The notes: generated by a model not told the origin, from the sequence alone. Counted from the first letter of the stretch, positions 1 through 64,000 are shown. The stretch is 64,000 bases of DNA from Acidobacteriota bacterium (GCA_963663035.1 OY760074.1:736001-800000), one strand, 5' to 3'. Program-made: numbers and translations.

Positions 1-2004
1 ATGAAGCTCGATGTCGCCTGCGTGAGCGTTGGTCTCCTGCACGATGTGGTCGAGGATACCCTCACCAGTCTTGATACTATCAGGGAGTATTTTGGCGAAG
101 ACATCGCCCATCTGGTGGACGGTGTCACCAAAATCAGCCAGATTCACTTCTCTTCACGTCATGAAAAGCAATCTGAGAATTTCCGGAAACTGCTTCTCGC
201 TATGGTCGATGACATTCGGGTGATTTTGGTGAAATTGGCCGATCGTTTCCATAACCTGAGTACCTTGCAATACCTTCCCGCTGAAAAGAGAAAGTCCATT
301 GCTCAGGAGACGTTGGACATCTACGTGCCCATCGCCCACCGTCTGGGGATGGCCAAGCTTCGGGGTGAGTTGGAGGATTTGGCCTTTAGGTATTTGGATC
401 CGGTCGCCTTTCAGAATATTTCTGCTCAGGTGGAAAAAGAGAGGGCCAATAGCCATGAGTTCTCTCAAGAGGTCATGGAGGCTATGCAGCAGTGCTTCCA
501 GGAGCAGGGAATTGAAGCCGGGCTTGAGAGTCGTGTCAAGGGAATCTACAGCAGCTACCAGAAGATGAAACGTCAGAAAATCAGCATCGATCAGGTCTAT
601 GACTTCATTGCTATTCGGGTCCTGGTCAAAACGGTGCGTGATTGCTATACGGTGTTGGGAATCGTGAATAACATGTGGAACCCGATTCCAGGGAGAATCA
701 AAGACTTTATCGCCTCTCCCCTTTCCAACAGATACCAATCTCTTCACACCACAGTCATTGGTCGAAATGGACACCCTTTCGAACTGCAGATCCGAACTCA
801 CGAAATGAACCAGGTCGCTGAAGAGGGAATCGCCGCCCACTGGAAATACAAGGAGGGGAAGCTGGAAGAGGAGAAAGATGACAAGCGCTTTCAGTGGCTG
901 CGGCAGCTTTTGGAATGGCAGCACGAGGTCGAGGACCCACATCAGTTCTTGAGTAACCTCAAGATTGACCTGTATCCGAGGGAAGTTTACACCTTTACTC
1001 CCAAAGGAGAGGTGATCACTCTTCCTCGCGGTGCAACACCAGTCGATTTTGCCTATGCTATCCACACCGAAATTGGCCACAAGAGTGTCGGTGCTCAGGT
1101 CAATGGCCGCATCGTCCCCTTGAAATACAAACTCAGTAATGGAGAAATTGTAGAGATTCTCACCTCCAGCGAAGCCCATCCCAGGAAGGACTGGTTGAAT
1201 TTCGTCAGGAGCTCACGTGCCAGAAGCTCGATTAGGCGTTGGATCAATGTGAAGCAGAAGGAAGAGGCCGTCGAGTTGGGGCGAAGATTGCTTGAAAGAA
1301 ATGCCCGCGCCTGCAAATTAAAGCTCAAAAACTATCAGGACAAGCTGGAATCGATGCTTTCCGATTTTAATGTCTCCCGGATGGAGGATTTGTTCGCACG
1401 TCTCGGATTTGGAAAACTCTCCCCTCGCCAGGTCTTGGGGGCACTAGAACCCGGGACGATCGTGCCACAAGAGGGCGAAGAGAGTGGAGCATCAAGAGTG
1501 ACCCAGATGGTCAACAAGGTTTTCCGACGCTCGGAGACCGCCATTCAGGTCAACGGCTACGATGACCTTCTGGTCTATCGAGCCCAGTGCTGTAATCCGG
1601 TCCGAGGTGAAGAGATTATAGGTTACATTACCGCCGGTCGAGGTATCTCGGTCCATTCGGTTGATTGTCCCAGCGTTGAAAAATTGCTTTTAAACCCGGA
1701 GTGGAAGGTTGAAGTGAAGTGGGAAGAGGATGGGAGAAAAGTCATCTATCCCGTGCGTCTGCTCCTCTCTACCGAAGACCGCACCGGGATTTTGGCGGAT
1801 GTCACGTCGGCCGTGTCCCATGTCGATACCAACATCTTGAACGTGAACGCACAGAGTACCGACGATCGCTACGGAGTGATTGATATGACCGTGGAGATCA
1901 ACGATATGGAGCATCTTGAAGAAATCATGAATGACCTCAAGGCGATCGAGGGAGTGCGTGAAGTAGAACGGGCAATAGGTGGGTCCAGAGAAAGAAGGAG
2001 ATAA
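1..2004 (+). CDS. rel: Bifunctional (p)ppGpp synthetase/hydrolase, RelA/SpoT family (probably 5'-truncated by the window edge)
   Basis: HD motif LLHDVVEDT, RIKD and YQSLHT synthetase motifs, TGS domain (TPVDFAYAIHT), C-terminal ACT domain. Confidence 0.96.
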   Translation: MKLDVACVSVGLLHDVVEDTLTSLDTIREYFGEDIAHLVDGVTKISQIHFSSRHEKQSENFRKLLLAMVDDIRVILVKLADRFHNLSTLQYLPAEKRKSIAQETLDIYVPIAHRLGMAKLRGELEDLAFRYLDPVAFQNISAQVEKERANSHEFSQEVMEAMQQCFQEQGIEAGLESRVKGIYSSYQKMKRQKISIDQVYDFIAIRVLVKTVRDCYTVLGIVNNMWNPIPGRIKDFIASPLSNRYQSLHTTVIGRNGHPFELQIRTHEMNQVAEEGIAAHWKYKEGKLEEEKDDKRFQWLRQLLEWQHEVEDPHQFLSNLKIDLYPREVYTFTPKGEVITLPRGATPVDFAYAIHTEIGHKSVGAQVNGRIVPLKYKLSNGEIVEILTSSEAHPRKDWLNFVRSSRARSSIRRWINVKQKEEAVELGRRLLERNARACKLKLKNYQDKLESMLSDFNVSRMEDLFARLGFGKLSPRQVLGALEPGTIVPQEGEESGASRVTQMVNKVFRRSETAIQVNGYDDLLVYRAQCCNPVRGEEIIGYITAGRGISVHSVDCPSVEKLLLNPEWKVEVKWEEDGRKVIYPVRLLLSTEDRTGILADVTSAVSHVDTNILNVNAQSTDDRYGVIDMTVEINDMEHLEEIMNDLKAIEGVREVERAIGGSRERRR

Positions 2005-2009
2005 TATCG

Positions 2010-2207
2010 CTACGCGATGGACGGTTTCTGGACTTTTCCAGACTTCAGACACTGAGTACAAACGCGGATGCGGCAGATAGTCCCATTGACAACCGCTCGC
2101 ACACGCTGCAAATTCGGATTCCAGCGCCGGTTGGTCAAATTATGAGCATGTGAGACGTTGTGGCCAAAGCGGGGTCCCTTTCCACAAATCTCACAAACCT
2201 TCGACAT
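2010..2207 (-). CDS. rpmB: 50S ribosomal protein L28, Zn-binding form
   Basis: [34 protein letters not shown]...VCTQCLKSG. Confidence 0.97.
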
Positions 2208-2240
2208 AAGTCCTCCCAGTAACTTCTTCTAGAGAAGGCA

Positions 2241-2270
2241 ATTAGAACATTCTTCCTCTTCTGGTGTCAA
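2241..2270 (-). promoter_or_regulatory. Putative sigma-70 promoter of rpmB
   Basis: Minus strand TTGACA-N18-TCTAAT with an extended -10 TG, about 35 bp upstream of the start. Confidence 0.55.
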
Positions 2271-2411
2271 TCGGGGCCATTTTTCTCTCGTAGATTTTTC
2301 ACTTGGGGCGTTATAGTGATCGAGATAGGCTGAGAGAATCATCGTCGGGGGTATGGTTTAAAATAGGGAAAAACAGCCTAAACAAAAGAGGTAATTGAAG
2401 AGAGGAAACAA

Positions 2412-3443
2412 GTGATGGACGACGATCAGAAGAAGAAGCGGGCCATCGAGATGGCCTTGACCCAGATTGAACGACAATTCGGGAAGGGATCGATCATGAA
2501 GTTGGGTGACCATGCGGTCTTGAAGGTCCCGGTGATTTCCACAGGCTCCCTCTCGATCGATGCGGCCCTGGGGATTGGTGGTTTCCCACGCGGGCGGGTG
2601 ATAGAGGTCTACGGCCCGGAATCGAGTGGAAAGACCACCATTGCGCTGCATGCCATTGCCGAGGCTCAAAAGCAGGGTGGAACGGCTGCCTTCATCGATG
2701 CCGAGCACGCCATGGATGCCAAATATGCCGGCAATCTGGGGGTCAATATTGACGAGCTGCTGGTCTCCCAGCCGGACAGTGGAGAGCAGGCCTTGGAGAT
2801 TGCTGAGATGTTGGTGCGCAGTGGGGCAATTGACATTCTCGTCATCGATTCAGTGGCGGCTCTGGTCCCTCGTGCCGAATTGGAAGGAGAAATGGGGGAC
2901 TCCCATATGGGACTGCAGGCCCGGCTCATGTCCCAGGCCTTGCGAAAGCTGGCCGGTGTCATTTCCAAGTCACAAACATGTATGATCTTTATCAATCAGA
3001 TTCGAGAGAAGATCGGGGTCATGTTTGGTAACCCGGAAACCACCACGGGTGGGCGAGCCCTGAAATTCTACGCCTCAGTTCGTTTGGAAGTCCGACGTGT
3101 CGCTTCCATTAAGGAAGGGGATCAAAACGTCGGCAATCGGACAAAAGCCAAGATCGTCAAGAATAAGTTGGCACCGCCTTTCCGAGAAGCCTACTTCGAC
3201 ATCAACTTCGGCTGGGGGATTTCTCGGGAAGGGGAGTTGCTTGATTTGGCCGTGGAGCACGAAATTGTAGAGAAAAGCGGTTCATGGTTCTCCTACGGGC
3301 AGGAACGATTAGGGCAGGGACGTGAAAATTCCAAGCTGTTCCTCCGCGAGAACGCCGAGATCACTGGCGCAATCGAGCATAAGCTAAAGGTGGCTCTGGG
3401 GACTGCCAAGCCGTTGCAGAAAGTTGAAGCAACAGGAACCTAG
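2412..3443 (+). CDS. recA: Recombinase RecA
   Basis: GPESSGKTT Walker [27 protein letters not shown]. Confidence 0.99.
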
Positions 3444-3445
3444 AA

Positions 3446-3471
3446 CTGGAAGACGCTTCTTCCAGCTTTTT
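3446..3471 (+). terminator. Putative intrinsic terminator between convergent recA and TPR gene
   Basis: Hairpin CTGGAAGA-CGCT-TCTTCCAG followed by CTTTTT. Confidence 0.55.
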
Positions 3472-4495
3472 ACATCCCCACTTCTTCTCTCGCTCTCTGA
3501 ATCAATGCGGGAAGACCGCTGGTATTGCCATGAGTGGACCGATAGAGCTGGTTGAGTTGATCCCTGGAGTCTTTTGCGCTGGGGCCGTTCAATACGAAAG
3601 CTTTGGCAAAGGATAAAATCGCCCGATCCGTGTTTCCCGCTCCCCAGTAGATGTACCCCAGGCGATAGTGAGCGAAATCGTTTTGGGCGTCATGCTGTAC
3701 CGCCGTCTCGAAATTTTTGCGGGCGGCAGTCGAGTTCTTAGCCACGTAAGCCTGCTCGCCTAGTGCCCGGTAACAGAAACCACGAATCTGATTCAATTGT
3801 GCCGTCCACGCTTCATCAGTTTGACCCTCAGGCTTGGTGACCTTGTCAGCAGCTTCAAGCGTCCTCTTGGCGTACTCGACAGCCCTGCCCAGATCGTTGG
3901 CACCCCAATAGGAGTTGGACACTGCCACCAGCATCTCTAAGTTGTTGGGAGCGTGCTGAATGGTGCGCTGTGCCCACTTTCGGAAATTCACCTGGTCCTT
4001 CAGGGACTGGTAAGCCTGGGCCACCAGATAAGCCGTGTTGGCACTGGGTGACTCGGTGTACAGCTTACTGCCAAAGTCCACCAGCTTTTTAGTATTGCCG
4101 AGATTTTGGTAGGCCTGAGTAGCGGCCTGAATGGCTGTCGCGTCATCGGGTCGATGGCGCAAGTAGTTCTCCGCTGTCGTGGCCATCTGCTGCCACTGGT
4201 CCCGTTGTCGGTCAGCCTGATAGAACTGAGCATACAAGTAGGAAATGTTTGGATCCAGCGCGGATTGGCTGTATGTCTCGACGAACTCCAGAAGCAAAGC
4301 CTTTTTCTTGGCGGCATCTGCCTCCGCCTCGGCCTTCTCGTAAAGGTCGTACTCCTGATTATAGGTGTCACTGTCCTGGAAGCCCAGCAGGCGTGGAATA
4401 CAACCGATGCAAACGATAAATACTAGAGCCTTGGACGCTATTGGTCTCATTACTCCCTCCTCTAAGAGATGATTTACCGTTAAGATAGCACACAA
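3470..4495 (-). CDS. Secreted tetratricopeptide-repeat protein (true start probably MRPIASK, about 4450)
   Basis: Signal-like N-terminus and TPR-like helices (AHYRLGYIY..., YRALGEQAY...). Confidence 0.75.
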   Translation of the reverse strand: MCAILTVNHLLEEGVMRPIASKALVFIVCIGCIPRLLGFQDSDTYNQEYDLYEKAEAEADAAKKKALLLEFVETYSQSALDPNISYLYAQFYQADRQRDQWQQMATTAENYLRHRPDDATAIQAATQAYQNLGNTKKLVDFGSKLYTESPSANTAYLVAQAYQSLKDQVNFRKWAQRTIQHAPNNLEMLVAVSNSYWGANDLGRAVEYAKRTLEAADKVTKPEGQTDEAWTAQLNQIRGFCYRALGEQAYVAKNSTAARKNFETAVQHDAQNDFAHYRLGYIYWGAGNTDRAILSFAKAFVLNGPSAKDSRDQLNQLYRSTHGNTSGLPALIQRAREEVGM

Positions 4496-4608
4496 TCGTG
4501 CCCTGTGACAGGCAATACCTGAAACATTTTCTTCCTACCTTGATGACTTGCGGGGCGGGCTTCACTTCAGAACCGGCTTTGAGATAAGATTCCAGGTCTC
4601 CTACCCAC

Positions 4609-4683
4609 TCGGGGGTCGTCTAATAGGCAAGACAGCGGCCTTTGGAGCCGCCAATCCAGGTTCGAGCCCTGGCCCCCGAGCCA
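4609..4683 (+). tRNA. tRNA-Gln(TTG)
   Basis: Acceptor stem TCGGGGG/CCCCCGA, anticodon arm GCGGC-CTTTGGA-GCCGC, T-arm GGTTCGAGCCC, encoded CCA. Confidence 0.96.
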
Positions 4684-5208
4684 ATTCATGAGTCAAACTG
4701 AGAGTTCTGGAGAAGGGAGGAGTTGAGCTTACTTAGTCATTCAAGGCAGCCAGTCTCGCTACCCACTGTTCTAGCTTTTCGTTGTCGGCTTGTAGATCCT
4801 GTCTCAGCTTCCTCAGCTGCTGCACCTCGCATTTTAAACGGTTGATCAACTGTCCCACTACGGCTCCGGTCAAGATGAGAAAACTGGACCAAGCCACCAC
4901 ATTCATCCACAGGTCACGCTGGGTGGTAGCTGCCATGAAAGAGTCGGGATAGTAGTAGACATAAATGACAACGAGCAAGGTGGTGAAGACGCCCCCCATA
5001 ACTGCCTTGTGTGCCTCCAGATAATAGGCCCCAAGCAACATGATAATGAAAAAGAAATTCAGGAAAACCAGCTTGTAGGGGATGAGGTAATTGATAGCGA
5101 CTACGCTGAGCAGGATAATGAGAGCAAAGAGCGCCTCAGAATGTTCGGCGAAGTAACTCTTGAGAGTGTCTATGAGTCGTGACCTGCCCCCACGAACGAG
5201 TCCACCCT

Positions 5209-6114
5209 CTATGCTAGACCCGGGACCATTTGAAGTCCACTCCAAGGGATTGGATCCAGTGCCTGCGACCTAGGTAGTTTGGCCTCTGGCGCCGGCGGCC
5301 GATAGGCCAAGGCGCTGTGAGGCCGGATCTGATTGTAATCCCTCCGCCAGCGTTCTACCAACACCTTGGCTTCCCCCAGCGTGTCGAAGATCTCCATGTT
5401 CAGCAGCTCATCCCGTAGTTTCCCGTTGAAACTCTCAATGTACCCATTCTCCCAGGGGCTGCCCGGCTCGATGTACAAGGTCCTTACCCCAACAGCCTGC
5501 AGCCAGTCCCGGACCGCCTGTGCCGTAAACTCCGATCCGTTATCGGACCGGATAAACTCAGGCACTCCCCGATCAACGAATAACTCCGCCAGCCGGTCCA
5601 ACACGTCTTGGTGATTCATCTGCCGTTTCACATCAATGGCGAGGCACTCTCTGGTGTACTCATCCAGGATCGTCAATAGCCGAAAGGCTCGCCCATCATG
5701 GGTCCGTTCATGCACGAAATCATAGCTCCAGACGTGGTTCTTGCGAGCCGCTCGTAACCGAACACAGGAACCGTCATTAAGCCACAGCCTCCTTCGTTTC
5801 GGCTGTCTGGACGGGACTTTCAGCCCTTCTTGTCTCCACAGCCTCTCCACCCGCTTAGGATTCACCTTCCACCCTTCCCCATGAAGTATCGCCGTGACCC
5901 GCCGGTAGCCATAACGCCCGTATTGCGTAGCCAACTCCACCATCCGGGCCACCAATCGGGCCTCATCATCGGGAATTTGCCTTTCCCTTCGCTGGGTCGA
6001 TCGAACCTGTCCCAGCACTTGGCAGGCCCGACGTTCGGAGACTCGCTCTGCTCCTAATCGCTCTCGTACCCACATCACCGCTCGTCTCCTGTTCGCCGGG
6101 CCTAGAAGTTTCCC
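5209..6114 (-). CDS. IS3 transposase OrfB (DDE integrase core), reached by -1 frameshift from OrfA
   Basis: [28 protein letters not shown] motifs; slippery heptamer G-GGA-AAC at 6108-6114 on the minus strand. Confidence 0.93.
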
Positions 6115-6380
6115 GAGGACACTTCCTTCAGGATCTGCTTGTCCAAAGACAGATCCGCCACCAGCTTCTTCAACCGGGTATTCTCCTTCTCCAACACCTT
6201 CAACCTCTTGGCCTGGTCCAACCGGAGCCCTCCGTACTCTTTGCGCCACCGGTAGTAGGTCTGCTCGCTCACCCCCATCTGCTTCGACACCTGTCCCACC
6301 CTCTGTCCTTGGGCCAGACCCACCTCTGCCTCACGCAGCTTCATGATGATCTGTTCTGCCCTAAACCGCTTCCCTGCCAT
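6102..6380 (-). CDS. IS3 transposase OrfA (HTH)
   Basis: [19 protein letters not shown]...[12 protein letters not shown]...[15 protein letters not shown]. Confidence 0.93.
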
Positions 6381-6593
6381 CCTTGCCTCCTTCCTAAACC
6401 GGAAATCCTAACATTCAAACTGGACTCGTTTTAGGGGGCAAGGTCAGTCGGGACCCTGTTGGTCTCAACAAGGTGTCATTGGGCATGACACTTCTTATGC
6501 TGTGCATTGCAACCAGTATGACAGAAAAGATGCACCTACCGTGCAAGTGGATGGAATCTCTTGGTCTTAATCCGCAGAGGTGCTGCTCAGCTA

Positions 6594-8807
6594 TCAGAAG
6601 TCAAATTCGTAGCTGTACTTGACGAAGAATGCTCGCTCCAGCGGATCAAAGGCCTCGCCAGGAGTCTCATAACTCTCATTGTAGACCACGTATAGACCGG
6701 TACCCGCGGTGTTGGTTAGCCCAAAACGGATGTTGCTGCTGAATTCCTGTGAGCTGCTGTTGTATTGAAAAAAGGTCTGAATGAAACGATAAGGGGTAAA
6801 GGAATAGTTGATCCTGAGGCGGACCAGGTTCGTGTTGAAGCTCCCCCAGTCAGCCTCCACGTCGGTGGTGACCAAGCTGAAAGTGGTGATGAATTGAGGT
6901 CCTGTTCGAAATCCCAAGGAGGTGCCATAACTCTTGATATCGCCCTCGAAAAAGCCACCCAGGTTGACATTCAGGTCACCAAAAATCGAGGCCGAGGGGT
7001 CTGATCCCACAAAGAAGTTATATTCATTAAAACGGTAGATACCGACAGGAACCGTGACTCCAGGATGGGGTTCGAAGGCTTCCCGTAGAAACTCATAGTT
7101 ACGGTTCGTGGTGACGCCCACACTGCCGCCATTGGTGAGGCGAATCTCCAGGTCCCAGTGCTGGCGCTCGGTCTCCAGTAACCCGTCAAATCCGTAATGG
7201 CGGGTTACGGAAGCGTGAGGATTCCATTGTCGTACCGGTCCCGATTCGGGACTGGGAGTGAAAGCAAACCCGATCCTGGGTCTGCGGAAGCCCCGCCGGG
7301 GAACAAACCCCACCTCCGGATTGAAGTTGTCCTGGATCTCCATGTATCTCGCTTCAAAGCGCCACAGATCGCTCCTGTACTCGGCGAAGACGTTTCCAGC
7401 GTAATCATCCCCCGACACTCCGGGAGAGTAACTCTTGGCCAGATAACTGGTCAGGATCACGTGCTCTCCAAACCCTAACTGTAAGTCGGTTCCCCAGGCG
7501 CGGTTGTATGCTGAGCCCCCCAGCAGTTCTCCAATGTTGTCTCGATTGGTGAACATGACTCCAAGGCTGCTTCTGGTGCGAAACTCTCTGCGGATGCGGC
7601 CCACAAAAAAGTTTTGACCCGCTACCAGGCCTTCATCGTCGCCTGTCTGAATGGAAAGGATGCCCAGGTTGAAGCGATCGATTTTCCCGGTCAGCCGCGC
7701 TCCTGCCCGGATGGGAACCTCACGACCGTCCTCGATACCGATTCTGCGGCTAAAGAAAAGATCCATTTCCCGTGGAGTTCCAAAGGCAAAGGTACCGGCA
7801 TTTTCCAGAAAAAAGGAGCGTTTCTCTGGGAAGAAGAGGCTGAATCGGGTGAAATTGATCTGCTCGTCATCGACCTCAACCTGCGCAAAATCAGTGTTAA
7901 TGGTCGCGTCCAGCGTCAGCGTCGAGGTGAGTCCGTATTTCACGTCCAAACCGACTTCGTTTTCAAAGTCAGACTCCGAGAGGGAGTAGTCCTTGGTTGG
8001 ACCGAGCAGAATGTAGGGAGTGACCTTGAGGTTCCGGGTGGATCGAATGTCAAGCGAGTCCAGGTCTCCCGCCCGGGACAGCCGATAAATGTTGTAGGCC
8101 TGGGGAATCTCGGCCCAGAAAGACTGCTCATTCTTGCGGCGGACGTTCCGCATCACATTCAATCCCCATTGCTGAGGTCCTTCACTGTCCTTGAAGCGGA
8201 GGGACTTCAACGGAATTCCTAGCTCTGCTTCCCATCCACGCTCGCTGCGGGTGCTGCGGACCTCCCAGGTGACATTCCAGTTCAGGTTGAAGGCGGCCAC
8301 GTTTCCCCGCGACGATGTGGAAGTCGCCGAACTACCCACCCCACCAGAACCACTGGCCTGGCCACCACTGACCCCTTCATTCAGGATTTGGGCATCGTAC
8401 TGGATTCCGGAGGGATTCGTCCCAAACAGGAATCCATTCTGTTGATCATGATAGGTGTCCAAAATAATCAGGATAGAATCGGAATCGTTCAGATTCCCGT
8501 CTCTGCGGCTCTGTGTGTCCACAATCAGATCCGGCTCCGAATCGAAGCAGATCACTCCGATGTAGAGGGTATCTTGCGTATAGAGAAAGCGAACTTCGGT
8601 TCTTTCAGTCGCCGGCGCACCTAAGACCGGACGCTGCTGAACGAAATCGTTCGCCATGGGAGCTGCTTCCCACTCCTGCTCATTCACGCGCCCGTCCAGA
8701 ATGGGAGGCTCTTCGACCCTGACGGCACTGACCGAATGGTCGGCACCCAGGCTCAGAGTGAGGCAAAACAACGAAACCAGGAACGCGAAGTTAACTTTTT
8801 CCCACAC
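6594..8807 (-). CDS. Secreted CBM9-like / DUF5916 protein with a probable beta-barrel C-terminus
   Basis: Signal peptide, PPILDGRVNEQEW, NTDFAQVEVD...FFPEKRSFFLE motif, C-terminal YEFDF. Confidence 0.8.
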   Translation of the reverse strand: MWEKVNFAFLVSLFCLTLSLGADHSVSAVRVEEPPILDGRVNEQEWEAAPMANDFVQQRPVLGAPATERTEVRFLYTQDTLYIGVICFDSEPDLIVDTQSRRDGNLNDSDSILIILDTYHDQQNGFLFGTNPSGIQYDAQILNEGVSGGQASGSGGVGSSATSTSSRGNVAAFNLNWNVTWEVRSTRSERGWEAELGIPLKSLRFKDSEGPQQWGLNVMRNVRRKNEQSFWAEIPQAYNIYRLSRAGDLDSLDIRSTRNLKVTPYILLGPTKDYSLSESDFENEVGLDVKYGLTSTLTLDATINTDFAQVEVDDEQINFTRFSLFFPEKRSFFLENAGTFAFGTPREMDLFFSRRIGIEDGREVPIRAGARLTGKIDRFNLGILSIQTGDDEGLVAGQNFFVGRIRREFRTRSSLGVMFTNRDNIGELLGGSAYNRAWGTDLQLGFGEHVILTSYLAKSYSPGVSGDDYAGNVFAEYRSDLWRFEARYMEIQDNFNPEVGFVPRRGFRRPRIGFAFTPSPESGPVRQWNPHASVTRHYGFDGLLETERQHWDLEIRLTNGGSVGVTTNRNYEFLREAFEPHPGVTVPVGIYRFNEYNFFVGSDPSASIFGDLNVNLGGFFEGDIKSYGTSLGFRTGPQFITTFSLVTTDVEADWGSFNTNLVRLRINYSFTPYRFIQTFFQYNSSSQEFSSNIRFGLTNTAGTGLYVVYNESYETPGEAFDPLERAFFVKYSYEFDF

Positions 8808-8845
8808 GGTGAATCCTCAGTTAATAGACAGTCTTAAAGATATGC

Positions 8846-10228
8846 TTGGAGAAGATACCGAGTCAAGGGAAGCCAGTGAGTGAAGAGTTGCAGGAGAAAT
8901 GCTCTGTTGATACTCTCCTCCAGAAAGTCGGTCGGATGATGACTGTTTTTCAAAAAAGGGGAAAAGAAGTCGTGAACTCAACAAGAACAGGTCTTGCAGC
9001 ACTGGGTCTGAGTCTTCTTTGGGCTGCCCTTGCAGTTCCCGCCGTTGGGCAGGTTCCCTCCTTTCTGGCCGGGAGATTGTCCGAAAGAAATCTCTTCACT
9101 CAAATGGGTTCCTTGCTGGAGCAGGGAGATCTGGCCGGAGCGGAAACATTCCTTCGGGAGAATGTTCAGGCATTGGGTGAAGAACTGCAGGAGATTCTCG
9201 ACGATGTCGATCGAGGTTTTGACGAGCTGGGCAGACAAAAGGCTCGCAATGATATCTTGCAGCAGGGATTCCGTCAGATGGAAGTCGACCTGGCCAAGAG
9301 CGAAAAGGTATTCCAACTCTACAGCGATCTGACAGGACAGCCTAACTACCTGGCACGTTTTCAAGCCAAGCGACTGCGCATCAAGGGAGCCGAGCACACC
9401 AATCACGCCGATTTCCTTTGGGATAGCCTTGAATATGAGCAGGCCCTTCAGGAGTACGCCGAGGCCATTCGGGCCTTGCAGGAAGCCATTCCTTTAGCGC
9501 AATCGGTGAAGGATCACAAGCTGCTCGAGTCCTGTTTAAATAACATCGGCTATGCCGCTATCTATTCAGGGGATCACGCCGATGGCTTAAGCAAGTTCTC
9601 TGAGGCCTTGGAGGTTGCTGAGGAAAGAGGAGATCCTATCCATCAAGGACAGTATTTGCTCAATCTGGGGACATTCTACCTCTATGTCGGTCAGCCGGAA
9701 GACTCCCTCCGCTACAGTTTGCGGGCGGTGGAAGTGATTCAGAAAATTGGCCGCAGGACCTGGGAGGCCAATGCTCTCTTGAACCTGGGTTCGAGTTATT
9801 TAGTCATGAATCAAAATGAGCAGGCTCTCAGCTATTTTCAAAAAGCTCTGCAAAAGTCCCAGGAAGCCAACGACCGGCGCAGTCATGGGAGAGCTCTCTA
9901 CAATTTAGCCTTGATCACCGCACGTTCCGAGGAGTGGGAAGGAGCCGCTGACCTGATGGCTCAAGCTCTGCAATGGTATCAGGATAACGAAGAGGTCTAC
10001 GCCCGAGCCGAGCGGACAGTACTGCGCTATCATGGTCTGTCTTTTCTGAGCAGTACCCACCGCAGATTGAACAATCGCGAGGAAGCAGGACAGTACGCTC
10101 GTGCACTAACAGACCTGTCAGCCCAGGACTCGAGTAAACTGGCTGCTTATTTGGCGGACCCCCATCTGAACTTTTACAAGTGGCAGGACTTTAGAGATCG
10201 AAAGAGTCGAGAAACAGGTCGTTTCTAA
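8846..10228 (+). CDS. Tetratricopeptide-repeat protein (start probably downstream, about 8937-8973)
   Basis: Repeated LNNIG / LLNLG / LYNLA TPR motifs after a signal-like segment. Confidence 0.75.
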   Translation: MEKIPSQGKPVSEELQEKCSVDTLLQKVGRMMTVFQKRGKEVVNSTRTGLAALGLSLLWAALAVPAVGQVPSFLAGRLSERNLFTQMGSLLEQGDLAGAETFLRENVQALGEELQEILDDVDRGFDELGRQKARNDILQQGFRQMEVDLAKSEKVFQLYSDLTGQPNYLARFQAKRLRIKGAEHTNHADFLWDSLEYEQALQEYAEAIRALQEAIPLAQSVKDHKLLESCLNNIGYAAIYSGDHADGLSKFSEALEVAEERGDPIHQGQYLLNLGTFYLYVGQPEDSLRYSLRAVEVIQKIGRRTWEANALLNLGSSYLVMNQNEQALSYFQKALQKSQEANDRRSHGRALYNLALITARSEEWEGAADLMAQALQWYQDNEEVYARAERTVLRYHGLSFLSSTHRRLNNREEAGQYARALTDLSAQDSSKLAAYLADPHLNFYKWQDFRDRKSRETGRF

Positions 10229-10848
10229 TCCTCGACTCGCTTGATCGATCGGATCATCACCGTTTCAACGGGGGCATCGCCTCTAGCGGTTTCCACCGTG
10301 GCAATCTTGTCTAGAACGTCCTCACCGGAAACTAACTTCCCAAAGACAGCATATCCCCAGCCATCCGATCCTGGATAATCGAGATTGGCGTTATTGCTGT
10401 GGTTGATGAAGAACTGGGCGGTGCCGCTGTGCGGATCACCGGTGCGTGCCATGGCCAGTGTTCCGCGGTCGTTTCCCAGGCCGTTCTTGGCCTCGTTCTC
10501 AATGGGATCACGCGTTTCTTTACGCGTCATGTCACGGTTGTACCCGCCGCCCTGGATCATAAAGCCTTCGATCACGCGGTGGAAAATAGTTCCATCGTAG
10601 AACTTGTCATCCACGTACTGAAGAAAATTCTTGACGGTCACTGGCGCCTTCTCCGCGTCCAGTTCGGCAACCATCGTGCCCAGGGATGTTTCAATTTCCA
10701 ACAAGGGTTTGTCTCCTGTGGTCTGCCCGTAAACTGTAGTGAACGTTACCAGGAGCCCTAGCAGCACTCCTAGAGAAGAATGGCGCAAGCAGGCCCCAAC
10801 AGTGGGCCGGTAGTGATTTGGTTTCATGTGTTTCTCCTTTTCTTGCAA
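10225..10848 (-). CDS. Periplasmic cyclophilin-type peptidyl-prolyl isomerase (PpiA/PpiB family)
   Basis: YDGTIFHRVIEGFMIQGGG, GTLAMART, QFFIN, GYAVFG. Confidence 0.95.
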   Translation of the reverse strand: MQEKEKHMKPNHYRPTVGACLRHSSLGVLLGLLVTFTTVYGQTTGDKPLLEIETSLGTMVAELDAEKAPVTVKNFLQYVDDKFYDGTIFHRVIEGFMIQGGGYNRDMTRKETRDPIENEAKNGLGNDRGTLAMARTGDPHSGTAQFFINHSNNANLDYPGSDGWGYAVFGKLVSGEDVLDKIATVETARGDAPVETVMIRSIKRVED

Positions 10849-10885
10849 CTGGAGGGCCTATTAGAACATCGGCGGCCGTCGGTTT

Positions 10886-12097
10886 TCAACCGCCTGGACT
10901 GGTCCTGAGGCTGGAAGCTCGCGGTAGAACAAATTTGTAAAAGTACTCTTCGAACTTACCGGGGTACTCCAGCTTCCACATCGTGAAATCGTGCCGGTTC
11001 TGTTCGAGAAAAAAATCTACAAAGATAGCGGCGTCCACAGCGCCGGCGTCGCTGGCAGCCAGCCAGTGATCCAACAGCACATCCTCGGCCTCAGGGTTGC
11101 TGGCGCTGATCTCTGTCCAGATCAAGAGCAAGTCTATGATCGCCGTCAACTCCTCTCTAAAGCTATACCGGTAAAACTGGAGTTCCGTATCCCTTCTCCA
11201 TGTGACTTTTTGAAACTGGACCTTGGCTGCGATGTAAGTCCTCCATGCCAAACGCGAAAGCTCGCTAAGGTCCTGAAGGTCTTCTTCGGCTGGTTCCTCG
11301 ATTCCCTGATCGATTGCCCACAATACCGACTTGGGGAAGTGGAGTGCCATGTGCTCCACGTTCGCTCCCCCTAAATTCAGTTGTGTCAGCAACTGCCATG
11401 CCGGGGGATAGCTGGGATCGGCTTCAAGGCTGTGTATCAAATTTCTGATCGCCTCCTCTGAGTCTCCCAACAGCGCATTCGATCGGGCCACTAACAGAAA
11501 TCCTACGGGATCACCACGGTCTTTCTCGGTGGCCGCCTCGGCAATCCTCAGAGCCTCGGCATATTCCCCTAGGCTAAAGTAGATTTCTCCCAGGCTGACT
11601 TGGGCTGGCACGTACTCTGGTTCCTTTTGGATGACCTCTTTTAAGGCTTCAACCGCCTTTTCCGTTTCACCGCCGTCAAGAAAGGCTTCAGTCTGGGCCA
11701 GAAGCTGCGCAGTTTCGGGTTTTTGGGGCCGCGGGTTCAACCTGCCCGGGTTCCAGAAAGAGAGGCTCAGTTCCCAGGCCTCGTAACTGAGGGGTGCAAG
11801 GCGCCGGAGGTAGTCCAGGTGTTTGAGGGCCGTTTCCAGCTGGAAGCTACCGTTGGGGCCATCGGGATTACCTTGAAAGGCTGCAAAATTGGTTTGAAAG
11901 GCCGTCCTGTGTGCCTCATAGGAGTCGTGATGCGCTGCCACCAGTTCAGAAGCCTTACCCACAGCAGCATCCAATTGCGAGTCTGTGACCAGAGCAATGA
12001 TCTCTTCGATCCGCTTCTCAATGTCGGGGTCAATTTGGCCCAGGACGAGTGTCGTGGAAAAAATGCAACAGAGAAAAAAGCCTTGGATTTTGTGCAT
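10886..12097 (-). CDS. Secreted TPR-containing protein
   Basis: Signal peptide; TPR segments (AQVSLGEIYFSLGEYAEAL...). Confidence 0.7.
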   Translation of the reverse strand: MHKIQGFFLCCIFSTTLVLGQIDPDIEKRIEEIIALVTDSQLDAAVGKASELVAAHHDSYEAHRTAFQTNFAAFQGNPDGPNGSFQLETALKHLDYLRRLAPLSYEAWELSLSFWNPGRLNPRPQKPETAQLLAQTEAFLDGGETEKAVEALKEVIQKEPEYVPAQVSLGEIYFSLGEYAEALRIAEAATEKDRGDPVGFLLVARSNALLGDSEEAIRNLIHSLEADPSYPPAWQLLTQLNLGGANVEHMALHFPKSVLWAIDQGIEEPAEEDLQDLSELSRLAWRTYIAAKVQFQKVTWRRDTELQFYRYSFREELTAIIDLLLIWTEISASNPEAEDVLLDHWLAASDAGAVDAAIFVDFFLEQNRHDFTMWKLEYPGKFEEYFYKFVLPRASSLRTSPGG

Positions 12098-12197
12098 CGG
12101 TTCCCTCCTTGAAAGCCCCAGTACCTATGAAACGTGACCCAACTCTATCATGAAAAGTTGAGAACTGGCCAGATGTTCGAATTCGGCCGCACTCGTG

Positions 12198-13193
12198 CTA
12201 TTGAGCTGCATCCGTGACCAGGACCGCAGCTCCCTGAATCCCACCGCTTCTGAGTTGCTCCAGAGCCCGGTTGGACTCAGCCAGGGGAAAAGTCTGGACC
12301 TCGGTTTTAATGGGGACTCGGGGCGCCAGAGCCAGGAATTCCTGGGCGTCTCGGCGGGTCAGGTTGGCGACTGAACAGAGCTTGCGTTCGCCCCAGAGGA
12401 GACTGTAGGGGAAGGAGGGGATGTCGCTCATGTGAATCCCGCCGCACACCACGGTGCCTCCCTTGGCCACAGCTTTCAGCGCTTGTGGGATGAGTTCACC
12501 CACCGGGGCAAAGAGAAGTGCGGCATCCAGTTCCTGGGGTGGCAACTGGTCTGAATCCCCCGCCCAGGTTACGCCAAGTTCCCGTGCGAACCGCTGGGTG
12601 TCGCCATCCCCGGGGCGGGTAAAGGCATAGATCTGACGTTCTTGGTAGAGGGCGACCTGTGCGACGAGATGAGCTGCCGCTCCAAACCCATAAATTCCCA
12701 GGCGCTTCGCATCCCCAGCCTTGGCCAGGCAGCGGTAGCCGATGAGACCGGCGCACAGCAAGGGTGCGGCTTGGACGTCTGAATAAGACTCCGGTATGGA
12801 GAAGCAGTAGTTCTGATCGGCCACAGTGTATTCGGCGTATCCACCGTCGATCGTGTAGCCGGTAAAGCGCGCCCTATCACAAAGATTCTCACGGTTTGAG
12901 CGGCAGTAGGGACATTCTCCACAGCTCCACCCCAGCCAGGGAATTCCCACCCGCTCCCCGATGGCAAACTGGTCGACTCCTTCACCCTTCTCGACCACCC
13001 GGCCGATGATTTCATGCCCCAGCACCAGGGGGAGCTTGGGCTCAGGCAACTCGCCGTCCACCACGTGCAGGTCGGTCCGGCAGACTGCGCAGGCAGCAAC
13101 CCTCACCAGGATTTGTCCAGCAGAGGGTTTGGATTTGGGCAGATCAGCTTCCCGCAGCGCTTGCCCGGGTGCATGAAGCAGCATGGCGAACAT
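12198..13193 (-). CDS. Zinc-dependent alcohol dehydrogenase family protein
   Basis: CRTDLH, GHE, structural Zn site CGECPYC...C, GIYGFGAAAH. Confidence 0.93.
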   Translation of the reverse strand: MFAMLLHAPGQALREADLPKSKPSAGQILVRVAACAVCRTDLHVVDGELPEPKLPLVLGHEIIGRVVEKGEGVDQFAIGERVGIPWLGWSCGECPYCRSNRENLCDRARFTGYTIDGGYAEYTVADQNYCFSIPESYSDVQAAPLLCAGLIGYRCLAKAGDAKRLGIYGFGAAAHLVAQVALYQERQIYAFTRPGDGDTQRFARELGVTWAGDSDQLPPQELDAALLFAPVGELIPQALKAVAKGGTVVCGGIHMSDIPSFPYSLLWGERKLCSVANLTRRDAQEFLALAPRVPIKTEVQTFPLAESNRALEQLRSGGIQGAAVLVTDAAQ

Positions 13194-13211
13194 AGGGTAT
13201 GAGCCTCCCGG

Positions 13212-15005
13212 TTATAGAAGCCAGCCAGGCAGAGTCATGGTCAAGGCCGGAACATAAGTGACTAAAGCGACGGCTGTGATTCGAATGGCCAGGAAAGGCA
13301 GCACCGCCCGGTAAACCTCCAGAAGGGGTCTCTTGAATCGATAAGAAGCCAAAAAGAGATTCATTCCAACCGGGGGCGTCAGAAATCCTAACTCCAGGTT
13401 GGTCAGGAAGATAATGCCCAGGTGAAAGGGGTCAATGCCATAGGACTGGGCCAGAGGCGCAATGAGAGGGATCACCACCACAATAGCCGAATACATATCC
13501 ATCAGGCACCCCACCAGCAGCAGAAACAGGTTCAACAGAAGTAAGAAGAACAGCGGTGATTGAACAAATGACTGGACCCACTCGGTAGCCTGGAGAGGAA
13601 TTTCCTGCATGACAAAGTAATTGGTGAGGCCGAGTGCAACGCCCAGAATGATCAACACCCCGCCAATCAGCGTGGCGGCGGCCCCCACCACGCGAGTCAG
13701 ATCGCGGCTAATCTTAAGGTTACCGCGTAGGACAAACTCCAGGAAAAAGGCATAGAGGACCGTGAGTGCAGACGCTTCCACCAGGGTGGCCAGACCACTA
13801 AAAAGGCTTCCCAGCACGACAACCGGTATGGCGACTTCCCATTTCGCTTCCCACAGGGCCAGACCTGCCTTGCGGACATCGAAAGGCACGCGAATGCTCC
13901 CTGAGCGCTTTGCATAAACGAGGGCAAAGCCGGCAACCAGGAGTATCTCGAGCAGGCCGGGCACGAACCCGCTGATAAAGAGTCTGACGATGTCAATCTC
14001 CGCCACGATTCCATAGAGGATGACCGCCAGGGAAGGCATAAAGAGCAGGCCCAGTGACCCCGAAGCAGTGAGGAGTCCGCTGGTGAATTTGTGCGAGTAG
14101 TTGTCTTCACGAAGCATGGGATAGAGCAAGCCTCCCATGGCCAAAACAGTGACCCCACTGCCTCCCGTGAAGCTGGTAAAGAACGCGCACACCACAATAG
14201 CCGCCACGGCCAAACCGCCCGGCATCCAGCCAAAGAGGGCCCGAAAAACCTTCACCAGGCGGTGTGGAGTGCCGCCTTCCGCCAGGATAAATCCTGCAAA
14301 GGTGAAGAGAGGGATGGTGGGAAGCATCGCCTTCAGGCTCAGGCCATAGGTTTCGAGCGCAATAGCAGCGACCGGCTCAAAGTTGTCCCACAGCAGAACT
14401 GCGGCAATTCCTCCCAGGACCACGAAAATGGGAGCGCCCAGAGCGATGGCTAGGATGAGAACGAGAAACAGGGGCAGCCAGATTCCGTGGCCAGGCAAGT
14501 CTTCAAAAGCCCACATCAGCATGGGAATGAAGACAAAGGAAGCGGTGATGGCGCGGCCCGACCATCCATAGGGGACTCTCCAGAGGATTCGAAGTCCAAT
14601 CACAGAGAATCCTACCGGCATGATGCTCTCAGCAACCCAGACCGGTAAACCCAGTGCCAGAAGAGTCCCTCCTTCTCGTTCGGCGATGACCAGTTGCAGG
14701 CTCCCATAAGCGAGTGCTAAACAGACCGCGACACCGACGCCCGCAGCAAGAATCTCGGCAGCTTTCTTTGCTTTGCCCCTCAGAAGTGAGGGGCCGACGG
14801 TCAAGGAGAGCAGCTCCCCTCTGCGCGCGGCCACTGCTGCACCCAGGAAGCCGATCCAAAGGGTCAGGTGTTGAACCCAAACCGCTGAGCCGGGAATCCC
14901 CAGGGAGAAGGCTTTTCGGAGCACGATCTCCAGCAGAGGCAAGGTCGCCATAGCCAGGAGAGCAAAAACGGAAAGACTATCTTCAATGAGGTGAAGGCGT
15001 CTCAT
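13212..15005 (-). CDS. TRAP transporter fused small+large permease (DctQM)
   Basis: Many TM segments; TPPVGMNLF and DPFHLGIIF motifs of DctM; N-terminal DctQ-like part. Confidence 0.92.
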   Translation of the reverse strand: MRRLHLIEDSLSVFALLAMATLPLLEIVLRKAFSLGIPGSAVWVQHLTLWIGFLGAAVAARRGELLSLTVGPSLLRGKAKKAAEILAAGVGVAVCLALAYGSLQLVIAEREGGTLLALGLPVWVAESIMPVGFSVIGLRILWRVPYGWSGRAITASFVFIPMLMWAFEDLPGHGIWLPLFLVLILAIALGAPIFVVLGGIAAVLLWDNFEPVAAIALETYGLSLKAMLPTIPLFTFAGFILAEGGTPHRLVKVFRALFGWMPGGLAVAAIVVCAFFTSFTGGSGVTVLAMGGLLYPMLREDNYSHKFTSGLLTASGSLGLLFMPSLAVILYGIVAEIDIVRLFISGFVPGLLEILLVAGFALVYAKRSGSIRVPFDVRKAGLALWEAKWEVAIPVVVLGSLFSGLATLVEASALTVLYAFFLEFVLRGNLKISRDLTRVVGAAATLIGGVLIILGVALGLTNYFVMQEIPLQATEWVQSFVQSPLFFLLLLNLFLLLVGCLMDMYSAIVVVIPLIAPLAQSYGIDPFHLGIIFLTNLELGFLTPPVGMNLFLASYRFKRPLLEVYRAVLPFLAIRITAVALVTYVPALTMTLPGWLL

Positions 15006-15021
15006 AAGAGTGGATGAGACA

Positions 15022-16050
15022 CTAGCGTCTGGACCGGTATTCTTCCAGCAGGCTTTGAACTCGGTCGAATATTTCCGGGGGAACCAGCCTTCCTCGGATC
15101 TCGGGATAGGCTGACCGGGCAGTTTGTCGCCATTCTTCCATGGCCTCCTCTGGGACCTCCCAAACTTTCAGCCCGCGGGTCTTCATGGCCTTTAAGGCGA
15201 GCTCTTCCTGCAGCCGAATCACTTGCTTGAGACCTGTTCCCGCCTCTCTGGCCAGGAGCATCACCTGTTCCTGCTGTTCCGGGGAGAGGCGATTCCATGT
15301 TCTCTCATCCATCAAAATCGCGCCCTGCAGAGGAGCCCATTTCATATCGGTCATGTTCCCTGCATATCGGTAGAACTGAGAGAGGTTGGCCAAAATGGTG
15401 GGTAAAGAAACCGCTTCAATAAGCCCTGTCTGAAGTCCCGAGATAGTGTCCACTGTAGTGATGGGAACGGGCCGAAAGCCTGCCCACTTCATGATGTCGA
15501 CAGCCACCGTATCGGAGGCCGAGGCCGCTAACCTCAGCTGTTTCATCTGGCTGGGACGGGTTACGGGTTCCTTACTGAAAAAATAGACCCAACCGGCATC
15601 GGACCAGGCCAGTACGATGAAGCCCTTATCCTTCAATCTGGCTTCCAGCTCAACGTTTATGACCGTTCGCACGTAATCCCACTCTTCATAGCTTTCGAAC
15701 ATCAAGGGGAGCATCAAAGCGAAGGCTGCCCGGTCGATGACTGTCAGGCCGGCGTTGGAGATGGCTGCTGCCTGGAGTTGCCCGATCCGCATTTTCCGGA
15801 TCAGCGCTCCCTCGTCGCCGGCGCCGCCGCCGGCAAAAATCTGCAGCCTGACTTCTCCATCAGTGGCACTGCTCCAGTCAGACCCCATTTTTTGGAGAAT
15901 CTTATGCCAGGCGGAGCCAGTGGGAACCATAGTGCCCATTCTGATCTGTACTCGGCCTTGCAGAAAGGAGCTCATCGCAACGAACAGGCAAAGTGCAGAC
16001 AGAACTCGCAGAGACTTAATGGTCATTTCCTCACTCCAAGAAAAAATCAT
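15022..16050 (-). CDS. TRAP substrate-binding protein DctP (TatP-type)
   Basis: MGTMVPTGSAW, GDEGALIRKMRIGQLQAA. Confidence 0.9.
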   Translation of the reverse strand: MIFSWSEEMTIKSLRVLSALCLFVAMSSFLQGRVQIRMGTMVPTGSAWHKILQKMGSDWSSATDGEVRLQIFAGGGAGDEGALIRKMRIGQLQAAAISNAGLTVIDRAAFALMLPLMFESYEEWDYVRTVINVELEARLKDKGFIVLAWSDAGWVYFFSKEPVTRPSQMKQLRLAASASDTVAVDIMKWAGFRPVPITTVDTISGLQTGLIEAVSLPTILANLSQFYRYAGNMTDMKWAPLQGAILMDERTWNRLSPEQQEQVMLLAREAGTGLKQVIRLQEELALKAMKTRGLKVWEVPEEAMEEWRQTARSAYPEIRGRLVPPEIFDRVQSLLEEYRSRR

Positions 16051-16939
16051 CGATTTGCTGCATCAACAAGCGTGCTCTCCGCTGGGCTAAGATGTTGAGC
16101 AGCCGGTTTTCTGGATAAGAGCTTACATCAAATGAGAGAATTCTCTCCATTAGATTTTCAAATTCTTGACGGTTTTGCTGGGGAACGGAAACACTTTCAG
16201 CCCACGTCAACCAGGTTGAGCATTTACTTTCCCCGGAGAGCTCCTGGGCCCGCCGGTAATATTCCCGGGCCTTCTCGAGCGAGCCGCCAACGCGCGACAT
16301 TTCATAGCTGATCAGAAGCTCATAAATGGTCCCCTCCTGGAAATCTTCCTCCAGTTCGAGAGCGCGGTGGAGGAGGGCTCCTACCACGCCGAGGTCCGCG
16401 GTCAACTCCGGATTGTCCACTGAAACACCAATTGCCGCACCCAGAGCAGCGGCCGACCAGACAGCCAGGGGGACATCTTCGAGCTCCAGCAGAGCAGCCG
16501 TCTTTTCGGGTTCTCGACGCACCAGCTCAGCGAAGCCGGGATGCTCCACTTCCAAGCCCCGAAATCCATAGCGGAAGGCCCGACTGTAAAGGCGGGAGGC
16601 CCGGTCCCGAATCTGTTCGGCCCCATCAAAGTCTTGCTCCTCGATGGCCTGGGCCTCGGGCTCAACGAAACCGTATGCGTAAAATGTAAAGCCGGTCGTC
16701 GCAGAGAGAAGAAGACCACGATGTTCGGGACTCGATTCCAGGAGTGTCTCAATGATCTTGAGATTGAAGGGCAAAGCGGCAGCAATCAACTCCGGGTCCT
16801 CATCAGAAAGATAGGATTTCTCTGACTCAGCGAGCACTTCATAGAGGGTACTGACAGCCTTTTGTTTCAGGGAGCATGAGGAATTCAGTAAGAGCAGGAC
16901 CAGTACAACTCTCACCCACATGTGATGCCGAAAGGTCAT
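16031..16939 (-). CDS. TRAP transporter TatT component (TPAT lipoprotein)
   Basis: Lipobox-like Cys, DPELIAAALPFNLK, YAYGFV, NILAQRRAR; first gene of the T-P-QM operon. Confidence 0.85.
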   Translation of the reverse strand: MTFRHHMWVRVVLVLLLLNSSCSLKQKAVSTLYEVLAESEKSYLSDEDPELIAAALPFNLKIIETLLESSPEHRGLLLSATTGFTFYAYGFVEPEAQAIEEQDFDGAEQIRDRASRLYSRAFRYGFRGLEVEHPGFAELVRREPEKTAALLELEDVPLAVWSAAALGAAIGVSVDNPELTADLGVVGALLHRALELEEDFQEGTIYELLISYEMSRVGGSLEKAREYYRRAQELSGESKCSTWLTWAESVSVPQQNRQEFENLMERILSFDVSSYPENRLLNILAQRRARLLMQQIDDFFLE

Positions 16940-16959
16940 GGATCAGACACCTTGCCCTC

Positions 16960-16986
16960 TAGCCGGGATTATGCATAACCCCGGCT
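16960..16986. repeat. Collapsed, TIR-only member of the MITE-like family
   Basis: Palindrome TAGCCGGGATTATGCATAACCCCGGCT matching the ends of the elements at 42947, 52655 and 56291. Confidence 0.75.
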
Positions 16987-17177
16987 GTAGGATGACTCCT
17001 GCCAATATAGCGCAACTGACTCAAGAGAGCTATCTCTCCGGGGTTGCCAGTCCTGCCGAGTTGATCGTCTCAGAGTGCCATTTTTGCACTCGCGTGACTC
17101 CCATCACAGCCTTTGTTCCTGCTGACTTGGTACTCTATTGCTTGCCCATGTTTGCATGGTGCTACGTTAACCTCCCA

Positions 17178-17217
17178 GGGCCTGTAGGTTGGACTGTAGT
17201 CCACGGCCTGCAGGCCC
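17178..17217. repeat. GC-rich intergenic hairpin (REP-like or terminator)
   Basis: GGGCCTGTAGG...TGGAC-TGTA-GTCCA...CCTGCAGGCCC just 3' of the methyltransferase gene. Confidence 0.45.
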
Positions 17218-17232
17218 GCCTCCCCGAACCCA

Positions 17233-18270
17233 TCACTTACCACTGATAAGAACCTGTTGCGGTGACCGGGGGATGGGATGAAGTTCTGTCTGGGCAAAGC
17301 CTGCTCGACGGAACATCTCTTCATATTGTTTGAAGGTATAAGCGTCCCCTGAAGGGGTCGAGACCAACATGGTGAGGCTGAATGCTGCCGTAACGGGAGG
17401 GGAGATCCGATCCTCATTGGGAACGTATTCCAGGGTCACGGCCCGGCCTTTTTCTCCCAGTGCCTTGTGAACCTTGCCCATCAAAAGGACGCAGGTGTCC
17501 TCATCAAAGTGGTGAAAGAAGTTGGTAATGAGTATCAGATCGTATTCTTCCCCAAAGTCAGTCTCGAAAGCGTTTCCCGGAAGCAGACGGTATCGATCTG
17601 CGACTCCTGCCCGGTGGGCGTTCTCCTGGGCGACGGCAAGGACGCTTGACCAGTCCAGTGCCACGACCGTGGCATTGGGGTTGTGCCGGGCGATGGTCGT
17701 GCCAAACATGCCATGCCCGGCTGCCAGGTCGAGGATCTTCCAGGTCGCTCCGCTGCTGGCTCCCACCAACTGGGCGATGAACTCCGCTGGAGGAACCATG
17801 AGGGGACTCATGCCACGGGCAAAGTCAACCCACAGTGGATTATCTTCAATCACCATTCCCTTGCTACTGCCCACAGTGCCGCCCTTGCGAACCGCCTCCG
17901 CAACATCTGAGAAGAATGACATGAGCTTGGATGATGTGAGAAAGCGGCTCGCCATTCCCAGGTAGTCAGGGGAACGGCTGCTGAGGAAAGCCGCTGACTC
18001 GCGGGTGAGAGCATAGCTGGCCTCCTCCTTGGTGAGAAATCCAGTGATCACCAGGAAGTCACACAAAATGCGGATCCCTCGTTGGGAAGCGCGGCAGTGA
18101 CTGGCCAGCGAACTGACCGTATCGTGCCCTTCGTCGATAGCCGTGAAGAGGTCCAGTTCAATGGCCCCCTTTAACGCCTGTGTCTGCTGATAGGAGCGGA
18201 AGGCATCAAATGTCTTTTCAGGTAACAGGGGATGCTCTGCTGTGCTCATGTGCTCTCCTCTCGGTGCCAT
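17233..18270 (-). CDS. SAM-dependent O-methyltransferase family 2 with dimerisation domain
   Basis: LKGAIELDLF N-terminal domain, ILDLAAGHG, LITNFFHHF. Confidence 0.9.
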   Translation of the reverse strand: MAPRGEHMSTAEHPLLPEKTFDAFRSYQQTQALKGAIELDLFTAIDEGHDTVSSLASHCRASQRGIRILCDFLVITGFLTKEEASYALTRESAAFLSSRSPDYLGMASRFLTSSKLMSFFSDVAEAVRKGGTVGSSKGMVIEDNPLWVDFARGMSPLMVPPAEFIAQLVGASSGATWKILDLAAGHGMFGTTIARHNPNATVVALDWSSVLAVAQENAHRAGVADRYRLLPGNAFETDFGEEYDLILITNFFHHFDEDTCVLLMGKVHKALGEKGRAVTLEYVPNEDRISPPVTAAFSLTMLVSTPSGDAYTFKQYEEMFRRAGFAQTELHPIPRSPQQVLISGK

Positions 18271-18415
18271 GGACGGAAGTCAGGGAATAGACCTGGCCAG
18301 GACCGCAATGGTATCTTCGATAGCGCAAATCAAATCCCATGAACCAATCGCCACCATCTCACGTATAGATCTCTGGTGACTCATCCATACAGATCAATGA
18401 AGGTCATTTCGTCCG

Positions 18416-20077
18416 GTGAATGAAGCCGGATTTTCTTTTAAAGTAGGGAGGAAGATGATGAAAGTCAAACCTATCGTTGCAGCAGCCGTTCTCTTGGCTT
18501 GTCTCCCGTTCTCATCCCCGGGATGGGCGCAGGATTTGGCTATTCCGGAATCGTATGTCACTCGCATGCGTAGGCAGGAGACTGTCCTGGAAATGAGCTT
18601 GAGAGAGGCAATCCGTCTGGCCCTGGCCAATAACCTGGAAATCGCTATTGAGAACTACAACGAAGATCTGAACCAGGAACAGATCATCAAGACACGTGGC
18701 TTCTACGATCCGACTCTCAATCTTTCAGTGGGTTGGACCTCTTCGGAAAGCCCGACCACCAGTAGTTTGCAGGCGGGTGGAGGAATTACCGTCAACAATA
18801 CCGAGCGCTTTTCTTTCGATAGCCGGCTCGGGAAGAATCTTGCGGGAGGAGGAGCCCTGGATCTCACCTTCAACAACAACCGAAACGACAGCAACAGCGG
18901 TTTTTCAATCATCAACCCGCGCTTTGGCTCCACCTTCAACGTGGCTTTTACTCAGCCTCTGATGCGCGGTTTCAGGACGACCAACACCAGACGGCAGATC
19001 CAGCTCTTCAATCTGGACAGCGAAATTACCGAGACGCAATTCAAGCAGCAAGTGGCTGAAATCGTACAGCAGGTCCAGAATCAGTACTGGGAACTGGTTT
19101 ATTCCGTAGAGAGCAATGAGACCCAGCGCCGGTCAGTGGAATTGGCAACCATACAGTACGAGGACAACCGCAAGCGAGTTGAGATTGGGGTCATGGCACC
19201 CATTGAGATCACCTCCTCTCGGGCGGAGATAGCCCGCCGTGAACTGGAAATGATCCAGTCCGAGGTTCAGATCATTAATGCCCAGAACGCTCTCAAGCGA
19301 CTTTTGGCACCTGATCCCGGAGCCAGTATCTGGAATGTTTCGGTGATACCCACCGACCAACCCCAAGTGGAGGATGTGCAGATTTCGCTGCAGGAGTCCA
19401 TCCGAACAGCCCTTGAAGCGAGACCTGAGTTGGAGCAGATTGAACTTCAAATGGAGAAAAACGAGATCGACCGGAGCTACTACCAAAAGGATGGAAGGCC
19501 CAGCCTGAACCTGAGGACAAATTTCGGTTCAACCGGGGCCTCTGGAGAAGTCTTCATAGACACCGATGGCGATAGAATTCCGGATACGCCCGCAGTGGAT
19601 GATCCCCGTTTTGGAAATTTCACCAAGAGCTGGACACAGGTTTTTGGCTTTGATTTCATAAACTGGGGAGTGTTCCTGGATCTCGAGATTCCGCTTCGCA
19701 ACCGGTCAAATGAAGCGGATTTAGCCACGGTCATGATCCGTGAACGACAGTTCCTGAGCAGGCTCAAGAACCAGGAGCAAATGATTATTGTAGAAGTCCG
19801 CAATGCATTTGAGAGCATTGCCACTCGCAAAAAAGGTTTAGAGACAGCTGGGGTGGCAAGCCAACTTTCCAGCGAGCAGTTAGACGGGGAAACCAAACGC
19901 TTTGAGGCGGGCCTGTCCACCAACTTCGAGGTCCTGCGCTTTCAGCGGGACCTGGCCGAAAGCCAGGTGAGCGAACTGAGAGCGATGGTGGATTACCAGC
20001 TGGCGGTGATCGCCCTGCGAAAGGCCCTGTTCACCATCGTTGGAGAAAGTGACATCATTCTGGCCAAGGCGCAGTGA
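18416..20077 (+). CDS. TolC-family outer-membrane efflux protein (start probably about 18454)
   Basis: Signal peptide, LSLREAIRLALANN, V..QYWEL, RFEAGLSTNFEVL. Confidence 0.88.
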   Translation: MNEAGFSFKVGRKMMKVKPIVAAAVLLACLPFSSPGWAQDLAIPESYVTRMRRQETVLEMSLREAIRLALANNLEIAIENYNEDLNQEQIIKTRGFYDPTLNLSVGWTSSESPTTSSLQAGGGITVNNTERFSFDSRLGKNLAGGGALDLTFNNNRNDSNSGFSIINPRFGSTFNVAFTQPLMRGFRTTNTRRQIQLFNLDSEITETQFKQQVAEIVQQVQNQYWELVYSVESNETQRRSVELATIQYEDNRKRVEIGVMAPIEITSSRAEIARRELEMIQSEVQIINAQNALKRLLAPDPGASIWNVSVIPTDQPQVEDVQISLQESIRTALEARPELEQIELQMEKNEIDRSYYQKDGRPSLNLRTNFGSTGASGEVFIDTDGDRIPDTPAVDDPRFGNFTKSWTQVFGFDFINWGVFLDLEIPLRNRSNEADLATVMIRERQFLSRLKNQEQMIIVEVRNAFESIATRKKGLETAGVASQLSSEQLDGETKRFEAGLSTNFEVLRFQRDLAESQVSELRAMVDYQLAVIALRKALFTIVGESDIILAKAQ

Positions 20078-20178
20078 CTACTGAGGTTGACACTGGGTGC
20101 GGGAATCCGACTCTCGCCAGCCTGAGGCTCCTCCCCAGAAAGTCAGCATAAATAACTGTTCATAAAGTAGTTATCTCA

Positions 20179-20984
20179 ATGCGGTTAAGTTCCTTTGGCA
20201 CCAGTTCTAAGTACTGGCATCTGTCGTGCTCTGCTGATAATATCTTGAACTTGAGTCGCTCAGCAGAAGTCATATCCAGAAAAGACCTTCCTGCCTCATT
20301 CATCCTCATTCTGTTCCTCACCGGTTTTGGCCTGAGCAGCCATATGGCTGCTCAGGAGAAGGAAACACTGCCGGAAAGTCCCGCAACCACTTCAGACCAG
20401 CCGCAGTCGGATCAGGAGGAAAAGAGCGGGATCAGCTTCAAGAGTTTCCACCGGGATCTGGGAAACAACTTCTTGGGTTTGTTTTCTCGGGAGAGTGTGT
20501 TGCCCTTCTCGGCTGGTGTCCTGGGTACAGGAGTCAGCCTTGAGCTGGACGATAACCTCCACGACTATTTTCGAAACGTTGATAATTTGGGTCAAGAGCA
20601 AAGAAGGTTTCCCGCGGTTGGCAATGTGGGAGAGGTACTCGGCAACCGATGGTTCTTATTGGCTGGTACAGGGAGTCTCCTCCTGGCCGCTCACTCCACT
20701 TCGAATGACCGCTTTCAAGACATGACCTATGCCTGGACACAGGGCTACGTCCTCAACAACCTTCTGAGTGAGGCTCTCAAACAGGGGGTGAGACGGGAAA
20801 GGCCCAATGGCCAGAACACCCGGTCTTTTTCATCCGGGCATGCCGCCAACGCCTTTACCTTTGCCACCATCATCAACCATTACTATGGCTCCAAGGCGGG
20901 TATACCTGCTTACGGTATCGCGGGACTTGTTGCCGTCTCCCGAATGGAGAAGAACGTACACTACTTGAGCGATGTCGTCATGGG
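20179..20984 (+). pseudogene. PAP2-family phosphatase, C-terminally truncated by IS3 copy 2
   Basis: KQGVRRERP, SFSSGHA, SRMEKNVHYLSDVVMG; after this the ORF reads into the IS terminus (DLPPRTS...). Confidence 0.85.
20215..20230 (+). promoter_or_regulatory. Possible sigma-54 -24/-12 site upstream of the PAP2 gene
   Basis: TGGCAT-CTGTC-GTGCT with correct GG/GC spacing and an AT-rich tract upstream. Confidence 0.4.
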
Positions 20985-21013
20985 TGACCTGCCCCCACGA
21001 ACGAGTCCACCCT

Positions 21014-21919
21014 CTATGCTAGACCCGGGACCATTTGAAGTCCACTCCAAGGGATTGGATCCAGTGCCTGCGACCTAGGTAGTTTGGCCTCTGGCGCCGG
21101 CGGCCGATAGGCCAAGGCGCTGTGAGGCCGGATCTGATTGTAATCCCTCCGCCAGCGTTCTACCAACACCTTGGCTTCCCCCAGCGTGTCGAAGATCTCC
21201 ATGTTCAGCAGCTCATCCCGTAGTTTCCCGTTGAAACTCTCAATGTACCCATTCTCCCAGGGGCTGCCCGGCTCGATGTACAAGGTCCTTACCCCAACAG
21301 CCTGCAGCCAGTCCCGGACCGCCTGTGCCGTAAACTCCGATCCGTTATCGGACCGGATAAACTCAGGCACTCCCCGATCAACGAATAACTCCGCCGGCCG
21401 GTCCAACACGTCTTGGTGATTCATCTGCCGTTTCACATCAATGGCGAGGCACTCTCTGGTGTACTCATCCAGGATCGTCAATAGCCGAAAGGCTCGCCCA
21501 TCATGGGTCCGTTCATGCACGAAATCATAGCTCCAGACGTGGTTCTTGCGAGCCGCTCGTAACCGAACACAGGAACCGTCATTAAGCCACAGCCTCCTTC
21601 GTTTCGGCTGTCTGGACGGGACTTTCAGCCCTTCTTGTCTCCACAGCCTCTCCACCCGCTTAGGATTCACCTTCCACCCTTCCCCATGAAGTATCGCCGT
21701 GACCCGCCGGTAGCCATAACGCCCGTATTGCGTAGCCAACTCCACCATCCGGGCCACCAATCGGGCCTCATCATCGGGAATTTGCCTTTCCCTTCGCTGG
21801 GTCGATCGAACCTGTCCCAGCACTTGGCAGGCCCGACGTTCGGAGACTCGCTCTGCTCCTAATCGCTCTCGTACCCACATCACCGCTCGTCTCCTGTTCG
21901 CCGGGCCTAGAAGTTTCCC
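21014..21919 (-). CDS. IS3 transposase OrfB, copy 2
   Basis: Same DDE motifs as copy 1. Confidence 0.92.
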
Positions 21920-22185
21920 GAGGACACTTCCTTCAGGATCTGCTTGTCCAAAGACAGATCCGCCACCAGCTTCTTCAACCGGGTATTCTCCTTCTCCAAC
22001 ACCTTCAACCTCTTGGCCTGGTCCAACCGGAGCCCTCCGTACTCTTTGCGCCACCGGTAGTAGGTCTGCTCGCTCACCCCCATCTGCTTCGACACCTGTC
22101 CCACCCTCTGTCCTTGGGCCAGACCCACCTCTGCCTCACGCAGCTTCATGATGATCTGTTCTGCCCTAAACCGCTTCCCTGCCAT
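21907..22185 (-). CDS. IS3 transposase OrfA, copy 2
   Basis: Identical translation to 6102-6380. Confidence 0.92.
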
Positions 22186-22248
22186 CCTTGCCTCCTTCCT
22201 AAACCGGAAATCCTAACATTCAAACTGGACTCGTTTTAGGGGGCAAGG

Positions 22249-23547
22249 TCAGTTCTCCATCGGCAGGACCAGGGGCGGCTCGCGATGGAAGCTGAGCTTC
22301 TCCATGCGGGCCAGCGCAGCGCTGATGGCCGTCTCCGTCGTTGGCTTCACGGAGATGACGAACGCCAGATTGTCTGCGTCCTGATTGGGCTCCTCGAAGA
22401 CCGCGTCGATGTTGATCTTCTCGTCGGCAATGATGTCGGCGAGCCTGGCGATGATGCCCACCTCGTCCCTCACCAGGAAGCGCACGAAGTAGGGTCTCTG
22501 GCCAGCTTCGATGCCAACTTTGGTGATCTCCTGCGGGGCCCAGTAGCCGAATGCGGGCGCTCGCAGCGAGCTATCGTGGCGAAGGTCGCGCGCGGCGCTC
22601 ATGATGTCGCTGACGACGGCCACGCCGGTGGGCGTGCCTGCGCCGCGGCCGCAGTAGAGCGTGTCCTCGCCGTACTTGCCCTTCACCCAGATTGCGTTGT
22701 AGGAGCCTTGCACCTTGGCAAGCATCGCCGTCTGCGGGACGAGCACGGGGCGCACGAAGAGTGAAAGGCCGTCCCCATAGCGCACGCCCGCGGCGAGCAG
22801 CCGGATCGTGTAGCCGAGCCGATGCGCGTAAGCGAAGTCGGTGGGCGTAATCCTGGTTATGCCCTGGCGGAAGATGGCGTCAGGGGCTACGCGCGCGCCG
22901 AAGCAGAAGTTGGCGATGATGGAGAGCTTCGACCGGGCGTCGTAGCCTTCCACGTCCGCCTCGGGATTGGCCTCGGCGTAGCCGCGCAGCTGAGCTTCGC
23001 TGAGAATGTCGGCGAATGGTGCGCCGGTCTTCTCAATCTCGGTGAGGATGAAGTTGCAGGTGCCGTTGAGGATGCCGTAGATGGCTTCGAGACGATCCGC
23101 CGCGATACCCTCGCGCAGCGCGTTCAGGATGGGGATGCCGCCACCAGCGCTGGCTTCCAGATGTAGCGAAGTCTTGTTGTCGCGCGCCAACTGCGCCAGC
23201 TCCGCGCCACGCAGGCCGAGCAGTTCCTTGTTCGCCGTAACCACCGGGCGGCCGAGCGCAAGCGCAGTTGTCTGCACTTCGTAGGCGATTGTGGTGCCGC
23301 CGACCACCTCGACGACAATGTCCGCCTCCGGGTGCTCGACAGCCTCGCGCCAGTCGCGCGTCAGCAAACGCCTGCCCGTGGGCGCATCTACCTCCTTGCG
23401 CTTCTCAACTTCGAGACTTGCAGCGGCGCGGATATGCAGCTTGAAGCCCAGCTTGCGCTCCAGCTCGGCCGCGTTCTCATCGAGTATGCGGATGGCCGCG
23501 CCACCCACTGTGCCCATTCCCACAATCGCAATGTTCATTATCGTCAT
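22249..23547 (-). CDS. hom: Homoserine dehydrogenase with C-terminal ACT domain
   Basis: GMGTVG Rossmann motif, VVTANK, EASAGGGIPI, GILNGTCNFIL, GYAEANP; stop codon supplied by the IS terminus. Confidence 0.93.
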   Translation of the reverse strand: MTIMNIAIVGMGTVGGAAIRILDENAAELERKLGFKLHIRAAASLEVEKRKEVDAPTGRRLLTRDWREAVEHPEADIVVEVVGGTTIAYEVQTTALALGRPVVTANKELLGLRGAELAQLARDNKTSLHLEASAGGGIPILNALREGIAADRLEAIYGILNGTCNFILTEIEKTGAPFADILSEAQLRGYAEANPEADVEGYDARSKLSIIANFCFGARVAPDAIFRQGITRITPTDFAYAHRLGYTIRLLAAGVRYGDGLSLFVRPVLVPQTAMLAKVQGSYNAIWVKGKYGEDTLYCGRGAGTPTGVAVVSDIMSAARDLRHDSSLRAPAFGYWAPQEITKVGIEAGQRPYFVRFLVRDEVGIIARLADIIADEKINIDAVFEEPNQDADNLAFVISVKPTTETAISAALARMEKLSFHREPPLVLPMEN

Positions 23548-23757
23548 TCGGATTCAAAGTAAGCAAAGCACCTTTAAGGGGGAGGTAGGGTCTTGAGTTG
23601 AGTCACAAGAGCCCTTTCCCGCGAGATATCCGCAATTTGTCCCTCAACGGAGTGTCCTCTCCAGCATAGGCTACAAGGGATGGACACTTCCTGGCGTTGG
23701 TAACCACGACGTTCTTGGCTCATTTAGGGGCTCTAATATATCCGATCAGTATTCCTA

Positions 23758-24021
23758 CTAACAGCGACGTTTGAGAATTCTTCCCACACTGGTATGCGAG
23801 ATACCCAACTCCCGGCCGATTTTACGGTGACTGTACCCCCCAGCATGCAGCTTATGGACTATCTCAGAATCGGCAAGGGACTTGGGCCGCCCCAGCTTCT
23901 TCCCATTCTCCACGGCCCTCCTCAACCCGGCCTTCACCCGCTCCGCAATGATGTCCTGCTCCAGTTGAGCCACCGCACTGATGATGGTGAAAATAGCACT
24001 TCCCAGGGGCGAGCTGGTGTC
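23758..24021 (-). pseudogene. C-terminal remnant of a serine recombinase (resolvase/invertase)
   Basis: DTSSPLGSAIFTIISAVAQLEQDIIAERVKAGLRRA...LGRP plus HTH; catalytic N-terminus absent. Confidence 0.82.
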
Positions 24022-24046
24022 ATCTCACTAACTTCTTGAAAACAGA

Positions 24047-24134
24047 TGGTGCGAAAGGGGGGACTCGAACCCCCACGACCTTACGGCCACCAGATCCTAA
24101 ATCTGGCGCGTCTGCCAAATTCCGCCACTTTCGC
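24047..24134 (-). tRNA. tRNA-Leu(TAG)
   Basis: GCGAAAG/CTTTCGC acceptor, anticodon arm CCAGA-TTTAGGA-TCTGG, long variable arm, encoded CCA. Confidence 0.96.
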
Positions 24135-24261
24135 TAAAAGGTCTGCCAGGCGAAGGCAGGCTCAATCCCTCTCCATTCTAAACAATGGTGGGTTTTCAAG
24201 GAAGAGCCCGCCTGGACAGCTTCAGGGGAAGGCTCCCAGAATCTGACCAAAAGGCCGGCGG

Positions 24262-24291
24262 TTGACGGGCACAATACCCTGTCAGTAGAAT
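24262..24291 (+). promoter_or_regulatory. Putative sigma-70 promoter of larE (leaderless configuration)
   Basis: TTGACG-N18-TAGAAT ending 8 bp before the ATG at 24300; no RBS. Confidence 0.5.
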
Positions 24292-24299
24292 CGCCCTCA

Positions 24300-25145
24300 A
24301 TGCCGACTTTGGAAGCGAAAGTTCTACGCTTACGCAATCTGCTTGGTCAGTTGGAGCGAGTAGTGGTCTGCTTCTCAGGAGGCGTTGACTCGAGCTACCT
24401 ACTGGCCGAATCGGTCAGTCAGCTGAATCAGAATGCTGTGGCGTTGACAGCGGTTTCTCCAAGTCTTGCTGACGAGGAGGGAGCTGACGCACGGCGGCTG
24501 GCCGAGCACCTGGGGGCGCGTCACGTGCTGGTTGAAACCCAAGAGCTGGACGATCCGCGCTACGCTGCCAACCCGGTGAATCGCTGTTATTTCTGTAAGA
24601 CAGAAGTGTACGGAGTGGCCGTTGAGCAGGCTCGTCGCCTGGGCATTCCCAACCTGCTGGATGGCTTCAACGTGGACGATAGGGGCGATCACCGTCCCGG
24701 CCGCAAGGCCGCACTGGAGTATGGTGTGCGGTCTCCCCTCGACGAGTTGGGTTTCACCAAGGCTGATATCCGCCAGGCAGCCCGCAGCATTGATTTACCG
24801 GTCTGGGATAAGCCTGCGCTGGCATGTCTGTCCAGCCGGTTTCCCTACGGAACCCCGATTACCCCTGAGCGTCTGACTCAGGTGGGCCGCTGCGAGCGCG
24901 TGCTGCGCGATTTGGGTTTCCGGGTCTATCGGGTTCGTTACCATGACCAGGTGGCCAGAGTTGAGGTGGCGTCCCAGGAGCTGCAGAAACTATTGGATCC
25001 GGCAGTGCGTGAGGAGATCACTCAACGCTTCCGGGAAGCGGGCTTCGCTTATGTTACCGTGGACCTGCAGGGCTATCGAACCGGTTCCCTGAATGAAGCG
25101 GTGACTGCTGTACGGCGCAGCATCGCCCAAGTCGCTGACCGATAA
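24300..25145 (+). CDS. larE: ATP-dependent sulfur transferase LarE
   Basis: PP-loop FSGGVDS, NRCYFCK, DHRPG, WDKPALACLSSRFPYG, GYRTGSLN. Confidence 0.93.
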   Translation: MPTLEAKVLRLRNLLGQLERVVVCFSGGVDSSYLLAESVSQLNQNAVALTAVSPSLADEEGADARRLAEHLGARHVLVETQELDDPRYAANPVNRCYFCKTEVYGVAVEQARRLGIPNLLDGFNVDDRGDHRPGRKAALEYGVRSPLDELGFTKADIRQAARSIDLPVWDKPALACLSSRFPYGTPITPERLTQVGRCERVLRDLGFRVYRVRYHDQVARVEVASQELQKLLDPAVREEITQRFREAGFAYVTVDLQGYRTGSLNEAVTAVRRSIAQVADR

Positions 25146-25168
25146 GGCTTCGGGGGCAGGGTCAGTCT

Positions 25169-26305
25169 TCAGTCGTTGACCAGCTGTCGATAAAGAGCCA
25201 GGGTTTCTCCAGCCGTCCTTTCCCAGCTGAATTGTGCAACACGCTCCCGCCCCTGCCGAACCAGACGCTCCTGAAGATCAGGGTTGCTGAGAATCTCCTG
25301 AAGTCCGGACTGGATTGCGTCCGTGTCTTCAGGATCTACCAGAAGAGCTGCATCCTTGGCCATTTCCGAAAGCGACGAGCTGTTTGAGGTCATCACGGGA
25401 AGGTCTGCTGCCATGGCTTCCAGTAAGGGAAACCCAAATCCTTCATACAGAGACGGGAAAGCCAGCATCGTTGCCGAGCGGTACAGTTGACAGAGGACAG
25501 ACGGGTCAACATACCCCAGGCAGCGAATTCGATCGCGAGCCGGACTCTTTTGGATATGTTCGTGGACTTCCTCGGAACCGTACCCATTGGGGGCACCTGC
25601 CAGGACTAACAGGTGGTTCGTTTCCAGACCCTCAAAGGCTTCCAGGAGCCTTTTGACATTCTTCCTTTTTTGAATGGTACCCACATGGAGCACAAACGGG
25701 GTAGTGAGATGAAAGCGCTCCCTGAACCATTGAAGCTGCTGGTCGGTGTACTTGGGAATAGGCTGGATACCAGAGTGAATCACCTTGATCCGATCCCGAG
25801 GATATCCCAAATATTCCTCCACCTGGTCAGCTGTGAAAGCAGAGACGGTGATAATGAAATCTGAGCGCTCTGCTGCGTCCCTGGCCAGAGCATCGAATCG
25901 GCTCCGAAAGGACTGAGTGCAGTAGTCGCCAGCCAAAAAAAAGACATCGTGAAAAGTGGTCACGGTACGTTCAAAACGATATTGCGGTAAACGACCAGTC
26001 AGGCTGTGAAACAGGTCCAGCTGCTTCCCGAACAGAAAACAGGAAAACTCTTCCAGCAGTCGACGAGAGCAGTTGGAGCCAGGTAAGGAAGCCCCGAAAG
26101 CCTTGAGGAAACGATTGGCCCGATAGCACAGGAAGAATCGATCTTCAGGTGCTATCTGGGCTAGAGTTCGGATGAGGTTCCGGCAGTAAACAGTCACTCC
26201 GGAAGGCTCACGACTCAGGCTGTGGCTGGCGTCTAAACCGATTTTCACAGGCTCCGCTCGCAAAATAAACGCCTGCTGTAGGCTATAATGGAGCAACTCT
26301 AGCAT
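25169..26305 (-). CDS. Glycosyltransferase family 4 (start probably GTG about 26248)
   Basis: FPSLYEGFGFPLLEAMA, KRKNV, FSWERTA. Confidence 0.92.
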   Translation of the reverse strand: MLELLHYSLQQAFILRAEPVKIGLDASHSLSREPSGVTVYCRNLIRTLAQIAPEDRFFLCYRANRFLKAFGASLPGSNCSRRLLEEFSCFLFGKQLDLFHSLTGRLPQYRFERTVTTFHDVFFLAGDYCTQSFRSRFDALARDAAERSDFIITVSAFTADQVEEYLGYPRDRIKVIHSGIQPIPKYTDQQLQWFRERFHLTTPFVLHVGTIQKRKNVKRLLEAFEGLETNHLLVLAGAPNGYGSEEVHEHIQKSPARDRIRCLGYVDPSVLCQLYRSATMLAFPSLYEGFGFPLLEAMAADLPVMTSNSSSLSEMAKDAALLVDPEDTDAIQSGLQEILSNPDLQERLVRQGRERVAQFSWERTAGETLALYRQLVND

Positions 26306-27239
26306 GAAACTCCGTCAGGAGAGCATGCTTTGCAAGGGCAACCCTTTAGGGGAGACATCTACCGATACAAGAGGATCCCAGGACTTGAACGTTCGTTCCA
26401 ACTCAAATAAGGCTGATTCCAATCAGGGTTTGAAGGCGACCCTTCTCGTCGCAACTTATGAAATGCCTCGGCCTTTAGAGTTGGTTTGTGCAGCATTAGA
26501 CGGTCAGTCCACAGACAGATTCGAAGTGATTTTCTGCGATGACGGATCTGGGGAAGGAACTCGTCATGTCATCGCAGAGTTTAAGAAACGGGCTGCTGTT
26601 CAAGTGCATCATCTCTGGCAAGAGCACCATGGCTTCAGGAAATGTCGCATCCTCAACGAGGGACTGAGAAAGTCGAGTGGAGACCTGCTGATCTTTCTGG
26701 ATGGTGATTGCGTCCCTCATAAGGATTATGTTCGAGATCACATGGACTCGCAGGAGCCAGGAGTTTATTGCGCCGGAAGAAGGGTTGATCTAGGGCCCAA
26801 GGTCAGCAAGGAACTTGATCCGAACAAAGTCCGCCAGGGCTTTTTCACCCGCCCCCGTGGTGCAATCCTTTGGAGTTTGATCAAAGGGGAGTCCACCCGT
26901 ATTCAGAGAGCCATCCGAGTGCCTTGGGACTTCGTTCGATCATTACTTCGAATGGATCGAATCGATGACCTCGTGGGATGCAATTACTCAGTGACGAGAG
27001 CGGATCTGATCGCCATCAACGGATTTGACGAGGAGTATGAAGGGTACGGACGAGAAGACACCGACGTGGAGACTCGACTTCAGAACCTTGGCCTTCGGAT
27101 CAAATCCCTCAAGGGGAAGGCCTTGCAATTTCATGTTTGGCACCCACGGCGAGAATTCACATCCGCCAATGAGGCTCGCCTCAAGGACACTCGGGAATCG
27201 AGAAGAATTCGCTGTATCCGCGGAATGGAGCGAGACTGA
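26304..27239 (+). CDS. Glycosyltransferase family 2
   Basis: CDDGS, IFLDGDC, GCN, NGFDEEYEGYGRED. Confidence 0.9.
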   Translation: MKLRQESMLCKGNPLGETSTDTRGSQDLNVRSNSNKADSNQGLKATLLVATYEMPRPLELVCAALDGQSTDRFEVIFCDDGSGEGTRHVIAEFKKRAAVQVHHLWQEHHGFRKCRILNEGLRKSSGDLLIFLDGDCVPHKDYVRDHMDSQEPGVYCAGRRVDLGPKVSKELDPNKVRQGFFTRPRGAILWSLIKGESTRIQRAIRVPWDFVRSLLRMDRIDDLVGCNYSVTRADLIAINGFDEEYEGYGREDTDVETRLQNLGLRIKSLKGKALQFHVWHPRREFTSANEARLKDTRESRRIRCIRGMERD

Positions 27240-27304
27240 AACTCGCTGAAGGAAATCAAGACGGCTTTCTACTCAGCCTGCCGCCGTGCTAACCTAAAAA
27301 GCGT

Positions 27305-27381
27305 CGGGGCATAGCGCAGCCTGGTAGCGCGCCTGCTTTGGGAGCAGGAAGTCGGGGGTTCAAATCCCTCTGCCCCGACCA
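27305..27381 (+). tRNA. tRNA-Pro(TGG), island attachment site
   Basis: CGGGGCA/TGCCCCG acceptor, anticodon arm CCTGC-TTTGGGA-GCAGG, encoded CCA. Confidence 0.97.
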
Positions 27382-27390
27382 ATTTAACCC

Positions 27391-28688
27391 GGTGCATTCC
27401 GGACACATAGGTTACAGTTTATTCCGAAGACATAGGTAACACCTTTGCACCAAAAGGGTTATTTATAGGTTCAAACCTTCTACTGTCTTCGTCAAAGTAA
27501 CCGAGGTCGTATTCCATAAACGACACCAGCCAAATTTTCTCTTTGACCTCTTTGATTCCAACATCTTGACCAGCAAACACCGTGCTGAAGTTGATCTTTT
27601 GACTTTTCATACAGATTCTGCCGCAGCTGGTGACGGTCACGGTGCGATCGTGCATGGGGTACTCGACGCGCCCGATTCCTCGGTAGGGACAAGATGCGGG
27701 AGTATAGACCTCGGACGGAAACTTCATGCCCAGGGCCTCATGAGGTCTCTCAGTATTGTATTCCGCCTGAAAGGCATTAAACCTCTCTTGCTGCTGAAGA
27801 AGGTTGTGGGCAGCGGGAACGACTGTGGCCTTCTTGAGGGTGAGATGAAGGCGCTCATGCCTTCCGTTCTGCTCGGGATGGCCGGGCTTGATCCTCTCGA
27901 TTCGGATTCCTAGCCTAAGCCACCAGACGGCCAGTCGACTGAGTCCAAACAATCCGTTGGGTGATGCAAAAGGGACTCCGTTGTCCGTGCGGATCGCTTC
28001 CGGCAAACCTAACTCTTGAAAGGTTCTCTCGAATACGGGGAAAGCACCTCTTTCCTTAACACTGTCGAGAGCCTCGATGGCGAGCAGATAACGGCTGGCG
28101 TGATCGCTCACGGTGAGAGGATAACAGTACCGTTTGTCTCCCAGCATGAACTCTCCTTTGAAGTCGGCAGACCAAAGGTCATTGGGATTCTGGCTGCTGG
28201 ACAATCGAGTCCCCTCTGCCTTGAACCGTCGCCGTTTTCTACAGTTCACCAGGCCGTTGCGATCCAGAACCGCGTGAACTGTGCTCACCGCAGGCGGCCG
28301 TACATTCGGAAACCTACGAATCAGGAGCGCCCGAATCTTGGGAGCTCCCCAATACGGCTTCTCTCGCTTTAGCCTGACCAGGGTCCGTTCCACCTGTTCG
28401 GGCAGTTGGTTTCCGTAACGATGCGGCTTGCGGCTCCGATCCACCAGGGCGTAAGCGCCGGTGTTTTGATAGCGGTTCCAAATCTTGTAGCCCGTCTTTC
28501 TGGATATCCCAAACTCCTCACACAGACGGCTCATGGACTCCCCATCCAACAGCTTCGCTATAAATCTCATTCTCTCGTCCATCACACAGATCTCCTTCCA
28601 TGGCATCTCTGGGCACCTCCCAGAAGAAGCCTATAAGTGTTACCCATGTGTCCGGTATAATTTGTTACCCATCTTTCGGAATGGGCAC
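27391..28688 (-). mobile_element. IS481-like insertion sequence, copy 1 (1298 bp)
   Basis: Sequence shared with 38802-40099; ends GGTGCATTCCG / CGGAATGGGCAC; two tandem subterminal repeats at each end; CC on both flanks. Confidence 0.93.
27419..28606 (-). CDS. IS481-family transposase
   Basis: N-terminal HTH (ISRKTGYKIWNRY), WSADFKG, IRTDNG, PEQNGRHER, YNTERPHEAL. Confidence 0.93.
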   Translation of the reverse strand: MPWKEICVMDERMRFIAKLLDGESMSRLCEEFGISRKTGYKIWNRYQNTGAYALVDRSRKPHRYGNQLPEQVERTLVRLKREKPYWGAPKIRALLIRRFPNVRPPAVSTVHAVLDRNGLVNCRKRRRFKAEGTRLSSSQNPNDLWSADFKGEFMLGDKRYCYPLTVSDHASRYLLAIEALDSVKERGAFPVFERTFQELGLPEAIRTDNGVPFASPNGLFGLSRLAVWWLRLGIRIERIKPGHPEQNGRHERLHLTLKKATVVPAAHNLLQQQERFNAFQAEYNTERPHEALGMKFPSEVYTPASCPYRGIGRVEYPMHDRTVTVTSCGRICMKSQKINFSTVFAGQDVGIKEVKEKIWLVSFMEYDLGYFDEDSRRFEPINNPFGAKVLPMSSE

Positions 28689-28696
28689 CCCTTTTT

Positions 28697-28709
28697 AATC
28701 AATTAGTTA
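28697..28709 (+). promoter_or_regulatory. IHF-binding consensus at the island left end
   Basis: AATCAATTAGTTA matches WATCAANNNNTTR exactly. Confidence 0.55.
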
Positions 28710-28841
28710 AGACAAATCTGTCAAAGCCCTCAAAAGGGTCACTTTGGGGCCAGGGTGCGGATTTTGGTGGTGAAAATGAGGTGAATTTGGGTGGGGCAGG
28801 GAAGTGGCCTGCTGAGTTATTTCGTAGATGCCCGCACTAAC

Positions 28842-29315
28842 CTACTGCTTATCAAAAACCTCTACTCTGCTAAACGGCTGACCCTGCGCATTGGTCCCCA
28901 TCGTCTTGAAGGTAAAGGTCTGTCCATCCGGAGAGACACTGCGCATGAAAACCGTGATCAACTTCCCGCCCTTCATGGACATCCCCTCCAGATTATAGGC
29001 ATCAATGCGCCTATCCATCGTGGCATCACTTGTGGGACGAGGATTTGCCCTGGGGTGCACTTTGCCGTCGAAAGCGAGCGTGAGTTCGGTGTGGGACGAG
29101 TTCCCATTTGCATCAACCGTATCGCGGGAATTCTTATATGTATCTTTGCCCACTAACTCATAATGGTGTACCAGACTCTGCGGCGGCTGACCAGGATCGT
29201 ATATCGATTTGGACAGGTTTAGCTTCCAACTACCGACAAATGGGTCGCTCTGCGCCCAGACACTACTAGCCAGGGCCAAGATAGCCACGGCCGCGATAAC
29301 GCTGCATTTTTTCAC
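28842..29315 (-). CDS. Small secreted hypothetical protein (lipocalin-like start motif)
   Basis: GTG start with GGAGG RBS, signal peptide, DPFVGSWKLNLSKS...VFDKQ. Confidence 0.7.
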   Translation of the reverse strand: MKKCSVIAAVAILALASSVWAQSDPFVGSWKLNLSKSIYDPGQPPQSLVHHYELVGKDTYKNSRDTVDANGNSSHTELTLAFDGKVHPRANPRPTSDATMDRRIDAYNLEGMSMKGGKLITVFMRSVSPDGQTFTFKTMGTNAQGQPFSRVEVFDKQ

Positions 29316-29519
29316 GGGCTGCTCCTTTCCTCCATAAAGCGTGGCGATTCGCATACCAAGTCTCCACGCATATACTTCACCTACCCTATAGTATAGGCTC
29401 CTAAATAAAATAAAGATACACGTCCAAACCAGTCCAGCAGAAGCGAGAGCGCTGTGCACGACTCACCACGGAGAAGTCCGATTGGATGCAGTGGATGTTC
29501 CAAATTGGCGGTCGGAGTT

Positions 29520-31040
29520 CTACTGCTTGGGTGGGGTTGTGGGATCCGGGTAGGCCGGCGCTGTAGCGGGTTGAGTGGCCCTGTCGGCAGGTCCCATGTC
29601 CTCTCGTCCCCGAGGTGTAGCACCCAGTTCGAGCAGCAGATTCGCGGTGCTCTCGTGGTTGCCGTAGAGCCCCCGAAACCTCAAGACGGGGCTAATTCCC
29701 GCCGCCATACTCCAGGGCGTCTCTCCGTTCTTGTCCGCGGTGTCCACGTTAGCACCGTGGTCCGCCAAGTATTGAACGATTGCGTCCGCTCCCGTAAAGG
29801 CTGCCGAGTGCATGGCAGTTCGGCCATCGTCGTTGACCACATCGATGTCGGCGCCCAGCTCTACAATTGCTTTGACGGCTTCTACGGCCTTCCTCTGCTC
29901 CTCCTCGTCCCTGCGGTTAAAGTCGCACCCCGCCCCCGCACAGATCACTCCCGCAGCCACCATAAGCGGTGTCGTATTCTCCCTGTTCGCAATGCGCGTA
30001 TCCGCGCCGCCAGCCGCCAGAATCCGAATGACCTCCACATCCACAGCTACCGCTGCGAGAAAAAGCGGTGTCGCACCTACCATGCTGAGCGCCCCCCCAT
30101 CAGGTCCATAGGTAATGCCCTTCTTGATTCGAGCGTCTGGGTTAGCTCCATGTGCCAACAGGGCCTTTGCCAGGTCTGACTGACTGGGGGGAGCAACACG
30201 GTAGTTTGGGTCGAATAGAATGCCGCTGAGGGCTAAGAGTCCTTTGCGCACAGCATAGTGCAGGGGTGTAGCGCTATTGGCGTCCCCTACGTTCGGGTTG
30301 GCACCCTTCTCCAGAAGAAAAAGAGCCAGTGCCTCGTGGCCACTGGCACTGGCCACGACCAGTGCACTGCCGTGTTCAGGCGTGGTATCGTTCACGTTGG
30401 CTCCCGCTCCCAACAGAATCCGGGCAGATTCTACATCACCCGAGCGGGCGGCAAACAGCAGCGGTGGGAACCCACTTGTGGATCGCGTATTCACCTCCGC
30501 ACCCTGCTCGATCAGCATCCGCCCAACTTGCGGGTACCCTCCTGCCATTGCCCACATCAGCGCCGTCTGTCCCTGCTCGTTCTCTCGCACGTTCACATCC
30601 GCGCCATGAGCCAGCAGGGCTCTTATGCCCTCAGCTGTTCCCGTGCCGGCGCAGGTCATCAGCGGCGTCTCGCCTGTCCACTTGGCTGCGTTCGGATCGG
30701 CTCCGGCCCGAAGCAGTCTGTCGACTAAGACGCCGTCTCGATTGGTGCAGGCCAGTGAGAGGGGAGTAACGCCGTAATCGCTGGCTGCGCTCGGGTCGGC
30801 ACCAGCGCTCAGGAGAAGCTCCACCGTTTTTGAATCGGCCCGATGGGTCGCCCAGGCCAGCGCCGTAGCTCCATCCGCCTCGCTCGCATTCACATCGGCC
30901 CCTTGCTGAAGCAAGGACCGCACGGCTTCCTGATCGCCCTGTTTGACCGCCTCCACCAGCCGCAGATCCCCAGCAGCCCTCAGCGGGCCAAGCGACAAGA
31001 GAAAGACTGTCCACCAACTGATCGTACGTCTTACATCCAT
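29520..31040 (-). CDS. Secreted ankyrin-repeat protein
   Basis: Signal peptide and many G.TPL/TAL...LL..GAD.N repeats. Confidence 0.92.
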   Translation of the reverse strand: MDVRRTISWWTVFLLSLGPLRAAGDLRLVEAVKQGDQEAVRSLLQQGADVNASEADGATALAWATHRADSKTVELLLSAGADPSAASDYGVTPLSLACTNRDGVLVDRLLRAGADPNAAKWTGETPLMTCAGTGTAEGIRALLAHGADVNVRENEQGQTALMWAMAGGYPQVGRMLIEQGAEVNTRSTSGFPPLLFAARSGDVESARILLGAGANVNDTTPEHGSALVVASASGHEALALFLLEKGANPNVGDANSATPLHYAVRKGLLALSGILFDPNYRVAPPSQSDLAKALLAHGANPDARIKKGITYGPDGGALSMVGATPLFLAAVAVDVEVIRILAAGGADTRIANRENTTPLMVAAGVICAGAGCDFNRRDEEEQRKAVEAVKAIVELGADIDVVNDDGRTAMHSAAFTGADAIVQYLADHGANVDTADKNGETPWSMAAGISPVLRFRGLYGNHESTANLLLELGATPRGREDMGPADRATQPATAPAYPDPTTPPKQ

Positions 31041-31069
31041 ACTTTTCCTTCTACTCAGCTCTGGCCCGG

Positions 31070-32413
31070 CTAGGCTAGAGAAAGAAGGTTGAGCTTCCTC
31101 GTGCTGTCCCCAAAATTCTCCATCCGAATTCCCAACTTGTCGAGCATGGTCAGGTACAAATTCGTCATCGGGGTACCCTCAGGAAAGCGAATATGACGGT
31201 CTTGTCCGATCTGGCCGACTCCCCCACCCAGCAAGAGGACAGGCAGGTTTTGGTTCAGATGTATGTTGCCGTCGCCGAAGGCACTGCCGTAAAGGATTAT
31301 AGTGTTGTCGAATAGGGAGCCGTCGCCGTCGGGAACAGAGCGCATTTTCTCCAGAAAGTAAGCAAACAATTGGGAGTGATATACGTTGATGCGGAACACC
31401 TTTTCGATCTTCTCCGGATTCAACCGGTGGTGCGACAACGGGTGGTGTGGGTCAGAGATACCGATTTCGCTGAAAGTCCGGGTACTCTGCTCTGCTCCCA
31501 TCATGAAGCTGATGACGCGAGTCATGTCGGTCTGGTAGGCCAGCACCTGCAAGTCAAACATTAGCTTGGCGTATTCTGCGAAGGTAGGCGGAATGCCAAC
31601 CGGACGAGCGACGTTTGGCAGATCCCTGGAGCTCTGCTGCTCGGCCATCTGGATGCGCCGCTCAACATCGCGAATGGCCTCCAGATACTGGGAGAGCCTG
31701 GCGCGGTCGCTGGGGCCAAGTCTCGACATAAGGCGCGAGGCGGCCTCGGTCACCGAGTCGAGAAGACTGAGCTCCTCACGGATCACGGCAAGCCGCTCTG
31801 CCGGGTCCGTGCTATTGCTATCACCGAATAAACGCTCGAACACCTGTCGCGGCTTGTTTTCAGTGGGTAGCGGTGTTGTGCCATTGCGCCAGGAGAGAGT
31901 GTTGAGGTAGGCACAGTTCCAGCCATTTTCGCACTGGCCTACCACGTCGGTGTCGTGCAGGCCCAGCTCAAGCGATGCTAGCTGGGTCTCCTTGCCAAGT
32001 TCCCTGGCAGCGATCTGATCGACGGAAACTCCCACGTGACCTTCTTTCTTCGGGTGAACCCCGGTCAGGAAGGTGGCGCCGGCCCGCTCATGCGGTGCGT
32101 TCTCGCCGTCGCCCGGCAGCGGATCAGCGGAATCCTGGTTGAGTCCGGTCAGCACCAGCATGCGATCTCGAAAGGAAGCCAGTGGCTCCAGAATAGGGGG
32201 CAACTCGAAAGCGGCACCTTCCGTCGCAGGCGTCCACCTGTCCATGATCATTCCATTGGGGGCATAGACAATAGAAAGGCGGGTCACCGGTTTGGCTACA
32301 GCGCTCGCGGCAGATAGAGCCGGGACCATGGAGTCCAACAGCGGCAAGGCCAGCGTGGCACCCACTCCATGCAAAAAAGTGCGGCGAGGGATATGCTTCT
32401 TGGTAATGATCAT
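31070..32413 (-). CDS. DUF1552 family protein, Tat-exported
   Basis: PRRTFLHGVGATLALPLLDSM, YAPNG, SVDQIAA, HHPLSHH, LYGSAFGDGNIH. Confidence 0.88.
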   Translation of the reverse strand: MIITKKHIPRRTFLHGVGATLALPLLDSMVPALSAASAVAKPVTRLSIVYAPNGMIMDRWTPATEGAAFELPPILEPLASFRDRMLVLTGLNQDSADPLPGDGENAPHERAGATFLTGVHPKKEGHVGVSVDQIAARELGKETQLASLELGLHDTDVVGQCENGWNCAYLNTLSWRNGTTPLPTENKPRQVFERLFGDSNSTDPAERLAVIREELSLLDSVTEAASRLMSRLGPSDRARLSQYLEAIRDVERRIQMAEQQSSRDLPNVARPVGIPPTFAEYAKLMFDLQVLAYQTDMTRVISFMMGAEQSTRTFSEIGISDPHHPLSHHRLNPEKIEKVFRINVYHSQLFAYFLEKMRSVPDGDGSLFDNTIILYGSAFGDGNIHLNQNLPVLLLGGGVGQIGQDRHIRFPEGTPMTNLYLTMLDKLGIRMENFGDSTRKLNLLSLA

Positions 32414-35196
32414 AACTCTTGTGCCCTCCTCATTTGAAATGGTGTGCTCTTAACGATACCCAGAATCAGCGATGACCAGCGGTAGTCACTAGCAGCGGCC
32501 TCTTGCAAGATCTTGCGAACAGCCGGAGCATCGTAATACTCAATTCCTCGAGCGAGGGCATAGGTGAGGAGTTTTTCAGTGACCGTATATATAAACTCCT
32601 CTTTTTTCCTCACCAATATCTTGCTCAGCTCAACCGGGCCCTCAAATTGCGTGCCGTCGGGGAGTACCCCGGACGAATCGATGGGAGTACTTCCCTCGGT
32701 CATTCGCCATCGACCGATGGCGTCAAAATTCTCCAGCGCGAAGCCCAGCGGATCCATTAGCCTGTGGCAACTGGCGCACACGGGATTGGAACGGTGCTGC
32801 TCCATCTGCTGGCGCATGGAAAGGATCTTGCCACCCTCGTCACGATCCCTCAGCTCCGGAATGTTCGGGGGGGGCGGAGGGGGCGGCGTGCCCAAGACGT
32901 TATCCAGCACCCACTTACCTCGAAGTACCGGGGAGGTCCGGTTGGGATACGAGGTCACCGTCAAAATGCTCCCTTGGCCTAGCAGGCCCCTTCGCCGCTC
33001 GTCGCTTAATGTGACGCGCCGAAAGTGACTGCCATAGATTTCCGGAATCCCATAGTGCCGGGCCAGGCGTTCGTTGACGAACGTGTAATCGGCTCTTAAC
33101 AAGTCCAGGACACTGCGATCCTCACGTAGGATGCTTCCGAAGAAAAGCTCCGTCTCCTGCTGGAACGCCCGCCGCAGATTTTCGTCCCAATAGGGAAAGG
33201 CCTCCAAATCCGGGATCATCGAGCGCAGATTGCGCAAGTGCAGCCACTGGGCGCCGAAGTTGTCCACCAGCGCCTGGGAGCGAGAATCGGAGAGCATGCG
33301 CCGTACCTGCTCCTCCAGGACCACGGAATCGCTAAGCTTGCCACCTTCGGCCAAATCCAAAAGCTCATCGTCGGGGATGCTGCTCCAGAGAAAGAACGAT
33401 AAGCGGGAGGCTAACTCCAGGTCGGTGATCTCATAGGCGGTATTTGGGGCCACGTTTTCCGGATCCTGCTCAATTCGAAACAAGAATTCGGGGCCGACCA
33501 GTATCCTCTGCAATGCCTTTCCGATTCCTACTTCAAACCCTCCTTCACTGCTGCCGGCCCGGTAGAAGCGCAGCAAAGTCCGGAGATCCTCGTCTGTAAG
33601 AGGTCGACGATAAGCGCGACGTGCGAGCGTGGAAAGAATCTTCTCAGCACACGGCCCTTCCTCCTGGCTGACCGCTGGGCGGCAAAGAAAAATCTTGCGG
33701 CGACTGGCTGTTTCTCCCAATCCCTTGGCATCGTAGGGTCCGCCAATAGAGACCTTGGCCACAGCGGGCTCACCCCCCTTGTACTGCAAGTAGTCATCCT
33801 GGGTCATCCGGGGCTGGAGCGGTTTTTCAGGCACCGAGTTTTCCTTCAGAAAAGCGACCTGGACCAGGTGCACACCCGCCGCCGCTGGGAAGCGAACTTC
33901 CAGGGCCTCGTCCGCCGTGCGTTCGTAGTTTTCCTGCGCCGGGTCCCCCGTGCCGCCGCTGGAGAAAATACTTGCAGACCTGCCATAGCGTTCGCCCCCG
34001 ATGGTAAGCAGCCGGAGTCTTCCCCCATCCAGACGAATGTCGAGTTGATGCGGCTCTTCTAGCAGACCGCGGATAAGTTCTCTGGAGTTCCTTTGCAGGC
34101 GGACCTGGATAATGTATTCAGCGTCAAGGGGGAAGTAATGGCGGACAGCGATGCCGCCTCGCGAATCGAAGGGAAGGTCCTCGCTAGCGCGGTCATCCTG
34201 CATGAGATACTTGGAAATGTTGTAAGTCTCAAAGGCCGGACCAGCGTCGGGATCTCCGATGGCTATACGTCGAATTTTCCGTGCGGCCGATAGATATCGT
34301 TCCAACAACACTGGTGATACAGTCAGGACGTCTCCAATATTGTCAAAGCCATGTCTGGAATCGTCGGCGGGAAGAAGCGATGCGCTGTCTATCTCCACCG
34401 CCAGCAAGTCGCGAATCGCATTGGCGTATTGGGTTCGGTTGAGACGCTGGACGGGCGACCGGCCGGAATTGGGATTGTCTGCTGCTACCCGATCCAGCTC
34501 TGTCTTCAGGTAGGTGGTGAAGGCATCGAGGCTAACCTGAGTCGGTCGCGGCATCTGGGGAGGAGGCATCTGCCCCGCTCGAAGCTTCCGTATCACCTTC
34601 TCCCAAACGGGAGCGTCTTCGCTGACATTCACGACGTTCGCCTGGTCCAGCATCAATCCTGCCGTACGTGCCGTTTCATTGTGGCAAGTGATGCAGTAGC
34701 GATTCAGAAACTCGCGGTGGGGGGAAGCGTGCGACGGAACCAGAGTCAGGGAATTGAGCCCAGCCTGCTGATTTTCCTCCGGTGGGACCATCCCACCGCC
34801 GGCACTCGCCACACTCTGGAGCTCCCTCTGCAGGTAGGCTAAAAAGGAGTCAACGCTGGCCTGATCAGGTCGTGGCATGTCGGCCGGGGGCATGGCACCA
34901 GCCTGTAGCTTCCCCACCACCTTCTGCCACATCTGAGGATTCTTGCTGACATCCTCGACTTCAGCCTGATCAAGGAGCAGCTCGGCCGTGCGCAAGGTTT
35001 CGTTGTGGCAGGTGACGCAATAGCGATTCAAAAGCTCGCGGTGGGGGGAGACCTGTGAGGAAAGTTGAGTCGAGGCCTGCAGAGCCACTGCCGGAAAGCA
35101 GGCGACACCCAACGCGATCAAGCCCAAGATCGTTCTGAACATCGTAGTTAACGAAGTCAAACTTTGCCATGGGTTAGGTTTGATCCACAACATCAC
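32410..35196 (-). CDS. DUF1592/1588/1587/1585/1595 protein with a duplicated N-terminal cytochrome-c-like domain (start probably 35142)
   Basis: CVTCH, CITCH, CASCH; RLNRTQYANAIRDLL, ELASRLSFFLWSSIPD, TSPVLRGKWV, GFALENFDAIGRWR. Confidence 0.9.
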   Translation of the reverse strand: MMLWIKPNPWQSLTSLTTMFRTILGLIALGVACFPAVALQASTQLSSQVSPHRELLNRYCVTCHNETLRTAELLLDQAEVEDVSKNPQMWQKVVGKLQAGAMPPADMPRPDQASVDSFLAYLQRELQSVASAGGGMVPPEENQQAGLNSLTLVPSHASPHREFLNRYCITCHNETARTAGLMLDQANVVNVSEDAPVWEKVIRKLRAGQMPPPQMPRPTQVSLDAFTTYLKTELDRVAADNPNSGRSPVQRLNRTQYANAIRDLLAVEIDSASLLPADDSRHGFDNIGDVLTVSPVLLERYLSAARKIRRIAIGDPDAGPAFETYNISKYLMQDDRASEDLPFDSRGGIAVRHYFPLDAEYIIQVRLQRNSRELIRGLLEEPHQLDIRLDGGRLRLLTIGGERYGRSASIFSSGGTGDPAQENYERTADEALEVRFPAAAGVHLVQVAFLKENSVPEKPLQPRMTQDDYLQYKGGEPAVAKVSIGGPYDAKGLGETASRRKIFLCRPAVSQEEGPCAEKILSTLARRAYRRPLTDEDLRTLLRFYRAGSSEGGFEVGIGKALQRILVGPEFLFRIEQDPENVAPNTAYEITDLELASRLSFFLWSSIPDDELLDLAEGGKLSDSVVLEEQVRRMLSDSRSQALVDNFGAQWLHLRNLRSMIPDLEAFPYWDENLRRAFQQETELFFGSILREDRSVLDLLRADYTFVNERLARHYGIPEIYGSHFRRVTLSDERRRGLLGQGSILTVTSYPNRTSPVLRGKWVLDNVLGTPPPPPPPNIPELRDRDEGGKILSMRQQMEQHRSNPVCASCHRLMDPLGFALENFDAIGRWRMTEGSTPIDSSGVLPDGTQFEGPVELSKILVRKKEEFIYTVTEKLLTYALARGIEYYDAPAVRKILQEAAASDYRWSSLILGIVKSTPFQMRRAQEL

Positions 35197-35339
35197 AGCT
35201 TCTCGAAAGTTGAGGTTCGACGCAATGTAGATAGTATTGACTGAGAGTAAGAGTGTAGTCTTACAAACACTTTGATCCTAGCACCTATTCGAAGACTAGG
35301 CAAGGTTTTCAGAGTGTTTTCTGATTCGTTTGAGTGCCA

Positions 35340-35355
35340 CGCAATTTGAGTGCCA
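35340..35355 (-). promoter_or_regulatory. Putative sigma-54 promoter of the DUF1592-DUF1552-ankyrin operon
   Basis: Minus strand TGGCAC-TCAAA-TTGCG. Confidence 0.55.
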
Positions 35356-35438
35356 TGCAAATAGTTCTCGTACAAGTTTTAAGGTAAGCAATGGTAAGAT
35401 GGCGTAAATTAAGATGAGGATTAAGGAGGATTAATCAC

Positions 35439-37196
35439 ATGCGAAGCAGTTCCATGCAGGTTCTTGTCACTATTGCAGTGCTTTCAATGCTGCATTTACC
35501 AGTTATGGCTCAGATGGACGGATTCCGACCCGTGACTGATGAGAGGCTTATTAATGCGAACAACGAGCCGGAAAACTGGCTTACTTTCCGGCGCACATTA
35601 AACCAATGGGGGTACAGCCCCCTTGACCAGATCAACCGCGATAATATCAACGACTTGCAGTTAGCTTGGTCTCGGGGAATGAATCCAGGACGAAACCAAC
35701 AGGAACCCCTTGTAGTCGACGGGATCATGTTTCTGCTCCATCCACAGAGCGAGGTAGAAGCGCTAGATGCGCGTTCGGGTGAGCCGATATGGAGTTTTGA
35801 CGATGAACCTGCTGCCGATGTGCGCAATCGGGGGCGATCGAGGAGTCTCGCAGTATATAGGAACACGGTCATCTTTGGGACGGGCGACACGCGAGTTATC
35901 GCTCTAGATGCGCGAACTGGTCGAAAGGTATGGGAGGTTGACACGTTGCCTTCGAATGCTTCGCCGGGGGGCAAAGACTTCTCAGCCGGACCGATTGCGG
36001 CGAACGGCAAAGTTTATATGGGAACCGCCTGTGGTTCTGGGCCTCGCCTCCCATGCTATGTTGTAGGTATCGACGTGGAAACAGGTAAAGTTCTGTGGCG
36101 GAGGGAGGCCGTCGCCGGCCCTAAGGATCCGCCTGAGCATCAAGCGAGTTGGGGTAATGTCGCTTACGAGGATCGTCATAAGGCATCATTTTGGGTCACG
36201 GGTAGCTACGATCCAAAGTTGAATTTAACGTACTGGGGATCCGCGAGTGCTTCGCCCTATCCTGAGATACTGAAAGGCACTGGCGATGGTGATCTTTCGT
36301 GGACAAACTCGACCCTGGCAATCAGGGCGGACACAGGTGAGTTGGCCTGGGCGTTTCAACATCTCCCGAGGGACAATTGGGATGCGGATCACATGGGTGA
36401 GAGGATCTATGTTGATGGATTACGGGTCCAACCCGATTCAAATGACCTGAAGTGGTACAATCCGGACCTGTTGGACGGACAACTCCGCAATGTGCTCTGG
36501 GCGATTGGAAAGCCGGGAGTTTTGTGGGCCCTTGATCGAGAGACGGGTGAGTTCTTGTGGGCCAAAGAAACTGTATACCAAGAGTACTACCAAGATATTG
36601 ATAGGCGAGGGCGCGTAACAATAAACGAAGCGAAGATCCCCAAAGAAGTTGGTGAGGAGATTCGCATCTGTCCTGGAATGCGTGGTGGCTCGCTCTGGCA
36701 AAATGCCTCCTATAGTCCACTCACCAATGCACTGTACCTCAGTGTGCATCAAACTTGTAACGTCCTTCGCATTGTTCCTACCGACAGTGGTCTCGACTGG
36801 ACGAAGCTGTTCCACATGCCTGAAAGCCAAGGTCAAGTTGGACGTCTGATTGCAGTTGACGCTTCTACCGGAAAGCTCCTGTGGTCCTATCTGCAGAGGG
36901 CACCTATGTGGTCTACGCTGACCACAGGTGGTGGGTTGGTTTTTGTAGGGGACAATTACCGGAACCTGATGGTGTTCGATCAACGAACAGGGGAGAAGGT
37001 TTGGGAGGTACCTCTGAGCGGTCCGGTTATGGGCAACCCAGTGAGCTTTGCCGTGGACGGTCGCCAATACATCGCTGTGGGAGTTGGAGGTGGAGGCATG
37101 GGCGGTCCTCATATGAATAGAGAGCTCACACCTGAACTGCATCCTCGCGTAGGAAGCAACGTCCTTATGGTATTCGTATTGCCCAAACGTCATTAA
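35439..37196 (+). CDS. PQQ-binding beta-propeller quinoprotein dehydrogenase family protein
   Basis: Signal peptide, YSPLDQINRDN, repeated A.DA.TG...W blades, RDNWDAD, GRQYIAVGVG. Confidence 0.88.
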   Translation: MRSSSMQVLVTIAVLSMLHLPVMAQMDGFRPVTDERLINANNEPENWLTFRRTLNQWGYSPLDQINRDNINDLQLAWSRGMNPGRNQQEPLVVDGIMFLLHPQSEVEALDARSGEPIWSFDDEPAADVRNRGRSRSLAVYRNTVIFGTGDTRVIALDARTGRKVWEVDTLPSNASPGGKDFSAGPIAANGKVYMGTACGSGPRLPCYVVGIDVETGKVLWRREAVAGPKDPPEHQASWGNVAYEDRHKASFWVTGSYDPKLNLTYWGSASASPYPEILKGTGDGDLSWTNSTLAIRADTGELAWAFQHLPRDNWDADHMGERIYVDGLRVQPDSNDLKWYNPDLLDGQLRNVLWAIGKPGVLWALDRETGEFLWAKETVYQEYYQDIDRRGRVTINEAKIPKEVGEEIRICPGMRGGSLWQNASYSPLTNALYLSVHQTCNVLRIVPTDSGLDWTKLFHMPESQGQVGRLIAVDASTGKLLWSYLQRAPMWSTLTTGGGLVFVGDNYRNLMVFDQRTGEKVWEVPLSGPVMGNPVSFAVDGRQYIAVGVGGGGMGGPHMNRELTPELHPRVGSNVLMVFVLPKRH

Positions 37197-37262
37197 GGAG
37201 ATTAACTCTAGTGTCTCGTCCCATGAATACCCCAGTTCCCCAAAGATTTCTCGCGTTACAAG

Positions 37263-38276
37263 TTGACTGACCCAATCATGATGCCCTTTATCCAGATCTC
37301 AGCAGATTCCAGAAAAGGAAAAGCGGTGGGGACTCCGACGTCAGGAACATGCCCCTTGCGGTTCAGCGGGCTGGTTACTGTTCTATGCATTTTTTTACTC
37401 TGGACAGGCTTTGCAGTTTCCTGGCCCGGCCAAGAGACAGGTGGAAGGAGTGCAGAACTGCTTCCGAACGGCGAAGCTGAAGAACTCACCCGGAGACTAT
37501 GCGGCAGTTGCCATTCTCTTGGAAATTTGACCGGTTTGAGACAGAGTTATCGCAGCTGGGAGAGTGTCGTAGGGAGGATGATCAATCTTGGAGCGCCAGT
37601 TCGAGGGGAGGAGTTTAGCCCCATCGTTCGATATCTAGCGGAGGTATTCGGGCCCGACTCTCCGCCACGGATTGACCTCAATCAGGCTGGAGCCGAGGAA
37701 CTTAAGAAGCTCGCGGGACTGGACGACTTGACCATCAGGAAGCTTCTTGATTTTCGGGACCAGAAGGGGGGCTTTGATAGAAGTGAGCAAGTCCGAGGCA
37801 TTATCGACTCGGACATGTTCGACCGATTGAAAGGCTACCTCTGGGCCGGAAAAGAGACAGCTGTAAGGAGTGTGGAACTGCTCCCCGATGGCGAGGGTGC
37901 AGAGCTCACAAGGGGAGCATGCAGCAGTTGCCATTCCCTTTTAACCTTTACCGGTTTGAGGCAGGATCCTCGTGGTTGGGAGGATATTGTCCGTATGATG
38001 ATGATCGATCATGGCGCGCCGATCCAAAGCCAGCAGTCTCGCGTCATCATTCGATATCTCACTGATGTTTTCGGGCCGGACTCTCCTCCGCTGACCGACA
38101 TCAAATGGGCTCGAGCCGAGGATCTGAAAAAGCTCCCGGGGCTGGATGACTTGACCGCCAGAAGGCTGCTTGATTTTCGGGACCAGAAAGGCGGCTTTAA
38201 CAGCGTCGACCAAATTCGAGAGGTCATCGGCTCGGACAGGTTCGACAAACTGAAGGGGTACCTCATAGTCAGATGA
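37263..38276 (+). CDS. Tandem (cytochrome c + helix-hairpin-helix) x2 protein
   Basis: Two units of about 140 aa, each with CxxCH followed by a ComEA/HhH-like segment (DLNQAGAEELKKLAGL...RDQKGGF). Confidence 0.75.
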   Translation: MTDPIMMPFIQISADSRKGKAVGTPTSGTCPLRFSGLVTVLCIFLLWTGFAVSWPGQETGGRSAELLPNGEAEELTRRLCGSCHSLGNLTGLRQSYRSWESVVGRMINLGAPVRGEEFSPIVRYLAEVFGPDSPPRIDLNQAGAEELKKLAGLDDLTIRKLLDFRDQKGGFDRSEQVRGIIDSDMFDRLKGYLWAGKETAVRSVELLPDGEGAELTRGACSSCHSLLTFTGLRQDPRGWEDIVRMMMIDHGAPIQSQQSRVIIRYLTDVFGPDSPPLTDIKWARAEDLKKLPGLDDLTARRLLDFRDQKGGFNSVDQIREVIGSDRFDKLKGYLIVR

Positions 38277-38287
38277 TTTGCGTTTAC

Positions 38288-38370
38288 GGTACCGTCAAGT
38301 TAAGTCGCTGTCAGCGACCATGGGAGGATGGAATCACAATATCGAGGCCACCGTTTCCCTCCAAAAATCT
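38288..38370 (+). pseudogene. IS6-family left-end remnant
   Basis: GGTACCGTCAAGTTAAG terminus-like sequence followed by RBS and MESQYRGHRFPPKI. Confidence 0.65.
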
Positions 38371-38396
38371 GGGTATGATGCTTACTGTGAAGGCAG

Positions 38397-38498
38397 TTAG
38401 GCCCTTTGTGGAACCCTAGTCTTACGATAAACTTCGCCCATGCCCCCCTGGCCGATTTTCTCAAGAACCTTGTAATGGGAAATGGTTTTGCCGATCAC
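38397..38498 (-). pseudogene. N-terminal remnant of a Hanks-type Ser/Thr kinase
   Basis: VIGKTISHYKVLEKIGQGGMGEVYR then loss of similarity; G-rich RBS upstream. Confidence 0.8.
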
Positions 38499-38748
38499 GA
38501 AACTCCCCCCACTGCAGTGCAGTTGTGCCTAAAGTTACGACGTGGAATGGGTTAAAGACAATGGGAAACAGGTCAGTGGTTTTCGGCTGGAAGCATATGG
38601 AGTAACTGTTTAGAGCTAGGGCGAAGAAAAGTCGGGCAAAATCTGGGTGCGGATAGGGTGCGGGGAGTGCATTTTTTTGCGCTATTTTGCGCCTCCTTGC
38701 GCAGTGTAAGTCCTATAAAATAAATGATTTCAACACTTAACAAATAAG

Positions 38749-38795
38749 TTTGGAGCAGGAAGTCGGGGGTTCAAATCCCTCTGCCCCGACCAATT
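38749..38795 (+). repeat. attR: duplicated 3' half of tRNA-Pro
   Basis: TTTGGAGCAGGAAGTCGGGGGTTCAAATCCCTCTGCCCCGACCAATT, one G shorter in the anticodon loop than the tRNA. Confidence 0.93.
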
Positions 38796-38801
38796 CAAAT
38801 C

Positions 38802-40099
38802 GGTGCATTCCGGACACATAGGTTACAGTTTATTCCGAAGACATAGGTAACACCTTTGCACCAAAAGGGTTATTTATAGGTTCAAACCTTCTACTGTCTT
38901 CGTCAAAGTAACCGAGGTCGTATTCCATAAACGACACCAGCCAAATTTTCTCTTTGACCTCTTTGATTCCAACATCTTGACCAGCAAACACCGTGCTGAA
39001 GTTGATCTTTTGACTTTTCATACAGATTCTGCCGCAGCTGGTGACGGTCACGGTGCGATCGTGCATGGGGTACTCGACGCGCCCGATTCCTCGGTAGGGA
39101 CAAGATGCGGGAGTATAGACCTCGGACGGAAACTTCATGCCCAGGGCCTCATGAGGTCTCTCAGTATTGTATTCCGCCTGAAAGGCATTAAACCTCTCTT
39201 GCTGCTGAAGAAGGTTGTGGGCAGCGGGAACGACTGTGGCCTTCTTGAGGGTGAGATGAAGGCGCTCATGCCTTCCGTTCTGCTCGGGATGGCCGGGCTT
39301 GATCCTCTCGATTCGGATTCCTAGCCTAAGCCACCAGACGGCCAGTCGACTGAGTCCAAACAATCCGTTGGGTGATGCAAAAGGGACTCCGTTGTCCGTG
39401 CGGATCGCTTCCGGCAAACCTAACTCTTGAAAGGTTCTCTCGAATACGGGGAAAGCACCTCTTTCCTTAACACTGTCGAGAGCCTCGATGGCGAGCAGAT
39501 AACGGCTGGCGTGATCGCTCACGGTGAGAGGATAACAGTACCGTTTGTCTCCCAGCATGAACTCTCCTTTGAAGTCGGCAGACCAAAGGTCATTGGGATT
39601 CTGGCTGCTGGACAATCGAGTCCCCTCTGCCTTGAACCGTCGCCGTTTTCTACAGTTCACCAGGCCGTTGCGATCCAGAACCGCGTGAACTGTGCTCACC
39701 GCAGGCGGCCGTACATTCGGAAACCTACGAATCAGGAGCGCCCGAATCTTGGGAGCTCCCCAATACGGCTTCTCTCGCTTTAGCCTGACCAGGGTCCGTT
39801 CCACCTGTTCGGGCAGTTGGTTTCCGTAACGATGCGGCTTGCGGCTCCGATCCACCAGGGCGTAAGCGCCGGTGTTTTGATAGCGGTTCCAAATCTTGTA
39901 GCCCGTCTTTCTGGATATCCCAAACTCCTCACACAGACGGCTCATGGACTCCCCATCCAACAGCTTCGCTATAAATCTCATTCTCTCGTCCATCACACAG
40001 ATCTCCTTCCATGGCATCTCTGGGCACCTCCCAGAAGAAGCCTATAAGTGTTACCCATGTGTCCGGTATAATTTGTTACCCATCTTTCGGAATGGGCAC
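38802..40099 (-). mobile_element. IS481-like insertion sequence, copy 2
   Basis: Matches copy 1 at an offset of 11411 bp; TC on both flanks. Confidence 0.93.
38830..40017 (-). CDS. IS481-family transposase, copy 2
   Basis: Translation identical to 27419-28606. Confidence 0.93.
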   Translation of the reverse strand: MPWKEICVMDERMRFIAKLLDGESMSRLCEEFGISRKTGYKIWNRYQNTGAYALVDRSRKPHRYGNQLPEQVERTLVRLKREKPYWGAPKIRALLIRRFPNVRPPAVSTVHAVLDRNGLVNCRKRRRFKAEGTRLSSSQNPNDLWSADFKGEFMLGDKRYCYPLTVSDHASRYLLAIEALDSVKERGAFPVFERTFQELGLPEAIRTDNGVPFASPNGLFGLSRLAVWWLRLGIRIERIKPGHPEQNGRHERLHLTLKKATVVPAAHNLLQQQERFNAFQAEYNTERPHEALGMKFPSEVYTPASCPYRGIGRVEYPMHDRTVTVTSCGRICMKSQKINFSTVFAGQDVGIKEVKEKIWLVSFMEYDLGYFDEDSRRFEPINNPFGAKVLPMSSE

Positions 40100-40144
40100 T
40101 CCTTGAAAATAGATGTCTTCATATTTAAGGAATTCGCCTCAGCT

Positions 40145-40840
40145 CTAGAAAGAGAAAACCACACCGAACTGATACGTCAGCAAGTCCGTGCGCGACCGTA
40201 AAGGGTCAATGATGGCTGTGCCGTTTTCACGGGTGATTGAACCTTTCTTGAGGTAAGTGGCTTCGCCGCCGAATGAATGGCGCACGCGAAAATCGATAAG
40301 TACCTCTGTCAACTTAGAGCCTTCCTGTTTCTGATGCACAAGGAACATGACTCCGCCCCCAGTGCCATAACTGAAGGCGATATCTTGCTGGTTGGTTGTC
40401 GAGGCGATAGGTTCTGCGAAATCATCTTCATCGCGGACTTTGGTTTCTGTAAAGAAGTAATGCATGCCGATGAGCCCGTCGAGATAGGGCCGAAAAATAC
40501 CGCTCTTGCCTTGCAAGCGCAGCAATCCATGTGTGAGCAAAATGTTGTTTCGCGTTTCAACCTCAACCGTGACGTCGGGGATGGTGTGACTGAAAGGCTC
40601 TTGACGGGTCTCACTGCCGTAAAGCATGTACTCGACGTCGACTCCGATCATGACCGGACTATTACCGGGACGAAAGGCAAACATGCCGCCGATGCCAAAT
40701 CCTAAATCTTCGACATTCTCTTTAAATTCGCCTTTTGGTTGGCCAAATAAAAAATTAACACCGGCCTGAAAATCCTGTGCATGAAGTCCGGGAATAAAGC
40801 ACAAGAGAGTCTGACTGATTAAGATTAATCTCCACACCAT
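40145..40840 (-). CDS. Outer-membrane beta-barrel protein (small, OmpA/OmpW-like)
   Basis: Signal peptide, alternating beta-strand pattern, RPYLDG, terminal Phe (GVVFSF). Confidence 0.72.
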   Translation of the reverse strand: MVWRLILISQTLLCFIPGLHAQDFQAGVNFLFGQPKGEFKENVEDLGFGIGGMFAFRPGNSPVMIGVDVEYMLYGSETRQEPFSHTIPDVTVEVETRNNILLTHGLLRLQGKSGIFRPYLDGLIGMHYFFTETKVRDEDDFAEPIASTTNQQDIAFSYGTGGGVMFLVHQKQEGSKLTEVLIDFRVRHSFGGEATYLKKGSITRENGTAIIDPLRSRTDLLTYQFGVVFSF

Positions 40841-40881
40841 TTTCTCATTCTCCGTTTAGCTCTGTATGCACTCCTGAGTGA

Positions 40882-41035
40882 AGCAAGTCATGTGCCATTC
40901 TTGAGGGGCCTCCGGGAGAGACCCGCCTGAGTTGCCATGGATCTTTATAAATCAATAACTTGCAGTCAGTTTTGAGGATCCTTGGCTCCCTTGAAATTTT
41001 TTTGAGTCTTCTCCCCCTGTCAACGTCAGCTGACA
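40882..41035 (-). promoter_or_regulatory. Sigma-54 promoter with IHF site and candidate enhancer
   Basis: TGGCAC-ATGAC-TTGCT (40897-40882), IHF consensus AATCAATAACTTG (40950-40962), palindrome TGTCA-N8-TGACA (41018-41035). Confidence 0.72.
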
Positions 41036-41057
41036 AAACGCTGGTGGCTGGAGAGCC

Positions 41058-42239
41058 TTAGCCGAGGTTGGATTTCACTGGCGTGGAAGCTCTGCCGCTT
41101 TCGGAAGGAACCCGTACCATGGTGCCATCACCGACACAGATGTCGACGAATTTCTTGAATCTTTTAAACACGCTCTCCTGAAGGTAGGGAAGGTTGTACT
41201 TGCTGCAGAGCGCTTGAACCTTGGGCTGGATCTCCTGGTACTTCGTCATGGGCAGGTCGGGAAACAGATGGTGCTCAATTTGGTAATTCAGCCACATCTG
41301 GGGATAGTCAATCCAGTCTTTTCCGGTCTTGTAGTTCACCGATCCCAGTACCTGATTGACGTAGAACTCCTGTTTATTTTTGTAGTGGTGGTCGAAGCGG
41401 TACAGGTCAGAACCGGTGTGATTGGGAGCGATGACCATGTAGGAGTGGAAGTTGGTGATGAACTCGGCCAGCACTCTATTGATGAGCACGAACAACACCG
41501 CGGTTTTTCCCAGCGGGAGAAAGAGGAGCGGGATGATGACAAAATGGAGCGTGAAAAAGGGCAGGTAGCAGGAGAGCCAGAGTCTACGCACCAGCCAGTT
41601 GCGGACGTCAAGAAAGTTGAAGAACCCAATGGGAGTGAGGTGCCTTTGCTGCGGGCTTCTGTTCTTGTGCGATTCAAAGGCGTTGAGCGTGTTAGGCGCA
41701 TAGTAGCTGAATTTCCAGGTGATACCGGTCAGGAACAGTACCAGATATTTTATGGGGCGGGGACATCGCCAGTTGCGCATCAACTCCGCGTGTCGTTCGA
41801 CCAGATCCGGATCCTTATCCTCGCCGGTATGGTAGTGATGCAGGAAGTTGTGTTCACAAGCCCAGGCAGCGGGCAGAATCCAGTCGAACCAATCGATGAA
41901 GCGCCGCCAGCCCCGCGCAAAAGTTTTGCTCGTATATTCTGGCGGCACGCCGGGCACCCTGTCGTAGCCGCCGTGACTGATGTGATGCACGAGGAGCCAG
42001 CGAGTGAGAATCCCCTGCGCGATGAGAGCGGCACTGATCGGATTGGGAATGATCCAGGCGGTGGCATAGCCGAGCAGGCTGATGAGGTTTCCGAGCCGCT
42101 TGATTTTGATCAGATGGAGGAAGTCCTGGTGGCAGAGCGACTGGAAGGCGTCCCGGCGGAGCGCCTCAATTTCTCTGGTGAAACCCTCGGAATCTATGTC
42201 GTCGAGTGAAATCGACTTCGCCCTCTCCATTTCTGCCAC
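41058..42239 (-). CDS. Membrane fatty-acid desaturase family protein
   Basis: Three His boxes HHISH, HNFLHH, QIEHH. Confidence 0.9.
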   Translation of the reverse strand: MAEMERAKSISLDDIDSEGFTREIEALRRDAFQSLCHQDFLHLIKIKRLGNLISLLGYATAWIIPNPISAALIAQGILTRWLLVHHISHGGYDRVPGVPPEYTSKTFARGWRRFIDWFDWILPAAWACEHNFLHHYHTGEDKDPDLVERHAELMRNWRCPRPIKYLVLFLTGITWKFSYYAPNTLNAFESHKNRSPQQRHLTPIGFFNFLDVRNWLVRRLWLSCYLPFFTLHFVIIPLLFLPLGKTAVLFVLINRVLAEFITNFHSYMVIAPNHTGSDLYRFDHHYKNKQEFYVNQVLGSVNYKTGKDWIDYPQMWLNYQIEHHLFPDLPMTKYQEIQPKVQALCSKYNLPYLQESVFKRFKKFVDICVGDGTMVRVPSESGRASTPVKSNLG

Positions 42240-42306
42240 TAGATATATAATAGACTACTGTCCTCTTCTCCTGATTCTGTGGGCTGAGGTGGATCGCATT
42301 ATTCGC

Positions 42307-42933
42307 TCAGACTGGTCCTGGTTTGACCTTGATGGCGTGAAAGATACCGAAGAAATACTGTTTCCTGGAAAGAATCTCCAAATCAGCTTCCTCTATGAAT
42401 CCTAGGATTTCTCTGTTCCAGTTACACCCAAAGCGTTTGGCATGATTGTCGGCTCTCTTGTCCTGCCATCGTCCCACTCGCTCACTGCTGCTTCTACCGT
42501 GCTCGAGAAGAAGGATCCGACCGCTGGGCTTGCACACCCTGGCCATCTCCTTGAGAGCCTCTACTGGCTGTTTCAACGTACACAGGCTCAAAGAGTCTAC
42601 GACGGTGTCAAAGACGTTATCCGAAAATCCCAGACTTTCAGCATCCATCTCCTGGATGGAGACATGAAGCTTCTGTTTCCCTGCTTTCTGTGAAGCCCTC
42701 TCGAGCATTCCGCGGCTCAAATCGACCAGCGTGAGTTTGCAGTCTTTTGGGTAGTGGCGGAGGTTGTTCCCAGTTCCGGCGGCCACTTCCAGCACATCTC
42801 CCGAGGCCTCTCGAAAAAGGTGTTTCCTCACCCTGTAGAGGCCCAATAACTCAGGTAACTTCTCCAGGTAGTCGTACCATTTGGCATTCTTGTCATATTT
42901 GTTGATGATTTCTTGCTTGGATGGATTGGTCAT
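42307..42933 (-). CDS. Class I SAM methyltransferase (PmtA/METTL7-like)
   Basis: VLEVAAGTG, VDLSRGML, SLSLCT, LLEHGRS, GCNWNR. Confidence 0.85.
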   Translation of the reverse strand: MTNPSKQEIINKYDKNAKWYDYLEKLPELLGLYRVRKHLFREASGDVLEVAAGTGNNLRHYPKDCKLTLVDLSRGMLERASQKAGKQKLHVSIQEMDAESLGFSDNVFDTVVDSLSLCTLKQPVEALKEMARVCKPSGRILLLEHGRSSSERVGRWQDKRADNHAKRFGCNWNREILGFIEEADLEILSRKQYFFGIFHAIKVKPGPV

Positions 42934-42946
42934 AGGGGGAACCTTT

Positions 42947-43144
42947 TAGCCGGGATTATGCATAAATTTTCTACTCCAGTGCCGCAATCATCTGCGCTGA
43001 CTGCGTTATGCTTCCTTGGGCTCCTCGCCGTACTGCATGAGTACGCCTGCGGGGCCCGACCCGCAAGCGGGTACCCCTTCGCATGCCTTGTCATCGCGGC
43101 GCCTGCGGCACTTCGTCACGAAAACCTATGCATACTCCCGGCTA
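42947..43144. mobile_element. MITE-like element, copy A (198 bp)
   Basis: TIRs TAGCCGGGATTATGCATA / TATGCATACTCCCGGCTA; internal hairpin modules shared with copies B and C. Confidence 0.8.
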
Positions 43145-43256
43145 GTCATCTTAAGCGATCAACCTGGCAGGAGACAATCGGGATTCATCGATTGAAGGGG
43201 GACCTGGGGGTGGCATAGTGGCCAGATTACTCATCTTTCGATTCAAGGACCATGCA

Positions 43257-43603
43257 ATGGAAGTTGACCAGGATGTTGCCTCGCAAGGCTACGCTCAGAA
43301 ACCTGAGGACAGACCGGAATCGTTGAGGGCTCACTGGGAAGGGAGGGCAAGCCTGGCCAGCGCTTACTGGGGCATTGGGGTGCTGGGAGGTGTGGTCTTT
43401 GCTTTGCTTCTCTATTTTGTGAATTCAGACATCATTTTATCCTGGTCTTGATCGCGCTGGTCCCCTATTCCGTTTTTGCCGTGGTGTCCATTTGGCGGTG
43501 TTCCTGGAACAGTGGCTGGGTGGGCTGGGGTTATCTCGCCCGTACGGTTATCATACTGAACGGTATTCGAGTCGTATACGCGATTTTCAGAGGAATCACC
43601 TGA
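43257..43603 (+). pseudogene. Small membrane protein with a single frameshift
   Basis: WEGRASLASAYWGIG... continues in another frame as ILVLIALVPYSVFAVVSIWRCSW...; one extra T in the run at 43435-43438 restores the frame. Confidence 0.65.
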
Positions 43604-43677
43604 CCAGTGAAACCGATGATCTCACGCTTTAACGCAAAGCGTGTTGGAGAGTACAGGACGAAAACAGGAGGAGTACG

Positions 43678-44106
43678 ATGACAATAAGAAAGCGGGGACA
43701 GCTCATTGCGGAGGTATCCGGAAAGCCGGCAAACATCAAGTTAAACACTTTTTCCCCGGGTATCTTTGGCAGTACTACAATTCAGTTGTTTCCTCAACGT
43801 GTTGTTGAAGCTACAAAGAGAATCATATCAAGCAGGAATGCAGAGATTCTTGTGGATGAGGTCGATTCTGTGGAGATCGTCAAACAAGGAAACCCGACAG
43901 GGCTTTGGTTAGGGATTCTTACGATTTCTATCTTTGGACTTGGGATCATATTCTTGAGCCTATATGTAGTCGTCAAGCGAAGATTTTTAATCGTCCGCAG
44001 CAAAAGCAACATACAACTCCTTGCATTGAAAGATGATGAAACGCTCTATCAGCAGTTCATGGAGAGTGTTCTGGCAACTGCTGAGGGCACCAAGAAAGAA
44101 GCGTGA
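43678..44106 (+). CDS. Hypothetical membrane protein
   Basis: AGGAGG RBS, 142-aa ORF with a hydrophobic hairpin. Confidence 0.65.
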   Translation: MTIRKRGQLIAEVSGKPANIKLNTFSPGIFGSTTIQLFPQRVVEATKRIISSRNAEILVDEVDSVEIVKQGNPTGLWLGILTISIFGLGIIFLSLYVVVKRRFLIVRSKSNIQLLALKDDETLYQQFMESVLATAEGTKKEA

Positions 44107-44173
44107 AGAGTGTCACTCCGAGGACGTTTGGTGAGGGAGTCATCACATGAGTTCGTAAAAGAGGAGAATTGAG

Positions 44174-45190
44174 GTGACAGGAGATAGCAAAAGGGCCAAG
44201 CCTAATCTCTTATCAATCACTTCTCTAATTTTTGGACTAATAGCTTTTCCCTGTACTCTTGCTATCAATTTCCTAGCGACAGGAGACAGCGAATTTTCAA
44301 TTCTATTCATTCCTGGTCTTATTATCAGCACCGTTGGATTGGTTTTTGGTCATGTCTCTCTTCGGAAAATACGGCAGTCCAATGGGCTGTTAGGCGGAAG
44401 GCTTACAAGCATTGGAGGAGTTGTGCTGGGCTACTCTGCTCTTTTCGCTTCAGTCGTTTGGGCATTTATTATCCTTGTTCTCCCCAGAGCCCAATTTGCT
44501 ATCCTCAGTTTCTCAAATCCTCCTAATTATGAAGTGTTGCTCCAGCTTCAGGAGACTCCCGATCGAGAGGTAACGTTATCCCTCCTTGAAGAGACAGAAA
44601 CAGTTCTCTCTTCACGGTTACGAAATTTAGGTGCTCCACATGGGATTGAACTGGTCGCCCCTGATCAGCTTATTGTTCGGCTTCGGCTTCAAGATGCTTC
44701 GAAGGAAAGCAATTTGCTGGATCTATTCCAGTCTAAGTTGCTCTCGTTTCACCTTGTTCATCCAGATATCGAATGGCTCGAATCACAGATGTCTGCTCCT
44801 GATTTTGCACCTCCTGATGGTTACAAATCTGTTGTTTCTGGTGGAGAAGTTTTATTTGTGGAAATTCAACCTGTGTTAGTCAATGGTGTGGATGATGCTG
44901 AAGTTGAACTTGACTCCTATACGTCAGAACCAATGATAAGCATTCGCTTCAAACCGGAAGCAAAGGAAGGCCTAGCGCGTGTGACAGAAGAAAACATCGG
45001 TCGCCGACTAGCCATTATGTTGGATGAAACTCTCTATTCCGCTCCAGTGATTCAGGAGGCCATTAGAGGCGGAACGGTGTCGCTAACAGGTCACTTCAGC
45101 ATAGGGGAGGCTAACGACTTGGCTGCCGTGTTAAGAGCTGGAGCAGTGCCCGTTCCCATTCGCGTCATTGAGGGCCATTTCTTTGAATAG
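44174..45190 (+). CDS. DUF4190-like TM domain fused to a SecD-type periplasmic P1/head domain
   Basis: GLVFGHVSLRKIRQS...GGR...GVVLGY; VTEENIGRRLAIMLD...SAPVIQEAIRGG...EANDLAAVLRAGAVP. Confidence 0.75.
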   Translation: MTGDSKRAKPNLLSITSLIFGLIAFPCTLAINFLATGDSEFSILFIPGLIISTVGLVFGHVSLRKIRQSNGLLGGRLTSIGGVVLGYSALFASVVWAFIILVLPRAQFAILSFSNPPNYEVLLQLQETPDREVTLSLLEETETVLSSRLRNLGAPHGIELVAPDQLIVRLRLQDASKESNLLDLFQSKLLSFHLVHPDIEWLESQMSAPDFAPPDGYKSVVSGGEVLFVEIQPVLVNGVDDAEVELDSYTSEPMISIRFKPEAKEGLARVTEENIGRRLAIMLDETLYSAPVIQEAIRGGTVSLTGHFSIGEANDLAAVLRAGAVPVPIRVIEGHFFE

Positions 45191-45249
45191 GGCGTGCACT
45201 CAGGCGGCTCCCACGTTCCGATCCGGCTCCCATAGCTTGGAGGCTTACT

Positions 45250-45960
45250 ATGAAAAACCATAAGGTCGTTTCCAGAGATGAATGGCTTGCAGCCCGTATC
45301 GAGCACCTCGCTAAAGAAAAGGAATTGACTCGACTGCGCGACCAATTGAGCCAAGAGCGGCGAGAACTGCCCTGGGTTAAGGTTGAAAAGGAATATCTGT
45401 TTGACGGTCCGAATGGTAAGGAAACGCTATCAGAACTGTTTGAAGGCAGGAGCCAGCTCATTACCTATCACTTTATGTATGGCCCAAATTGGGCAGAAGG
45501 TTGTCCCAGTTGTTCCTTTTGGGCGGACAACTTCAATGACAGTGTTGTCCATCTCAATCATCGCGACATCACGCTGCTGGCTGTCTCCAGAGCCGAGCTT
45601 GAGACATTGGAAGACTATAAAGAGCGCATGGGATGGAGCTTTAAGTGGGTGTCTTCGTTTGAAAATGACTTTAATCGTGATTATCACGTGTCATTCACAT
45701 CTGATGAGATGAAAAATGGTGAGATGGATTACAATTTTCGCATCACTCAGTTTCCCAGTGAGGAGGCACCAGGTATCAGTGTGTTCTATAGGGACGAGGA
45801 AGGGAGTGTTTTCCATACCTATTCCTGCTATGCGCGTGGCTTGGACATGTTGAACGCTGCATATCATTTTATGGACCTGGTGCCGAAAGGACGAGACGAA
45901 TCGAACTTACCCTACAGCATTGCATGGCTACGACGTCACGATAGTTACGACTCTGATTAG
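45250..45960 (+). CDS. DUF899 thioredoxin-like protein
   Basis: VSRDEWLAAR...RRELPWV, YHFM, GCPSCS, LDMLN...PKGRDE...WLRRHD. Confidence 0.9.
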   Translation: MKNHKVVSRDEWLAARIEHLAKEKELTRLRDQLSQERRELPWVKVEKEYLFDGPNGKETLSELFEGRSQLITYHFMYGPNWAEGCPSCSFWADNFNDSVVHLNHRDITLLAVSRAELETLEDYKERMGWSFKWVSSFENDFNRDYHVSFTSDEMKNGEMDYNFRITQFPSEEAPGISVFYRDEEGSVFHTYSCYARGLDMLNAAYHFMDLVPKGRDESNLPYSIAWLRRHDSYDSD

Positions 45961-46117
45961 CCCGCAGCTGATCAGAGCTGTTAACTGTCGTTTACACAGA
46001 CGGGAAGCTTGCAATAGCTGATCGCCTCTCAACTCATCCCTCAAGGATCCTGTAACTCATTTATTAATAGTCAGTTATCTTATCTGGCTCAGGTATCTGG
46101 CCAAGATTTCAGCGAAG

Positions 46118-46133
46118 TGGCACGCAATGTGCT
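46118..46133 (+). promoter_or_regulatory. Putative sigma-54 promoter
   Basis: TGGCAC-GCAAT-GTGCT about 95 bp upstream of 46229, with an AT-rich tract at about 46053-46080. Confidence 0.5.
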
Positions 46134-46228
46134 TTGGACTAAAGGGTCTTAAGTCAAGAGTTCGCTGTGCTCTGTTCGAATGATAGAGGAGCACCACTGA
46201 AAGAGCTGAATGACGGGAGGCTATCGAG

Positions 46229-47494
46229 ATGTCTGAACACGGACTTGCAAGCCCCTGGATAGAAAAAAGAACCTGCCCCCAGTGCCAGCAGGAGAACGAG
46301 CCCGGGCGCGATTTCTGCTGGGCCTGCCAGGGGAAACTCCCTGAGGAAGGCGGAAGCCCACCAGCTGTAGCTGAAAGCCCAGAATTTGAAGGCGGTAGCC
46401 CAGAGATGGGTAGTCCAGAAATGGGCAGCCCAGAAATGGGAGAAGATCCTTATGCAGGAGGTCTGCGTCTTGAGAGAGACAGTTCCCCCCTGAGCGACCA
46501 GCCTCAAGACAGTCCTTTTCCGGAAAGCCCACAGCCTGACCAGGACATTCCCCCCGCCTATGGCCCGCGCGAAGAATCCCCCAGTCGGGAAGATGCCCAA
46601 GTGGACTGGGGACCTTCGGTTAAACTGGCTTACACTCCCAGCGGAAAGCTGAGAAGCACTTCTACACTCTTATTCTCCGGTTTAACCGGCCTCTTCGTGG
46701 GGTTGCTGAAAGCGTCGTTAGTGATGGGTGGTGCGCTGGTGGTCAATGTGATCCATAACCTGCTGCCGCATTACTTTTTCGTGCTTCCTGTGATCATCTT
46801 TGGACTGATGCTGCTTGCCCCCTTTGCGGTCGGGATGGGGGTGGGAGAGCATGTTGCAAAAGGAGCTGTGGCGGCTAAGTGTCGTATGCCCCTACAGGCG
46901 GGCATGATCGCGTTCCTGTGGACTATCGGCGGTCTGGCTCTGTTCGTGTTCTTAGGGCAAAGTGTCATGCCGCCCGGCGAGTCCTTTCTGATTGACCGGA
47001 TTGGTTGGTTTGTTCGCATGATGATCGGTGGAAGCCTCTCTTCTGGGTGGATGGAGGAGCCGGAGCCCATAGGAACGACATACGAAACGATTATCTTCGT
47101 AATGCTGGGACTCAGCGTGCTGGCGGGAGCGTTTGTGGCCTCCCACACGGCCAGCAACTCGGTGCGTTCGGTGCCTTTTTGTGAGAGCTGCAATAAGCCT
47201 ATGGACCCCGTCTCCCTATGGAGTATCTCCCCGAGCCACAGCCACCGGGCGATCCAAGCCTTCCGATCCATGCACCTCAAGGAGATCAACGAGATACCCT
47301 GCTGCAGGATGTTCGATAACTATGTTTCCGTAGACTTGTGGTCCTGTACGTGCGACTCCAAGTCTATCCTCGAACTCGTGGGACACGGCGTCGAACTGCC
47401 CGAGGAAGATGGTGACGAACCCACGGTGCAAGATCCTGTACGAATCTTCTCCAGACCCCTCACCCCCGAACAGACTTCCCAAATTCGAGCGTAG
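46229..47494 (+). CDS. Hypothetical membrane protein with Zn-ribbon motifs and a Pro/Glu-rich linker
   Basis: CPQC...CWAC at the N-terminus, several TM segments, FCESC...CTC at the C-terminus. Confidence 0.7.
   Translation: MSEHGLASPWIEKRTCPQCQQENEPGRDFCWACQGKLPEEGGSPPAVAESPEFEGGSPEMGSPEMGSPEMGEDPYAGGLRLERDSSPLSDQPQDSPFPESPQPDQDIPPAYGPREESPSREDAQVDWGPSVKLAYTPSGKLRSTSTLLFSGLTGLFVGLLKASLVMGGALVVNVIHNLLPHYFFVLPVIIFGLMLLAPFAVGMGVGEHVAKGAVAAKCRMPLQAGMIAFLWTIGGLALFVFLGQSVMPPGESFLIDRIGWFVRMMIGGSLSSGWMEEPEPIGTTYETIIFVMLGLSVLAGAFVASHTASNSVRSVPFCESCNKPMDPVSLWSISPSHSHRAIQAFRSMHLKEINEIPCCRMFDNYVSVDLWSCTCDSKSILELVGHGVELPEEDGDEPTVQDPVRIFSRPLTPEQTSQIRA
46394..46438 (+). repeat. 15-bp coding tandem repeat x3 (GSPEM)
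   Basis: GGTAGCCCAGAGATG GGTAGTCCAGAAATG GGCAGCCCAGAAATG. Confidence 0.85.
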
Positions 47495-47511
47495 GAAGAG
47501 GGGCGGCAGCA

Positions 47512-47539
47512 AGAATCCAGAATCCAGCCTCCAGAATTC
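47512..47539. repeat. Degenerate intergenic heptamer repeat x4
   Basis: AGAATCC AGAATCC AGCCTCC AGAATTC between convergent genes. Confidence 0.55.
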
Positions 47540-47545
47540 TCTTCC

Positions 47546-48982
47546 TTAAAACGGGTCCGACGGGACAGCTTGAATCAAGCCATCCTCAAATCGAAAGGTG
47601 AAGAGGGTTCCACTGGAGTCGACTCCCACAAAGGTACTGTCAAAGACGGTGAGAGTTCTGTCTCTGTACCACACTCTGGGACCTGCATCTTTGCCGAAAG
47701 CCGAAATGTCCAAGCCATCGAAAATCAAGATGGCACCTCTGGGCAGCGTGGGGTAATCCCTGAGCAGAGTCGCTTGAACTAATTCTACCGTCCTTCCTCT
47801 TTGGATCAGGTGGTTGGTGCCTGCAATGAATTTTCCGCTGAGTCCTTCCTGGTCCCTTTGACGAAAGGAAGAGCCAGAAGAGATCACGTTCATGGCGACA
47901 AAGACAGCCATGAGGGCACTCACTTGGCGCGAATTGAGGGAAAGCTGTCGAAGAAGGGCTGCTATGGCAGCCAGGACCAGGATGACAAGGGGCACTAAGG
48001 AATACAGGAGATAGTAGCGGTAGGAGTGGTCCTTGAAAAAGAAAACAGGAGCCAGTCCCAAGGCAAGCCAGGCTGCCAGAAGTATGAGAGAAGGTGGAGG
48101 TAAGCTTCCTGGCAGCTCTCTCTTCCGACGGAGAAGGAGCCAGGCCATTGCCGAGAACCCGACAATCCATGCCAGTTTTGCAGTTGAAACATCTGTGAAT
48201 GGCAAAGCGGCCTCAGCTGCCCATTTCGAGTAAGACAGCAGGTTGTTCAGCAAATGTTGCCCCCAAAAGAGGGTCCGGTAGGGATGAGTTGAAGGAAGCG
48301 ACCAGGGGGATATCATCTGTATCCTCAGGTACAAAAACGCCAACAGGACCAGCATGAACGGCGTCAGCTTGGTGAGAAGCGCTCTTCTGGAAGTTCCGCC
48401 GGTGAGGAGCAAATTGTAAAGGAAGAGGATGGGAATCAAGACCACAGCTGATTCTTTAAAAAGCATCGCGAGCGCCAAAACCAAAGCGGATTGTATGTGT
48501 CGTTGCTTGGTAAACAGAATGAAAGAGCTGAAAAAGAAAAAGGCGCATGCCAGATCGTAGATTCCTACTATCCATAAGAGGGGATCCATGTGAACCGCAA
48601 TAGCCGTTCCGTACAAAATTCCTGCCAGCCAGGGAAGGAGCTTGTTGCCTTGTAGAAAAAGGCCGGAAATTCGCACCACCAGCAGCGAATTGACGAAGTG
48701 TAAGCCCAGGGCCAAAAGGTGATATCCGAGTGAATTCAGACCGAAGAAAAGATGGGCCAGGACGAAATAGGTGATGCCCAGCGGACGGTAGAAGAGCTTG
48801 CCTTCCGGCAGGAATGCTTGCTGGACGATCTCAAAGTCGTCCATCTCGACAATCGAGAAGAGAATGCCCCAATCGTCTTGGATGAAAGGGTACTTGAGGA
48901 CCTTCCAGTAGGTTGCAGCAACACAGAGAAATAGCACCAGCAATCCCACCAGTGCTGGGCAATTCTCTTTCTTGAGCTTCAA
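47546..48982 (-). CDS. GT-C fold membrane glycosyltransferase (PMT/ArnT/TMTC-like)
   Basis: FIQDD after TM1, FYRPL, GYHLL.L.LH, FKE motif, many TM segments. Confidence 0.75.
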   Translation of the reverse strand: MKLKKENCPALVGLLVLFLCVAATYWKVLKYPFIQDDWGILFSIVEMDDFEIVQQAFLPEGKLFYRPLGITYFVLAHLFFGLNSLGYHLLALGLHFVNSLLVVRISGLFLQGNKLLPWLAGILYGTAIAVHMDPLLWIVGIYDLACAFFFFSSFILFTKQRHIQSALVLALAMLFKESAVVLIPILFLYNLLLTGGTSRRALLTKLTPFMLVLLAFLYLRIQMISPWSLPSTHPYRTLFWGQHLLNNLLSYSKWAAEAALPFTDVSTAKLAWIVGFSAMAWLLLRRKRELPGSLPPPSLILLAAWLALGLAPVFFFKDHSYRYYLLYSLVPLVILVLAAIAALLRQLSLNSRQVSALMAVFVAMNVISSGSSFRQRDQEGLSGKFIAGTNHLIQRGRTVELVQATLLRDYPTLPRGAILIFDGLDISAFGKDAGPRVWYRDRTLTVFDSTFVGVDSSGTLFTFRFEDGLIQAVPSDPF

Positions 48983-48995
48983 TGTTGAGGATATC

Positions 48996-49571
48996 TCAAG
49001 CCTGTGCCTCGGGTCTGTCCTCCTGCTTGAGGACTTCCAGTATGAATGTGAGTTGCTTCCCTCGAAGCAAGAAGCAGAGATACTGTTCCCAAAATTTTCT
49101 GATGAATCTCAGTTGGGGAAGGCGATTGTCCAGATTGATGAGCAACTGAAGTCCCAGAAACTTCCAGGGGGAAGCCATCTCCACATCCTTCCTGATAATC
49201 TTGAAGCGAGCCTGAGTGTAGTGGTTGGTGTGGTAAGAAGGCTCAAAATAGTTGAATGAGTAGGAATTGAGGTGCCACTTATGGGTCGGATCCTGCCAGG
49301 AGATGGAGTCCGTATAGTGAGGCGTGATCAGTGTAACCCGAGCATGAGGACGACAAATTCGATGGATCTCTTCCATGACCGCTAACACGGAGTCCATGTG
49401 CTCGATCACATGGATAGCGTAGACCTCATCAAAACTGTTGTCTTTTGTTGGGTAAGGGATGTGGTTAAGATTATGGACCAGATCCACATTCGGTAAGTGG
49501 ACCCGATCGATGCCAATGGCTCCAGGACGCTTGTTTCGACCGCAACCGATATCTAAAACGCGTTTCTTCAT
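48996..49571 (-). CDS. Class I SAM methyltransferase domain protein (polysaccharide-locus type)
   Basis: LDIGCG, HVIEH, DPTH. Confidence 0.85.
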   Translation of the reverse strand: MKKRVLDIGCGRNKRPGAIGIDRVHLPNVDLVHNLNHIPYPTKDNSFDEVYAIHVIEHMDSVLAVMEEIHRICRPHARVTLITPHYTDSISWQDPTHKWHLNSYSFNYFEPSYHTNHYTQARFKIIRKDVEMASPWKFLGLQLLINLDNRLPQLRFIRKFWEQYLCFLLRGKQLTFILEVLKQEDRPEAQA

Positions 49572-49643
49572 GGGAGAGCTGGCAGCTGAGGATAACTCAG
49601 TTAACTGGCTAGAAGCCAGCGGTCAGGGGGCAGCGGCTTAATT

Positions 49644-50534
49644 ATGCCAGAGCTTCCAGAAGTTGAGACGGTGCGACGAGGGCTGGAGCCCCATGTAGTG
49701 GGACGCTCGATTGAGGATCTCTGGGTCGGAGATTCCAAGATTTTACAGGTCGACGCTCATCGCCTGACTCAAGACGTCCTTGGGCAGACGATACAGAGCC
49801 TGAGCCGACGCGGAAAATTCTTGCTCTTTGAGCTGGACAGCCGCTACCTCATTTTCCACTTCGGCATGACCGGTCAGCTCACCTTTCGGGATCCCAACCG
49901 GCCTGATTCCCAGGGATTCAGGAGACATCCGGTAACGGGTCTTCAGCGAACTCTTCAGCATCCTCCCGACCGGCATACCCACTTAGTCATCCGCTTCCGG
50001 CAGGGCGGAGCAGTGCTTTTCCGGGATATCCGCAAATTTGGCAAGGTCTTCCTGATTGAAAAGGGGGAGGATGTACTATCTGCCTTCTTTCGGGGATTGG
50101 GTTTGGAACCCTTTACCCCTGCCTACAACCTGCCGGCCTTTCTCAAAAGATTTCGCAATCGAAAGCTGGCCATCAAATCATTGCTATTGAATCAGAGTTT
50201 TGTGGCGGGGATCGGGAATATCTATGCCGATGAGGCTCTCTTCAACGCGGGAATTCATCCTTCCCGGAAAATTCGATCCATACGGATAGTAGAGAGGAAA
50301 AGGCTTTTTGAGGCCATCACACAAGTCCTGGAGCGGGGGATCGAATTCGGCGGCACCAGTTTGCGTGACTTCGTCAACAGCGATGGGGAAGCGGGGAGTC
50401 ACCAGGAAAAGTTGATGGTGTATGGGCGCCAAGGAGAAGCCTGTCATCGCTGTGGAACCCTGATTCAGAAAATAGTGATAAGCCAACGCAGCAGCTCTTT
50501 TTGCTCCACCTGCCAGCCCCGGGGCGGAACTTAG
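49644..50534 (+). CDS. mutM: Formamidopyrimidine-DNA glycosylase
   Basis: MPELPEVE, RRGK, HFGMTG, GIGNIYADE, C-terminal Zn finger. Confidence 0.96.
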   Translation: MPELPEVETVRRGLEPHVVGRSIEDLWVGDSKILQVDAHRLTQDVLGQTIQSLSRRGKFLLFELDSRYLIFHFGMTGQLTFRDPNRPDSQGFRRHPVTGLQRTLQHPPDRHTHLVIRFRQGGAVLFRDIRKFGKVFLIEKGEDVLSAFFRGLGLEPFTPAYNLPAFLKRFRNRKLAIKSLLLNQSFVAGIGNIYADEALFNAGIHPSRKIRSIRIVERKRLFEAITQVLERGIEFGGTSLRDFVNSDGEAGSHQEKLMVYGRQGEACHRCGTLIQKIVISQRSSSFCSTCQPRGGT

Positions 50535-50563
50535 CCCATATTTCCCTTTTTTCCTCTCCCTAT

Positions 50564-50592
50564 TTCCAAGTTGCAGGGTGACTCTGTATAAT
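50564..50592 (+). promoter_or_regulatory. Putative sigma-70 promoter of the radical SAM gene
   Basis: TTCCAA-N17-TATAAT, which supports the ATG at 50638 as the start. Confidence 0.5.
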
Positions 50593-50637
50593 GAATCTTT
50601 CTTCGGAATTCAAGTTTCAGGGGAAGGGGAGCGTTCC

Positions 50638-52203
50638 ATGCGTGTACACCTGGTCAATCCCAGTGACGTAGCTTTTGGCGTAGGGGTTATAACGCCGCGC
50701 TGGCTCTATGTCCTGGCGGCTGCGACTCCAGGCAGCTTCGGAGATCCCCGGGTGATAGATGAAACGCTCGAGCCCATGGACTTCACCCAGATTCAAGAGG
50801 GCGACGTCGTGGGAATCGGGATTCACACTCTGAATGCGCTGCGCGGCTACGAGGTGGGGCGGGCGGCTCGCCAGCGGGGAGCCTACGTGGTCTTCGGCGG
50901 CATCCACGCCACGCTCTATCCGGAGGAAGCCTACGAGTTTGGGGGTGCCCACGCGGCGGTGAAGGGCGATGGAGACGTCATTTGGGAAAAAGTGCTGGCG
51001 GATTGCAGCAATGGGGGTCCCCAACGCCTCTACGACGGAGGGCAAATCGAGCCCGACCAGTTCCTGGCAGCGCGTTGGGATTTGATGCCGCCGCGCGCCT
51101 ACATGATGGCATCGGTCCAAACGGTGCGGGGATGTCCCAAACACTGCTCCTTTTGTTCGGTGTGGCGAACCGACGGACAGCGTCCCAGACAGCCCGTAGT
51201 GGATAGAGTCCTGGGAGAGATTGTGGACCTGCGTCGTCAGGGGTATCGATTCATTGCGCTGGCCGATGACAACTTCTATCCGGTGACGCTGGAAGATCTG
51301 AGACTGGCCGAGAGCCGGAACCAACCCGAGCGGCTGGCCGAGCTGAAGGCCATCCGCGAGGAGCGGTTTGAATTGATGGACCGGCTGGCCGAGCTGCCCA
51401 AGAACATGTGCTTTTTCACCCAAATCACGATGGAGGCCGCAGACGATCCGGAATTTCTGGACGCCATGCGCCGGGCCAGGATCAAGGGAGCCCTGGTGGG
51501 AGTTGAATCGGTCACCCCGGAGGGTCTGAAGGCCGTTTACAAGGAGTTCAACTCGTCGGGCGATGACCTGGTGAAAAGGCTCCGAATTTTCCCGGAACAC
51601 GGCGTCCAGGTCCTGGGCTCCTTTATCTTTGGGCTGTCCAGCGACCGCACGGAAACCTTCGACACCACGGTCACTGTGGCTCAGGCTGCCCAGGTGGCCT
51701 TGGCCCAGTTTGTAACCCTGACCCCTTTTCCCGGCACGGTGGACTTTATGCGCTGGGAAAAAAAGATGGAGAACGACCCCACCCGCGTTGCAGGTTTTCC
51801 TCTGACGAGATTCTGGCTCATTCCCAGGCCGGTTCGACCGAGGCTGTTTATACCCCATCCGGAGATGTCCATTGAGGAGATCCGCCAGAACACCCAAGGG
51901 GTTTGGGACCGTTTTTATAGCCTGAAAAGAATCTGGCAGCGATCCCGCTGCACGCCGACCCTGCGCTCCCGGCTGGCCTTTATCATGATTTCAAAGCTCT
52001 ACCGGCAGATGTACGCCAACACGGGATTGGCCACCGATAGTGCTCGGATCGGCAAGGCAGCCCATTGGGCGTCGTGGTTGGCGAGGCCGCTGCAAAAGTT
52101 TTTTCAGTCGGCACCCATGCCGGAGCTGCAGGTGCCCGCGAGCTCAAGGGAACGGAAGGCTGGCGCTAACCCGATCCTCGCCAAGCAAGCATCAACCGGA
52201 TAG
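50638..52203 (+). CDS. B12-binding domain radical SAM protein
   Basis: VVFGGIHAT cobalamin-domain motif, RGCPKHCSFC (CxxxCxxC), DDNF, GVES, TPFPGT. Confidence 0.9.
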   Translation: MRVHLVNPSDVAFGVGVITPRWLYVLAAATPGSFGDPRVIDETLEPMDFTQIQEGDVVGIGIHTLNALRGYEVGRAARQRGAYVVFGGIHATLYPEEAYEFGGAHAAVKGDGDVIWEKVLADCSNGGPQRLYDGGQIEPDQFLAARWDLMPPRAYMMASVQTVRGCPKHCSFCSVWRTDGQRPRQPVVDRVLGEIVDLRRQGYRFIALADDNFYPVTLEDLRLAESRNQPERLAELKAIREERFELMDRLAELPKNMCFFTQITMEAADDPEFLDAMRRARIKGALVGVESVTPEGLKAVYKEFNSSGDDLVKRLRIFPEHGVQVLGSFIFGLSSDRTETFDTTVTVAQAAQVALAQFVTLTPFPGTVDFMRWEKKMENDPTRVAGFPLTRFWLIPRPVRPRLFIPHPEMSIEEIRQNTQGVWDRFYSLKRIWQRSRCTPTLRSRLAFIMISKLYRQMYANTGLATDSARIGKAAHWASWLARPLQKFFQSAPMPELQVPASSRERKAGANPILAKQASTG

Positions 52204-52235
52204 CTCTCACCAAAGAACGCCCGTCCCTTGCTCCG

Positions 52236-52655
52236 ATGATTGTTCAAGATTCAACTTTGAGTCTCCAGACCAAGGGATTTTGCCATGTGGTGAACATTAC
52301 CGATGACGTGCAGGGTCGGATTGATGAAAGTGAGATCGAGAGGGGAACCGTGACGGTGTTTGTGGTCGGATCCACGGCCGGGATCACGGTGGTTGAGTAC
52401 GAGCCCGGGCTGGTCCAGGATCTGGAGGATCTCTTCAACAAACTCGCTCCCCCCACCCGTGACTACCACCACGAGCAAACGTGGCATGACGGTAATGGCT
52501 TCTCACACGTGCGCGCTTCACTCTTAAAGCCGTCTCTGGTGGTTCCGGTGGTGGGCGGTAAGATGCGTTTGGGCACCTGGCAGCAGATCGTTGTGCTGGA
52601 TTTCGACAACGGTCCCCGTACCCGCGAGGTGGCAGTGCAGGTCATGGGGATGTAA
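52236..52655 (+). CDS. yjbQ: YjbQ/UPF0047 family protein
   Basis: GSTAGITVVEYEP, NGFSHVRASL, LGTWQQI...DFD. Confidence 0.92.
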   Translation: MIVQDSTLSLQTKGFCHVVNITDDVQGRIDESEIERGTVTVFVVGSTAGITVVEYEPGLVQDLEDLFNKLAPPTRDYHHEQTWHDGNGFSHVRASLLKPSLVVPVVGGKMRLGTWQQIVVLDFDNGPRTREVAVQVMGM

Positions 52656-52803
52656 GCCCGGATTATGCATAGGTTTTCGTAGCGAGGTGCCGAAAACGCC
52701 GTCCTGACAAGGCGCACGAGGGGTACCCGCTTGCGGGTCGCGCAACGCAGTCAGGGCGGATGCTTTCGGCGCCACAGCAGAAAATTTATGCATAATCCGG
52801 GCT
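52655..52803. mobile_element. MITE-like element, copy B (about 150 bp, reverse orientation)
   Basis: Perfect TIR AGCCCGGATTATGCATA / TATGCATAATCCGGGCT; contains GGGGTACCCGCTTGCGGGTCG. Confidence 0.8.
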
Positions 52804-52827
52804 AAGGTTTCCCAGCTGCGATACTGG

Positions 52828-53661
52828 CTAGAGAATCACGTTATCGATTAACCGTGTCGATCCTATCTTGACTGCTGTCGAAAGCATGGCCTGTCTCTCG
52901 ACGACCTCCAATTCCTCGACAGTCCTGGCATCGGCAACGCTGACGTAGTCAACCTGTGACACCAGCGGCTCCTTCAAAAGGATGTCTCTGGTATGTTGCC
53001 TGAGGCGGTCAGCGTCCTTAACACCACTCTCCCACAGTTGCCTGGCTGCAAAGAGAGCTTGGCTGATGACCCGGGCCGCGCGTCGTTCCTCAGGACCTAA
53101 AAAGACATTTCGGCTGCTCATTGCCAGCCCATCCGACTCACGTACCGTAGGCACGGGTACCAGTTCTACTGCAAGATTCAAGTCCTCCACTAACCTGCGC
53201 ACTACGCTGTATTGCTGACCATCCTTTTGCCCGAAGTAGGCTCGGTCGGGTCCGCAAATATGGAACAGCTTCAGAACCACCGTAGCGACCCCTCGGAAAT
53301 GAGTGGGTCGGAACTGCCCTTCCAGAACCTGTCCTATCCTGCCCACCTCGACATCGGTTTCAAAGCCAGGAGGGTACATCTCCTCACTGGAGGGGGTAAA
53401 AAGAACATCGGTCCCTTCTGCCTCCAGTGTTGTCCGATCTCGCTCAAGATCGCGAGGGTAGGCCGCAAAGTCCTCTTGGGGAGCAAACTGGGTGGGATTG
53501 ACAAAGATGGTGACAACCAGAGTCGCGTTCTCACTCCGAGCCTTTCTGACCAGAGCAAGGTGTCCCTCGTGGAGTGCGCCCATGGTAGGCACCATTCCGC
53601 GAGGGCGGTCACTTTTGGCAAGAGCCTGTCGCACCTCCGAAACCGTTGTCGCAACCAGCAT
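52828..53661 (-). CDS. panC: Pantoate--beta-alanine ligase
   Basis: VPTMGALHEGH, FVNPTQF, FGQKD, GLAMSSRN, RLIDN. Confidence 0.97.
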   Translation of the reverse strand: MLVATTVSEVRQALAKSDRPRGMVPTMGALHEGHLALVRKARSENATLVVTIFVNPTQFAPQEDFAAYPRDLERDRTTLEAEGTDVLFTPSSEEMYPPGFETDVEVGRIGQVLEGQFRPTHFRGVATVVLKLFHICGPDRAYFGQKDGQQYSVVRRLVEDLNLAVELVPVPTVRESDGLAMSSRNVFLGPEERRAARVISQALFAARQLWESGVKDADRLRQHTRDILLKEPLVSQVDYVSVADARTVEELEVVERQAMLSTAVKIGSTRLIDNVIL

Positions 53662-53670
53662 GCCTGACCC

Positions 53671-54513
53671 CTAGGTGAGAGCTTCTTCAATCTCCTCAAT
53701 GATGGATTCATCCATGGATAGATCCTCATCTTGAGAAGGAAAAGCACCGGAACGCGTGTCATCGATGAACTGTTCCAGGGCTGATTTGAAGGTTTCAAAA
53801 CCCTTCGCATACTGGCGTACATGCCTTGGCGTGAAGTCGGTGAACAGGCCCAGGATATCGTGAAACACCTGTACCTGCCCGTCGCAGTGAGGACCTGCAC
53901 CAATCCCGATGGTGGGAATGTCCAGGCGCTTCGTAATTAGCCGACCCAAGGCCCCGGGAATCAGTTCAAGCACCACGGCGAACGCTCCTGCTTCCTGGAG
54001 AGACTCGGCATCCCGCACCAGTTCCAGTGCTTCTTCCTTGTTGCGGCCTTGTGCCCGATAGCCTCCGAAGGCGTGCACCGACTGAGGAGTCAGACCGACA
54101 TGACCCATCACCGGTATTCCCACCTCAACGATCCGCCTGACGGTCTCGGCAGCCCGCTGCCCCCCCTCCAGTTTGACCGCCTGCACTCCTCCTTCCTGAA
54201 GGGCAAGGCCGGCATTTCGCAGGGCCTGGTCCGCATTGATCTGATAGCTCAGGAAAGGGAGGTCCAGAACGACCAGAGCCCGGCTGGCGCCTCGCACCAC
54301 TGCCTGGCTGTGATGCAGCATGTCTTCCATGGAGACGGGAATCGTGCTGTCGTGACCGAGCACAACCATGCCTAAACTGTCTCCCACCAGTACCAAAGGA
54401 ATACCAGCCGCCTCAGCGATTTGAGCGCTGGTGTAATCGTAAGCCGTCACCACGGGAATTTTCTTCCCCTGGCCTTTCATGTCCTGGATATCTCGGATGC
54501 TCAATCTGGCCAT
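53671..54513 (-). CDS. panB: 3-methyl-2-oxobutanoate hydroxymethyltransferase
   Basis: TAYDY, LVGDSLG, VKLEGG, GHVGLTPQ, TIGIGAG..CDGQ. Confidence 0.97.
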   Translation of the reverse strand: MARLSIRDIQDMKGQGKKIPVVTAYDYTSAQIAEAAGIPLVLVGDSLGMVVLGHDSTIPVSMEDMLHHSQAVVRGASRALVVLDLPFLSYQINADQALRNAGLALQEGGVQAVKLEGGQRAAETVRRIVEVGIPVMGHVGLTPQSVHAFGGYRAQGRNKEEALELVRDAESLQEAGAFAVVLELIPGALGRLITKRLDIPTIGIGAGPHCDGQVQVFHDILGLFTDFTPRHVRQYAKGFETFKSALEQFIDDTRSGAFPSQDEDLSMDESIIEEIEEALT

Positions 54514-54522
54514 GGCTCGATC

Positions 54523-56262
54523 TCAGTAAATCGTCGCTTCGGGCATCAGCAGCCAGGGAGCTGGACGAGAGAGGAAGGGAATCTGCTCCTCGAGCCATTG
54601 GTTGACAGAGGGACGTTGCTGGATCCCAAAAAGCTCTCCACTGCTCAGCGCTTCCCACAGGGTTCGGGGTTGAGGGTAGAGCACCAGTTCAAGTTCCTCG
54701 TCCTCCTCCAACTCCAGGATCCGCTTCATCTGGGCAATTGCCTCGGGCAGCCCTCCCAGCTCATCGACCAGCCCGATTTCTCTGGCCTGAACACCGGTGT
54801 AAATTCGCCCTCGTGCCATGGGTTCCAGTTCCTCGTAGCTCAGCTGGCGGCCCTCGGCCGCTTTTTGAACAAAGGAGTCATAGATGGTCTCCATCCACGA
54901 TTCCACCATTTGTCTTTGCTCATCGGTCAATGAGGTCAGGAGCGAGAAGATGTCAGCGTTGGGGGAGGTCTTCACCTGATCAATTGTCACTCCCAGCCAC
55001 TGGTAGAGTTCTGTCATGTCAAACTTGCCAAAGATCACACCGATGGAGCCGGTAATGGTGGAGGGTTGGCTGATCACGTGATGAGCCGCCATGGAGATGT
55101 AATAGCCCCCCGATCCGGCAAGGCCGGACATGGAAACCACCACAGGTTTATGGGCTTCTTCAAGGAGTACCACCTCCTTCCACACCATGTCGGATCCCAC
55201 CACTGAGCCCCCTGGACTATCCACCCGGAAGATAATTCCCTCGATGCTCTCATCCTCACGGATGCTGCGCAGACGAGAAGCCACGGTCATTCCACCCATT
55301 ATTTGGGAGAAGGGATCACTGTGCCCCGAAGTGATGGCTCCCAGTCCTCCCAGCAGAGCGACCCGGTGCCCGGAGCGGCTTCTATAGTCGCTCTCAACTG
55401 CCTCCAGGTAGGCGCCTGCCGACAGACTTCCATTCCCCTCTGAATCCTCGCCGCTGCCTGCCAACTTTTCCTGGACCTCATGTTTGTAACCGAGTGCATC
55501 AACCAAGCGCTCCTCGAGAGCCTGATCGGCCGATAAGAGGCCGACCGCCAGGATGCGCCGTATATCTTCTTCATCCAGGCTTCTCTCTTGAGCAAGGACG
55601 GAAATGAAACGATCCTCGATGTCCTGGAGAATGGACTCGTACATTTCTCGAATTTCAGGAGTCATGTCTTCTCGGGTGTAGCTCTCGGCGCTTTTGTATT
55701 CCTTGAACTGTATGAAAATGGGCTTGATTCCGAGCTTGTCCATGGTTCCTTTATAAAAGGTGAGTTCGGCCAGCAGGCCGTTCACCAGCAAAGCTGCGCT
55801 CGGGTTCAAGGTGATGGTATCGGCTGCGGAAGCCAGATAAAGTTCAGGATCCCTGACGATGTCCAGAGCCAAAAAGGCATGAATGAGTTTTCCTGAGGCG
55901 CGGAAACTGTGCATATACTCACGCATTTCCTCGATTTGGGCCCAGTTCAAAAGCAAGGGATGGATTTCAAGGTAGAGGTCCGAAACTCGATCGTCTCGGG
56001 CCGCGTACTCAAGGACTTTTCCCAGTTCCCACAGACTCAGCGTGCCTGGTGCGAAGATTTGTGTCAGAGGGCTCTCTGGCGGCAGCTCGGGAACGGTTCC
56101 GGCCAGAACCACCTCCACAGTGGTATTTTCCTGGATGGTCGTTCCCTGGCCCCAGATCAAGAAGAGAAAAATCCCTAAAACGATGGTCAGGACAACGATT
56201 CCCACGGTGACGAGCACCAGGAGCCAGATCTTTTTCCCACTCATAACTTTCTCCTTGTCCAC
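54523..56262 (-). CDS. sppA: Signal peptide peptidase SppA, long form
   Basis: EYKSAE, RVDSPGGS, SGGYYI, TITGSIGV, GRIYTG..A...GLVD. Confidence 0.93.
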   Translation of the reverse strand: MDKEKVMSGKKIWLLVLVTVGIVVLTIVLGIFLFLIWGQGTTIQENTTVEVVLAGTVPELPPESPLTQIFAPGTLSLWELGKVLEYAARDDRVSDLYLEIHPLLLNWAQIEEMREYMHSFRASGKLIHAFLALDIVRDPELYLASAADTITLNPSAALLVNGLLAELTFYKGTMDKLGIKPIFIQFKEYKSAESYTREDMTPEIREMYESILQDIEDRFISVLAQERSLDEEDIRRILAVGLLSADQALEERLVDALGYKHEVQEKLAGSGEDSEGNGSLSAGAYLEAVESDYRSRSGHRVALLGGLGAITSGHSDPFSQIMGGMTVASRLRSIREDESIEGIIFRVDSPGGSVVGSDMVWKEVVLLEEAHKPVVVSMSGLAGSGGYYISMAAHHVISQPSTITGSIGVIFGKFDMTELYQWLGVTIDQVKTSPNADIFSLLTSLTDEQRQMVESWMETIYDSFVQKAAEGRQLSYEELEPMARGRIYTGVQAREIGLVDELGGLPEAIAQMKRILELEEDEELELVLYPQPRTLWEALSSGELFGIQQRPSVNQWLEEQIPFLSRPAPWLLMPEATIY

Positions 56263-56290
56263 AAGTTTAGTGCCGGAGACATTTGAGTAC

Positions 56291-56553
56291 TAGCCCACAT
56301 TATGCATAAATTTTCTACAAGCGTGTCGCAATCATCCGCGCTGACGGCGTCGTGCGACCCGCAAGCGGGTACCCCTTGCGCTCCTCGGCGTACTGCAAGA
56401 GTACGCCTGCGGGGCCCGACCCGTGGCGGGTACCCCTCGCACGCCAGTCGGAGCCGCAGGCTTTAGCCTGCGGGCCCGTGGGCTAAAGCCCACGGCTCTG
56501 TTTTCCGGCGCTTTCGCCACTTTGCTACGAAAACCTATGCATAATGTGGGCTA
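56291..56553. mobile_element. MITE-like element, copy C (263 bp) with a nested REP-like pair
   Basis: Perfect TIR TAGCCCACATTATGCATA / TATGCATAATGTGGGCTA; extra CGCAGGCTTTAGCCTGCG and CGTGGGCTAAAGCCCACG hairpins. Confidence 0.8.
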
Positions 56554-56577
56554 GCCAGCCTCTACTTTTTCTTGAAA

Positions 56578-57306
56578 TCACCTGCCACGGTACCAGCGAG
56601 CCAGGCGTGAGGGGTCGCGGCCAAGATAGTAAGCGATAATCACCAACTGGTTGATCAGGGTGGTCCGGAAAGGGCCAAGTTTCTGCCAGCGACGGGCCGA
56701 GGACACGGCGGCTGCCGGGGCGATGATGATGCTGCCCCGGCCGCGCAGTCTGCGAACCAGTTCAAAGTCTTCCATGATTGGAAGATCGGGGAACCCCCCC
56801 ATTTCACGGAAGAGTTCTGCTGTTAAAAAGATTGCCTGGTCCCCATAAGGCATGTGCAGGTATTGGGCTCGCCAATTGGCAGTTTTCTCGATGATCCGCA
56901 GTCCAGCCGAGGAGGCATCGAGTTGGAATTGAAAGGCTCCGGCCGCCACACCGGGTTGAGTCAGAATTTGTCGGATGTGGTGGTCAAAACCTTCCGGGAG
57001 GCGAGTATCGGCATGCAGAAAAACGAGGAACTTTCCTTCAGCTGCCTCGGCTCCAGCATTCATCTGTCGGGCGCGACCCAGGGGAGAATGGACGATCCTG
57101 GCACTGTGGGCTTGAGCCACTCCTGGCGTCCCATCGGAACTCCCCCCGTCGACGACTATTCGCTCCACACCGGTGGACTTCTGGGTGCTGCTGAGAGCCA
57201 GGTCGATCACTTCAGCCTCGTTGTAGGCGGGGATAATCACGGATATATCTGTGGGAGAGCCGGTCACCAACCTCCATTCTATCTCGCCTGGTCCTGATGA
57301 GACCAA
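56578..57306 (-). CDS. GT2 glycosyltransferase, TIGR04283-like
   Basis: ISVIIPAYNE, GRARQMNAGA, FLHADT, PYGDQ, IMED, SARRW. Confidence 0.88.
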   Translation of the reverse strand: MVSSGPGEIEWRLVTGSPTDISVIIPAYNEAEVIDLALSSTQKSTGVERIVVDGGSSDGTPGVAQAHSARIVHSPLGRARQMNAGAEAAEGKFLVFLHADTRLPEGFDHHIRQILTQPGVAAGAFQFQLDASSAGLRIIEKTANWRAQYLHMPYGDQAIFLTAELFREMGGFPDLPIMEDFELVRRLRGRGSIIIAPAAAVSSARRWQKLGPFRTTLINQLVIIAYYLGRDPSRLARWYRGR

Positions 57307-57345
57307 TCAAGAGTATAATGTTGGAGGAATCTCCCAGGCTGGAAA

Positions 57346-58536
57346 ATGTGGTTGGAACGGAAGAGGAAGTCACGGGTTCTTGGTTGTGTGCTTGCCGCAC
57401 TGCTGGTGGGGATCCTCCTGTGGGCCGCTTCATCCCCCCTCCCTTTTACACCGCTCTCTGATGGGAACGTAGAGTCCTTCTCTTTTATCGTCTACGGAGA
57501 TATCCAGGACAATTACAGGAATGGCCACCAGGCTCTTGTCAATCTCATGCTCAGAGAAGACGCTGCCTTTGTGGTCAATACGGGAGACATTTCATCCAAC
57601 GGGGGAAAACACTACCAGCGCGATTTCTATCCGATCATCCAGGAGCTGGCGAAACGAATGGCTTTTTTCCCCAGCCTGGGGAACCATGATGTCAACTGGG
57701 GCAGTCCCCTGAGCCGCGATCGTTTTCTCACCTTCTTCCACCAAACCTTCGACTATCTTGGGCAGCAGGAGAACAATGCCCACCTGCTGGAACCCAACAC
57801 CCAGAAGCTCTGGTACAGCTTCCAGTATGGCGACGCTCTCTTTGTCGTACTCGACTCGAATCTTTTTATCGATGAGGGTCGATACCGCAGAACTCACCGG
57901 CTTGCTCCTTATCGGAATTACTTGCAGGAGCAGATGATCTGGGTGAGGGACCTTCTCAGAGACACCAGTCGTGATCCACAGATTCGAGCCAAATTCGTCT
58001 TCTTTCATCACTCGCCCTTTGTCAGTGATGAAAAAGATCCCGTGCCATTTTTTGGCTGGGGAGGACATCCGGGTCACACCCGGATGGTGGTAAATCTGAC
58101 GGTCCCTTCAGAGGAACCCGGCAAGAAGCTGTATCTTCTTGATCTTTTCAGGCAGCATCGCGTCACGGCAGTCTTTACAGGACACGAACACTACTATGAA
58201 AGATGGCAGGAGATCATACGAGAAGACAACCGGCCCATTCACCTACTCAATTGGGTGGTGACGGGTCTGGGAGGTGTCAAACCGCGCGGGACTCCGAAAT
58301 ATGAAGAGAAGAAGATCCAGAAGCTGTTGGAGGAGAATGAAACCTATCAGCATTACCTGACGCGAAGCTCCCAGTTGAATCCCAACTGGACGGCTGAATT
58401 TCAGCATCCCTTTCCGACAGAGGAGAGCCGCTCGGGCAGCTTTCACAGCTATGTCCTGGTGACAGTTGACAGCTCTGGAGTTCGCTTTCAAACCAAGGAC
58501 AAATCGGGAAAGGTCCGTGACCAGGGAGACTTCTAG
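57346..58536 (+). CDS. Calcineurin-like metallophosphoesterase (purple acid phosphatase-like)
   Basis: YGD, NTGD, GNHD, FFHH, GHEHYYER. Confidence 0.88.
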   Translation: MWLERKRKSRVLGCVLAALLVGILLWAASSPLPFTPLSDGNVESFSFIVYGDIQDNYRNGHQALVNLMLREDAAFVVNTGDISSNGGKHYQRDFYPIIQELAKRMAFFPSLGNHDVNWGSPLSRDRFLTFFHQTFDYLGQQENNAHLLEPNTQKLWYSFQYGDALFVVLDSNLFIDEGRYRRTHRLAPYRNYLQEQMIWVRDLLRDTSRDPQIRAKFVFFHHSPFVSDEKDPVPFFGWGGHPGHTRMVVNLTVPSEEPGKKLYLLDLFRQHRVTAVFTGHEHYYERWQEIIREDNRPIHLLNWVVTGLGGVKPRGTPKYEEKKIQKLLEENETYQHYLTRSSQLNPNWTAEFQHPFPTEESRSGSFHSYVLVTVDSSGVRFQTKDKSGKVRDQGDF

Positions 58537-58925
58537 CCGGGATTTCCCGAGAGGGTCCAGGCAGCCCAACTGAGACAGCCCCACCCGGCCAACAGGGCAA
58601 GCCCGCCCAGCGGAGTGACGGCTCCCCACCAGCGAACACCGCTCAAACTCAGCACGTACAATGTTCCAGAGAAAATCGCTGTCCCGCCAATCAGGAACCA
58701 ACCTGCCATGTTCACAACCAGAGAAGGGGAGCGACCGGCCAGCCAGCCCACAGCCAGCAGGGCCAGAGCGTGCACCATGTGATAGCGGACTGCTGTTTCA
58801 AAAATACTCAGCATCTCCGGTGAGAGCTTCTCCCGCAGGCCATGCGTGCCAAAGGCTCCAGCGGCTACGGCCAGAAAACCCAAAACAGCGCCCGACCCCA
58901 GAAAAATCCGTTCCATAGTGGACAA
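58533..58925 (-). CDS. DUF423 (YgdD/TMEM256) membrane protein
   Basis: GAFGTHGL, YHMVHAL, FSGTLY, TPLGG. Confidence 0.92.
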   Translation of the reverse strand: MSTMERIFLGSGAVLGFLAVAAGAFGTHGLREKLSPEMLSIFETAVRYHMVHALALLAVGWLAGRSPSLVVNMAGWFLIGGTAIFSGTLYVLSLSGVRWWGAVTPLGGLALLAGWGCLSWAAWTLSGNPG

Positions 58926-58949
58926 TGTTAGGAGGGGGGTCTGACCCTC

Positions 58950-58989
58950 ATGAAACTAGGGGACAGTCTACTCTGTCCCCTAGTTTCAT
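58950..58989. repeat. Perfect 17-bp inverted repeat in a divergent intergenic region
   Basis: ATGAAACTAGGGGACAG-TCTACT-CTGTCCCCTAGTTTCAT. Confidence 0.85.
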
Positions 58990-59068
58990 TCTGGTTTGCT
59001 AAAATTTCCACTGGAATTCAGATCAAACATTTGATCAACTGAACCAGACGACAGCAGAGGAGAAAAGC

Positions 59069-60598
59069 ATGCACTGGAAAATGCGAATAGGGAAACTTCG
59101 GTTGGCGGCTGCGTTAATTTTCATCTGGGTTACAGTCGCTATGACTCCATCGGTGAGCGCTCAGAGCCTGGCCGACTTCGAAAAGAAAGTCACCGAGTTG
59201 ACCTTGAAGAACGGACTCAAATTCCTGATCCTGGAGCGGCACGAAGCTCCGGTAGTCTCCTTCCATACTTATGCGGATGTCGGTTCCGTCGACGAGGTCA
59301 AGGGAATCACCGGCATGGCACATGTGTTTGAACACATGGCCTTCAAGGGCTCCAAAACAATTGGAACTACGGATTACCAGAGCGAAGCCAGGGTTCTGGC
59401 GGAGCTTGACGATCTCTTTCTGGCCCTGAAGAAGGAGCGCGCTAAGCAAGAGGGAGCCGACCAGGAGCATCTGGCAGAGTTGCAACAACGCTTCGAGGAG
59501 GCTCAAGCGGAGGCCTCACAGTATCTGGTGCACGATGAGTTTGAAGAGGCCTTCATCCGGGCAGGTAGCGTGGGTCTCAACGCCAGTACTTCCAACGATG
59601 CCACTCGGTATGTCGTCAATCTTCCTTCCAACAAAGTGGAGCTGTGGATGGCTCTGGAGTCGAATCGCTTTCTGAACCCGGTGCTCCGTGAGTTTTACAA
59701 AGAAAAAGAGGTCGTCAAGGAGGAGCGGCGAATGCGAACAGACAGCAGTCCTCGCGGTCGCCTGATTGAGGATTTTCTGGCAGCTGCTTACAAGGCGCAT
59801 CCTTACGGCGAACCCATAGTGGGGCACATGAGTGATATTGAAACCATGACCCGTGCAGAATCTGAAGCGTTCTTCCGAAAATTCTACGCACCCAGTAATC
59901 TCACAATTGCCATCGTGGGAGATGTCAATCCCGTGCAGATCCAGAGCTGGGCCGAAACCTATTTCGGGCGGATTCCAAGTGGTCCAAAGCCAGACCCGGT
60001 GGAGACAGTGGAGCCACCTCAATCGGGACCGCGCACCGTGATGGTGGAGGATCCGTCGCAACCTTCACTCTACATGGGTTATCACAAGCCCGACATCAAC
60101 CATGCAGACAACGCGGTGTTTGATGCCATGACCGATATTTTGGGCAGGGGAAGAACTTCCCGTCTCTATAAGAGCATGGTGAAAGAAAAGCAAATCGCCG
60201 TCAGTGCCTCGGCCTTTCACGGTTTTCCAGGAAACAAGTACCCGGGCCTCTTTGTCTTTTTCGCCACACCGGCCAGAGGGCATACCAATAAAGAGTGTGA
60301 GGAGGGAATCTACGCCGAGATTGAAAGGTTAAAGACAGAGCTTGTGTCTCCTGAGGACCTGGAGAAGGCCAGAACGCGGAGCCGGGCAGATCTGGTTCGG
60401 GCACTTTCCTCCAACCGCGGACTCGCTCGACAGCTGACCTCTTACGAGGTCATTACCGGAGATTGGCGAAATCTTTTCAAGGAGCTGGATCAAATCGATC
60501 GAGTCACCGCTCAGGACATCCAGCGGGTCGCCCGGGAATACTTTACATCCAAGAATCGTACAATAGGTGTGATCGAAACGACACAGCCTGAGGGCTGA
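59069..60598 (+). CDS. M16B metallopeptidase, catalytic subunit
   Basis: GMAHVFEHMAFKG (HxxEH), NAST, EERR. Confidence 0.93.
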   Translation: MHWKMRIGKLRLAAALIFIWVTVAMTPSVSAQSLADFEKKVTELTLKNGLKFLILERHEAPVVSFHTYADVGSVDEVKGITGMAHVFEHMAFKGSKTIGTTDYQSEARVLAELDDLFLALKKERAKQEGADQEHLAELQQRFEEAQAEASQYLVHDEFEEAFIRAGSVGLNASTSNDATRYVVNLPSNKVELWMALESNRFLNPVLREFYKEKEVVKEERRMRTDSSPRGRLIEDFLAAAYKAHPYGEPIVGHMSDIETMTRAESEAFFRKFYAPSNLTIAIVGDVNPVQIQSWAETYFGRIPSGPKPDPVETVEPPQSGPRTVMVEDPSQPSLYMGYHKPDINHADNAVFDAMTDILGRGRTSRLYKSMVKEKQIAVSASAFHGFPGNKYPGLFVFFATPARGHTNKECEEGIYAEIERLKTELVSPEDLEKARTRSRADLVRALSSNRGLARQLTSYEVITGDWRNLFKELDQIDRVTAQDIQRVAREYFTSKNRTIGVIETTQPEG

Positions 60599-62055
60599 TG
60601 GGGGAGGAGAAGAAGATGAGAGAAAGGCGGGTCGCTTTCAGGAAGTTTGCCATGGGCTTGATGCTTTCCCTCTTTGTTTCCGGGTCGGCCCTTGCCCAGA
60701 AGAATTATCAGGATCTCACTTATCCAAAGCTCAGCGATATCCATGTCCCCGAGGTGGAGCAGGTCACACTGAGCAATGGAATGAAGTTGTTTGTGTTGGA
60801 GGATCACGAGCTCCCTATGATCAGTTTGTCTGCCCGCATCAGAGCAGGCTCCATCCATGAACCACCCGAGAAGGTTGGTTTGGCGTCCATGGTTGGAACC
60901 GTCATGCGTACGGGCGGGACGACCAGCAAAACAGGTGAGGAAATCGATGAGGAACTGGAAGGCATTGCGGCTTCGGTGGAAACCCGTATTGGGTTGAACT
61001 CAGGATCTGCCTCCATGTCAGTGTTGACCAAGGATTTGGAGACAGGTTTGTCGATTCTGGCCGATATCCTGATGAACCCGGCCTTCCCGGAGGAGATGAT
61101 CCAGTTGAGCAAAGTCCGGCGGCGCACCAGCATTTCGCGCCGCAACGACAGCGTTGGCAGCATTGCTTCCCGAGAGTTCGTCAAGCTGATCTACGGTCCA
61201 GACAGCGTCTATGCTCGAACCTCAGAGTACGCCACCATCGACAGCATCACACGCGAGGACTTGATCTCCTTTCATGGCAAGTTCTTTTATCCCAATAATA
61301 TGATGCTGGCCGTGTGGGGCGATTTTCACACTCCGGAGATGATCAGGAAAATCGAAGAGGCCTTTCGAGGCTGGGAAAAGCGCGAGGTCCCAGCCTCTGT
61401 AATGCCCGAGGTGAATTACGAGTTTCGTCAGACAGTCAATTTCGTCCAGAAGGACGATGTCAATCAGACCAACATCTACATGGGGCACATCGGAGGCCTC
61501 GTGAGTGATCCCGACTACTTTGCCCTGGTCTTGATGAACCGAATTCTCGGTTCGGGATTTACCAGTCGCCTTTTCAAGGAAGTGAGATCGCGCCAGGGCC
61601 TGGCCTATTCGGTTTTTGGCTCTTATTCAGCCAATTTCGACTATGAGGGAATCTTCTACATCGGCTGCCAGACCAAATCGGAGACAACCGTTCAAGCCAT
61701 TCGAGCCCTGAGGACTGAAGTGGAAAAGCTTACCCAAAGCGAGGTGACCGACGAAGAGCTGGAGCTTGCCCGGCAGAGCTATCTGAACGCGTTTGTCTTT
61801 AACTTCGATTCAAGGAGTGAGATCGTCAATCGCTTGATGACCTACGCCTACCATGGATATCCCCTGGATTTTCTGCAGACGGCCAAAGAGAAGATAGAGA
61901 GGGTAACCAAGAGCGATATTTTGCGAGTGGCTGCTAAGCATCTGCACCCCGACAAGATGCAGATCGTGGCAGTGGGCCGATCTCAAGACTTTGACGAACC
62001 CCTTTCCGCCTTAGGGCCAATGAGAGAGCTTGACATCACTATTCCGGGACAGTAG
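60598..62055 (+). CDS. M16B peptidase, non-catalytic partner subunit
   Basis: LSNGMKLFVLEDHELP, lacks HxxEH, has SRLFKEVRSRQGLAY. Confidence 0.9.
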   Translation: MGEEKKMRERRVAFRKFAMGLMLSLFVSGSALAQKNYQDLTYPKLSDIHVPEVEQVTLSNGMKLFVLEDHELPMISLSARIRAGSIHEPPEKVGLASMVGTVMRTGGTTSKTGEEIDEELEGIAASVETRIGLNSGSASMSVLTKDLETGLSILADILMNPAFPEEMIQLSKVRRRTSISRRNDSVGSIASREFVKLIYGPDSVYARTSEYATIDSITREDLISFHGKFFYPNNMMLAVWGDFHTPEMIRKIEEAFRGWEKREVPASVMPEVNYEFRQTVNFVQKDDVNQTNIYMGHIGGLVSDPDYFALVLMNRILGSGFTSRLFKEVRSRQGLAYSVFGSYSANFDYEGIFYIGCQTKSETTVQAIRALRTEVEKLTQSEVTDEELELARQSYLNAFVFNFDSRSEIVNRLMTYAYHGYPLDFLQTAKEKIERVTKSDILRVAAKHLHPDKMQIVAVGRSQDFDEPLSALGPMRELDITIPGQ

Positions 62056-62104
62056 TGCGGCATTTCGTGCCTGTTGTCCTCTCTCTGGCCAGGCGTTCTG
62101 AGCG

Positions 62105-63592
62105 ATGAGTCTCTCTACCAGTATTCACGATATCAAAACCCTGGTCCTCTCCTTTCACGGGATCGTTGCCATGGAAACGGTGGAAGAAGACCGTGTCTAC
62201 TCGCTGCTGCAGGCAACTGCGCTGGAGCTTCGAATGCCTTTTTTTGAGTGGTCTATCACTCGTGGGTTGGTGCGGGTGCCGGGGACAGCCAGCATGTATG
62301 GTACCAGCGAGCCCATGAATCTCATGTCGAGTCTTCACCAAATGGATACTCAGGCCATTTTCCTTCTCAAGGATTTCGCAAGATTTACCAGCGACCATAC
62401 CGTGGCCCGCCAGCTTCGAGAAGTGTCCCAGAGGTTTTCCAAGAACCGTTCCACGCTTGTACTGACAGGAGAAGCGGTCCATCTCCCGCCCGAAATCGAG
62501 CACAACGTTGTGTATTACCACATGGAACTTCCTGGAAGAGATGAGCTGCGAAGGGTTCTGGACACGGTGCTGCACTCGCTGGTCCAAGCCAATCGGATTA
62601 AGGTCCTGCTGGACGGCAAGGGTCGTGAGGAACTCGTTTCCGCCTTGAGTGGGATGACCTTGAACCAGGCCAGGCAAACCATTGCCTTTGCAGCTCTCAA
62701 GGACGGCAAGTTTTCCAAGGAAGCGATCAAAGATGTTCTGGAGCGCAAAGCTCAGGCGATCCGGGAGAGCGGCCTCCTGGAGTATTTTCCAGTGGAGGAT
62801 AACCGCTTCCAGCTGGGAGGTTTCGACCGGCTCAAAAAATGGCTTCTGAGAGCACAGACTGGGTTTAGCCGTGAAGCTCAGGCACTCAACTTGCCAGCTC
62901 CGCGGGGGATTTTGCTTGTAGGCGTGCAAGGTTGTGGTAAGTCTCTTGCGGCCAAGGTGATCGCCCGTCAGTGGAGAGTCCCGCTTGTGAAACTGGATGT
63001 GGGAAGACTTTTCGAGAAATATATTGGAGAGTCGGAAAGGAACTTTCGCAAAGCGATTGCCCTGGCCGAGTCGATGGCCCCGGTGGTTTTCTGGATCGAT
63101 GAGATAGAAAAGGCCATGACACCGGGTGGAAGCGAGGCGGATGGAGGCTTGGGTCGCCGTATATTCGGCAGTTTCCTCACCTGGCTTCAGGAGAAGCAGA
63201 AAACGGTATTTGTCGTGGCCACGGCCAACGATCTATCGATTCTGCCTCCCGAGCTTCTCAGGAAAGGGCGCTTCGATGAAATTTTCTTTGTGGATCTCCC
63301 GACGGCTGAAGAACGTGAGGCCATAGTGAGAATCCACCTGAAGCTTCGAAGACAAGACCCGCAGCAATTCGATTTAAATCGACTGGTTGAAGCTTCGGAG
63401 GGGTTCAGCGGTGCGGAGATCGAGCAGGTGATGATTGCGGCACTTTATCGTGGGCTCCATTTGAAGCAGCCTCTGGATACAGAGCTGCTGCTGAAAGAAA
63501 TCGGTGAGACGGTTCCTCTCTCCATTTCCCGGCGTGAGGATCTGCAAAGACTCCGCGAGACGGCGCGGGGCCGTTTTGTCAGCGTGAACTGA
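62105..63592 (+). CDS. Ycf46-like AAA+ ATPase
   Basis: [19 protein letters not shown]...[20 protein letters not shown]; N-terminal IFLLKDF domain. Confidence 0.9.
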
Positions 63593-63672
63593 AATGTGGG
63601 GCTGTCCCCGAATGCACCCTTGTGATAGTGTGAAGGCAGTTTTAGGTAATCTTACACAAAAGGAGTTGATGG

Positions 63673-64000
63673 ATGCCCATTGACAAAGATGTTATTGACC
63701 TCTCAAAAATCCAATTACCCAACCTTTCTCCGAAGATCATCTTCACCGCCATAGCGGTCCTGGTAGGAGTAGTCGTGCTTCTGGACAGCTTTTACCAGGT
63801 TCAGCCGGAAGAGGTGGGCGTGATCAGGCGTTTTGGTCAATACATAGAGCCGCCCACCGGGCCGGGTCTGCACATAAAGGTGCCCTTTGTGGACCGCGTC
63901 GTTAAAGTGCCGGTGCAGAGGCAGCTCAAACAGGAGTTCGGCTTTCAGACGGTAACACCTGGAATCCGAACTATTTATTCCCCTCAGGACTTTGAGGGAG
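63673..64000 (+). CDS. hflK: FtsH modulator HflK (SPFH domain), 3'-truncated by the window
   Basis: Translated by hand: MPIDKDVIDL...FYQVQPEEVGVIRRFGQY...PGLHIKVPFVDRVVKVPVQRQLKQEFGF; AGGAG RBS. Confidence 0.85.
   Translation, partial: MPIDKDVIDLSKIQLPNLSPKIIFTAIAVLVGVVVLLDSFYQVQPEEVGVIRRFGQYIEPPTGPGLHIKVPFVDRVVKVPVQRQLKQEFGFQTVTPGIRTIYSPQDFEG

Follow-up and report, generated by a model that had tools for sequence, protein, structure and literature searches.

In a 64,000-nucleotide window of an Acidobacteriota genome (GCA_963663035.1 OY760074.1:736001-800000), two copies of one insertion sequence (IS) lie behind a tRNA-Pro gene and behind a 3' fragment of that gene, which raises the question of how such a small element could find the ends of tRNA genes. 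The reading we favor, with a probability of about 0.65, is that this is an autonomous IS481-family element whose sole DDE transposase chooses its targets by recognizing the T-arm DNA of tRNA genes. The geometry of insertion, the 3-bp duplication, the element boundaries, the spread over isotypes, genomes, and phyla, and the T-loop bias in the source genome are established by the data below.

The original prediction, made from the window alone, had described two matching elements of 1,298 bp flanked by 2-bp duplications (CC/CC and TC/TC). Alignment of both regions showed that the two copies are 100% identical at the positions predicted (Table 1), but that the element is 1,297 bp long. The base after the terminal GGGCA varies among genome copies and so lies outside the element, contigs from three public sequencing runs stop at 40098, the right boundary of copy B, and an empty site in a same-genus genome (G005) aligns to 27388 and 28687, which fixes the element ends. 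This empty site is collinear with the window after subtraction of the IS and one CCC, and the target duplication is 3 bp, not 2 bp, with CCC on both sides of copy A and ATC on the left versus CTC on the right of copy B. We also found, using ARAGORN, the alignment, and the minus-strand open reading frames (ORFs), that both copies have the same orientation and begin 9 nt from the CCA, and that the tRNA-Gln and tRNA-Leu genes of the window lack insertions, all as first described. The single ORF, for a 395-aa DDE transposase, takes up 1,188 of the 1,297 bp, leaving 28 and 81 bp (109 bp in total) of non-coding DNA, and an Rfam search matched only the tRNA. Thus, there is no room for a second gene or a long non-coding RNA, and the claim that a targeting gene could not be accommodated holds. 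The 17-bp subterminal repeats, for which the chance expectation is 0, are presumed to be candidate transposase binding sites.

Table 1. Features of the window bearing on the insertions (positions from the first nucleotide of the window)
Feature	Position	Strand	Remarks
tRNA-Gln(ttg), no insertion	4609..4683	+	T-loop TTCGAGC; ARAGORN
tRNA-Leu(tag), no insertion	24047..24134	-	T-loop TTCGAGT; ARAGORN
tRNA-Pro(tgg), intact	27305..27381	+	CCA encoded; T-loop TTCAAAT; ARAGORN; Rfam tRNA 68.5 bits
9-nt spacer ATTTAACCC	27382..27390	+	last 3 nt (27388-27390, CCC) are the left duplication copy
IS copy A	27391..28687	-	1,297 bp; + strand ends 5'-GGTGC...GGGCA-3'
Two 17-bp subterminal repeats CCGRANANATRGGTWAC	27399-27415 and 27424-27440	+	tRNA-side end, spaced 25 bp
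Transposase gene, copy A	27419..28606	-	395 aa; last codons overlap inner end repeat
17-bp repeat at distal end	28639-28655	-	plus 16-nt variant 28664-28679
Right copy of 3-bp target duplication, copy A (CCC)	28688..28690	+	empty site and flank comparison
Segment of ~10 kb separating tRNA-Pro from its 3' copy	28691..38751
tRNA-Pro 3' fragment, anticodon loop to CCA	38752..38792	+	41 nt identical to gene
9-nt spacer ATTCAAATC	38793..38801	+	between fragment CCA and copy B
IS copy B	38802..40098	-	transposase gene 38830-40017
CTC, imperfect partner of ATC at copy B	40099..40101	+	2/3 match to 38799-38801

The ~10-kb segment between the copies resembles an island with a tRNA at one end and the 3' copy of that tRNA at the other. 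It encodes an ankyrin-repeat protein, a DUF1552/DUF1592-type pair, a PQQ dehydrogenase, and other proteins, an integrase gene was not found within it, and its first ~125 bp are conserved behind tRNA-Pro in a same-genus genome. When the tRNA-Pro fragment is stretched to 44 nt (from 38749), two of the three added positions match the gene.

This arrangement, together with the location of both junctions in repeats (the 41-nt tRNA piece and the 1.3-kb IS) that no contig of four public runs bridges, could mean that the window copies are one duplicated tRNA-plus-IS block, a repeat misassembly, or the att sites of an integrase-driven island. We consider this extremely unlikely, since the spacers ATTTAACCC and ATTCAAATC have 3 mismatches over 9 positions and the two copies have different right flanks, which bears out the earlier view of two independent events. 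Furthermore, the unique flanks of copy B showed 0 differences in three runs, with an IS depth of roughly tenfold, and nine further loci of this single-contig genome, as well as dozens of other genomes, show the same geometry. Inverted ends, a DDE transposase, and a 3-bp duplication rather than a duplicated att also argue against att sites.

The source genome is a single contig of 3.59 Mb, with 52 ARAGORN calls (51 tRNA genes and one tmRNA). Twelve copies retain the tRNA-side end, and 11 of them lie 9 nt (once 10 nt, at tRNA-Ile) past the CCA of a tRNA or tRNA 3' fragment, and the transposase gene converges on the tRNA in all 11. Eight of the 12 adjoin intact tRNAs at 9 to 10 nt (Pro-ggg, Pro-cgg, Pro-tgg, Ala-cgc, Ile, Phe, Met, and Gly-gcc), and the fragment targets derive from Pro, Arg, and Gly-ccc. 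The target is therefore the tRNA gene in general rather than tRNA-Pro, with 7 isotypes struck in this genome and 14 among relatives. The 3-bp duplication is perfect in 8 of the 11 two-ended copies. The one exception, at genome position 2,823,572, is 94% identical, has the duplication CTT, and has no tRNA or Rfam match. For a control, we located an unrelated IS with 49 matches in the same genome and found its nearest tRNA at 607 nt and a median distance of 23.6 kb. Chance as the source of the tRNA association is excluded, because 8 of 12 copies lie 9 to 10 nt behind intact tRNAs in 3.59 Mb while the unrelated IS never comes closer than 607 nt.

Homologous loci with 63 to 94% identity, in records labeled as 11 phyla, showed the same geometry. 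An ARAGORN-called convergent tRNA lies 41 to 61 nt beyond the end of the transposase match in 50 of 80 loci, and the T-loop, acceptor, and CCA are in register at 68 of 73 assessable loci, so that, when copies and homologues are tabulated against tRNA 3' ends, they do not lie at random distances. The isotypes struck among relatives include class II tRNA-Ser, tRNA fragments are occupied at 18 loci among relatives and 3 in the source genome, and a 3- or 4-bp duplication is present at 27 of 59 parsed relative loci. Across our own copies and the relatives, spacers are 9 nt (49 sites), 10 nt (26), 11 nt (3), or 12 nt (1). In five further whole-genome censuses, whose loci overlap the homologue set, 16 of 19 copies are canonical, and one inverted copy sits exactly 9 bp behind tRNA-Met with the duplication TGG. 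Loci L020, and L159 in genome G418, are non-canonical; L062 keeps the 9-nt spacing from CCA but has its T-loop-like motif out of register, and L154 keeps this spacing without a T-box. Among plasmid copies (9 of the top 30 hits), 4 of 9 are at intact tRNAs (Arg-ccg on Sinorhizobium meliloti 1021 pSymB and Rhizobium leguminosarum pSK03, and Ser-cga twice), 2 of 9 are at tRNA 3' fragments, and 1 of 9 is disrupted. The 2 others retain just GTC-N4-GGTTCGARTCC at a register of 32 to 33; they are not tRNA 3' ends and lack the 3' strand of the T-stem. A convergent tRNA was found at 0 of 26 sister-clade loci (32 to 47% identity), and tRNA-end targeting is restricted to one transposase clade. Every census made thus supports the proposal that the DDE transposase of a one-gene element inserts with constant spacing and orientation relative to the tRNA 3' end and spares the tRNA.

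This pattern could in principle reflect survival, with insertion random or weakly biased and persistence limited to copies in a harmless location just behind tRNA genes. Intergenic sites behind tRNAs are probably harmless, and 3 of 4 suitable tRNA fragments are occupied compared with 8 of 31 suitable intact tRNAs (nominal P = 0.08), so selection may act on top of targeting. However, selection cannot yield a spacing of 9 to 10 bp in 75 of 79 sites plus one orientation, the unrelated IS has no such pattern, and full copies in the genome are all 100% identical and hence recent, making survival as the sole cause very improbable.

We next consider what is recognized. In the source genome, 11 of 35 sites with a TTCRAWT T-loop are struck, compared with 0 of 36 other T-loops (nominal Fisher P = 1.6e-4, with classes set post hoc), and 11 of 19 genome-wide matches to GTC-N4-GTTCRAWTCY, a motif also defined post hoc, are occupied. 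Relatives do strike TTCRAGT-type T-loops (17 of 67), so the bias in the source genome is either lineage-specific or partly due to chance. Because the distance from T-loop to CCA is constant in every tRNA, most sites cannot tell which of the two is read. The TTCRAWT bias and the two T-box-only plasmid sites suggest that what the transposase most likely reads is the DNA of the T-arm, ~32 bp away from where the element inserts. These plasmid sites and the occupied fragments also hint at a small determinant. It is plausible that the 44-bp tRNA half-copy suffices as a target, but this does not follow from its occupancy, as had been argued, since a later-integrating island could move a tRNA-IS junction to its far end.

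In the T-arm model, the transposase itself would read double-stranded DNA at the conserved T-loop box GGTTCRAnnCC and, in the source lineage, also at the preceding GTC-N4, probably through its C-terminal beta domain. It would join the element 3' of the CCA at a distance of 9 to 10 bp, which places the junction ~32 bp from the T-loop's first T, with a 3-bp staggered cut. The 3' end of the transposase gene nearly always points towards the tRNA, and the tRNA gene remains whole. The chemistry would be copy-out-paste-in, as in IS3/IS481 relatives.

The transposase has N-terminal helix-turn-helix domains, an RNase H-like DDE core, and an all-beta C-terminal domain (about residues 321 to 380). D148, D208, and E251 are invariant in 36 sequences and, by analogy, form the catalytic triad. 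The core superimposes on PFV integrase (Z 15.5, rmsd 2.7 Å over 149 residues), and the fold resembles those of IstA, TnsB, MuA, and retroviral integrases. The original prediction had suggested a role for a C-terminal extension; this domain is not peculiar to the group, since non-targeting sister clades have it as well, but it holds half of the invariant residues specific to the clade, which makes it the best candidate for target recognition. The overlap of the gene with the end repeat imposes part of this conservation (NPF..KVLPMS). The protein scores 226.5 bits against NCBIfam NF033577 over residues 12 to 301, a small margin above the cutoff of 224, and exceeds the cutoffs of Pfam rve, rve_3, HTH_28/32, and LZ_Tnp_IS481. 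Other NCBIfam rows (IS3, ISNCY_2 at 39.6 bits versus 250, and IS630) are all below cutoff, and there is no IS1202 row. The single ORF without programmed frameshift matches the IS481 family, and the element shares domain architecture and NCBIfam model with canonical Bordetella IS481 and most family members, for none of which has tRNA-gene targeting been reported. The preferred target of IS481 itself is a short palindrome. Terminal inverted repeats in the family start with 5'-TGT; here, the distal end starts with TGC, TGA, or TGT, and the tRNA-side end with GGT in most lineages and TGT in some. The 3-bp duplication falls inside the range of 2 to 15 bp given for the family but differs from the 6 bp listed for most members (PMC10045372).

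A different possibility is that a universal resident leads the transposase to tRNA genes, whether transcription (through an R-loop or nascent transcript), a paired mature tRNA, or a conserved processing or transcription protein. Bacteria are not known to have a tRNA-gene-specific transcription factor, which speaks against such guidance. This alternative would account for the acceptance of all isotypes, class II tRNA-Ser included, and for spacing measured from the 3' end of the RNA-coding part. The tRNA-bound protein suggested in the original prediction is compatible with all observations made, and eukaryotic tRNA-targeting elements are described as relying on the Pol III machinery (PMC6101501, PMC5911963). 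We consider it unlikely, because occupied fragments lack a promoter and 5' half (3 of our own and 18 among relatives, although an insertion may predate the fragment), because the two plasmid sites that are not tRNA 3' ends keep the T-box in register, because the T-loop base bias is easier to explain by sequence reading, and because 11 labeled phyla would need a universally conserved partner. This labeled host range also argues against a lineage-specific host factor. Alternatively, the transposase may recognize DNA structure, with T-arm or acceptor inverted repeats forming a hairpin or cruciform, for example, where replication forks expose single-stranded DNA. In favor of this idea, every tRNA gene contains the T-arm as an inverted repeat, and some IS families target hairpins (REP, attC). 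In contrast, intact-tRNA targets are both co-directional (3) and head-on (5) with replication (n = 8), the two T-box-only plasmid sites lack one T-stem strand, the bias concerns loop bases, and the fold is that of a classical double-strand DDE transposase. Thus, structure recognition is improbable.

A full-text literature search found no published description of tRNA-end targeting by such an IS. In yeast and Dictyostelium, Pol III transcription factors direct tRNA-homing retrotransposons to sites upstream of tRNA genes, and the T-loop box is the same sequence as the eukaryotic B box for TFIIIC. Our element resembles Ty3, Ty1, TRE5-A, and DGLT-A in generic tRNA-gene homing, which the cited accounts present as a safe haven in gene-dense genomes, and in having a same-superfamily integrase (PMC6101501, PMC5911963), but it is a bacterial DNA transposon that inserts downstream, probably by reading DNA. 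The ISAba32 subgroup of the IS1202 family, as described in its preprint, inserts 5 bp from XerC/D sites, conserved on chromosomes or plasmids, by a mechanism called unknown; it likewise has a single transposase distantly related to IS481/IS3, a fixed short distance, the same end towards the site, and many different accepted site copies, and a safe-haven rationale is discussed (bioRxiv 10.1101/2022.12.17.520857). In contrast to that description, the present element targets tRNA 3' ends instead of xrs/dif, at 9 to 10 bp instead of 5 bp, with a duplication of 3 bp instead of 5 to 6 bp; it faces the site with the 3' (C-terminal) end of the transposase gene, whereas ISAba32 faces xrs with its transposase-proximal IRL; and its transposase scores as a member of IS481 proper. 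Like Tn7 and Tn7-like elements, it has a TnsB-like fold and inserts in one orientation and at a set distance behind a conserved gene, which stays unharmed. For many Tn7-like elements and type V-K CASTs, tRNA genes serve as att sites (PMC11406308). Tn7-like elements depend on TnsC together with either a dedicated targeting protein or a guide RNA, and each has one att site. Here, one 395-aa protein in 1.3 kb serves any of many tRNA genes, and TnsA/TnsC, TnsD/TniQ, and a CRISPR module are absent from the element. TnGBS1, TnGBS2, and related elements also aim a DDE transposase at a functional site class at a fixed distance, 15 to 16 bp upstream of the -35 box of sigma-A promoters, but their account describes PF06782 transposases, another target, and elements that are large and conjugative, unlike an IS (PMC4701971). 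Tyrosine-integrase islands and prophages share the tRNA 3' neighborhood, where the annotation "Integrase core domain" invites confusion, but their recombination takes place inside the tRNA and duplicates its 3' portion, whereas our element lies 9 bp outside it and has an rve/DDE enzyme, inverted ends, 3-bp flanks, and no tRNA repeats.

We give little credence to a further idea, that the IS is guided by an RNA not its own, with the transposase carrying a cellular tRNA, or exploiting the nascent tRNA or its R-loop, so that pairing with the gene marks the 3' end. If it were true, any bacterial tRNA gene would be targetable without a protein reading each sequence, and an IS of just 1.3 kb would represent a natural case of DDE insertion guided by host RNA. 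Under the preferred reading, in which the transposase recognizes T-arm DNA, the site behind tRNAs would offer a safe haven in every bacterium, and transcription reading through from the tRNA, which runs antisense to the transposase gene, may lower the expression of that gene.

ARAGORN located three tRNA genes in the window (Gln, Leu, and Pro(tgg)), and alignment within the window recovered the two matching elements of the original prediction, one behind tRNA-Pro and the other behind a 3' half-copy of this gene. These two IS481-family copies, copy A and copy B, are the same at every base, and the match between them extends over the final 41 to 44 nt of the tRNA, with the 9-nt spacers between the tRNA CCA and the element (ATTTAACCC at copy A and ATTCAAATC at copy B) as the sole break in this identity. 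Each copy contains one 395-codon open reading frame (ORF), convergent with the tRNA. The element is 1,297 bp rather than the predicted 1,298 bp, since the base after ...GGGCA differs among the genome copies and contigs from public sequencing runs end at 40098, and the flanking duplication, which had been given as 2 bp, is 3 bp, CCC/CCC at copy A and an imperfect ATC/CTC at copy B.

Features of the window around the two element copies
Feature	Position	Strand	Remarks
tRNA-Gln	4609-4683		ARAGORN; untouched, T-loop TTCGAGC
tRNA-Leu	24047-24134	minus	ARAGORN; untouched, T-loop TTCGAGT
tRNA-Pro(tgg)	27305-27381		ARAGORN; precedes copy A
Copy A	27391-28687	minus (ORF)	IS481-family element
10-kb segment	28691-38751		Ankyrin-repeat protein, DUF1552 and DUF1592-type cytochrome pair, PQQ dehydrogenase
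ORF within the segment	37263-38276		Helix-hairpin-helix and haem-binding matches; internal tandem duplication of about 420 nt (73-74% identity) at 37421-38264
tRNA-Pro half-copy	38749/38752-38792		Same as 27338/27341-27381; precedes copy B
Copy B	38802-40098	minus (ORF)	IS481-family element

An empty counterpart of the copy A site is present in G005, a genome of the same genus. Its sequence behind tRNA-Pro(tgg), CTGTAACTC-CTTATTAATCAATCATTTAAGG..., aligns without gaps to ATTTAACCC-CTTTTTAATCAATTAGTTAAG of the window after removal of the IS and one CCC, and of the corresponding BLAST segments one ends at 27388 and the next starts at 28687. Thus, the element boundaries and the 3-bp duplication are fixed, and the DNA to the right of copy A is the normal sequence behind tRNA-Pro(tgg) in the genus. 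When synteny was compared with relatives, the tRNA alone matched in 19 of 20 genomes, and the empty site comes from G005 only. The tRNA piece and the IS at copy B are both repeats, so neither junction of this copy is bridged by any contig of four public sequencing runs, which thereby neither support nor contradict it. In runs X15 and X16, a contig links the IS end at window position 38802 to a different tRNA 3' end (...GAGTCC...CCA plus 10 nt) that is absent from this genome. Either the insertion is polymorphic or the samples also contain a related strain; IS variants with 6 to 30 differences are also found in these data.

We took a census of the whole genome, a single 3.59-Mb contig, with BLAST and ARAGORN and found nine full copies (99.9 to 100% identity), one older copy (94%), and fragments. 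Eleven of the 12 copies that retain the tRNA-side end sit behind tRNA sequence: eight behind intact genes (Pro-ggg, Pro-cgg, Pro-tgg, Ala-cgc, Ile-gat, Phe-gaa, Met-cat, and Gly-gcc) and three behind incomplete tRNA sequences (the window's own Pro half-copy, a half-copy of Arg-acg situated 3 kb away from the gene, and a copy of Gly-ccc that is damaged). All have one orientation, and the spacer after the CCA is 9 nt at 10 of the 11 sites and 10 nt at Ile. At tRNA-Phe, where CCC is encoded in place of CCA, the register of insertion is unchanged. A perfect 3-bp repeat (AGG, TAT, CCC, CTT, CGG, CTT, ACT, or TTT) flanks 8 of the 11 two-ended copies. The exception to tRNA placement, at genome position 2,823,572, carries a CTT repeat, and no tRNA was found upstream of it (best Rfam match, E = 1.7). 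For a control, we used an unrelated rve-type IS with 49 hits in the same genome, for which the nearest tRNA is 607 nt away and the median distance is 23.6 kb. A paralogue of the transposase (51% identical) at 829,159 also does not adjoin a tRNA.

This genome is very IS-rich, and several of its tRNA loci have additional features. At 1677922 to 1678835, tRNA-Gly(ccc) is doubled: a pseudo-copy that has lost 4 nt precedes a 9-nt spacer and IS positions 1 to 797, which abut the intact gene, and behind the intact gene the spacer is identical and the site empty. The copy behind tRNA-Pro(cgg) has 519 bp (397669 to 398187) in place of IS positions 526 to 594, and the last 325 bp of this replacement belong to a repeat that recurs, unchanged, at least 30 times across the genome. 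All eight copies beside intact tRNAs are on the contig plus strand, yet they lie in both replichores as defined by GC skew (origin near 3.21 Mb, terminus near 1.23 Mb). Five of the eight hit tRNAs are head-on to replication. We rejected a link of insertion to replication direction. Behind many tRNA genes here, and in same-genus genomes too, a T-rich stretch and a TCAATnAnTTA-like motif occur at about +8 to +25 (for example, window 27382 to 27390 plus 28691 to 28715); this pattern could represent a common signal for processing or termination, or else an att arm.

To examine relatives, we scanned one genome per species and analyzed the best 80 loci of 364 stretches (63 to 94% identity), with locus L106 (genome G015) excluded from all analyses. 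The record titles of these 80 name Acidobacteriota, Alpha-, Beta-, Gamma-, and "Delta"-proteobacteria, Planctomycetales, Elusimicrobia, Bdellovibrionota, Gemmatimonadales, and Nitrospira, and further titles name Cyclobacteriaceae, Candidatus Udaeobacter, and Candidatus Aquicultor (Actinomycetota); several are short contigs of metagenome bins, so individual taxon labels may err. ARAGORN called a convergent tRNA 41 to 61 nt past the end of the protein match at 50 of the 80 loci. When the search was anchored on the T-loop, a T-loop, acceptor strand, and CCA were in register with the IS end at 68 of the 73 assessable loci (the other seven being too short past the match), 18 of them at tRNA 3' fragments. 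Spacers at these 68 and the 11 sites of our genome measure 9 nt (n = 49), 10 nt (n = 26), 11 nt (n = 3), or 12 nt (n = 1). Among the five misses, the ORF continues beyond the usual stop in L059, L063, and L076; the first two are without the usual IS end, and L076 has a normal end (GGTCCATTCC...) but no adjoining tRNA. L062 keeps the CCA and 9-nt spacing with a T-loop-like motif 5 nt off register, and L020 is without a tRNA. A flanking repeat is present at 27 of 59 loci with both ends parsed (3 bp, n = 23; 4 bp, n = 4), where a 3-bp match is expected by chance at 1 locus in 64.

The original prediction named copies or homologues at random distances from tRNAs as evidence against it; we looked for these and found 11 of 12 copies in this genome and 68 of 73 relatives in the fixed geometry. 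Its proposal of transposase-driven insertion at a fixed distance and orientation is therefore supported, and it extends beyond tRNA-Pro to 14 targeted isotypes among the relatives. We also counted all copies in five further genomes reached through the relative loci, a set that overlaps with the best 80. Every copy is at a tRNA or fragment in G417 (4/4), G419 (1/1), G420 (1/1), and G421 (6/6); in G418, which has a more divergent element, four of seven are canonical, two are without a tRNA, and one is inverted. This inverted copy (L162, G418:C1:3261362-3265534) lies exactly 9 bp past the CCA of a tRNA-Met with a clean TGG duplication, so position is stricter than orientation.

On plasmids, a tblastn search of PLSDB returned 56 records (60 to 80% identity), chiefly rhizobial megaplasmids, and we examined the flanks in 9 of the top 30. 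Copies lie behind tRNA-Arg(ccg) on Sinorhizobium meliloti 1021 pSymB (residues 25 to 395 only) and Rhizobium leguminosarum pSK03 (intact), behind tRNA-Ser(cga) on plasmids of Rhizobium sp. Q54 and Peteryoungia, and behind tRNA 3' fragments in Methylocystis rosea and Rhizobium sp. Pop5; one copy in R. sullae is interrupted by IS110 elements. Only GTC-N4-GGTTCGA(A/G)TCC is retained beside the copies on Ensifer adhaerens pCTYH.Ch1_2 and R. tumorigenes pTi932, with the T-loop start 33 and 32 nt, respectively, from the IS end and then neither an acceptor strand nor a CCA. A protein search returned at least 8,000 clusters at E <= 1e-10, making the clade very abundant in metagenomes; the 120 matches listed are 65 to 94% identical and mostly 395 aa long. 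These results bear out the original observation and support its interpretation in a broader form, with the element part of a widespread IS481-family clade that targets the DNA just 3' of tRNA genes.

The limits of this clade were examined by searching a sample of 401 same-phylum genomes with the 51%-identical paralogue, which gave 29 loci. Twenty-six are sister clades, 32 to 47% identical to the transposase, and none of these (three with little flank) has a convergent tRNA past the gene 3' end. The three main-clade loci are a 68% identical one behind an Arg fragment at 9 nt, a 64% one at CCA plus 9 nt with an unclear T-arm, and one without flank. In one sister-clade locus (L130, G210:C53:1-3509; 39%), a co-oriented tRNA-Leu(taa) lies upstream of the transposase gene, about 160 nt from its start; this arrangement may reflect chance or a different targeting geometry.

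The transposase ORF matches Pfam rve, rve_3, several HTH families, and the IS481 leucine-zipper family, and it scores 226.5 bits against the NCBIfam IS481 model over residues 12 to 301, narrowly over the cutoff of 224. An AlphaFold2 model of the whole protein, built from 36 aligned sequences (mean pLDDT, 79.7), has helical N-terminal domains (3 to 116), an RNase H-like core (144 to 300), and an all-beta C-terminal domain (321 to 380; pLDDT about 90). Foldseek ranked IS21 IstA, ShCAST TnsB, PFV integrase, MuA, and Tn7 TnsB at the top, and VIA-align gave Z scores of 16.9 for IstA and 15.5 for the PFV core (rmsd, 2.7 Å). Residues D148, D208, and E251 do not vary in the 36-sequence alignment. The C-terminal 98 to 112 residues had no match in Pfam (E up to 10) or in a PDB profile search. 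Alignments of the sister proteins reach about residue 380 and thus include the C-terminal beta domain, yet about half of the clade-invariant positions that differ in the sisters fall within it (H319, D320, C328, R330, C332, N339, S341, the FM.YDLG stretch, and the terminal NPF..VLPM). Each element end has two copies of a 17-bp repeat, CCGRANANATRGGTWAC, or its 16-nt variant, and the final codons of the gene share sequence with the inner repeat, an overlap that accounts for the conserved C-terminus ...NPFGAKVLPMS noted in the original prediction. Only 28 and 81 bp of the element are noncoding; scans of the element found no promoter or terminator, and Rfam found only tRNA in its region.

The T-arm and 3' end are the sole DNA shared among all targets. 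In this genome, all eight hit genes and three hit fragments have the T-loop TTCRAWT, with 11 of 35 such sequences hit. Of the 36 sequences whose sixth loop base is G or C instead (21 in genes, 15 in fragments), none is hit (one-sided Fisher test, nominal P = 1.6e-4, only a guide because the classes were picked post hoc). All 11 hits also have GTC four bases ahead of the T-stem G, and the motif GTC-N4-GTTCRAWTCY, also defined post hoc, occurs 19 times in the genome and is occupied 11 times; the unoccupied sites include two without a CCA and one that is not a tRNA. Relatives accept TTCRAGT-type loops at 17 of 67 loci, so the T-loop preference is lineage dependent or partly due to chance. Together with the two plasmid sites that retain only the T-box, this preference favors direct reading of the T-arm box as DNA, with the cut measured about 32 bp, or three helical turns, from it. 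We rejected mimicry of the T-loop by the IS ends (TTCGGAAT versus TTCGAAT), as that portion of the end is not conserved among relatives.

The half-copy in the window belongs to a common kind, with at least 19 tRNA 3' fragments, from anticodon loop to 3' end, in this genome (Leu-caa, four; Ala-tgc, three; Leu-taa, three or four; Asp, two; Asn, two; and others; for example, G000:C1 3307196-3319643 and 2354464-2358102). Such fragments are what integrase-driven islands usually leave behind, and their number here points to many integrative elements having entered this 3.6-Mb genome. An island entering a tRNA with an IS behind it would displace the old 3' half, spacer, and IS to its own far end. Copy B could therefore predate the separation of its fragment from the gene, and the window establishes neither the predicted sufficiency of the half-copy as a target nor the accompanying limit of about 44 bp on the determinant. 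Even so, suitable sites are occupied in 3 of 4 fragments versus 8 of 31 genes (P = 0.08), and with the T-box-only sites, this suggests that the limit is close to correct or even generous. In the 10-kb segment between the copies, we found no integrase and no GC contrast, and its first ~125 bp are kept behind both tRNA-Pro copies of G005. Occurrences of GGGTGCGGA near both segment ends were considered as arm-type repeats and rejected as too weak (3 matches, equaled by 2 of 100 shuffles).

Ty3 and Dictyostelium elements reach tRNA genes via the Pol III machinery. Among described elements, the nearest are those of the ISAba32 subgroup in the IS1202 family, distant kin of IS481. They insert 5 bp away from XerC/D sites, always turn the same end toward the site, and generate a 5-bp repeat, by a mechanism stated there as unknown (bioRxiv 10.1101/2022.12.17.520857). 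Tn7-like elements and type V-K CASTs are described as using tRNA genes as attachment sites (PMC11406308); these use TnsD/TniQ or guide RNAs and one site each, whereas the element here has one gene and many tRNA genes. The DDE transposase of TnGBS elements inserts 15 to 16 bp upstream of promoters (PMC4701971), IS481-family duplications are 2 to 15 bp, mostly 6 bp (PMC10045372), and the word tRNA is absent from a large survey of IS neighbors (PMC9208149). A full-text search of openly accessible articles found no tRNA-gene targeting by an IS481-like or any other single-gene bacterial IS. The site-targeted transposon is a kind already known, to which this clade would add a new, universal target class and the smallest known machinery for it, and tRNA targeting by this clade is probably (about two chances in three) previously undescribed.

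Target choice by bacterial insertion sequences is generally regarded as loose, and to our knowledge, the few precise cases need helper proteins or guide RNAs (Tn7, CASTs, and IS110) or use one special site (Xer sites). In the present case, a single protein of 395 residues appears, by itself, to insert 1.3 kb of DNA in a set orientation and with base-pair precision, leaving the gene unharmed, next to a target sequence present 40 to 90 times per bacterial genome. If confirmed, this would be a bacterial counterpart, by a different route, to the tRNA-homing retrotransposons of yeast and Dictyostelium, would make the "safe haven" idea testable in bacteria, and would provide a minimal system in which to study how a target determinant is read at a distance by a DDE transposase. 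It would also suggest a compact, host-independent tool for DNA insertion at predictable neutral sites across phyla and would account for many genes that lie beside tRNAs, are annotated as "integrase core domain," and may be misread as the integrases of islands. Finally, it would place a mobile repeat beside many tRNA genes, at which islands also attach, with consequences for genome rearrangement.
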